NCBI RefSeq assembly: GCF_009914755.1
Contig: NC_060946.1
DNA from: the human T2T-CHM13v2.0 reference genome, Homo sapiens
Strand: one strand, 5' to 3'
DNA: 64,000 nucleotides
Shown here: piece after piece, positions 1 to 64,000 of the stretch
Numbering within the stretch: position 1 is the first letter of the stretch
How the letters are laid out: every line of letters starts with the position of its first letter
Made by a program: the position numbers and the translations under genes
The notes under the pieces: model-generated
Seen by the model: only the letters and a program-made list of their open reading frames with translations
Told to the model about the DNA's origin: nothing
The model's database searches: none

Positions 1-330
1 GTGGATGAATCTTGAAAATATTGTGCTACGTGTTATGTCAGTCATAGCAGCTCACCTATTGTGCAATTCCGTTTATAGGAAATGTCCACAATATGGAAAT
101 CTATGCATATGGGATTGATCGCACTAGGTAGTTGCTACCTAGGGCTGAGGGTCAGGGAGAGGGTTTGAGACAGAATGAGGAGTGACTAATGTCTACAGGG
201 TTTTTCTCTGGTCGGGGGTGATAAGACGTTCTACAATGGATTGCGAATTAAAATTGAATGTGCACAACCACAGGTATAGTAAAAGCCACTCAATTCATGA
301 CGTTTAATGGGGGAATCTTATGTGGCGCAC
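1..330 (+). mobile_element. Old L1M (L1MB-like) 3' end fragment
   Basis: gtggatgaatcttgaaaatattgtgcta...ttccgtttataggaaatgtcca...ggagtgactaatgtctacagggttt resembles the L1MB 3' UTR. The part from 159 on recurs inverted at ~7863-8034. Confidence 0.65.
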
Positions 331-534
331 TCTCATGGAGACCACGGCAGACATAGTGAGAGAGAAAAAGGTGAGTAAGTGTCTGAAACGGAGGCAGAAA
401 CAGAGAGAATGAAAAGCCCTGTGAATGGAAGGGAGAGCGAAAAGGGAAAATGGTCCTATTTACAAATGACGGATGTGAAACTGGGGTTCACATCAACAGT
501 GTCACTGCCAGGAAGGAGGGTCATGCTAGCCATG

Positions 535-3516
535 TCACCGGTAGTGTGGCCCGCAGGGACGCCGACCTGCTGGAGCGTCGTGCCAGCATGGGCTGTGGCA
601 TCCACGTGGGCCAGCAGGAGGTTCCCGCTGCACAGCTGTGGGGTGAGGATAGACTGGGTGGTGATATCGGCCATTACAGGGGCCTCTTCTGCTGGCAAGA
701 GTGTGACAGTAGCAAGTAGATGGACAGGCCTGTGTGTGAGGACGTAATGCAGGAGGGGCTCTTGTGCGGCTGGGTGTGGGGCCCTCACGGGAACCGTGGA
801 GAAATGGCCAGGTAACTGCGTCATGTGGGCTGGTAGATTGGCCAGGGCTTCGAACTGAAGGACGATAACGGGGAGTAGCTGTCAGGCCCTGGGAGTGCCT
901 GAGTGTAAGTGAAGATGGGTTTGGGGTCACTGAGGGATGCGTGGGAGCCATCCCTGTATAGGTACAGGTCGCAGGGAGATAGCCTCGTGAGGCCTGTGAG
1001 TGTCTAGGGTTGTCCTGGGTGCCTGGGGCTGACTGTGGCAGAAATCTGGGGAAGGCTGGAGAGAAGCTGGGAGACCCAGGAGAGTCCCTGAAGGCAGGGG
1101 GTGAAGAGGTGAAAGAAATGGGGGTGGGTTGCAGTAAGGTCCGTGAGTTTGTAGGTGATTCCTGGGTGCGGGAAGCTGACTCCAGGTGAAATCTGGAGAT
1201 GGTTGGAGAGTAGCTGAGAGAGACAGAAGAGTCCCTGAGGGTTGGGGGTGAGAACATGAGGGAGACGGGGGAGTAAGTCAGTGAAATTCGTGAGTTCGGT
1301 GGTGTATCGTGGGTGCCTGAAACTGACTCCAGCTGGAATCTAGAGAAGTTTTGAGAGTAGCTGAAAGAGACACAAGAGTCCCTGTGGGCTGAGGGCAAAG
1401 ACCTGAGAGAGACCAGGGAGGACCTCAGTGAAGTCTGTGAGTCTGTAGGTGATTCCGGAGTGTGGGAGGCTGACTCCCGCTGAAATGTGGGCGTGGTGGG
1501 AGAGTAGCTGGGACAGACAGGAGAGTCCCAGGGGGCTGGGGGTGAAGACATGAGAGAGAGTGGGGAGTAACTCAGTGAAATTGCTGAGTTGGTTGGTGAT
1601 ACCTGGGTGCCTGGAACTGACCCCCGCTGAAATCTGGGCATGGTTGGAGAGTAGCTGGGACACACAGGAGAGTCCCTGAGGGCTGGGGGTGAAGACATGA
1701 GAGAGACCGGGGAGTAACTGAGTGAAACTGGTGAGTTTGGTGGCGACTCCGGGGTGCGTGGAACTGACTCCAGCTGAAATGTGGGCGTGGTTGGAGAGTA
1801 GCTGGGACAGTCAGGAGAGTCCCTGAGGACTGGTGAAGACATGAGAGAGACTGGAGAGTAATTGAGTGAAATTGGTGAGTTTGGTGGTGATTCCTGGGTG
1901 CCTGGAACTGACTCCCGCTGAAGTGTGGGCGTGGTTGGAGAGTAGCTGGGACACACAGGAGAGTCCCTGAGGGTTGGAGATAAAGACGTGCTAGAGACTG
2001 AGGAGTAACTGAGTGAAATTGGGGAGTTTGGTGGTGATTCCGGGGTGCCTGGAACGGACTCCAGCTGAAATGTGGGCGTGGTTGGAGAGTAGCTGGGACA
2101 GACGGGAGAGTCCCTGAGGGATGGTGAAGACATGAGAGAGACTGGGGAGTAACGCAGTGAAATTGGTGAGTTTGGTGGTGATTTCTGGGTGCCTGCAACG
2201 GACTCCCGCTGAAGTGTGGGCGTGTTTGGAGAGTAGCTGGGACAGACAGGCGAGTCCCTGAGGGTTGGAGATAAAGACGTGCTGGAGACTGGGGAGTAAC
2301 TCAGTGAAAGTGGTGGGCTTGGTGGTGATCCCAGGGTTCCTGGAACTGACCCGCGCTGAAATGTGGGCGTGGTTGGAGAGTAGCTGGGACAGACTGGAGG
2401 GTCCGTAAGGGCTGGGGGTGAAGACGTGAGAGAGACTGGCGAGGATCTCACTGAGGTCTGTGAGTTTGTAGGTGTTTCTGGGGTGTGGGGTACAGACTCC
2501 CCCTGAAATCTGGGCGTAGTTGGAGAGTAGCTGGGACAGACAGGAGAGTCATGGGTGGCTGGGGGTGAGCTGCTGGATGATGGCAGTAAGAACATATGGT
2601 ACATTATTGATGAATGAGGTGACTGTGAAGAATCTCCAGAGGAGGACACGGGAGAACACAATGACATGAGTGACTGTCCTGCTTGGTTAGGAAAGGGAAA
2701 CGTAAAGTTGTGGAATTCTGTTGATGATGGATGTGAGAGTGGTGAAGCCCTGCGGGATGATGTAGAGGACTTCCACATCCCTGGTGAGGAGCTGCCCCTT
2801 GGGTCTGAGTTTCTGGGAGGGGAGAGGGAGAAGCTGGGTGAGGCAGGCATGAATCTTGAGGAGTCAGGGCTGGGGGACCGCTCATATTCTCCCGAGACCT
2901 GTGAGTCTCTGGGGGACTCCTGGGTGCATGGGGCTGACTCCCGCAGGAACCTGGGGGTGGCTGGAGAGTAACTGGGAGCCACAGGAGGGTCCCTGAGGCC
3001 TCGGGGTGAAGAGATGAAAGACACAGGGGTGGAGCACCGTGAGGCTCGTGAGTTGGTAGGTGATTCCTGGGTGTGGGGGGCAGACTCCAGCTGAAATCTG
3101 GGGTTGTTTGGAGAGTAGCTGGGAGGCACAGGAGACCCCCCGAGAGCTGGGGGTGAGATGCTGGGTGATGGCAGTAAGAACCTGTGGTATATTGTTGATG
3201 AACGTGGGGACTCTGAGGAATCCTCAGAGGAGGACACGGGAGAGCCCAATGGCTTCATTGATTGCCCATCACGGTGAGGACAGGGAAATGGGAGCTTGTG
3301 GGATTCTGGTGATGACAGAGGTGAGTGTGGTGAAGCCCTAGGGGATGGTGAATGGTAGCTCCGGATCCCTGGTGAGGAGCTTCCCCTTAAGCCTGAGTTT
3401 CTGAGAGGGGAGAGGGAGAAGCTGGGTGAGGCTCGCATGGACCTTGGGGTGTCCATGCTGGGGGACCGTTCATAAGAAGAGCCAGACAAGACCCTACTCT
3501 TCTTAGGTGCAGACAT
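535..3516 (-). CDS. Intact 993-aa Ser/Pro/Thr-rich repeat ORF encoded by ACRO1-type satellite, RNA Pol II CTD-like; expression unproven
   Basis: ATG with A at -3; 2982 nt without a stop; 49/48-aa tandem repeats; 17 YSP tripeptides, 6 of them YSPTTP; ATTAAA on the minus strand at 303-308, ~230 nt past the stop. Confidence 0.55.
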   Translation of the reverse strand: MSAPKKSRVLSGSSYERSPSMDTPRSMRASPSFSLSPLRNSGLRGSSSPGIRSYHSPSPRASPHSPLSSPESHKLPFPCPHRDGQSMKPLGSPVSSSEDSSESPRSSTIYHRFLLPSPSISPPALGGSPVPPSYSPNNPRFQLESAPHTQESPTNSRASRCSTPVSFISSPRGLRDPPVAPSYSPATPRFLRESAPCTQESPRDSQVSGEYERSPSPDSSRFMPASPSFSLSPPRNSDPRGSSSPGMWKSSTSSRRASPLSHPSSTEFHNFTFPFPNQAGQSLMSLCSPVSSSGDSSQSPHSSIMYHMFLLPSSSSSPPATHDSPVCPSYSPTTPRFQGESVPHTPETPTNSQTSVRSSPVSLTSSPPALTDPPVCPSYSPTTPTFQRGSVPGTLGSPPSPPLSLSYSPVSSTSLSPTLRDSPVCPSYSPNTPTLQRESVAGTQKSPPNSPISLRYSPVSLMSSPSLRDSPVCPSYSPTTPTFQLESVPGTPESPPNSPISLSYSSVSSTSLSPTLRDSPVCPSYSPTTPTLQRESVPGTQESPPNSPISLNYSPVSLMSSPVLRDSPDCPSYSPTTPTFQLESVPRTPESPPNSPVSLSYSPVSLMSSPPALRDSPVCPSYSPTMPRFQRGSVPGTQVSPTNSAISLSYSPLSLMSSPPAPWDSPVCPSYSPTTPTFQRESASHTPESPTDSQTSLRSSLVSLRSLPSAHRDSCVSFSYSQNFSRFQLESVSGTHDTPPNSRISLTYSPVSLMFSPPTLRDSSVSLSYSPTISRFHLESASRTQESPTNSRTLLQPTPISFTSSPPAFRDSPGSPSFSPAFPRFLPQSAPGTQDNPRHSQASRGYLPATCTYTGMAPTHPSVTPNPSSLTLRHSQGLTATPRYRPSVRSPGQSTSPHDAVTWPFLHGSREGPTPSRTRAPPALRPHTQACPSTCYCHTLASRRGPCNGRYHHPVYPHPTAVQREPPAGPRGCHSPCWHDAPAGRRPCGPHYR
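985..3190 (-). repeat. 147/144-bp tandem satellite (ACRO1-type), left copy
   Basis: The gagtagctg anchor (or a one-base variant) recurs at 1061, 1208, 1355, 1502, 1649, 1796, 1940, 2087, 2231, 2378, 2525, then 2966 and 3113. A 147-bp unit flanked by MER21 and L1MB pieces matches the ACRO1 composite as I recall it. Confidence 0.85.
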
Positions 3517-3569
3517 GATAAGGATAAGAAATAAGGATAAGTTCAGAAATAAATGTGGGGCCCAGCATG

Positions 3570-3740
3570 TGGGGAGGGGCGCTCTACCTTCCAGGAAGTG
3601 TTATCCAGAAGCTCTCTGAACCCAGTCCTTTTGGGTTTTGATGGAGACCTCATTCTATAGGCATGATGGGTTAAACCATACGCTATTGGTGATCAACTCC
3701 ACCTGAGGCTCTCCACCCTCCCTGGAAATTGGGTTTGAGG
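3570..3740. mobile_element. MER21-family LTR fragment in the palindrome spacer
   Basis: ccagaagctctctgaacccagtccttttgggttttgatggagacctcatt...ggcatgat...attggtgatcaactc; similar to the element at 22250-22350. Confidence 0.65.
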
Positions 3741-3822
3741 CTTTGCCATTCTCAGTCTGACTAAAAGAATTTACCCAAACGGAATTTTAAAACAGATGTG
3801 CATAACTGGAATCTTAATTAGA

Positions 3823-3833
3823 TGATTGGATTA
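3823..3833 (-). promoter_or_regulatory. DUX4-type double-homeodomain motif TAATCCAATCA
   Basis: Plus strand tgattggatta; its reverse complement is an exact match to the TAAYYYAATCA consensus. Confidence 0.65.
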
Positions 3834-4295
3834 TCTGGAGCCACACCTTGATATTCCTAACCCGAGCACCCTCATCCAACGAATTCTCCACCCAACTGGC
3901 TCCCAAGTCTCTACGTGGTTCCAGAGCAAAAGAATGTTTATACAACGCATATCTCCACCTTTTCTTCAAAGTCTTTTCGCTTACACGGAAAGACTTCTTC
4001 AACTGCCATGCATCAGGGTCAGGGGGAGGTCTTGTTACAACACAGATCTGCGGATCTCCGGGGTTTGATTGTGGCAGGGATGCTGCTGGTGTCAAAACCA
4101 CAACGTGGGAAGCACAGAACCACTAGTTGGTTTTCAGTGTTTCAGTGCATACAGTTCCTTATATATCTGGCCAAGAAATCTTGTAAGTTCTTAGATTGTC
4201 ACAAAGGTGGCGCATGAAATCAGAGCAGGAGAACAGTTTCCTACGAGGTGTATCCTGGGAAAGTTGGGGGTGACTGATGGAAAGGAGGAGTGAAG

Positions 4296-4365
4296 CTCCG
4301 CCCTTTCCGCTGCTAGGCTGCGCCCGAGGCTATTTAAACCCACCCTGGCTGGCCTGTACTCAGAT
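4296..4365 (+). promoter_or_regulatory. Pol II core promoter: GC box, TATA-like box, Inr-like site
   Basis: ctccgccc 4296-4303; tatttaaa 4331-4338; actcaga ~27-31 nt downstream; locally CpG-rich to ~4420; faces the ATG at 4678. Confidence 0.6.
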
Positions 4366-4487
4366 CTTCGCGGAGCGGATCAGCGGCCGGAGCGTTTGGC
4401 GGACTCTGCGTGGACTTGGAGCTCACAGCATCTTGCGACTTTGAAGCGGATTCAGAGGACAGGAGAGAACACTTGGGCAAGTGAATC

Positions 4488-4616
4488 TCTGTCTGTGTGT
4501 CTGTCTGTCTGTCCCATTGTTTGGTTGATTTCCATTTTCTTCAGGGGCACATACATCACACCGCACACACACAAACACACACACACACACACGCACACAC
4601 ACTCACGCACACACAC
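4488..4616 (+). repeat. (TCTG)n and (CA)n microsatellites in the putative leader/intron
   Basis: tctgtctgtgtgtctgtctgtctgtc at ~4488-4513; CA-rich run 4564-4616. Confidence 0.9.
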
Positions 4617-4677
4617 TCCTTCCTTCTGCGAGTTAGAACATTAGTAGGGGCCCCTGGGTGCTGCAGGTTTCCTAACC

Positions 4678-7658
4678 ATGTCTGCACCTAAGAACAGTAG
4701 GGTCTTGTCTGGCTCTTCTCTTGAACGGTCCCCCAGCCTGGACTCCCCATGGTCCATGCGAGCCTCACCCAGCTTCTCCCTCTCCCCTCACAGAAACTCA
4801 TGCTTAAGGGGAAGCTCCTCACCAGGGATCCGGAGCTACCATTCACCATCCCCTAGGGCTTCACCACACTCACCTCTGTCATCACCAGAATCCCACAAGC
4901 TCCCATTTCCCTGTCCTCACCGTGATGGGCAATCAATGAAGCCATTGGGCTCTCCCGTGTCCTCCTCTGAGGATTCCTCAGAGTCCCCACGTTCATCAAT
5001 AATATACCACATGTTCTGACTGCCATCACCCAGCAGCTCACCCCCAGCTCTGGGGGATCTCCTGTGTCTCCCCGCTACTCTCCAAACAACCCCAGATATC
5101 AGCTGGAGTCTGCCCCCCACACCCAGGAATCACCTACAAACTCACGATCCTCACAGTGCTCCACCCCTGTGTCTTTCATCTCTTCACCCCGAGGCCTCAG
5201 GGACCCTCCTGTGGCTCCCAGTTACTCTCCGGTCATCCCCAGGTTCCTGCGCGAGTCAGCCCCATGCACCCAGGGGTCCCCCAGAGACTCACAGGTCTCG
5301 GGAGAATATGAGCGGACCCCAGCCCTGACTCCTCAAGATTCATGTCTGCCTCACCCAGCTTCTCCCTCTCCCCTCCCAGAAACTCAGACCCAAGGGGCAG
5401 CTCCTCACCAGGGATGTGGAAGTCCTCTACATCTTCCCGCAGGGCTTCACCACTCTCACATCCATCATCAACAGAATTCCACAACTTTACTTTTCCCTTT
5501 CCTAACCAAGCAGGGCAGTCACTCAGGTCTTTGTGTTCTCCCGTGTCCTCCTCTGGAGATTCTTCACAGTCACCTCATTCATCAATAATATACCATATGT
5601 TCTTACTGCCATCATGCAGCAGCTCACACCCAGCCACCCATGACTCTCCTGTCTGTCCCAGCTACTCTCAAAATACGCCCAGATTTCAGCGGTAGTCTGT
5701 ACCACACACCCCAGAAACACCTGCAATCTCACAGACCTCAGTGAGATCCTCGCCAGTCTCTCTCACGTCTTCACCCCCAGCCCTTACGGACCCTCCAGTC
5801 TGTCCCAGCTACCCTCCAGCCACGCCAACATTTCAGCGCAGGTCAGTTCCACGAACCTGGGGATCACCACCAAGCCCACAACTGTCACTGAGTTACTCCC
5901 CAGTCTCCAACATGTCTTTATCTCCAACCCTCAGGGACTCGCCTGTCTGTCCCAGCTACTCTCCAAACACGCCCACACTTCAGCGAGAGTCCGTTGCAGG
6001 CACCCAGAAATCACCACCAAACTCACCAATTTCACTGCGTTACTACCCAGTCTCTCCCATGTCTTCACCATCCCTCAGGGACTCTCCCGTCTGTCCCAGC
6101 TACTCTCCAACCACGCCCACATTTCAGCTGGAGTCCGTTCCAAGCACCCCGGAATCACCACCAAACTCCCCAATTTCACTCAGTTACTCCTCAGTCTCTA
6201 GCACGTCTTTATCTCCAACCCTCAGGGACTCTCCTGTGTGTCCCAGCTACTCTCCAACCACGCCCACACTTCAGCGGGAGTCAGTTCCAGGCACCCAGGA
6301 ATCACCACCAAACTCACCAATTTCACTCAATTACTCTCCAGTCTCTCTCATGTCTTCACCAGCCCTCAGGGACTCTCCTGTCTGTCCCAGCTACTCTCCA
6401 ACCATGCCCACATTTCAGCTGGAGTCAGTTCCAGACAACCCGGAGTCACCACCAAACTCACCAGTTTCACTCAGTTACTCCCCCGTCTCTCTCATGTCTT
6501 CACCCCCAGCCCACAGGGACTCTCCTGTGTGTCCCAGCTACTCTCCAACCATGCCCAGATTTCAGGGGGAATCAGTTCCAGGCCCCCAGGTATCACCACC
6601 AAACTCAGCAGTTTCACTGAGTTACTCCCCACTCTCTCTCATGTCTTCACCCCCAGCCCCCTGGGACTCTCCTGTCTGTCCCAGCTACTCTCCCACCACG
6701 CCCACATTTCAGCGGGAGTCAGCCTCCCACACTCCGGAATCACCTTCAGTCTCCCAGACTTCACTGAGGTCCTCCCTGGTCTCTCTCATGTCTTTGCCCT
6801 CAGCCCACAGGTACTCTTGTGTCTCTTTCAGCTACTCTCAAAACTTCTCTAGATTCCAGCTGGAGTCAGTTTCAGGCACCCACGATACACCACCGAACTC
6901 ACGAATTTCACTGACTTACTCACCAGTCTCCCTCATGTTCTCACCCCCAACTCTCAGGGACTCTTCTGTCTCTCTCAGCTACTCTCCAACCATCTCCAGA
7001 TTTCACCTGGAGTCAGCTTCCCGCACCCAGGAATCACCTACAAAATCACGGACCTTACTGCAACCCTTCCCCATTTCTTTCACCTCTTCACCCCCTGCCT
7101 TCAGAGACTCTCCTGGGTCTCCCAGCTTCTCTCCAGCCTTCCCCAGATTTCTGCCACAGTCAGCCCCAGGCACCCAGGACAACCCTAGACACTCACAGGC
7201 CTCACGAGACTATCTCCCTATGACCTGTACCTATACAGGGATGGCTCCCACGCATCCCTCAGTGACCCCAAACCCATCTCCACTTACACTCAGGCACTCC
7301 CAGGGCCTGACAGCTACTCCCCGTTATTGTCCTTCGGTTCGAAGCCCTGGTCAATCTACCAGCCCACATGACGCAGTTACCTGGCCATTTCTCCACGGTT
7401 CCCGTGAGGGCCCCACACCCAGCCGCACAAGAGCCCCTCCTGCATTCCGTCCTCACACGCAGGCCTGTCCATCTACTTGCTACTGTCACACTCTTGCCAG
7501 CAGAAAAGGCCCCTTTTAATGGCCGATATCACCACCCAGTCTATCCTCCCCCCACAGCTGTGCAGCGGGAACCTCCTGCTGGCCCACGTGGATGCCACAG
7601 CCCATGCTGGCATGACGCTCCAGCAGGTCGGCGTCCCTGCTTGCCACACTACCGGTGA
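4678..7658 (+). pseudogene. Disrupted copy of the 993-aa ORF (right arm)
   Basis: Collinear with 535-3516 but has TTA>TGA (5017-5019), -1 indel ~5055, -1 indel ~5318, GAG>TAG (5693-5695) and +1 indel ~7514. The ORF-track pieces 4678-5019, 5064-5588, 5342-5695, 5741-7519 and 7368-7658 tile it. Confidence 0.85.
5005..7210 (+). repeat. 147/144-bp tandem satellite (ACRO1-type), right copy
   Basis: Repeated cccagctactctccaacc units mirroring the left copy. Confidence 0.85.
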
Positions 7659-8034
7659 TATGGCTAGCGTGATCCTCGTTCCTTGCAATGACACTGTTGA
7701 TGTGAACCCCAGTTTCACATCTGTCATTTGTAAATAGGACCATTTTCCCTTTTCGCTCTCCCTTCCATTCACAGGGCTTTTCATTCTCTCTGTTTCTGCC
7801 TCCATTTCAGATATTTACTCACCTTTTTCTCTCTCACTATGTCTGCCGTGTTCTCCATGAGAGTGCGCCACATAAGATTCCCCCATTAAAAGTCATGAAT
7901 TGAGTGGCTTTTAGTATACCTGTGGTTGTGCACATTCAATTTTAATTCGCAATCCATTGTAGAACGTCTTATCACCCCCGACCAGAGAAAATCCCTGTAG
8001 ACATTAGTCACTCATCATTCTGTCTCAAACCCTC

Positions 8035-9721
8035 AGGGCCTGATGTGAAGGCACTTTCGTCTGTAGGGGACACATGACCTGCTTCTCTGTGGCGCGGTTT
8101 TTTTTTTTTTTTCCTGCCATGGATGCCTCACCTCTCCTTCCTCAAATCTCACCTTCCCCTCATGGCCCTTCTGTCTTCCTTGGGGTACACCTAGCCGCCC
8201 GAGGTGCCCTGTGACCTCGAACCACGGACTCCAGGGTCCCTGAGGCCCAGCGCAAGGCCTGATGGGCAGACACTTTCGTCCGTGTGGAGGTCCCAGTCCC
8301 CGCTTCTCCGTGGCTGGGTTTTTATTTTCTCTGCCCCAGGTGCCTCACCTTCCTCTCTTGTGCCTTCTGCATGCTTTGGGGTACCCCTAGCGGCCCGAGG
8401 CACACCCTGGGCTCGAACCATGGAATCCAGGTTCCACTGGGCCAAGCGGATTGGCTGATGGGAAGACACGTTCTTCCTCGGGGACCCAGGCTCTTCTTCT
8501 CTGTGGCGTTTTTTTTTTCTTTTCCCCATGTGCCTCACTTTCCCGTCATGGGCTTTCTGCCCGCCTTTAGGTACCCCTAGCCGGCCCGAGGCGCAGTGTT
8601 GTTTTGAGCCAGGGATGCTAGGGTCACCGTGACCCAGTGCAGGACTTATGGGTAGGGACGTTCGTCCATGGGGGACCCAGGCCCCACTTCTGGAAGCGCA
8701 GTTTTTTATTTTCTTCTCTGCCACCGGTGTCTCACCTTTCCCTCATGGGCCTTCTGTCTTGGGGTACCCCTAGCAGTCCCAGGGGCAAGCTGGGCTCGAG
8801 CCTGGGATTCCAGGGTCCCCAGGGCGCAATGCAAGCGCTGATGGGAAGACAGTTTCTTCTGTGGGGGACCCAGGCCCCGCTTATCCGCGGCACGGTTGTT
8901 GTTGTTTTTTTTTCTCTGCCCCACGTGCGTCACCTTCCCCTCATGGGCCCTCTGCCTGCTTTTGTGTACCCCTAGCGGCCTGAAGCGCACCCTGGTCTCG
9001 AACAAGGAATGCCAGGTTCCCCTGGGCCCAGCGCAAGGGCTGATGGGAAGACACTTTCGTCCATTGGGGACCCAGGCTCCGCTTCTCCGTGGTGCAGTTT
9101 TTTTTTTTCTGCCACAGGTGCCTCACCTCTCCTTCCTCAAACCTCAACTGCCCCTCATGGGATTTCTGACCGCCTTGTGGTACCCCTAGCAGGCCCGAGG
9201 TGCACCCGGGGCTCGAACCAGGATCTCCAGCGTCCACAGGGCCCAGCGCAGGGACTGATGGGAAGGCATTTTCATCCTTGGGGGACCCAGGCCCAGGTTC
9301 TCCTAGGCGCGGCTTGTTTTCTTTTTTTTTTTTCTGCCACAGGTTCCTCACCTCTCCTCCCTCAAACGTCAACTTCCCATCATGGGCTTTCTGCTCGACT
9401 TGGGGTACCCCTAGCTGCCCAAGGCGCTCCCTGGACTCGAACCATGGATGCCAGAGTCGCCGGGGCCTAGCGCAGGGGCTGATGGGAAGGTACCTTCATC
9501 CGTGGGTACCCAGGCCCCGCTTCTCAAAGCTGCGGTTTTTTTCTCCGCCCCAGGTGCCTCACCTTCCCCTCACTGGCCCTCTGCCTGCTTTGGGGTACCA
9601 CGCGCAGGCCCGAGGCGCTCCCGGGTCTCCAATCAGGGTCGCCAGGTTCTCGGGGCTAGCGCAGAGGCTGATGGGAAGGCACTTTCATCAGTGGGGACCC
9701 AGGTCCGGCTTCTCCGAGGTG

Positions 9722-9778
<57 letters not shown>

Positions 9779-11314
9779 TTTTTTTTTCTGACACAGGTGA
9801 CTCACCTCTCCTCCCTTAAATCTCGCCTTCCTCTCATGGGCTTTCTGGCTTCCTTAGGGTACCCTAGCATGCCGGAGTCTCTTCTGGTCCTTGAACTAGG
9901 GTCGCCAGAGTCCAGGGGGCCCAGCGCAGGGGCTGATGAGAAGGCACTTTCGTCCGTGGGAGACCCAGGTCCCGCTTCTCTTCCGCACGGTTTTTTTTTT
10001 TTCTGTCGCAGGTGCCTCACCTCTCTTCCCTCAAACCTCACCTTCCCCTCATGGGCCTTCTGCCCGCTTTGGGGTACACCTAGCGGGCCCGAGGTGCACC
10101 CAGGCCTATAACCAGGGTCGCCTGGGTCCACGGGGCCCAGTGCAGGGACTGATGGGAAGGCACTTTCTTTCCATGGGAGACCCAGGCCCCACTTCTCCGT
10201 GGCGTGGTTTCTTTTTCTTTTCTGTCACAAGTGTCTCACCTCTCCTCCCTCACAGCTCACCTTCCTCTCATGGGCTTTCCACCGCCTTGGGGTACCCCTA
10301 GTGGCCCGAGGCTCTCCCTGAGCTCGAACCAGGGACTCTAGATTCCCCGGGGCCCAGTGCAGGGCCTGATGGGAAGGCACTTTCATCCGTGGGGTACCCA
10401 GGCCACACCTTTCCGCGGCACGGGTTTCTTTTTTTTCTTTTTCTGTGACAGGTGCCTCACCTCTCCTCCCTCAAAACTCACCTTCCCCTCACGGGCTTTG
10501 TGTCCCCAAAGCCCCCCTTGGGGTGCACTTGGCGGCCGAGGCACACCCTGAGCTTGAACGAGGGACACCAGGGTCCCTGGGTCCCAGTTCAGGGACTGAT
10601 GGGAAGACACTTTCGTCTGTGGGGCACCCAGGCCGTGCTTCTCCGCGGCGAAGTTTTTCTTTTTTTCTCTGCCCCAGGTGCCTCACCTTCCCCTTAGGGG
10701 CTTTCTGCCCACCTTGGGGTACCCCTACTGTCCCGAGGCGTACCCCAGGGTCAAACCAGGGACGCCAGGGTCCCCAGGGCCCAGGGAAGGGGCTGATGGG
10801 ATGGCACTTTCATCCGTGGGGGGCCCAGGCACTGCTTCTCGGCTGAGCGTTTTTTTTTCTCTGCCTCAGGTGCCTCACCTTCCCCTCATGGACCTTTTGT
10901 TCGCTTTGTGGTACCCCAAGCTGTCCTGAGGCGCACCCTGGGCTTGAACCAGGGTCGCCAGGGTCCACCAGGCCCAGCATAGGGCCTAATGGGAAGGCAC
11001 TTTCATCCGTGGGGAACCCAGGTCCCGCTTCTCTGATACGCGGTCCTCTTTTTTTTTTTTTCTGCCCCTGCTGCCTCACCTCTCCTCCCACAAACTTCAA
11101 CTTCCACTCATGGGCCTTCTGTCCAAGTTGGGGTACCCCTAGTCGCCTGAGGCACACCCTGGGCGTGAACCAGGGATGCCAGGGTCCCTGGGGCCCAGCG
11201 CAAGGGCTGATGGGAAAAAACTTTCGTCCCTGGATGACCCAGACACCGCTTCGCGGCGCATTTTTTTTTCTTCTTTGCCCCAGGTGTCTCACCTTCCTCT
11301 CATGGGCCTTCTGC
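8035..11314. repeat. GC-rich ~190-225-bp tandem satellite, ~16 units (gamma-satellite/GSATII-like)
   Basis: The ctgatgggaaggcactttc...gggacccaggccccgcttctc...poly-T...caggtgcctcacct...ggggtacccctag motif recurs about every 200 bp; one unit has a (TA)n expansion at ~9726-9774. Family name is tentative. Confidence 0.8.
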
Positions 11315-12079
11315 CTCTCTGCGCCTGCGCCGGCGCTGTGGGCCTCTCTGCGCCTGCGCCGGCACTGTGGGCCTCTCTGCGCCTTTCGCCAGCGCTGTGG
11401 GCCTCTCTGGACCTGCGCTGGCGCTGTGCTCCTTTGCGAGGGCGGAGCTGCGTTCTTCCCAGCACAGACAAGGAAAGCATCGCCAGGGCGGAGCTGAGTT
11501 CTCCTCTGCACAGACTTCAGAGATACAGCGAAGGCGGAGCAGTGTTCTCCTCAGCACAGACCCAGGCGGGCCGGGGGCACCGCGAGGGCGGAGCCGCGTT
11601 CTGCTCAGCACAGACCCGGGGGACACCGCTAAGGCAGAGCAGCCTTCTCCTCAGCACAGACCTTTGGGGCACTGCCTCGCTTTGGGACAACTCGGGACCG
11701 CATAGACGGTGAATAAAATCCTTCCCTTTTGCAGCCCTGAATAATCAGGGTCAGAGACCAGTTAGAAGGGCTCAGTGTGGAAAAGGGAAACCAAAAGCCC
11801 CTCTGAATCCTGCCCACCGAGGTTCTCCCCAGCCAAGCCGAGGCGGCCGCAGTGCGAGATCCACACCGCAGCCTCGGAAGACAAATGCAGCATTCCTAAT
11901 GCAGACATGACACCCAAAATATGACACCCCCATTGCTCATGTAACAAGCACCTGTAATGCTAATGCACTGCCTCAATACAAAAATATTAATATAAGATCC
12001 GCAATCCCCTTGCTGCCATGCAGTCCTAAGACAGAGATCATAATAATCAACATTGGCATAGTACAAACGTAGTAACGAA
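11315..12079 (+). repeat. TAR1 telomere-associated repeat with 29-bp CpG-rich repeats
   Basis: Four copies of ctctctgcgcctgcgccggcgctgtgggc-like 29-mers; five gggcggagc...cagcacagac units; then the typical distal subtelomeric sequence leading into TTAGGG. Confidence 0.9.
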
Positions 12080-12388
12080 CCTAGGGTTAAGGTTGGTGTT
12101 AGGGTTAGGGGTTAGGGGTTAAGTTTAGGGTTGGGGTTGGAGATAGGGGTTGGAGTCAGAGTTAAGAGTTAAGAGTCAACGTTTAGAGTTAGAGGTTAGG
12201 AGAGGTTAGGGGTTAGGGATAAGGGGTTAGGGTTGGATTAGTGTGAGGGTGAGGGTTGTGGTTAGGGGTTAGGCTTAGGGTTTATGGTTAAGGGTTAGGG
12301 TTAGGGGTTAGGGTTAGGGTCAGGGGTTAGGGGTCAGGGTCAGGGGTTAGGGATCAGGGTCAGGGGTCAGGGTCAGGTTCAGGGGTCC
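12080..12388 (+). repeat. Degenerate interstitial telomeric tract (TTAGGG/TTAGGGG/TCAGGG/TGAGGG variants)
   Basis: Direct reading; G-rich strand on plus. Confidence 0.95.
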
Positions 12389-14934
<2,546 letters not shown>

Positions 14935-16450
14935 ATTCTGTGAGGAACAACAAATTGTTTTCCGCAGCAAGGGCATCATTTTCTATTCCTAGCAGCCAGA
15001 TCATGAGGGCTCCAACTTCTCCACCTCCTTAGCAACATTTATTTTCTGTGTCATTGTTATGAAAGCCTTACTTGTGGATGCAGAGTGGCATGAATGAAGT
15101 CAATTAACACGTTTATTACCTCACAGAATAGTCACCTTTTTGTGTGCATGGGTGGGATAAGAAAACTTAACTCTATCCCCTGTGACGGAATAGTGGCCAT
15201 TCCAGCTGCTCCAGGCTCCAGCAGAGGAAGACCGGGGTATGTGGCCCCACCAGGGTGACCCTCAGGCCTGGCGCGCACGCATTCCAGAGGCCACCCAAAC
15301 CATGCTGTGCCATCTGGGCGCCCAAGCTGCCGTCGCCCTCTGTGTGCAGGCAGCAGCTGCCTGGCAACCCCCGAGCCCGCTCGCGCTCCTAGCATCATAG
15401 AAGCAGGGCCACGTGTCCCAGTGGCTGCAGCCAAGCCAGGCATTCTGCCCTGCTGCAGCAGCTGCACAGGAGCGAGAACTGAGAAGCCACCGCTCAACCC
15501 CACACGAGGTGACTGCCGAGTGCCCATACAAATGGCTCCGATCTCCCTCAGGTGGAGGAGTGGTCGGGAGGCACGGCCTGGGGGCCCTCACGCTGGGCGC
15601 GCTGGTGATCCCAAGGCCGACCAGGCCATGCACCTCCAGCCCGCCTGGGCACCCGAGCTGCAGCCACCTTCTGCGTGCAGGCAGCAGCCTCCAGGCAACT
15701 CCCGAGCCCGCCCACACTCCCCACATCTCGGAAGCAGGGCCAAATGTCCCTGTGGCTGTGGCCAAGCCAGGCGGTCTGTCCCTGCAGCAGCTGCACAGGG
15801 GCGGGAACCGGCCCTCAGCCCCATCCCCTGTGGCTGCAGAGGGCCCCTGGATAGAGATGTGGAGTTCTGACAGAGGAGGAGCCGGGCCGGGACAGGGTCT
15901 GGCAGGCTCTCAGGCCAGGGGCACCCGCGATCCAGAGGCTGCCCAGGGCATGCTCCACCACCTGGGCGCCCAGCTACAGGCGCCGGGCGACTCCCAAGCT
16001 GGCTGGCGCTCCCAGCCTCGCAGAACCGGGGCTAGATGTCGCCGTGGCTGCGACCAAGCCAGGCGGTCTGCCCAGGGGCGGCTGCACCGGGGCAGGAACC
16101 GACCCTCAGCACCATCCCCGGTGGCTGCAGACGGCCCCTGGGGTGGCCCCGATCTCTCTTCGGAGGAGGAGAGGGGCGGGAGTCACGGCCAGGCGGGCCC
16201 TCAGGCGGGAAGGAATGTGCGCCTGCCATTCCGGGACGTCCCGCGCCAGCCCAGGAGAACCCGCAAGCCAGCGGAGCCTGTTTCTCTGTGTGATTCTTTG
16301 AGGAACCACCAAACTCTTTTCCACAGCAAGTGCATCATTTTCTATTCCTAGCAGCCAGTTCATGAGGGCTCCAGTTTCTCCACCTCCTTAGCAACATTGA
16401 TTTTCTGTGTCGTTGTTATGAAAGCCTTACTAGTGGATGCAAAGTGGCAT
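14935..16450. repeat. GC-rich block of ~300-330-bp subrepeats (REP522-like) between two ~157-bp direct repeats
   Basis: gtggctg..ccaagccaggc recurs at ~15421, ~15752 and ~16044; 14935-15091 is repeated at 16293-16450. Family name is tentative. Confidence 0.6.
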
Positions 16451-18697
16451 CTCATTTGGGTTTTACCTTGCATTTTATTAATGAATAATGGTGTTTAGCA
16501 TCTTTTCTTTTCCTTCTTAGACATTTGTGTATCTTCTTTGGAGAAATGTCTGTTCAAGTCCTTTGACTATTTTTTAATTGGGATCTTAGAAATTCTGTTG
16601 TTGAGTTGTGGGATATTAAGCTTTTATCAGATACACATTTTGATTTTATCAGATACATATTTTCTCACATATTATGGGTTGTCTTTTCACTCCCTTGATA
16701 GTATCCTTTGATGCATAAAGGGTTTTTTATTTTGATTCAATCTAATTTTCCTGTATTTTCTTTTGTTATCTGTGCTTTTCTGTCACATTTCAAAATACAC
16801 TTAAAACTCAAAGGTCATAAAGGTTTACCGTGTGTTTTCTTCTAAGAGTTACATATTTTTAGTCCTTACATTTAAGTCTTTTATTAATTTAGAATTAATT
16901 TTTGTATATACTGCAAGGTAGGGGTCTAACTTCTCTCTTGTGCACTGACATCCAGCTGTTGAAGAGACTGTTCTTTCCTCCCTTGACTAGACTTGGCCAC
17001 CTTGTTGAACAGTCATTGACCATATATGTGAGGACTAACTTGTAGTATCTCAAATCTGTTCTGTTGTATTGGTCTGAAAGCCTATTGGCCTTATTCCAGT
17101 ACCACACTCTCTTGATTACTGTAGATTTGTAGTAGGCTGTGAAACTGAAAAATGTGAGTTTTCCAATGTTCTTTTTCAAGACTGTTTTGTCTGTCAGATC
17201 CTTTGAATTTTTGTATGATTTTAGAATGAGTTTCTTTGTTTCTGCAAAAATGCCTTTGGGATTTTGATGGTATTGCATTGAATCTGTAGATTACTTTAGA
17301 TGGTATTGTCATCTTAACAATATTGTCTTACAACCCGTGAACACAGAATGTCTTTCCACTTATTTCCACTCTCTTTAGTTTTTTGCAGCAATGTTTTGTG
17401 TACACCACCATGGTTAGATTTATGCCTGAATAACGTATTCTTTGATGTCATTATAAATGGAATTTTTAAAATGTTTTCATAGTTCTTTACAACTATATAG
17501 AAATATAGCTCATTTGCCTATGTTTGTTTGCATCCTGCCTCTTTTATTAGTTATAATCGGTTTTGTGTTTTGTTTGGAGCTTTATACCCATAAGATCATG
17601 TGTAGATATAATTTTACACCTATTTTTTATTTCTAATTTAGATGCCTTTTATTTCTTTGTCTTGCCTAATTGCTCTGGCTAGAACTGCCAGTGCTACGTT
17701 GAATACAAGTGGCAAATGCACCATCCTTTTCTTCTAGATGTTAGGAAAACAGCTTTCAGTGTTTCATCATTGATCATGATATTAACTGTTGGGTTTTTGT
17801 ACATCCCATTGTCATGTTGCAGAAGATCCCTTCTATGCCTAGTTTATTGAGTATTTTTATTATAGAAGGGTGTTGTATTTCATCAATGTTTTCTCTGCAT
17901 CAATTGAAATAATCACGTGCTTATTCATTTTACTGTTACAGCATATTACACTGATTGATTTTTTATATGTTGAACCACCCTTGCATTTTGGGGATAAATC
18001 TCAAAGGTTGATAGTTTACAATCCTTTGATTATACAGTAGTGCTGCTAGTATTTTGCTAGTATTGCTAGTATTTTGCTGAGATTTTTGCTTATATATTCA
18101 TAGGGGATATAGTGCTGTATTTCTCTCTTTTGTGCTCTCTTTGTCTTTGGTATAAGGATAATGCTGTTATCAAAAAATGAATTAGCAAGTATTCCTTCTT
18201 CATATATTTTGTCAGAAGAGTTTGAGAAGAAATGGTATTAATTCTTCTTTAAATGTTAGGTTGACTCACCAGTTAATGCAGCTATTTGGTCATACATGTT
18301 TCTTTGTTAATCGCTTTCGATTACTAATTCAATCTCCTAGGTTATAGGTCTATTCAGATTTTCTCTTTCTTCTTGAGCCACTTTGGTAGTTTGTGTCTTT
18401 CTAGCGATTCATCCATTTCATCCAGGGCACCTAATTTGTTGCTAGACAGTTGTTCACAGTATACTCCTGTAATCCTTTTTTATTTCTGTAAAGTTGGTAG
18501 TAATGGCTCTGCTTTCATTTATTATTTTAATAATTAGTCTCCCATCTTTTGCTCAGTCAATATAGTGAAAGGCTTGATCTTTCAAAGAATCTACATTTTT
18601 TCATTCTACTGCTCTCCAACCTTCTATTTTATTGATTTATGCTCTAATTATGCTCTTTATTATTTCTTTCCTTCTGCTAGCTTTGGATTTAGTCTTC
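16293..18697 (-). mobile_element. Old L1M ORF2 fragment
   Basis: Minus-strand ORFs: KVIYRFNAIPSK; YYKSTVIKRVWYWNK. Confidence 0.85.
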
Positions 18698-18943
18698 CAC
18701 CTGGATTTATTTTGGGAGTGATATTGATGTAACTTCATGGAAATAATACTAGATAGAAAGTTAGCGGATAGATTCTCTATCTGATGAGAGTTTGGGGCAA
18801 GTCGAGTACCAGGTTACCAAGTTTTATTTTTTTCTCTGACCCAAAAAACAATTTGGCAGCCGGTGAGAAACTCTCACAGCTCTGGATGTGAGTTTAGGAC
18901 ACTGCATTTCTACCATTCAATTTCTTACTACTTTTTTGCACAG

Positions 18944-19098
18944 GGATCATGGCACAAGTTGCAGTTTCCACCCTGCCAATGGAAGATGAGGAGTCCATGG
19001 AAGATGAGTAGTCCATTGAAGATGAGGAGTCTGTTGAAGATGATTCCGTGGAGAGCAGGATGGTGGTAACATTTCTCATATCAGCTCTCGAGTCCACG
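18944..19098 (+). pseudogene. GTF2IP: Orphan first coding exon of the GTF2I/GTF2IRD2 family, copy 1 (in-frame stop)
   Basis: Acceptor cacag, ATG 18949: [49 protein letters not shown], then gtgaga donor; compare TFII-I [33 protein letters not shown]. TAG at 19009-19011. Confidence 0.9.
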
Positions 19099-19866
19099 GT
19101 GAGACCTTCTGTTCTAACATGATATAATTGGGTAGAACTGGGTGGTAGATAAGGTTGATTTGTTTTTGTAGAACTTATAATTTTATGATTTGTAGTTCTA
19201 ATGAGTAGATCTTTTTCTGGAATAGTAGTTATGGTCAAACACTTCTAACCAAATGTGCCATGTTGTCCAGTCTGGTCTCAAAATATGGGGCTCAAGAGAC
19301 CTGCCCACCTTGGCCTCCCAAAATACTGGGATTACAGGTGTAAGCCCCTGAATCTGGCCAGATATTTTTCTTTTTATGGCTGAATAATACTCTGTGTATG
19401 TATATATTACATTTTCTTTATCTATTCACCTACTGATGGGCATTAGGTTTGGGCGACCTTTTGGCCACTGTGAATAATGCTGCTGTTAATCGGGTGTACA
19501 AATACCTGTTTGAGTCCCTGCTCTCAGTTCTTTTGGGTATATACGCTTAAAGGGTGTTGATGGATCATATAATTCTATGCTTCATATTTTTAAGGAGCTG
19601 CTAAACCATTTTCCACAGTGGGCTGTACCATTTTACATTCCAAAAAGCAATGCATACAGCTTCCAATTTCTCTATAGCATTGCTGACAGTTAATATTTTC
19701 TGTTTATGTATTGTATTTTTATAGTGTTTGAAATTAATCTAAGGCTTTTTGCTGATACCAAAATATTAGGAAAGGTTTTCCAAAAATAATACTGCTTATT
19801 ATAAAGGATTTTACGTGTTACTTGATGCCCTGTGATCTGTTTTCTAAGTAAGAAGAGGAACTTCTT

Positions 19867-20623
<757 letters not shown>

Positions 20624-20914
20624 CCACCTCCTCTTTTACTTGGGAGAAATGCACAGATTCTGGGTGTCATGTGCATTTGTTTTGGGAGTGATAATTGATC
20701 TAACTTATGGAAATAATACTAGATAGTTAGCGGATGGATTCTGTATCTGATGAGAGTTTTGGGCAAAACGAATTCCTAGTTTCTGAGTCTTATTTTTCCC
20801 CTGATTCAAGAAAACTGTGAATTATCCAGCCAGTAAAAAACTCTCACAGCTCTGGATGTGAGTTTAGGACACTGGATTTCTACCACTCATTTTCTTACTA
20901 CTTTTCCTGTGCAA

Positions 20915-21033
20915 GGATCATGACACAAGTTGCAGGTTCCACCCTGCCCATTGAAGATGAGGAGTCTGTTGAAGATGAGGAGTCCTTGGAGAGCAGGATG
21001 GTGGTGACATTCCTGTCAGCTCTCGCCTCCATG
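20915..21033 (+). pseudogene. GTF2IP: Orphan first coding exon of the GTF2I/GTF2IRD2 family, copy 2
   Basis: ATG 20920: [38 protein letters not shown], then gtcaga. Flanks 20681-21197 are homologous to 18710-19262. Confidence 0.9.
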
Positions 21034-21199
21034 GTCAGACCTTCTGTTCTCACATTCTGTAGTTCGGTAGGACTGGGCGGTAGATAAGGTTGATTTGTTT
21101 TCGTAGAACTTACAATTTTGTGATTTTTAGTTCTAATGAGTAGACCTTTTTCGTGAATAGTAGTTACGATCAAACACCTCTGACCAAATGTGCATGTGG

Positions 21200-22670
<1,471 letters not shown>

Positions 22671-22674
22671 TTTC

Positions 22675-23115
<441 letters not shown>

Positions 23116-23124
23116 GTGTCCAGC

Positions 23125-23480
23125 AATCACAAGAGGTCTTTATAAGTGAAAGAGGGAGGTAAGAGAGTCCGAATTGAAGGAGATTTGATGATGGAAGCAC
23201 AGGTCACAGAGGGAGATTCGAATATGCTTTGCTTCTGGCTTTGAAGATGCAGTTAGGGGCCATGAGCCAAAGAATAGGAGTGGCTTTAGCAACTGGGAAA
23301 GGCAAGGGAACATATTCTCTCCAGAACCTCCAGAAGGGATGCAGTCCTGCTGGCACCTTGACTTTAGCCTTAATAGACCTATTTTGGACTTCTGGCCCCC
23401 AGACTTCTTAGTTAGTAGATTTGTGGTGTATTAAGCCACTCAATGTAGGGTAGTTTGTAACAGCGGCAAGAAGAAATGAA
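23125..23480 (+). mobile_element. MLT1 (MaLR) LTR, MLT1D-like
   Basis: ctggctttgaagatg...ggccatgagccaa...ggcaccttgactttagcc...ttaagccact...tttgtaacagc. Confidence 0.75.
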
Positions 23481-23484
23481 CATG

Positions 23485-23782
23485 AAGCCAGAATTGGTGG
23501 CCCACACCTATAATTCCAGCTATTTAGGAGGCTGAGGCAGGATGGTTGCTTTGGCCCAGGAGTTCACGGTAAGTCTGGGCAACAAAATAATACCCTGTCG
23601 ACATGGAAAAAAAAAATAGCGGGTGTGGTGGCATGCACTTGTAGTCTTAGCTACTAGAGGCCCTGAGGCAGGACAATTTCTTGACCTAGGTGCTCCAGGT
23701 CTCAGTGCGTTGTGATCGTGCCATGGCACCCCAGTCTGAGTGACACAGCGAGATTATATCTTAGAAAAAAAAAGAAAAAAGA
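23485..23782 (+). mobile_element. AluJ
   Basis: Diverged dimeric Alu with A-rich tail. Confidence 0.8.
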
Positions 23783-23824
23783 AATGAGTGAGCATGGCAG
23801 GAATAGGGACAGATAGCAATATTA

Positions 23825-24312
23825 AATAGAGTGGTCAGGGTTGGCCTCCTAAGTGAAAATTGAGCAAAGACTTGAAGGAGGGGAAGGAGCTGGCCAAGGT
23901 ACTGAGGGAAGAGCATTGTAGGCAGAAACAACAGAATAAAGATGCTAAGAGGGAACTCCGTGGTGTGTCTGAAGCTCAGGAAAGAGGTCTGTGGAGTAGA
24001 GAGAGGGAGAGAAGTAGGGAAGGAGGCCAGGGAGTTGTTGGACTCAGATCAGTACAGATTGTGTAAGCCCTGGGAGGCTATTGCTGGGGCTTTGGTTTTT
24101 ATTCTGTCTGAGATGGGAGAAGCAGAAGGGTTCTGAGCAGAGAGGTGACACGAACTGTCTACTGATTTAAAAGCATCCCATGGCAGCTGAGTTGAGAAAG
24201 ATTGTGGGAAGATTTGCGTAGAAGCAGGGAGGCCATGCTGTGGCAACCTCCAGGTGGGAGATGATAGTGGTTCTGACCAGGGCCCTGGCAATGGTGAGAG
24301 ATGGTTGATTCT
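23825..24312. mobile_element. L2 fragment
   Basis: tgagcaaagacttgaagga...ggaagagcatt...agggttctgagcaga...ccaggtgggagatgatagtgg. Confidence 0.7.
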
Positions 24313-24403
24313 TGTTGAAATACTAAGTAATTAAAAAAAAAACCACTACTGCTTTTCCCAATTATATGAAGTATGGGATGCTAGATTACAGAAATCTTAA
24401 GTC

Positions 24404-29020
<4,617 letters not shown>

Positions 29021-29869
29021 TGAATATTTGATGACTTTAGGATACTATATTAACTCTTAATTGAATTAATACAAGTTTAGGTGTAAAGATGATGTTTATG
29101 TTGACAAAAATGATTAATGTTTTACATATATGAAAGTAACAATATCATATATTTTTCATACTTGTAGAATACTTTGAAATCTATTATTAGCTAATATTTT
29201 ATATTCATTTTGGGTTTTCACATTATTGTTAGATCCAGAGAAAAGTAATATTTTGTGAATACTCAAATCATAAACATTTTGCTGGATGCATTCATAGATA
29301 CTTTATTTAAAAAGTACACTAATTGAAGTTTTACACCATTTTATGATTCATCAAACACAGCAACTGAATACTGGCGTATAGCAACATTACAGATGATGTT
29401 AGTCTAAGATAAAACTCATAACACATTTTAAAAAGGGTAAAAGGAAGGAAAGGAAAAAGGATCCAAGGCTGTAGAAAGATTTTAAAAACAAACATCGTAT
29501 GTCTGAACCTTTGCCTGGAGTTTCTTATTTTGTGAAAAGCAGTTTGTAAGTAGAGGACTCGTAAGTGCACCTAGTACACTGCAATGGCACAGACACGGCA
29601 GATAGTCAATAAAATGATCTTTAACTTCTGATCTAGATTATTTTTGTTGTTGTTCATGTATTAACCTAGTGAATCTCAGCCAATAGATGGAGTGGCATTG
29701 ACCTGCACAACTTCCAAAATCCCATCCAACCTTAGTGTCCTCTGAAGTTCTCCATAACTTATTGTCTGTTCCAACCAACATTTAGCATAAGCTACAGCTT
29801 ATATTGTTAATAATTCTTCTATGTTTATGTGCTGATTTGCAAATAAATGGGCCTATATAGTCTTTATCT

Positions 29870-32890
<3,021 letters not shown>

Positions 32891-34407
32891 TACAATTGAT
32901 TTTTTTAAAAAAAACTTTTCCCAGAGTGATCAAAGTGGAGGGCAGGGAAGAGTAAACATCAGTGCTTATGTTATAGCTACTAGAAGCCTCCCAATTCCAA
33001 CGACATGCTTTCAAGCAGGTCTGATCCTTCCCCTGGAGGATACCTCTGACCCAGGTGTGTACAAATGCATTGCCCTTAGTTGCTTCTGTCACCTTAGTGA
33101 TGGAAGTGACAAGAGGGTACTGGAGAAAGAAAAGGTGTACAAGGTTCCAAATGTACATTCTATTTCCAAAGGACATTTGTGAAGCCAGTGGAAAGCGAAC
33201 AAACAAGCTGCTAAATAAGTCACAAGTGTGTTCTCGTACAGTTTTGCGATTAACTAAATAGGACATTCAACAGATAAAATTTGTTTTACATAGTTACTCC
33301 TCTAATAGGATGAACTTGTGGATTGTGAGATAGGGCCGATATAACCTGTTTTCTCTCTGCCTCTTTTTTTCCCCCAAGTTTTGTGTGCAATACATTAGGA
33401 AAAATATAATTGGGCTACAAAGCTACAAAAATGGCTTCCTGGCAGTCCCATGCTTGTTTCCATGTGGTGCCTATGTTTGGCACTGTGTTCTCATTTGCAC
33501 TTTCCTACTTGATTAGTTAATGTATGAAGGACAAGCCTGATCTCTACTGTGAATTTTTACCAAGGTATTCTAGTAGAAAAATGAGTATGTAATGGTGCTG
33601 TGGAATGCTAAAGTGTGTAAAACATTAAGAATCTAAAAATATGCTCATTTCCAAGTTTTGTCCCACAGCAACTGTGCACTCTGATTATATCGCTACTGCT
33701 ATTTAAAGTTATCCATTTGCATGTCTAAAAAATAGATTCATACTGATTGTCCCATTTTGATCTCAAAAAACTCCTGAATATGAGAGTCGTGATCAAGGGA
33801 CGCTTCATGAAATGTTCCAAAGTTAAAGTGTGCAATGAAACCAGATTTATCATAGCCTTATTTAAAATAATTATTTCTAAAATTGTTATTGTTTAATTAT
33901 AAATGGTATCCTTTCAGGATACTTGGAAGATCCATAGCAGTGTTTTTATTTTCACAGAACAAGCATAAATTATTTATGAAATAATAACTCAGATACAGAG
34001 ATTACTTCCTATTGGCCTTACATATGAATATAAATAAATACATATTATGAACATGAGCATACTTATTTTATAATTATGTAAATGTGTGTGTAATGTTATA
34101 TATAAGTTCAATAAAGTCATGCTTATACATGGTTTCAATTCATGCTTCTAAAAACCACTCAATGTAGTCATTATCATATGTTAATAAATAATCTCTGAAA
34201 ATGTGCTTCTAGTAGTTGCACAATATCGCATCATAAAGATTGTCATGCTGTTTTTAAGTCATACTTTTGGGTATATAAGTTATATCTGATATTTTTCTGC
34301 TACATATATACTATTATAAATCTATTAGTAGCTGATTTTTTGTCAACACATATGATTGTTTCCTCACAATAGTACAAGAGTTGGTTGTAACTTTATTTCC
34401 TTCCAAC

Positions 34408-36427
34408 ATTTATTTTAGGTTCAGCGGGTACATGTGCAGGTTTATTATATGGGTAAAATGTGTGTCAATGGGATTTGGTGTACAGATTACGTAGTCATCC
34501 AGGTAGTGAACGTAGTATCTAATAGGGAGTTTTTTGATCCTCACTCTCCCCCCCACCCTCCACCCACAGTAGACCTTGTGTCTCTTGTTCCCTTCTCTAT
34601 GTCCATGTGGACTCAATGTTTAGCCCCCACTTATAAGTGAGAACATGCAGTGTTTGTTTGGTTTTCTGTTCCTGCATTAATTCACTTAGAATAATGGTAT
34701 CCAGCTCCATTCATGTTGCTGCAAAAGACATTATTTCATCCTATTTTATAGGTGTGTAGTATTCCATGGTGTATGTACGCTGCATTTTTTTAATCCAGTC
34801 TTCTGTTAACAGGCATCTAAATTGATTCCGTGTCTTTGCTATTGTGAATAGTGTTATAATGAAAATATGCATGCATATGTCTATGACAGAATGATTTATA
34901 TTCCTTTGGGTATATACCCAATAATGGGATTGCTGGGTTGAATGGTAGTTCTGTTTTAAGTTATTTCAGAAATCTCCAAACTGCCTTCCACAATGGCTGA
35001 ACAAATTTACATTCCTGATGAAACTGGAGACTTCCCTGACTCCCCTTGGCAGAATGTGCAACAGGGGTGTGGCTTGTCTGGCCACCGTGTGTGCTGTCAA
35101 ACCCCTTACTGGGCAGGGAAGCATGCAGACAGGCAGGTGCAATAGGCAGGGCAAGTGGCCATGGTACTGTCTAGGGGTGGGTTCCTGCGACTCCCACAGC
35201 ACAAGTGGGCATGTGTTACAGTGCACTCTTTTAGCTTTGCCATCCACAGACGGCTTAAGTGTTAACCTGTTCAGTGCCCTCTTGGTACCCAGTTCCTTGT
35301 CCAGCATCCAGAAAGAATTAAGTTGCACACAGACTTGAGGATGGTGAATGTGGGGGTTTTATTGAGTGGTGGAGGTGGCACTCAATGGGATGGATGGGGA
35401 GCTGGAAAGGGGATGGAATGGGAAGATGATCTTCCCCGGGAGCTTTGCCATCCAGAGGCTGATCTCTCCAACCACTGCCAGCCAAACTCCTCTTGGCATT
35501 CAGATGCTCCTTCTCTTTTTTCTGCCACATCATTCTGCAATTCTGCTCTTCTGTTCATCTCCTCATCTGCTTGTCTGCTTCTGGAGCCTGGGGTCTGGGG
35601 CATATATGGGTACAGGACAGGGGGTGCATGGTGAGCTGAAAGACAATTTTGGGTGCAAAAGCAGGAATGCCTGTTCCCATTTAGGGCCATGGGTTTCCAG
35701 GCTTGTGGGCACGGCTTTGCCAGGGAACCACTCTCTTCTACCCAGTATTTCCCTGTCTCCTTTCTATATCACCACCAGCAGTGTATAAGCATTCCCTTTT
35801 TTCCACAAACTCGGCACCGTCTGTTATGTTTTGATTTTTTAATAATAGCCATTCTGACCGGTGTGATATGGTATCTCATGGTTCTGATTTTCTGATGATT
35901 AGTGATGTTGAGTATTTTTTCATATGGTTGTTTGCCATACATACTTTGTCTTTTGAAAAAAGAATCCACAGACAGCTTAAGTGTTAACCCGTTCAGTGCC
36001 CTCTTGGTACACAAGTCCTTGTCCAGCATCCAGAAAGAAGTTGCACATGGACTTGAGGATGATGAATGTGGGGGCTCATGTTCTTTGCCTATTTGTAGTG
36101 GGTTTGTTTTTTGCTTATTGATTCTTTATACATGCTAAGTATTAGACCTTTTTCAGATATGTAATTTGAAAATATTTTCTTCTGTTCTGTAGGGTGTTCT
36201 CTGTTGATAGTTTCTTTTGCTGTGCTGAAGCTCTTTAGTTTCATTAGGTCCCACTCGTCAATTCTTCTTGTTGCAATTGCTTTTGGAACCTTCATCATGA
36301 AATATTTGCCTGCGTCTATGTCCAGAATGATATTTCCTAAGTTTTCTTCTAGGGTTTATATAGTTTTGGGTCTTACATAAGTCCTTCATCCATCTTGAGT
36401 TGATTTTTGTATATGGTGAAAGGAAGG
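34408..36427 (-). mobile_element. L1PA 3' end, interrupted by a solo LTR
   Basis: ggtacatgtgcaggtt...cccacttataagtgagaacatgcag...gggattgctgggttgaatggtagttct. Confidence 0.9.
35016..35771 (-). mobile_element. ERV1-type solo LTR (LTR27/LTR28/MER52-like)
   Basis: TG...CA termini splitting L1 text attcc|ccaccagcagtg; minus strand starts tgatatagaaaggagacagggaaatactgggtagaag. Confidence 0.7.
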
Positions 36428-39400
36428 GAGTGTACATGCCCCTGTGATATTGTTCCTAATATGCAGGTTGGGAGAGGATATTATACTCAATATTGCAGGA
36501 AGTGTCGACCACCCTGAATATTGCTTTTAATATCCAGGGAGAGAGGGTGATATTACTCCCAATATCATCCTCTCCCCCCACACCCTGCATAGTACAAGCA
36601 ATATCAAAGGGGGTCTGTGCAACACGTGCAATATTGGGAGTAATATCCTCCCCCAACATGGATATTAGAAACAGTATCACAAGGGGTTGTACACCACCTG
36701 TGATATTGTGGAGTACTATCATTTTCTTTCCCCATGGATATGTAGAACAATATCACAAAGGTGGTGTACAACCCCTGCTATATTGGGAGTAATACTGTAC
36801 TTTCCCCACCTAGATATTAGGAACAATATCACGGGGGGTTATACACCACTGCAACATTGGGAGTAATATCATCCTTTCCCTCCCTGGATATTAGGAACAA
36901 TACCTCATGGGTGTGTACACCCTGTTCCATATTGGGATTAATATTTTCTCCCTTGCTGGACATAAGGAAAAATATAACGGGGGGTATACACTCCTTATGA
37001 TATTGCCAGTAATATTATAGACTCCCCAAAGGGATATTAGAAAGAGTATCAGAGAGGGGTGTACATCCCCTGCTATATTGGGAATAATATTCTTTCTTTC
37101 CCTGGATATTAGTAATAATATCACAAAGGGGTTGTATACCCCCCGTGACATTTTAATTAATATCATCTTCCCCACTGAATATTAGGAACAAATTCCCAGG
37201 GGATTGTACACCACCTGCAATATGGACGGCTATATCATTGTCTCTCCCCCGAATATAAGGAACAATATCACAAGGGGGTTGTACAACCCCTGTGATATTG
37301 GGAGTAACTTTATACCCTTTCCACATGGATATTAGGAACAATATCACAGGGTGGGTGTACACCCACTGCGATATTGGGAGTAATATCATCCTCTACCCCC
37401 TGGGTATTATGAACAATATCATGGGGAGGGGGTGTATGCCCTCTGTGATATTGGGAGTAATATCATCCTGTCCCCTCTGGATATTAGGAAGGATATCACA
37501 GCGGGGCTGTACCTTTCTGCACTATTGGGAGTGGTATCACCCTCTCCCCCTATGGATATTAGGAACAATATCACAAAGGGGGTGTACACATCCTGCGATA
37601 TTGAGAGTAATATTGTCCACTCTTCCCTGGAATATTAGGAACAATATCACAGGCAGAGTGTACACCCCCTGCTATTTTACCTGTAATATTATTCTCTCCC
37701 AACCTGGATATTAGGAATAATATAACAGGAGGGTTGTACACCACTTGTGATATTGGGAGTAATATCATTCTCTCCCCCCATGGATATTGAGAACAATATC
37801 ACAGGGGCAGCTTACACCTCCTGCGCCATTTAGAGTAATATCATCCTTTTCCCCCATGGATATTAGGAACGATATCGCATGGGAAGTGTACACCCCCGCC
37901 ATATTGGGAGTAATATTTTCTCCCTTGCTAGATATTAGGAACAATATCACGGGAATGCACACACCCTGCGATATTGCCAGTAATATCGTAGTCTCCTCCC
38001 AGGATATTAGGAACAATATCACAAGGGGGGTGTACATGCCCTGTGATATTGGAAGTAATATCATCGACTCCCCCAACGGATATTAGTAACAATAGCAGAA
38101 GGGGTGTACACCCCTTGCAATATTTATAGTACTATCATCCTATACCCCCTGGATATTAGGAACAATACCACGGGGAGGTGTATACCCACTGTGATATTGG
38201 GAGTAATTTCATCCTCTACCCCTTGGATGTTAGGAGCAGTATCACAAGGGGGATGTGCACCCTCTGTGATATTAAAAATAATACCATTCTCTCCTTCTGT
38301 GGATACTAGGAATAATATCACAGTGCTGGTGTACACCCTTTACACTATTTGGAGCAATATCACCCTCTCCCCCACTTGATATTAGAGACAATATCATGGG
38401 GGGTGGCGTGTAACACCCTGCACTGTTGGGAGTACTATCATCTAGTCTTCCCCTGGATATAAGAAACAGTATCACAGAAGGGGTCTACACCTCCTGAGAT
38501 TTTGGGAGTAATATCATCCTCTCCAAATCTGGATATTAAGGACAGTATAATGGGGTGTGGGGAGTAATATGGTGGGAGTAATACAATCCTCCTCCCCACT
38601 TGATATTAGGAACAATATCGCAAAACGTGTGTACACCCACTGTGACATTTGGAGTAATATCAACATTTCCCCACCTGGTATCACGGGGAGAGTGTACAGT
38701 CCTTACGATATTGGAAGTATCATTGTCTCTCACTCTCGATATTAGGAAAAATAGCACAGGGTGTGTATACACTTCCTGTGATTTTGGGAAGAACATCATA
38801 CCCTTCTGTCTTTGATATTAGGAACAATATCACAGAGGGGGTGTACAACTTCTGTGATATTATAATATTCTTTCTTCCTATGGATATTAGGAATGATATC
38901 CCGGTGGGCTTGTTGTACACCCCCTGTGATACGGACAGTAATATCATTGTCCTTCCCCCTACATATTAGAAACAATATCACAAGGGTGGTATACACCCCC
39001 TGGATATTAAAAACTATCACAGGGGGGCTGTACAACCTCTTTGATACTGTGAGTAATACCATTGTCTCCCCTCCTGGGTATTAATAACAATATCATAGGG
39101 TGGGTGTACACCCCCTGCAATATTGGGAATAATATCATCCTGTCTTCCCCGGGATATTAGGAACGGTATCACAGGTGGGGTTTACACCCCCTGCAATTTT
39201 GTCAGTAATATTACTTCTGGATGTTATTGAATATATCACAGTGGGGGTGTACACCCCCTGTGATATGGGGAGTAATAGCATCCTCTTTCCCACTGGATAC
39301 TACAAACAATATCGCAGATTGTGTACAACCTCCTGTGATATTGTTCACAATATTTAGGGAAGGAGAGGATGATATTACTCCACATATCGCAGGGAGTGTT

Positions 39401-40274
39401 ACATCCCCTGTAATATTGTTCATAATATTTAGAAGACGACAGGATGATATTACTCCCAATATAGTAGGAAGTATACACTCCCCTGTGATACTGTTCATAA
39501 TTTTTAGGGGATTAGAGGATGATATTACTTCCAATATCACAGGGAGTGTACACTGGTGATATTGTTTATAATTTTCAGTGGATTAGAAGATATTATTCCG
39601 AATATCACAGGGGTTGTACATCCCCAAGTGATATTGTTAATATTCAGTGGGAAAGAGGATGATATTACTCCCCATATCACGGGGGATGTAAACCCGTTTG
39701 TGGTATTGTCACTTACATCTGGGGGGGAGAGGATGATATTACTCTGCATATCATAGAGGGTGCACACGGCTGTAATGTTGTCCATAATAACATCCAGAGG
39801 GGAAGAGAATATTATTCCCATGTTTCAGAAGGTGTACACACCCCTGTGATAGTCTCTGTAACATTTAGGGAAGAAGGGGATGATACTACTCCAGATATTG
39901 CAGGGGGTGTACACCCCCCTGTGATACTGTTCATAACGTTTAGGGGAAAGAGGATGATATTACTCCCCATATCGAAGGGATTGTACATCTCCCTATATAT
40001 TGTCCATAACATCCAGGACAGGAGAGGATATTACTACTCCCCATATCACAGGGGGTGGACAACCCCCTCTAAATATGTCTAACATCCAGGCGGGAACAGG
40101 AGGATATTTTTCCCCATAACCCAGAGAAAGTAAACCTCCTGCGATATTGTCCATAACATCCAGTGGGGGGAGGATGATATCACTCCCCATATTGCAGGGG
40201 GTGCACACTCCACTCTGATATTGGCCGTAATATCCGGGGGGGTGAAGTATGAAGTCACTACACATATCGCAGGG
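36428..40274. repeat. SATR1/SATR2-type ~73-bp satellite, block 1
   Basis: Tandem ggatattaggaacaatatcacagggggtgtacaccccctgtgatattgggagtaatatcatcctctccccc units; orientation switches near 36560 and 39330. Confidence 0.9.
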
Positions 40275-41238
40275 ATTATTAGTATCAGATTGTTTGAAGG
40301 GCTCACAGTAAGGGTAGTAGTAGGGCGAGTTCTAACTCAAATAGGGGAAATGTGATGGCTACTAGAAAGAATTTTATGGAGAAGGGAATGTGGGCAGAGG
40401 ATAGAGGGTCAAATCTGCATTCATAAGGGCTAGATTTTTCTATATATATTTATTTTATACATATATATATTTTTTTCTCTCTCTCTACTTATATATATTA
40501 AGTTGTGGGAGCCAAAATGTAATAATTATTAGTAACAGGGCAAATAGGGTGTTGATTACTAGGGTTAATGTTAGGTGAATTACTGTTTTTCGGATGCTAT
40601 CAAAACTTTGGAAATCATGGTACTATTTATACTAAAAGAGTAAGATCCTCATCAATAAGTAGAAACATACAAGAATAGTCATACTACATCTACAAAGTGT
40701 CGATATCAGGCAGCGGCTTCAAAGGCAAAGTGATGACTAGATGTAAAGTGGTATTTTAATTGGCGGAGAAGGCAGACTGAGGAATGTTGACCCAATAATG
40801 ACGTGAATTCTGTGAAAGCCTGTAGCTATAAAAAATGTTGAGCCATAAATACCATCAGAAATAGCAAAGGGAGCTTTGAAGTATTCTGAGACTTGTAGGA
40901 GGGTGAAGTAAATATCTAATATAATTGTAACAGGTAGTGCTTGGATTGTATGTTTTTGATTATTTTTTGTTAGGCTGTGATGGGCTCAAGTAATTGAAAC
41001 TCCTGATGCAAGTAATACAGATGGATTCAGGAGAGGTACTTCCAGGGGGTCAAGGGGAGAAATACCTGTTGGGGGTCAATGCCCTCCTAATTCTGGAGTA
41101 GGGGCTAGGCTAGAATGGTAGAATGCTCAAAAGAATCCAGCGAAGAGGAATATTTCTGAGATAATAAATAGGACTGTCCCATATTGGAGGCCTTTTTGAA
41201 CAGTTGTTGTATGGTGACCCTGAAATGTACTTTCTCAG
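40275..41238 (-). pseudogene. NUMT piece 1: 3' part of MT-CO3, tRNA-Gly, most of MT-ND3
   Basis: Reverse complement matches mtDNA: ND3 ~40275-40580 (ttctccataaaattctttctagtagc), tRNA-Gly 40581-40641 (actcttttagtataaatagtacc), COX3 40642-41238; (TA)n-rich expansion at 40441-40498. Confidence 0.92.
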
Positions 41239-41254
41239 ATACAGAACACCCTTG

Positions 41255-42597
41255 GTCAATTGAATACAGATCAATCACTTTAAGTAAGCTAAGTCCTTAC
41301 TAAATTGATGAGACTTAAACCCATGAAAACTTAACAGCTAAACTCCCTAGTCAACTGGTTTGAATCTACTTCTCCAGCCGCTGGGGGAAAAAGGGTGAGA
41401 GAAGCAGGATTGAAGCTGCTTCTTTGAATTTACAATTCAACATGAAAATCACCTTGGGACTGGTAAAAACAGGCGTTGACCTCTGTTTTTAGATGTACAG
41501 TCTAATGCCCTACTCAGTCATTTTACCCTTTTTTCTCACTTCATTTATGTTGGCTGACAGTTGACTATTCTCAACCAACCATAAAGATATCGGGACATTA
41601 TATTTATTATTTGGCACATGAGCAGGGATAGTCAGTACAGCTTTAAGCCTTATTCGAGCTGAACTCTACTAGATGATCAAATTTATGTCATTGTTATAGC
41701 CTATGCATTTGTCATAATTTTCTTTATAGTAATACTATAATTGGAGGTCTTGGCAACTGATTAGTCCCCCGATAATTGGCGCCCCCGATATAGCATTTCT
41801 CTGCATAAATAATATGAGCTTCTGACTCCTCCCACCCTCCTTCCTATTATTACTTGCATCCACTATAGTAGAAGCCGGCACTGGAACCGGCTGAACAGTC
41901 TCTCCTCCCTTAGCAAGAAACCTAACACATGCAGGCGCCTCTGTAGATTTCACTATCTTTTCACTCCACTTGACAGGTGTTTCTTCTACTTGAGGGGCTA
42001 TTAACTTTATTACCACAATTGTTAATATAAAACCCCCAGCCATGTCCCAATATCACACACCCCTCTTCATCTGATTAGTCCTAATTACAGCAGTTCTTCT
42101 ACTCCTTTGTCTCCGAGTCCTAGCCGCCAGCATCACTATATTGTTAACTGACTGCAATCTTAATACTATTTTTTTCTACCTGGCTGGCGGAGGTGATCCT
42201 GTCTTATTTCAGCATTTATTCAGATTCTTTGGTCACCCTGAAATCTACATCCTCATCCCACTGGGCTTTGGGATAATTTCCCACGTCGTAACATACTATT
42301 CTGGAAAAAAAAGAACCATTCAGGTATATGGGCCTAGTGTGAGCTATAGGATCAGTTGGATCCTTACAGTTTATTGTATGGGCCCACCGTATATTTACGG
42401 TAGGGATAGATGTGGATACATGAGCCTGCTTCACCTCTGCTATTATAATTATTGCTATTCCTACTAGCGTCAAAGTTTTTAGCTGACTAGCTAGCTACAC
42501 TTCACGGCGGTAATATCAAATGATCCCCCGCAATGCTGTGAGCCCGGGGATTTATTTTCCTTTTTACAGTAGGAGGCCTAACCAGCATTGTATTGGC
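41255..42597 (+). pseudogene. NUMT piece 2: tRNA-Ala(part)/Asn, OL, tRNA-Cys/Tyr and 5' ~1 kb of MT-CO1
   Basis: WANCY-region text (taagctaagtccttact...cttctccagccgc...gaagctgcttctttgaatt); COX1 ATG at 41547; peptide [26 protein letters not shown]; multiple indels. Confidence 0.95.
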
Positions 42598-42654
42598 TGA
42601 GGCTTATATTATGGTTCATTCATACATTTAGAAACCTGAAAGTTTCTAAATAAG

Positions 42655-43190
42655 TTGTAAAAAAGTTGTAAAAACACCCCAGCTGAAATAACTACGAAGG
42701 TGCCTTTAATATTCTGAAGACAAAATAGCTAAGATCCAAACTGGGAGTAGATACCCCGCTATGCTTAACTCTAAACTCGAATAGTTAGATCAACAAAACT
42801 GTTGGCCAGAACACTACAAGCAACAGCTTAAAACTCAAAGGACTTGGCGGTGCTTTATAGCCCTCTAAAGGAGCCTGTTCTATAATCGATAAACCGCAAT
42901 TTACCTCACCACCTCTTACCCAGCCTAAATACCTCCATCTTCAGCAAACGCTGGAAAGGCCGCAGAGTAAGCACAAGTATCTACATAAAAACTTTAGGTC
43001 AAGGTGTAGCCCATGAGGTGGCAAGAAATGGGAACGTTTTCTACATCCAGAAAAATGTCGCGACAACCGTTATGAAATCTAAGGGCTCAAGGAGGATTTA
43101 GCAATAAATTGAGAGCAGAGTGTTTAATTGAATAAGGCCATGAAGCATGCACACACCGCCCGTCACCCTCCTCAAATATATTCTAGAAAT
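42655..43190 (+). pseudogene. NUMT piece 3: internal mitochondrial 12S rRNA fragment
   Basis: aaactgggagtagatacccc; aaactcaaaggacttggcggtgcttta; cacacaccgcccgtcaccctcctc. Confidence 0.95.
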
Positions 43191-43196
43191 TCATTC

Positions 43197-45335
<2,139 letters not shown>

Positions 45336-45339
45336 CGTA

Positions 45340-45740
45340 TAGAATAAAGCAGGCGGAGGAAGATGGGATAACCTTACTAGCTGAAGCTTCTGGCTCTCTT
45401 TTTTTCTTCTTCCCGTGCAGGACACTTGCTTCCCTTCTTCCTGCCCTCGGACATGAGACTCCAGGTTCTTACGCCTTTGGACTCTGGGACTTGTACCAGC
45501 GGCTTCCCCGAGGCTCTCAGGCCCTCGGCCTCATACTGAAGACTGCACTGCGGGCTTTCCTGGTTTTGAGGCTTTTGGACTTGGACTGAGCCACTACTAG
45601 CTTCTCTCTTTCCCTACCTGGCAGACAGCCTATTGTGGGACTGCCTTCTAACCGTGTGAACCAATTCTCTCTCGTAATCTCCCTTATACATATACGTGTA
45701 TCTTGTTGGTTCTGTCCCTCTGGAGAACCCTGACTCATAC
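45340..45740 (+). mobile_element. MLT2A (HERVL LTR), 3' portion
   Basis: agaataaagcaggc...cttcctgccctcggacat...tggttctgtccctctggagaaccctgactcataca. Confidence 0.85.
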
Positions 45741-47283
45741 ATTTTGTTTATTTTTTCTCCATTGCCCTTTCCTCTGCTTCTAGGCTTACCTAGACCACCA
45801 CCATTCTTTCCCCCTTTCTAAAGTAAAAGTTGTTTTTTTCTCACTAAATGCATGGTATTCTGCCCGTTTTCCATGGCTTCCCTCAGCCCTGCTCTGTTTA
45901 TTCTTGCTATCTTAAGAGGAAATCCCTGCCTCTTCCGTGGCTTTTCCCACTTGGCCTACATACTGGTTTCTGTTGTTCTCAGAGACACACTGAGACCCTT
46001 CACATCTCACTGTCACTTCTTGGAAGGGCTCTCTACCTCGTCTGCCTGCTGAGCAACCTCTTGGGGAGACGCAGGCCCTCTTGAGTCACTGAACTTGAGC
46101 TATATGGTGTTGGTATGTTAATTTATCTTCTTAGACCACTTACCACTTCTTTAACTTCAAAAGAGGAGAATAAGTATTATTTTCCATGGTTGATATGAAG
46201 AGTAGAAATAACTTATACCAAATGCATTGCAGTTAAGTGATAATAAATGGCCGTGAATGCCCTTATTAATGTTATTCTATCAGTCTCGGCTCAGATAGCA
46301 TCTGCTCTGTAAGCTCTGCTCTGAATCATATCTGCTTCTTCTCTGGGTTCCTTGTGCTCTGTTCTTAACTACTTTAAAGCAGTAATTGTTCTGATTCTAA
46401 TTAGTGATCCTTCCCAATAAAATTTTAATTTTGTAGATCTCTTCCCCCTACCCCTGCCGCAGCCTAACCAGTGTTTTCTTACTTTTTTGTGTACAAGCTA
46501 CATCACTGGTCTTTTATTTGTGGCTAAATAAATGTTGTGTTAGAAGAGTAAAGAGTTCCCAGTTACATGGGATCTATAGTTCTACAAAATGAATGTATAC
46601 ATAATCCATGTAAATATTTCACTTATTTTAAAACAATTTTTTAATTTTTAAATTAAATTTAATTTGTGCATGTGTGTGAGACCAGAGTGAGACCAGAGAT
46701 TGCGGCGGTGAGGGGCGGTGGTCTCACCATGTTGCCCAGGCTGGTCTTGAACTCCCCTTCAAGTGCCCCCCTCCTCACCTGGCCCCCCTCACCTTGCCTC
46801 CTCCCCCTCACTCCTATGCCAGCCCCTGCCATTCCCTACCCCCTCTGTTGACCGCAAGACTCAACAAGTGACTTGCTGAGCAAACCCTGCTGAGAAGAGG
46901 TCTGTTTAGGGACACAGGAGGCCAAGTACACAAAAAAGCAAAAGAACTAGCATGCCTTTTTCAATGGATGTCTATTTTACAGGGCTGGCTTCAGATTATT
47001 GTTATAGCTTTAAATAAAAGGACCGTTTTGTCATCTCGGCCCATGGCCTACATTATTTCTTTACTGTCCATTGCCCTGGGCGCTTGACTAATAATTTAAC
47101 AGCAATTTTTTTTTTAAATTTTAAATCATGATTCATTGCATTGCTGTAAGAGTAATTAGAGGTAAATTAGGGCTTGAAACTGCCTGTAGTGGGTTACTTT
47201 CTGAGATCTTAGTATAATTATCAGGTGAGAGGGTGAAGTTTTAATCAGCGCTAAGTGGGATAGAAATTCAATGCACTGAAACT

Positions 47284-47582
47284 GTAGTGTCCAATTCAGT
47301 AGGCGCTAGCCACCTGTAACTGTTGAGCACTTGAAATCCTGGCTAGTCCTAATTGAGATGTGTTGTGTTAAATATACTGGATTTTGTCATTGGAGTGGGA
47401 AGAACAGCGTAGAATATCTGCTTGATAATTTTTTATATTGATTACATGTTAAAATTATTACTATGATTACTATTTGGGACATACTGAGTTAAGTATATTT
47501 AAAATTAATTTCACCTTTTAATGGGGCTTACTAGTACATTTAAAATTACATATGTGGCTCACATATTTATTGGACAGCACGG
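47284..47582. mobile_element. hAT-Charlie MITE (MER33/MER3-like)
   Basis: gtgtccaat...gctagccac...ttgagcacttgaaa...attggacagcac. Confidence 0.7.
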
Positions 47583-49320
47583 CTCTAGAAGTTTAGGAAG
47601 AAATAAGAAAAATATTGAGAATAGGTAGCAACAGTAGGAAGTTTGACCTCCTGTAAGACTGATTCCAATAAAACTAATAGGTGATAGTTTTAATTGGCTT
47701 TTTCCTACTAGAAAAAGTAAGTGTACTTTACGTGTCTCTTTGTTCTCCCTCTTTCCCCTTCAATTTAGTGGTTAGCGTGTATTTACTATATCAGGCTTAA
47801 AATTCACTAAGCAGTGTTAAGAAGACTTAGGTAAATGATTCCCTGATGAACACACTTGATTTTCAAAGCACCTTCCTAACCCATTTTTAATTGGAATAGA
47901 GTCAAAGGTAGATGGCTTATTAGTAGTCATCTCATTTAAACCTCATGGAATTTTCCTGTTAAATCTCAAAGTAAACAATTTGTTATAGGCTGTTTTGTCA
48001 AGTGCATGGAAGGGACAGCATAAGACATGTGGTACTTCATTTCAAAATTGCTTGAGATGGTTTTCATTATAATCATACATTATTTGCTTCTGGTTTTCCA
48101 GAAAAGCCAGCTAAACCTGTGGTTCATTTAGATATAAATGAAATATCCTCAAAGGATTGCTCAAAGTGACTTATGCAACTTGAATATATATTTTTTTCTG
48201 TAGGGTGTTTATTCCAAATTATCTGGCCATTTGTGGCAATTTGCAGTTTTTTAGAAAACACCAAATATTTTTCAAGTTAGAGATGTTTTAATAAAAACAG
48301 TCATATTGAACTGGAAGCAGCCAAATAAAATGGCCCTTTATTTCACAGTTGAGAATTTGAAATTGGAAGGTAATTAACATATGTAAGGATGATGTATTTG
48401 CTGCCTGGCTTATAGGAAGGAGCCAAGGTGTTTTTTGAGGGATGTTGTTGCTGTGTATGTCCCACCTATTTTGCTTCCTTAATGAACAATGCAAGTTTGA
48501 GACAGAAATATTTGAGAACATTTTTATCAGTTGCGACATTTTGATAGTGAACATTTTATATCTTCTGTCAACTTAAAATGTTTGCATCTTCTGTCTGCTT
48601 AAAATGTTTAATTTGTTATAGCCAAATAATTTGGCTATAATTGAGAATTTAATTTATCAAATTAAATTGCTTTTTTTCCCTTTAGACTTTCTTCAGTCAC
48701 ATCTGAATAAATCACTTAGAAGTAAGCTAGATGTAATATAATGAAATGCTTAAAAGGGCTGTGTATCTTCATATTACACTTACAGTGATTTTCTGTTGTA
48801 CCCATTATATTCTACCTGCAGCTAGTTGAGGTAAAGAGAGGGCATTTAACTGTCAAGGGAACCTGTGAGGAGACTGTAGAAATCTGGAAAGTCTCTTGAG
48901 TCTTTGAGGGATTTTGGGATGCAGAGAGTGGGGCTGGGATCTCTGGCTAGGTTGGAGCCAGCCTGCATTTGTATCTTTATCTTGGAAGCAAACATAGAAT
49001 GCAGAGATAGATGTGGCCTGGATGCTGCTAACTCTAGCCAACCACTAAATCTTAAGGTGGGAGAGATGCAGGCTTTGGCTGTGTGCTAAGCTGCTGTAGC
49101 TGGTTGAATGTAGAGGTCACTATCTTTTCTGAATACTTGTAAGTAAATTAAATCATTCTCTACTCCTGTATGCCTGCCAACCAAATGGGAAATCGCTATA
49201 GAAAAGATGGTTTAAATTTTAGTCTTTGAAGTGGTTAATGCACGTTTCTGGAATCAAGATTTAATGTGGACTTGGATTGGATATTGAATATTTTTGATTT
49301 GTCTACTTTTCTCTCCATAG

Positions 49321-49496
49321 GGAGCTTATAGCTTCATTGCACTGTGTGTGGCATTTGGGTCCTGTTTGGCAGCAATGACTGCCTTTCTGTTTAGTGTCTG
49401 TGTGCTATGAAGATTGCACACAGGAGTCCAGATGCATCCTGTTTTGAGAATGTTAATGGATACACCAGCTGCTGCTTTGGATTTCACCCATTGGCG
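49321..49496 (+). pseudogene. ASNSP: Unprocessed asparagine synthetase pseudogene fragment (truncated first coding exon)
   Basis: Acceptor ttttctctccatag; from 49344: [50 protein letters not shown] versus [58 protein letters not shown]>GTG, and TAG at 49392-49394. Confidence 0.93.
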
Positions 49497-50229
49497 CTTT
49501 CTATAAAAACTTTAGACACAGTGAGCCACTCTTCTCAGGGAATGGTGGAAACCCTCCTAATTCCAATTTCCTAAACACCACCCAAGGGCCAGCCTTGCAT
49601 GCAGGCCTTTCTAAGGATGGCAGTCTCTTGCCTGTTACATGAAATCTTTTCTGCACACTTTGTATAGCCCCACCTTAATTTTTGGTGTTGTTTTAAAATT
49701 TCATTTTAATAACATAATATTATAAGATAAGGTAACTTGGTACTAATTTCTGTTGTATGATCCATCTTAAGTTGCAGCGCTGGTTACTTTTTTGACTTTC
49801 GATGACGAACAGCTATTTGTACATAAGTTACCATAGCAATGTTAGGTAATTATAATCTGTCCTATTTATCTCATTTACCTTTCAGTAAAATTGTTAAATA
49901 AGCAAAATAATTTGAGTTAAAATTAGAATAAAAATTGTCTTTTATTTGGATTACATGAATAATCTAGTTTTCATATTGTGCTAAAGCCCTGCTTAGAATT
50001 ATGAAATAAGATAAAATATTCAATCATTTTTATCAATATTTTCTTACCTAAGCATGCAATTAAATTTATTTATTTTATATATTTTATATACTTCAATTTG
50101 AGAAATAATGACCACATGTTGTTACTTTGGTCTTCAATGATCTCTAATTTTTAGGGTCACCGTGTCTTGCTTAAATATATCATAGTAACAGGTTCAGTGA
50201 CTATCTTTATTTTTAATTTTATTTACTTA

Positions 50230-53300
<3,071 letters not shown>

Positions 53301-53499
53301 TAAAATTTACATTTCTGAGTTAAGAATGCTTAAAATATTATAAAAACAGAAGCACAATTCATTATGGGTTTCATTAATTACCTTTATTAAAAACAACACA
53401 ATTATATTGCAATAGGACAAAAAATGTTTAAGCAAATGAAAACCATGACATACCCAAACTCAGGAGGAGGCAACAAAGGCAGTGCTAAAGGGAAGCTTA

Positions 53500-59760
<6,261 letters not shown>

Positions 59761-59789
59761 TAAAAATCTCATTTCTGGTAGACTAAAGG

Positions 59790-61925
59790 TGACAAATTCT
59801 TTCCTGCTCCTGTCTCTGTGAGAACCAATTCCCCTTAAACCTTGCCCAGACTACTGACTTGTTTGGCCAACAGAAGGTGACAAAGGTGGTATTTGGGGAC
59901 TTCAGAAGCCAGGCTGAGAAAACAGAACACTTATCCAGGAGAAAGCCAGTCACCAGGCAGGAAATCCCACTCCCCTGAGACCTCATGATAGAAACCACAT
60001 GGCCAGTCCATGACTAGCTACACGCATTGACATCCCCCACTGAGCCTCCAGCAACACCGACTCCCAACAACTAGTGAGCCTCCAGCAACATCCACTCCCA
60101 ACCACTAGTGGGCCACCCTGCACACCACCCCACTGTGCTTTCACACAATCCAGCTTGGCTGCAAATGTGTGTGAGATGAGCTGGCCACCAAGACTCTCTA
60201 AGCCAAACAACAAGTAATAATGAGTTGTTTTAAGCTGCCAACTTTTGGGGATGGTTTCTTCAGAATAGATAACTGGAACAGAATATGGCAGCTGGAAATG
60301 AGCTGCTGTGGTAATCAGAAGCTACAATATGTGCCACGACTGTGAGGCTGACCTGTAACTGGGCCTCAAGGAGACCATTCATGCAACCTGGAAGGGCATC
60401 AAGACTCTTGGTCAGGGCCTGAAGGACGGTGAGAAAATGTCATTGGAAACTGGAGAAAAGGCCTGAGAGTTACGTGTTGAGGGACTGTGGGAAAACTACG
60501 ACCACAACATGGAAACTGAAAGGGCACTGCATCATCTCAGGGATCTGCCTAAGGAGACATCTGGGAAGAACATGGAAAGTGCTACCAGCCTCCCCTAACT
60601 GTCACTGAATAAATATGACAGGAGAGGGACATGATCTAAAGAAGGAGGTTCAGTTTTCAAACAGAATTTAGAGAAAATATAAAGAAATAATTTCTTGTCT
60701 CAAAAGGCCAAAGTAAAAAAAAAAAAAAAAAAGAAAAGAAAAGGAAAAAAAAATGAAAAAGAAGCCATTGAATACCCTATTGACCATAAGAAAAAGGCAG
60801 GGAAAGTTGGTCAACAGCAACCCAGGCACTGAAGGAAAAAGAACATGGAGAATGACAAAAGCCCAGAGGGAGGAGTAAAAGGACACAAACACCATTCTCA
60901 GGGACGGGGACTGGGCGCCGTTCTCAGGGACCAGGACTGGGCACTAATCACAGAACTGTAACAGGCGCCCCATGGGAATGACCAACTGTTAAACGGGGCC
61001 TTCAGGGCAGCACCTCCCTCCTGCCTCCCACCAACAGCTTCTAAAGGGAAATGTCGACTGTTTTCACAGCAGTCCCCTCACTGTGGCTGGGTGTGTCGGG
61101 CGCAGATGACAGGCCACCACAACCTGATTCAGTCCCCACTGTGGCTGTGTGTGGGGGGTCAGATGACAGGCTACCACAACCTGATTCAGTCCCCACTGTG
61201 GCTGTGTGTCGGGGGTCAAATGACAGGCCACCACAACCTGATTCAGTCCTCACTGTGTCTGTGTGTTGGGTGCAGATGACAGGCCACCACAACCTGATTC
61301 AGGATTCAGTTGGGCTACCAGCCAGTGCCATAAGGAAAACCATTCTGGGGCTCTTGAGAGGGGCAAAGCATAATTTCCATGTGGGAGAAACGTTAATAGT
61401 TTGTGGCCAGAGGACAAGCTGTGGTTTATGAAAGACTGCTGCAGGTTCCTACTATGCTTCTCATCAAGAGGTGGAATCTAATCACCTTCCCACCTTGAAT
61501 CATGGCTGATCTCAGTGATGAGTACGACTGGACAGTGTGGCAGGAGAGATGCTCTGGGACTTCTGAGGGATGATCATGAGAGACCTTACAGCTTCTGCCT
61601 GGGCCTCTTGGACACACACCCTGGGAGAAGCCAGACAAACCTGACTACCTTACTGCCAGACTGGGAGGAAGTCCGTGCTGGCCACAAAGAGAGGGCTGGG
61701 TGCCTGCTCCATGTCCCCAGCCACTAGAGTCCTTCTGGGTGCCTGCTTCACGTCCCCAGCCACTAGAGTCCTTACAGATGAGACCAGGGAGATCATGAAG
61801 CAACAAACCCACACCACCCTGTCCAGTGTCTTGACCAAGAAAATTGTGACATGTAAAAAGAATAAATTCCTGGTTTAAGCCAGTAAGTTTACTGGTACAT
61901 TGTTACATCTCAGATAATTAAAACC
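59790..61925 (+). mobile_element. MLT1 MaLR remnant: LTR (~59790-60280), internal sequence, second LTR (~61420-61925)
   Basis: Both LTRs end in tttaagc...gataa-type termini; the first is followed by gaatatggcagctggaaatg internal-like sequence. Confidence 0.6.
61071..61302. repeat. 57-bp VNTR, 4 copies
   Basis: atgacaggc.accacaacctgattcag recurs at spacings 57, 57, 56. Confidence 0.92.
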
Positions 61926-62648
61926 TTGAAAAACTCATGAGAGATCACAAGTAGAACCTTGATCTGAAACATGGCATGTGGCGATTTATATTGAGTATTA
62001 GGTTAAAAATGCAAGAAAGGAGCATAGTTAATATTTTACGTTAAAGCTAAAACTATAATTGCCTACTTAACATTTTCAGTAATTAGGTTGTCACTTTTTG
62101 TTCTTAACCAAGAAATCAATTAGTTTTAGTCCATAAACAGTTAGAACTGATATACACATCCGTTTTTCCTTACTCATTTTAAACAGCTATCTGAAATAGG
62201 AAGCGTAATATAATCTTTAAAGAATCTGAAAACATGACAGAAATGTTTAAACTATAAAAACATATTGTATATGTTAGCATATTGTATACATTGCATATTA
62301 ACATAAGCTAGAATCATTGACATAAATTTATATAGACAAAAGGTAGAAAATATGACAATGTTCTTCTTGTTTTTTGTCTTTGCATATTTCTTTATTGGCG
62401 CTTGTCAAACGTGACCCACTAACTCCTGAATGCTTTCTCTCTCCCCATGGATTCCTAAGGATGTCACCACAGTTTTGGCCAGATGTACAGGTCACAGGGG
62501 ACTGAATCTCATCACCCCACAAACATACCATTCAGGTTTTGCCAAGAATGACACTGTAAATATAACAAAGCTTTCGTGCTTGTTAGTGAACACCAACTCA
62601 GCTCCTCTCCTGTATTCAGAAATCAGGATGAGATGAAAACAACGAGCA

Positions 62649-62950
<302 letters not shown>

Positions 62951-63353
62951 AAAAGAACAAGGAAACAAAAGTAACAAAGCTTGACACCAGATGAGCCTGA
63001 ATCTAACCAAGAAAAGCCCAGAAGAAATCCCATTTTGGGTCACTGGCTGCATGGTAGTAATACCATATACATAAGGGAAGAGAGGAGGATGTGGCTTTCA
63101 CTTTGAAATTTTTGAGCTTAAGGTAACTTTTGTGTAGCTACAAAGAAGCATTCAACAGAGAGTTAAACTTATGATGGAAAGACTGAAGGGGTCCAAGCTG
63201 TAGAGAAACAGGACTGCAAACCACAAAGGGCTGAATCAGTCAAGGAGAACTGCAGGGCGGGATGAACAGGGACCAACGGAACATTTGGATAAGCTGTTGA
63301 GAAGAAAGGAGAATTCAGAGAAAAAGAACTGTCAGTGAGGTCATAATAGGAAC

Positions 63354-64000
63354 TGTTACAGTGAACTAAATATGGCCTGGGAAGGACTCTGTACTTCTAG
63401 ATTTGAGTCCCTGTGGACAAACTGCAACCTCACTTAATAGGTAGAAAGACTGAAAACCTAACTTAGGAGTATGCGCCTGTAACTATAGCTGAGTCCTGAC
63501 CAATCCCAACAGCCAAACTTCTGCCACTCACACACTGCTGAGTGTTCAGCTGTGTTCAAATAAGGCAAATGCTGAGCACTGTAACCAGTCCAGTTGTTTC
63601 TGGACCTCACTGCTGAGAACTGTAACAGGCTCAGGTGCTTCTGGACCTCACTCCTCACTTCAGACTTCTGTACATCACGTTCCCTTTATTGTCTATAAAT
63701 CTTCCACCATGTAGCTGTGCTGGAGTCTCACCGAATCTGCTGTGATTCTGGGGGCTGCCTGATTCGTGAATCATTCATTGCTCAATTAAGTTCCTTTAAA
63801 TTTAATTCAGCTGAAGATTTTCTTTTAATAGATGGTATCAGAAGTGGGATCTGTGGTAGCAGGACTGCTAGGGCCTCCGGAGTTATAGTGTGGTGAGCAG
63901 TGTTGCTAGGGCTTCTAATGACCCCCAGGAGTGCTGAGGTACAAGAAAGGCACCTGCAAGGACTGCTCTGTGATGGCAGCAGTGGCCCACGTGGAGAAGT
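63354..64000 (+). mobile_element. ERV1 provirus 5' end: MER57-like LTR (63354-63830), tRNA-Leu PBS, start of internal region
   Basis: tgttacagtgaactaaatatggcctg...ttttcttttaata, then tggtatcagaagtgggat (63833-63850), one mismatch from the tRNA-Leu(CAA) PBS. Confidence 0.8.

What the first reader, a model, noticed from the sequence alone, without database searches (positions are those of the whole stretch)
1654..1800. The 147-bp satellite monomer is exactly seven degenerate RNA Pol II CTD heptads in register
Seen: 147 bp = 49 codons = 7 x 7 aa. The unit at 1800->1654 reads YSPTTPT / FQLESVP / RTPESPP / NSPVSLS / YSPVSLM / SSPPALR / DSPVCPS. Against Y1-S2-P3-T4-S5-P6-S7, S/T-P sits at positions 2-3 in 6 of 7 heptads, S/T at position 5 in 5 of 7, and an aromatic at position 1 in 3 of 7. 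The N and D starts (AAC, GAC) are one base from TAC. The DNA shows the same 21-nt phase: tactctccaaccacgcccaca, aactcaccagtttcactcagt, tactccccggtctctctcatg, gactctcctgtgtgtcccagc. Established: YSPTSPS is the RPB1 CTD consensus and YSPTTP occurs among human non-consensus heptads. Inference: this satellite is an amplified 7-heptad block descended from, or convergent on, the POLR2A CTD, and its product could be a free CTD mimic for CTD kinases, phosphatases or readers.
Basis: partly seen in the sequence, partly recalled or inferred. Interest (0 to 1): 0.95.

Follow-up and report, generated by a model that had tools for sequence, protein, structure and literature searches.

The report
Hidden polymerase-tail gene in ACRO1 satellite
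This repeat is the known ACRO1 satellite, whose likeness to the tail of RNA polymerase II is already published; it also sits inside a reading frame of about 1,000 codons that is open in most human copies sampled and in a predicted marmoset protein, so these arrays are likely a multi-copy primate gene rather than plain satellite DNA.

Summary
In detail: the 147-bp unit has a real 21-nt/7-aa period and matches (YSPTSPS)7 at 23 of 49 residues. It is ACRO1, and the CTD likeness and possible descent from POLR2A were published in 2020 (PMC7714431). Descent is supported here at DNA level. 'Exactly seven heptads' overstates it: heptads 2 and 3 score negative on a CTD DNA profile. A strict CTD mimic fails: no YSPTSPS and almost no tyrosines seven apart. 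The larger result lies outside the flagged span. The array is part of a 993-codon ATG frame (3516->535). In the 6-kb ACRO unit this frame follows a DUX4-type motif, a TATA-like box and a predicted intron. It is open (>=860 aa) in 28 of 46 human copies sampled, and a marmoset model shares its start and end. Stops and frameshifts are depleted, but amino acids change almost neutrally, and two Old World monkey models are truncated. Best reading: a POLR2A-derived multicopy macrosatellite gene for a disordered Ser/Pro protein, likely expressed at embryonic genome activation. Translation is unshown. Automated annotation and one preprint sentence already hint at it. Both copies in this window look defective.

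The parts
1654..1800 (-). Flagged ACRO1 monomer, 49 codons in 7-residue register
535..3516 (-). 993-codon ATG-to-stop frame spanning the whole ACRO1 array and both flanks; 23% Ser and 18% Pro in the near-identical chr13 copy L012
1066..2529 (-). Main array: ten 147/144-bp monomers, all in frame; only indel is one codon
2331..3474 (-). Older internal duplication with a 588-bp (28 x 21) offset; the two 556-bp copies differ at about 22% of sites with no gap and no stop
535..916 (-). C-terminal ~127 codons; their first ~80 are CTD-phased DNA read in a shifted frame. The old CTD frame holds stops here and the new frame does not; the new frame is shared with the marmoset model (start approximate)
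3517..3524 (-). Inversion junction: homology to other ACRO units ends about 8 bp upstream of the ATG, so this copy lacks its own acceptor, intron, first exon and promoter
303..308 (-). ATTAAA, candidate poly(A) signal about 230 bp past the stop (predicted)
3823..3833 (.). DUX4-type motif (consensus recalled), the only one in the 64-kb window; the surrounding 24-mer occurs exactly 172 times genome-wide, the listed matches lying about 860 bp upstream of ACRO start codons
4298..4338 (+). GC-box (4298) and TATA-like TATTTAAA (4331) of the plus-strand unit; predicted promoter
   Evidence: TATA-like box present in 36 of 41 copies
4359..4480 (+). Predicted non-coding first exon (start approximate; no ATG in the predicted spliced leader of copy L012); similar sequence appears in titi-monkey gene models
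4481..4666 (+). Predicted ~190-bp GT...CAG intron holding TCTG and CA microsatellites
4678..7890 (+). Inverted ACRO copy (96.5% identical to the minus arm) with promoter but broken frame: stops at codons 114 and 340, three 1-bp indels; ATTAAA at 7885

Best explanation
The monomer is the repeat unit of a long reading frame that likely descends from the POLR2A CTD exon and likely makes the 6-kb ACRO unit a multicopy primate gene for a predicted disordered Ser/Pro-rich protein. Shown: the frame, the 21-nt CTD phase from the ATG through the array, in-register duplications (147 and 588 bp), the open frame in most copies sampled, and a marmoset model with the same start and end. Inferred: in hypomethylated germline and cleavage-stage chromatin, DUX4 binds the upstream motif, the TATA promoter fires, and a short first exon is spliced to one large coding exon, so the stop lies in the last exon. 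The ~100-kDa product, with about 100 S/T-P sites, would act as a bulk substrate or low-complexity scaffold for proline-directed kinases. Selection appears to keep length and serine content, not the heptad code. The published cis-acting Pol II-binding RNA effect would damp leaky somatic transcription. The flagged copy has lost its promoter and its inverted neighbour has lost its frame, so both are probably defective members.
For: 993-codon frame with 0 internal stops, vs 10 and 17 in the other two sense frames and a mean of 25 (minimum 10) in 2,000 base shuffles. CTD DNA phase scores z>=2 in 43 of 45 windows from +19 to +2791 of copy L012 and in 0 of 33 windows outside; all 41 windows up to +2539 are in the coding frame, with phase shifts only in multiples of 3. 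Frame >=860 aa in 24 of 41 plus 4 of 5 copies, out of 260 start-pattern matches vs 11 for the control pattern. Marmoset model of 832 aa: 263 of 367 and 117 of 159 identities in collinear blocks with one gap; neutral simulation to that identity gives ~9 stops, and 0 of 400 runs are stop-free at either matching rate. Among monomers, 0 nonsense in 122 variants vs 3.2 expected (p=0.024). Among copies, 6 frameshifts in the frame vs 10.9 expected from flanks (p=0.008), none shared between copies vs 5 shared in flanks. Descent: serine codons are TCN at heptad positions 2 and 5 (92 of 92) and AGY at position 7 (15 of 18), as in POLR2A (72 of 93 and 22 of 26); synonymous-recoding p=0.005; 14 of 27 non-consensus codons are one step from CTD codons vs 9.2 expected, p=0.012. 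Literature passages: DUX4 activates ACRO1 (PMC8990217), expression peaks at the 4-cell stage (PMC6545021), germline hypomethylation (PMC5832720).
Against: No transcript, splice junction, ribosome footprint or peptide was seen. dN/dS is near neutral: 0.68-0.84 for the 588-bp duplicates and 0.74-0.90 for monomers, with no synonymous excess among copies (211 vs 197, p=0.13). The nonsense deficit among copies (5 vs 13.9, p=0.007) is echoed in a control frame (5 vs 11.8, p=0.018), so that null is biased. 18 of 46 copies are broken or short; the sample is not random (17 come from one chr3 array) and the reference was chosen intact. Baboon (282 aa) and colobus (291 aa) models leave the frame before the array, and titi models hold only the C-terminal part. 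The marmoset model is a prediction whose DNA was not seen, was found because it is open, and has a ~65-aa stretch that reads like the shifted frame. Gene conversion can restore frames in acrocentric arrays (10.64898/2025.12.22.696095). Serine retention is only weakly above neutral (p 0.01-0.10) and proline retention is neutral. Boots et al. found no stable transcripts in HeLa.
Confidence: 0.55

Rival explanations
1. ACRO is a POLR2A-derived relic that acts, if at all, as DNA or as cis-acting Pol II-binding RNA. The open frame is inherited from its coding origin and kept by stop-poor C-rich composition, in-register recombination and gene conversion, not by selection on a protein.
For: Reporter and SELEX data show cis inhibition by the sense RNA (PMC7714431). 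Near-neutral dN/dS. Control frames are also stop-poor. Whole-unit gains and losses are in frame automatically because units are multiples of 3. A single 49-codon unit stays stop-free in about 37% of neutral runs. Truncated Old World monkey models.
Against: 182 CTD codons evolved to 45% identity stay stop-free in only 3 of 150 runs, before indels are counted. Human-marmoset collinearity over 526 codons. Small-indel deficit (p=0.001). Past the old frameshift, the CTD frame gains stops while the continuous frame stays open.
Confidence: 0.27
2. The product is a true free CTD decoy that is phosphorylated by CDK7/CDK9/DYRK1A and titrates CTD readers and phosphatases during embryonic genome activation.
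For: 17 YSP, 6 YSPT[ST]P, 10 PSYSP and 15 [ST]P-x-[ST]P motifs in 993 aa. RPB1 chains are the top 13 of 15 PDB sequence hits (best E 8.9e-6). The timing of expression fits.
Against: 0 YSPTSPS vs 21 in the CTD; YSP spacing is 20-28 or 49, never 7; one Y-x6-Y pair. Di-heptads are the CTD's functional unit and Tyr1-to-Ala prevents phosphorylation by CTD kinases (PMC6715403 passages). The marmoset array keeps the least CTD-like heptads and mostly loses YSPTxP. No Pfam RPB1-repeat hit.
Confidence: 0.13
3. Convergence or another parent: a C-rich Ser/Pro repeat, or a copy of another heptad gene, resembles the CTD without descent from POLR2A.
For: DNA identity to POLR2A is only 83 of 147. No unique heptad origin could be located. 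Alignment to the POLR2A 3' UTR is not significant (182 vs 150+/-25).
Against: Composition-preserving nulls are beaten. ZNF768 heptads score -12 bits vs +33 for POLR2A, and +32 when POLR2A is subsampled to the same 17 heptads. The position-specific TCN/AGY pattern matches POLR2A. Mucins were not tested directly.
Confidence: 0.05

Closest known systems
ACRO1 satellite / ACRE or ACRO composite (PMC7714431; 10.64898/2025.12.22.696095)
   Same: Same element: 147-bp unit, long and short arrays in a 6-kb unit, acrocentric arrays, 23 of 49 identity to the CTD, descent proposed.
   Different: The passages read treat it as satellite or RNA aptamer. They do not describe a continuous ~1,000-codon frame, promoter/intron anatomy, DUX4-type motif or frame retention. 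[quoted passage not shown]
RPB1 (POLR2A) C-terminal domain
   Same: 7-residue register, S-P at positions 2-3, AGY serine at position 7, Ser/Pro/Thr composition.
   Different: No polymerase core, no consensus heptad, no tandem Tyr1, near-neutral amino-acid change, higher-order 49-mer repeat, unrelated Cys/His-rich C-terminus.
Macrosatellite-embedded multicopy genes such as DUX4 in D4Z4 (abstract); USP17L/RS447 and TSPY recalled
   Same: One predicted transcription unit per tandem repeat, primate-restricted, germline or embryo expression, mix of intact and broken copies, copy-number change between generations (PMC12746033).
   Different: Those have demonstrated proteins with folded domains; here the product is unproven, low-complexity and itself built of a satellite.
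ZNF768 heptad array
   Same: A second human protein with CTD-related heptads (relation to the CTD recalled).
   Different: F/Y-E-x-x-S-P heptads with AGC serine at position 5, fused to zinc fingers (recalled); poor profile match to ACRO1.
Automated gene models 'RPB1', 'RPB1-like', 'putative extensin-like'
   Same: Marmoset, baboon and colobus models and a 70-member Atlas cluster with a 993-aa representative appear to be this same frame.
   Different: Names are automatic, from compositional similarity; the gene table supplied lists no gene at this copy.

Membership tests
ACRO1 satellite | 147-bp tandem unit in 1.3-2.4 kb and ~256-bp arrays within a ~6-kb unit | tested here: met
   vs description
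ACRO1 satellite | Arrays on acrocentric arms, chr3 and chr4 | tested here: met
ACRO1 satellite | Direct match to the Dfam/RepBase ACRO1 consensus | not testable with these tools
   No repeat library on hand; identity rests on unit length, layout, distribution and the same 23/49 figure
RPB1 CTD (functional) | Consensus YSPTSPS heptads | tested here: not met
   0 in 993 aa vs 21 in POLR2A
RPB1 CTD (functional) | Tandem Tyr1 seven residues apart (di-heptad unit) | tested here: not met
   One Y-x6-Y pair; YSP spacings 20-147; di-heptad unit from PMC6715403
RPB1 CTD (functional) | Attached to the RPB1 catalytic core | tested here: not met
   No Pfam domain reaches its cut-off; PDB hits cover only RPB1 residues 1506 onward
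RPB1 CTD (functional) | Phosphorylation by CTD kinases and binding of CTD readers | not testable with these tools
   Needs bench work
POLR2A CTD-derived sequence | 21-nt period in register with the CTD DNA profile | tested here: met
POLR2A CTD-derived sequence | Shared synonymous codon choices (TCN at 2/5, AGY at 7) | tested here: met
   p about 0.005
POLR2A CTD-derived sequence | Homology to non-repeat POLR2A flanks (upstream exon, 3' UTR) | tested here: inconclusive
   3' UTR 182 vs 150+/-25; upstream exon 217 vs 147+/-19 (maximum 203 of 200 shuffles) but gappy and composition-prone
Macrosatellite-embedded protein-coding gene | One long ATG frame per tandem unit, intact in many copies | tested here: met
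   28 of 46 copies >=860 aa
Macrosatellite-embedded protein-coding gene | Promoter, splice and poly(A) signals in order | tested here: inconclusive
   Motifs are present and ordered but use is not shown; the acceptor has a weak pyrimidine tract
Macrosatellite-embedded protein-coding gene | Purifying selection on the frame | tested here: inconclusive
   Stops and frameshifts depleted; dN/dS near 1; control frame partly depleted
Macrosatellite-embedded protein-coding gene | Translated protein detected | not testable with these tools
   No expression data on hand; no such report surfaced in searches

The most novel reading that the evidence does not exclude
The ACRO arrays on every human acrocentric arm are an unrecognised family of roughly 250 copies of a simian gene born from the Pol II CTD exon, switched on by DUX4 at embryonic genome activation (and in FSHD and some tumours), whose ~1,000-residue product competes for CTD kinases, phosphatases or condensates, with dosage that varies between generations.
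Probability: 0.2. Interest if true: 0.88.

Novelty: new member of a known kind. Interest (0 to 1): 0.55.

Why it matters
The flagged likeness is already published. But ACRO is described as the repeat class most consistently enriched on ape acrocentrics, with no known role. If each unit is a gene, a 'satellite' masked out of RNA-seq, Ribo-seq and proteomics pipelines is one of the highest-copy protein-coding families in the genome. It would be a DUX4 target relevant to embryo activation and FSHD, a possible tumour antigen, and a case of gene birth from a piece of the polymerase itself. The anatomy given here makes this directly testable with existing datasets.

Tried and rejected
Pfam RPB1-repeat search of the genome rang nowhere, not even at POLR2A or in controls, so it is uninformative. 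The idea that the monomer comes from the first CTD heptads (GGAMSPS/YEPRSPGG) was tested and not favoured; best scores fall in the consensus stretch. POLR2A 3' UTR homology: not significant. ZNF768 as parent: rejected. A one-lineage simulation suggested strong serine conservation (0 of 300); the fairer two-lineage version reduced it to p 0.01-0.10, and the weaker figure is the one used. The sigma-70 scan is irrelevant to a human promoter and is not used. Structure and complex prediction were not run: the protein is low-complexity and a model would be meaningless. The deep profile search for non-primate relatives was still queued, so the taxonomic range rests on three word-seeded searches, two of them capped at 8,000 candidates; none returned a named non-primate relative other than apparent contamination. 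Literature searches 'RPB1-like + acrocentric' and 'extensin-like + T2T-CHM13' gave 0 papers; 'ACRO1 + CTD' gave only Boots. Only the first 100 of 260 start-pattern matches were listed and 44 genomic copies fetched, so most chr14/15/21/22 copies were not examined.
Full report
Observation. The unit belongs to an array at 1057-2568; an inverted copy lies at 5642-7179, the arms being 96.5% identical over 3,367 bp. The 21-nt period is real. Lags 21, 42 and 63 are the top three DNA autocorrelations (0.438 vs 0.291+/-0.02, 0 of 20,000 codon shuffles); amino-acid lags 7/14/21 give 0.299 vs 0.13; identity to seven YSPTSPS is 23 of 49 against a shuffle maximum of 22 in 50,000. Heptads 2 and 3 score negative on a POLR2A DNA profile, so five heptads are recognisable and two are filled in by register.

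Identity and prior art. Unit length, layout and distribution match ACRO1 in the 6-kb ACRO composite. Boots et al. 2020 (PMC7714431) report 23 of 49 identities to the CTD, note the heptad nature, propose descent from the CTD mRNA, and show that the sense RNA binds Pol II and blocks elongation in cis; they found no stable transcript in HeLa. I saw its abstract, passages, Results part 1, section 9 and supplement passages, but no figures. The flagged claim is therefore known.

Descent. The POLR2A CTD exon was located by pattern (21 matches, all on C17) and fetched. Across 11 monomers, serine codons are TCN at heptad positions 2 and 5 (92 of 92) and AGY at position 7 (15 of 18); POLR2A has 72 of 93 and 22 of 26. 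Synonymous recoding gives p=0.005, and 14 of 27 non-consensus codons are one step from CTD codons (9.2 expected, p=0.012). ZNF768 heptads fit far worse (-12 vs +33 bits). No source heptad could be located, and 3' UTR homology was not significant. Mucins were not tested directly.

The larger structure. The array lies in a 993-codon frame from an ATG at 3516 to a stop at 535. In chr13 copy L012, 1.65% from the window copy, CTD phase begins at the ATG and ends near +2850. It scores z>=2 in 43 of 45 windows inside and 0 of 33 outside, and is in the coding frame in all 41 windows to +2539. After about +2600 the phase moves to another frame, which holds stops while the continuous frame stays open. 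An older 588-bp duplication (28 x 21) has about 22% divergence with no gap or stop. The plus-strand unit shows, in order, a DUX4-type motif (3823; consensus recalled), GC and TATA-like boxes (4298, 4331), a GT at 4481, a CAG acceptor at 4666, the ATG at 4678 and ATTAAA at 7885. The 24-mer with the motif has 172 exact matches vs 0 for the control; the start pattern has 260 vs 11. None of these signals is shown to be used.

Copies. Of 46 copies examined (44 fetched plus the window's two), 28 have a frame >=860 aa (24 of 41; 4 of 5). One of these runs off the fetched end and one ends in unrelated sequence; 17 come from one chr3 array. The flagged copy is intact but lacks its promoter, first exon and acceptor; its neighbour has them but carries two stops and three frameshifts.

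Other primates. A marmoset model named RPB1 (P0007, 832 aa) shares start and end, with 263 of 367 and 117 of 159 identities in collinear blocks. It has a ~65-aa stretch resembling the shifted frame, and its DNA was not seen. Baboon and colobus 'RPB1-like' models (282 and 291 aa) share the start, are 78-82% identical over ~250 aa and then leave the frame. Two adjacent titi models hold the C-terminus followed by first-exon-like sequence, implying tandem units. The Atlas lists a 70-member 'putative extensin-like' cluster with a 993-aa representative (score 0.96, low recognition value, a lead only). Most other hits are 90-100% identical or fragmentary and probably human contamination, a known problem for ACRO1 (PMC6581058 passages).

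Selection. For: about 9 stops are expected between human and marmoset, with 0 of 400 neutral runs stop-free at either matching rate. There are 0 nonsense among 122 monomer variants vs 3.2 expected (p=0.024; star simulation 0.9%). Frameshifts are 6 vs 10.9 expected (p=0.008, microsatellite intron left out). Neutral decay of 182 CTD codons to 45% identity stays open in 3 of 150 runs. Against: dN/dS is 0.68-0.90; there is no synonymous excess; the among-copy nonsense deficit also appears in a control frame; serine retention is weak and proline neutral; gene conversion and ascertainment could inflate intactness. The pattern fits selection on an open, serine-rich frame rather than on sequence.

CTD mimicry. 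There are 80 SP, 20 TP, 6 YSPT[ST]P and 0 YSPTSPS, and one Y-x6-Y pair. RPB1 chains are the best PDB matches; no Pfam family reaches cut-off. Di-heptads are the functional unit and Tyr1 matters for CTD kinases (PMC6715403 passages). The marmoset array mostly lacks YSPTxP. It may be phosphorylated like a CTD; it is not a member.

Expression context (passages only): DUX4 activates ACRO1 (PMC8990217; 10.64898/2025.12.22.696056); 4-cell peak (PMC6545021); hypomethylated in spermatogonia and sperm (PMC5832720); raised in plasma vesicles in metastatic Ewing sarcoma (PMC11060741). Strand and splicing are not given in these passages.

Novelty. [quoted passage not shown] The 2025-26 acrocentric preprint, the ape genome preprint, the T2T repeat preprint (12 of 20 places shown) and a review describe ACRO as a repeat in the passages seen. 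Ten searches surfaced no paper on the full frame, its anatomy or its retention. Subscription papers and bioRxiv supplements were outside reach.

Verdict. Observation confirmed and already published; descent supported; strict mimic not supported. The worthwhile lead is the likely multicopy gene (0.55), with a non-coding relic at 0.27, a true decoy at 0.13 and convergence at 0.05. Interest 0.55.

Noticed in passing
L004:801-1877 (G000:C2:161739833, +): Dispersed short ACRO copy with an in-frame 1,905-bp deletion giving an intact 358-aa frame with promoter and acceptor; unnamed protein P0008 is 350 of 358 identical. A single-locus member that would be easy to assay.
   Followed up: partly
P0019, P0025: Proteins labelled Plasmodium ovale wallikeri 'PIR superfamily'/hypothetical and 'RPB1, partial' are 92-100% identical to the human ACRO frame over the query; likely human contamination in that assembly.
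   Followed up: partly
window 3516-4678: Head-to-head junction: the intact but promoterless minus copy starts about 310 bp from the DUX4-type motif of the plus unit, so bidirectional activity there could in principle transcribe it.
   Followed up: no
window 8148-11033: Diverged 195-217-bp GC-rich tandem array (gamma-satellite-like; name recalled).
   Followed up: no
window 11313-12387: 29-bp and 46/100-bp repeats followed by a degenerate TTAGGG-type array, like a subtelomeric junction sitting inside the short arm.
   Followed up: no
window 36599-45333: About 75-bp satellite arrays in both orientations flanking the annotated MT-CO3/MT-CO1 pseudogene fragments.
   Followed up: no
L015 (G000:C14:2609, +): Most distal chr14 copy has an expanded array; its frame is at least 1,400 aa and runs off the fetched stretch.
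   Followed up: no
L021, L023-L025 (chr3 array): Four copies share the same stop after codon 452, showing a broken allele spreading within an array.
   Followed up: partly

What the first reader, a model, noticed from the sequence alone, without database searches (positions are those of the whole stretch)
535..3516. A satellite that stays in frame: 993-codon ORF with every unit-length change a multiple of three
Seen: spacings between monomer anchors are 147,147,147,147,147,144,147,144,147,147, then 441 and 147. Even the most diverged terminal units keep frame and lack stops, and the frame runs through non-repetitive N- and C-terminal regions. The ATG has A at -3 and an ATTAAA lies ~230 nt past the stop. 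Inference: the unit evolved under protein-coding constraint at least ancestrally, so this repeat family may be a multicopy gene family hidden by repeat masking.
Basis: partly seen in the sequence, partly recalled or inferred. Interest (0 to 1): 0.85.

Follow-up and report, generated by a model that had tools for sequence, protein, structure and literature searches.

The report
Human "satellite" is an amplified gene
The human ACRO repeat, filed as a gene-free satellite, holds a 993-codon open reading frame in about 230 near-identical copies with matching predicted proteins in marmoset and rabbit, so it is likely an old mammalian gene amplified into large arrays that would make a disordered protein in the early embryo; no peptide has been shown.

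Summary
Observation confirmed: 535-3516 (-) is a stop-free 993-codon frame with the stated spacings. The 147-bp unit is the known ACRO1 satellite inside the ~6.3-kb ACRO composite, which the papers I read treat as gene-free and primate-specific. The evidence points to a gene. About 230 copies lie in CHM13; 30 of 49 fetched loci keep a full frame (12 of 17 in the chr3 array). A colinear 832-aa marmoset protein, a rabbit protein and a one-unit form from an unnamed record share a non-repetitive C-terminal motif CPS[TS]CYCH..A.R...NG. Stops are depleted: 5 against 14 expected among 43 copies; 0 against 13-15 between human and marmoset. Standard copies have TATA, a short 5' intron, ATTAAA and a DUX4-type site; ACRO1 RNA is reported to peak at 4 cells and to be DUX4-induced. 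Against: dN/dS is about 1 outside the motif, the 144-bp units stem from one indel, there is no translation evidence, and this copy has lost its own promoter at an inversion junction. Best reading: a D4Z4-like macrosatellite gene family encoding a disordered Ser/Pro/Thr repeat protein, selected to stay open rather than to keep its residues.

The parts
535..3516 (-). 993-codon ORF, intact copy of the ACRO gene; 232 Ser, 179 Pro, 78 Thr, 6 Lys; polar N-terminus with no signal-like stretch
3139..3474 (-). N-terminal block 1 (aa 15-126), ending in IYH[MR]FLLP; colinear in marmoset and distant homologues
2845..3138 (-). Two outlying 147-bp units (aa 127-224; the second runs into block 2)
2551..2886 (-). 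N-terminal block 2 (aa 211-322), an old duplicate of block 1, present in marmoset too
1012..2550 (-). ACRO1 array: ten full and one partial 147/144-bp units, each 49/48 aa (DSPVCPSYSPTTP...LSYSPVS...LR)
   Evidence: identity as ACRO1 from period, unit size, chromosomal spread and the Warburton primers
670..726 (-). Conserved Cys/His motif CPSTCYCHTLASRRGPCNG (aa 931-949)
303..308 (-). ATTAAA, predicted polyadenylation signal 227 nt past the stop
3525..3538 (.). Head-to-head inversion junction; removes the minus copy's own acceptor, intron and promoter
3823..3833 (-). DUX4-type site TAATCCAATCA, the only match in the window; about 850 nt upstream of the ATG in standard copies
   Evidence: consensus recalled
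4298..4338 (+). Predicted promoter of the inverted copy: GC box 4298, TATTTAAA 4331, CpG o/e 0.8 over 4280-4480
   Evidence: inferred
4477..4666 (+). Predicted 5'-UTR intron of about 190 nt with (TCTG)n/(CA)n; donor G|GCAAGT (G|GTAAGT in the chr19 copies), acceptor CTGCAG|G 11 nt before the ATG
   Evidence: inferred, no cDNA seen
4678..7658 (+). Inverted paralogue, 96.5% identical, broken by 2 stops and 3 frameshifts (first stop codon 114); ATTAAA at 7885

Best explanation
The ACRO unit is likely an old mammalian protein-coding gene whose 49-codon repeat expanded in primates and whose whole ~6.3-kb unit is present in about 230 human copies, and it would be switched on briefly by DUX4 in the cleavage embryo to make a disordered Ser/Pro/Thr repeat protein with one conserved Cys/His binding motif. 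Shown: the open frame, the copy number, the homologues, the motif, the shortage of stops and frameshifts, dN/dS near 1 elsewhere. Inferred from sequence: a non-coding first exon, a ~190-nt intron, one coding exon, poly(A) site and DUX4 site. From papers: ACRO1 RNA peaks at 4 cells and is DUX4-induced. Predicted, untested: translation; the C-terminal motif as the docking (possibly metal-binding) element, which is why the frame must stay open to its end; the repeats as a length-variable, multivalent substrate for proline-directed kinases (99 S/T-P sites) whose dose is set by copy number. A Pol II CTD-decoy role for the PSYSPTTP units is a sub-hypothesis at about 0.2. This window's intact copy is probably a promoterless edge copy. 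Odds: gene-derived 0.9; frame still under selection in the human lineage 0.65.
For: Marmoset P0004 (832 aa) is colinear from the same MSA start to the C-terminus, 72-75% identical to the human copies over N+C parts. Rabbit P0007 and unnamed P0010 match the non-repetitive C-terminal 144 aa far above 500 shuffles (167 vs max 95; 317 vs max 109); P0010 is a one-unit form colinear from MSAP to the last residues. The 23-aa motif window is better kept than the rest: rabbit 15/23 vs 32/98 (P=0.001), titi 21/23 vs 71/115 (P=0.002), P0010 16/23 vs 53/116 (P=0.02). Neutral simulation at the human-marmoset distance gives 13-15 stops, never 0 in 300 runs; observed 0. Trunk from the oldest human paralogue to the arrays: 0 stops vs 4.3 expected (P=0.014), while side copies decayed (L031-L033, window + copy). 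Among 43 array-type loci: 5 stop alleles vs 14.1 expected (P=0.005), 3 frameshifts vs about 9 (P=0.02). Old paralogues carry 6-7 indels per 1.1 kb upstream, almost all frame-breaking lengths, against 0-2 in the 1.5 kb of non-repeat ORF. 30 of 49 loci full-length, 34 of 49 reach the motif; 12 of 17 in the chr3 array. DUX4-type site in 33 of 35 loci, the one change among 7 lineages falling at a degenerate position. Expression statements: PMC6545021, PMC8990217, PMC5832720.
Against: dN/dS 0.76-0.89 among units, 0.81-0.98 for the duplicated block, 0.92-1.23 between paralogues over N+C; among 43 copies missense 258 vs 248 expected. The chr3 array alone shows no significant stop deficit (1 vs 2.8, P=0.23), and 30 of the 43 loci were picked as closest to an intact query. 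Motif excess in marmoset alone is not significant (P=0.07). The marmoset protein has 64 aa in the shifted frame: a compensated frameshift pair or a gene-model artefact; I could not see its DNA. Database proteins are predictions; many human-like hits are frameshifted contaminant fragments. Rabbit P0007 lacks a clear N-terminal block (1 of 500 shuffles equals it). Lower ORF than flank divergence affects synonymous sites equally, so it is not protein selection. Boots 2020 found no stable ACRO1 transcript in HeLa and showed that the RNA blocks Pol II elongation in cis. AlphaFold gives no fold for the C-terminal 146 aa (pLDDT 52.9, 7 sequences). A DUX4 11-mer is expected 0.45 times per window by chance.
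Confidence: 0.62

Rival explanations
1. A fossil gene: the frame was selected in early primates, lost its function in apes, and an intact copy was multiplied passively by exchange between acrocentric short arms.
For: dN/dS about 1; 19 of 49 loci are not full-length; copies are only 1-3% apart, so most have had little time to break; no protein evidence; the oldest dispersed copies are all broken.
Against: No stop or frameshift on the whole trunk to the arrays (0 vs 4.3 stops); stop deficit among young copies; the 358-aa chr2 copy L034 is open and has an open near-identical counterpart P0008 (8 differences by my count).
Confidence: 0.24
2. The working product is the RNA (a Pol II-binding, self-silencing or nucleolus-associated transcript); the open frame is kept only because translation stabilises the RNA or truncated products are harmful.
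For: Boots 2020: ACRO1 RNA binds Pol II and represses in cis, the reverse complement does not. ORF DNA diverges about half as fast as flanks at synonymous and non-synonymous sites alike.
Against: A Cys/His peptide motif is kept to rabbit; gene conversion over the transcribed part would explain the even slowdown (inference).
Confidence: 0.1
3. A non-coding satellite whose C/T-rich strand happens to lack stops in one frame.
For: Strong strand skew; only 3.3-3.8% of point mutations make a stop; tandem copies of a stop-free 147-mer are open trivially.
Against: Frame runs through 480 non-array codons, starts at the same Met and keeps a motif in distant mammals; shuffles and neutral simulations fail.
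Confidence: 0.03

Closest known systems
ACRO1 satellite / ACRO composite (ACRE; Warburton 2008 PMC2588610, Boots 2020 PMC7714431, Hoyt bioRxiv 2021.07.12.451456, bioRxiv 2025.12.22.696095)
   Same: It is this element: 147-bp unit, ~6-kb higher-order unit, arrays on chr3, chr4 and all five acrocentrics.
   Different: The passages read class it among megasatellites without genes and as primate-specific; none names an ORF. Boots translated one 49-aa consensus unit and read it as an RNA aptamer. Here the array is the middle of a ~1000-codon frame with non-primate homologues.
D4Z4/DUX4 and other gene-bearing macrosatellites (PMC13558733, passages; USP17L/RS447, CT47, TAF11L recalled)
   Same: Multi-kb tandem unit with one gene, ORF in one exon plus non-coding exon(s), cleavage-stage expression reported, concerted and birth-and-death evolution.
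   Different: No known domain; the coding region itself holds a second tandem repeat of variable number (open frames up to 1387 codons); spread over many chromosomes; selection shows on frame openness, not on residues.
RNA polymerase II RPB1 C-terminal domain (YSPTSPS heptads)
   Same: S/P/T/Y-rich disorder; best units match 7-8 of 10 CTD positions; databases auto-name the marmoset and rabbit proteins RPB1.
   Different: Period 49, not 7; one or two YSP per unit, never tandem heptads; YSP count 17 human, 5 marmoset, 0 rabbit; no polymerase domain in Pfam. The name is an annotation artefact.

Membership tests
ACRO1 / ACRO composite | 147-bp unit in a 1.3-2.4-kb array | tested here: met
   period 147, 10.3 copies, 1057-2568; definition
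ACRO1 / ACRO composite | ~6-kb higher-order unit arrayed on acrocentric short arms, chr3 and chr4 | tested here: met
   6.3-6.6-kb spacing on C3, C4, C13, C14, C15, C21, C22; both Warburton FISH primers read in the window sequence near 3160 and 3834
ACRO1 / ACRO composite | Dfam match to ACRO1, L1PA10, MER21B, L1MB8 | not testable with these tools
   no repeat library held
Gene-bearing macrosatellite (D4Z4/DUX4 kind) | one long ORF per multi-kb tandem unit, open in many copies | tested here: met
Gene-bearing macrosatellite (D4Z4/DUX4 kind) | ORF conserved across species beyond neutral expectation | tested here: met
   protein level only
Gene-bearing macrosatellite (D4Z4/DUX4 kind) | purifying selection on residues (dN/dS well below 1) | tested here: not met
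   about 1 except the C-terminal motif
Gene-bearing macrosatellite (D4Z4/DUX4 kind) | spliced mRNA and protein detected | not testable with these tools
   no reads or proteomes; papers report repeat-level RNA only
RPB1 / Pol II CTD | tandem YSPTSPS heptads | tested here: not met
RPB1 / Pol II CTD | polymerase catalytic domains | tested here: not met
   0 Pfam families
Known Cys/His metal-binding domain | profile or structure match of the C-terminal motif | tested here: not met
   Pfam 0 at E<=10; PDB one chance hit E=3.4; model unfolded

The most novel reading that the evidence does not exclude
ACRO encodes a translated, DUX4-induced embryonic protein from well over 100 intact copies, which would make it one of the highest-copy protein-coding genes in the human genome; its PSYSPTTP repeats act as a dosage-tunable Pol II CTD mimic that competes for CTD kinases, phosphatases or readers during genome activation, and it is re-expressed in FSHD muscle and DUX4-positive tumours.
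Probability: 0.2. Interest if true: 0.95.

Novelty: new variant of a known kind. Interest (0 to 1): 0.8.

Why it matters
ACRO is described as the repeat most specific to great-ape acrocentric short arms, rivalling rDNA, with unexplained 4-cell expression (bioRxiv 2025.12.22.696095), on arms said to hold mostly non-coding or pseudogene annotation. If it is a gene, an unannotated mammalian family with about 230 human copies sits beside the rDNA, varies in copy and repeat number, and gives a concrete, testable product for a known DUX4-induced 'satellite' RNA in embryos and FSHD. It also shows a mode of selection (keep the frame and one short motif, let the rest drift) that dN/dS-based annotation misses.

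Tried and rejected
Pfam: no family for the human, marmoset or rabbit protein. PDB sequence search: one chance hit. AlphaFold of the C-terminal 146 aa: low confidence, so no fold search was run. ESM Atlas: P0007 gave two leads under 0.9 (a 993-aa 'putative extensin-like' cluster of 70 members, score 0.79, probably these same predicted ORFs but unverified; a 429-aa 'RPB1-like' cluster, 0.76); P0010 gave none. True RPB1 homology rejected (see membership). P0005 ('Plasmodium ovale') and most hits are human-derived, often frameshifted fragments and were not counted as homologues; P0055 did not beat shuffles and was dropped. Ancestral locus: chr2q21 copy L031 is basal and the chr19 pair next (short branches, gene conversion possible); a C2H2 array lies beyond the distal chr19 copy but the stretch tried on chr2 showed none, so a shared duplicon is not established. 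Search with P0010 showed no separate paralogue among 114 scored of 1510 candidates. A bacterial promoter scan was not informative. Literature: whole-word ACRO1 gave 38 papers, 32 listed, none with an ORF claim in title or abstract start; five peptide strings gave 0 papers; searches gave nothing further; the marmoset T2T preprint does not use the word ACRO. Subscription papers and bioRxiv supplements were not visible and may hold an annotation.

Full report
Observation. The minus strand holds an ATG-to-TGA frame of 993 codons at 535-3516. Base shuffles do not approach this length (mean 190, maximum 523 codons in 300). The two 144-bp units share one 3-bp deletion, so there is only one independent indel among the ten core units; a tree of those units carries about 160 substitutions, for which 5-6 stops would be expected, and has none. 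The N-terminal part contains an old duplicated block.

Identity. Period, unit size and distribution identify the array as ACRO1 in the ~6.3-kb ACRO composite. A 27-nt start pattern matches 226 places and a 29-nt motif pattern 232 places in CHM13, with up to 3 mismatches and 0 for the reversed controls. The window holds a head-to-head pair: the intact minus copy and a 96.5% identical plus copy with 2 stops and 3 frameshifts. The minus copy loses similarity to a standard unit 8 nt upstream of its ATG, so the promoter-like region between the two belongs to the broken copy. This particular copy is therefore probably not expressed in the standard way; the family is the finding.

Copies. Of 49 fetched loci 30 are full-length and 34 reach the C-terminal motif (the window's plus copy is not among the 49; 30 loci were the closest to an intact query). 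In the chr3 array, 12 of the 17 anchor-bearing copies are intact at 945, 993 or 1090 aa. In one search, 86 of 114 scored places (my count of the table, best scorers only) lie in stop-free frames of 940 codons or more, up to 1387. Dispersed older copies (87-96% identical) stop at codons 746, 688, 83 and 271; one, L034, is an open 358-aa in-frame deletion form with an open counterpart P0008.

Homologues. Marmoset P0004 aligns from the same start to the C-terminus; 64 of its residues are in the shifted frame, which I cannot resolve without DNA. Titi monkey P0009 has the C-terminal part. Rabbit P0007 has its own expanded, diverged units and the motif ACPSSCYCHSVARRRSTCNG. P0010, an unnamed record at 46% identity, has the N-terminal block, a single unit and the C-terminus in order. 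These matches exceed all 500 shuffles for the non-repetitive C-terminus, and P0043, P0057 and P0033 do so for the N-terminus. The leaders of P0010, P0033 and P0057 read like a translated (CA)n tract before the Met, as the human intron does, which suggests a shared gene structure (inference). This contradicts the statement that no non-primate carries a homologue (PMC7714431). A rabbit-primate split of roughly 85-90 million years is recalled.

Selection. For the frame: 0 stops between human and marmoset against 13-15 simulated at the matching amino-acid identity (0 of 300 runs stop-free); 0 on the trunk from the oldest paralogue against 4.3 (P=0.014); 5 stop alleles against 14.1 among 43 array-type loci (P=0.005; L046 skipped, L031-L035 left out), 7 against 16.7 with the window's plus copy; frameshifts 3 against about 9 by a rough flank rate (P=0.02; 6 against 11, P=0.08, with the plus copy); chr3 alone 1 against 2.8, not significant. 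For residues: dN/dS is 0.76-0.98 within the ORF's repeats and duplicated block and 0.92-1.23 between paralogues. Only the motif stands out. The ORF diverges about half as fast as its flanks in three old paralogues, but equally at synonymous sites; gene conversion or an RNA-level constraint would explain that.

Gene model (inferred). Standard copies show a GC box, TATTTAAA about 350 nt upstream, a donor G|GTAAGT in the chr19 copies that reads G|GCAAGT in the arrays, an intron of about 190 nt, an acceptor 11 nt before the ATG, a leader without upstream ATG, one coding exon and ATTAAA. A DUX4-type 11-mer (consensus recalled) lies about 850 nt upstream in 33 of 35 loci; Warburton's primer description puts it at the edge of the MER21 fragment, so it may be LTR-derived. 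Papers: ACRO1 RNA peaks at 4 cells (PMC6545021, passages); DUX4 activates ACRO1 (PMC8990217, one introductory sentence citing others); ACRO1 is hypomethylated in spermatogonial stem cells and sperm and rises in the early embryo (PMC5832720, passage) and is among the least methylated satellites in FSHD-mutant cells (bioRxiv 2025.12.22.696056, passages). None of these passages gives strand, splicing or translation.

Mechanism. I commit to a DUX4-switched, copy-amplified burst of a disordered protein. The pattern of selection says that the product must be translated through to a short C-terminal motif while the repeats may drift in sequence and number. That fits a docking motif at the end of a long phosphorylatable spacer (99 S/T-P sites). 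CTD mimicry is attractive for the ape-expanded units (7 of 10 positions; 23 of 49 identities in Boots 2020) but YSP is poorly kept in marmoset and absent in rabbit, so I hold it at about 0.2. No structure or family supports a specific function.

Prior art. Read as passages or sections: PMC7714431 (abstract, sections 7 and 9, passages), PMC2588610, bioRxiv 2021.07.12.451456, bioRxiv 2025.12.22.696095, PMC13558733, PMC6581058, PMC3836709, bioRxiv 2026.03.25.713844 (term search only, no hits). They describe ACRO as a satellite or gene-free megasatellite. Seven library searches found no description of the ORF or motif; automatic gene models exist in marmoset and rabbit under the name RPB1. Subscription papers and bioRxiv supplements were not seen.

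Verdict. Translation in human is the open question. Interest 0.8.

Noticed in passing
window 8148-11033: GC-rich tandem array of 193-217-bp units, 71-77% matched, directly after the plus copy; resembles gamma-satellite II (recalled, not tested).
   Followed up: no
window 11313-12387: 29/46/100-bp GC-rich repeats followed by about 300 bp of degenerate (TTAGGG)n: looks like a relic subtelomere (TAR1-like, recalled) inside the short arm.
   Followed up: no
window 36599-45333: Long 74-76-bp satellite blocks interrupted by the annotated MT-CO3/MT-CO1 pseudogenes.
   Followed up: no
L034:1434-2510 (G000:C2:161739833): Solitary copy with an in-frame 1905-nt deletion, an open 358-aa frame, promoter elements and AATAAA; its layout is close to the one-unit ancestral form, and P0008 is an open counterpart. 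A uniquely mappable test case.
   Followed up: partly
L032, L033 (G000:C19:47232567 and 47284459): Convergent pair of old copies 52 kb apart with a perfect GT donor; a broken C2H2 zinc-finger array lies about 13 kb beyond the distal one (L044). Candidate older locus.
   Followed up: partly
G000:C1, C4, C13, C14: Head-to-head inverted ACRO pairs recur at several loci with different spacing.
   Followed up: no
P0005: A 'Plasmodium ovale' hypothetical protein whose first ~300 aa are the human ACRO frame: database contamination of the kind described in PMC6581058.
   Followed up: partly
L031-L033, codon 978: The three oldest human paralogues share TGA at codon 978, near where the marmoset protein ends; the last 15 residues look dispensable.
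   Followed up: no
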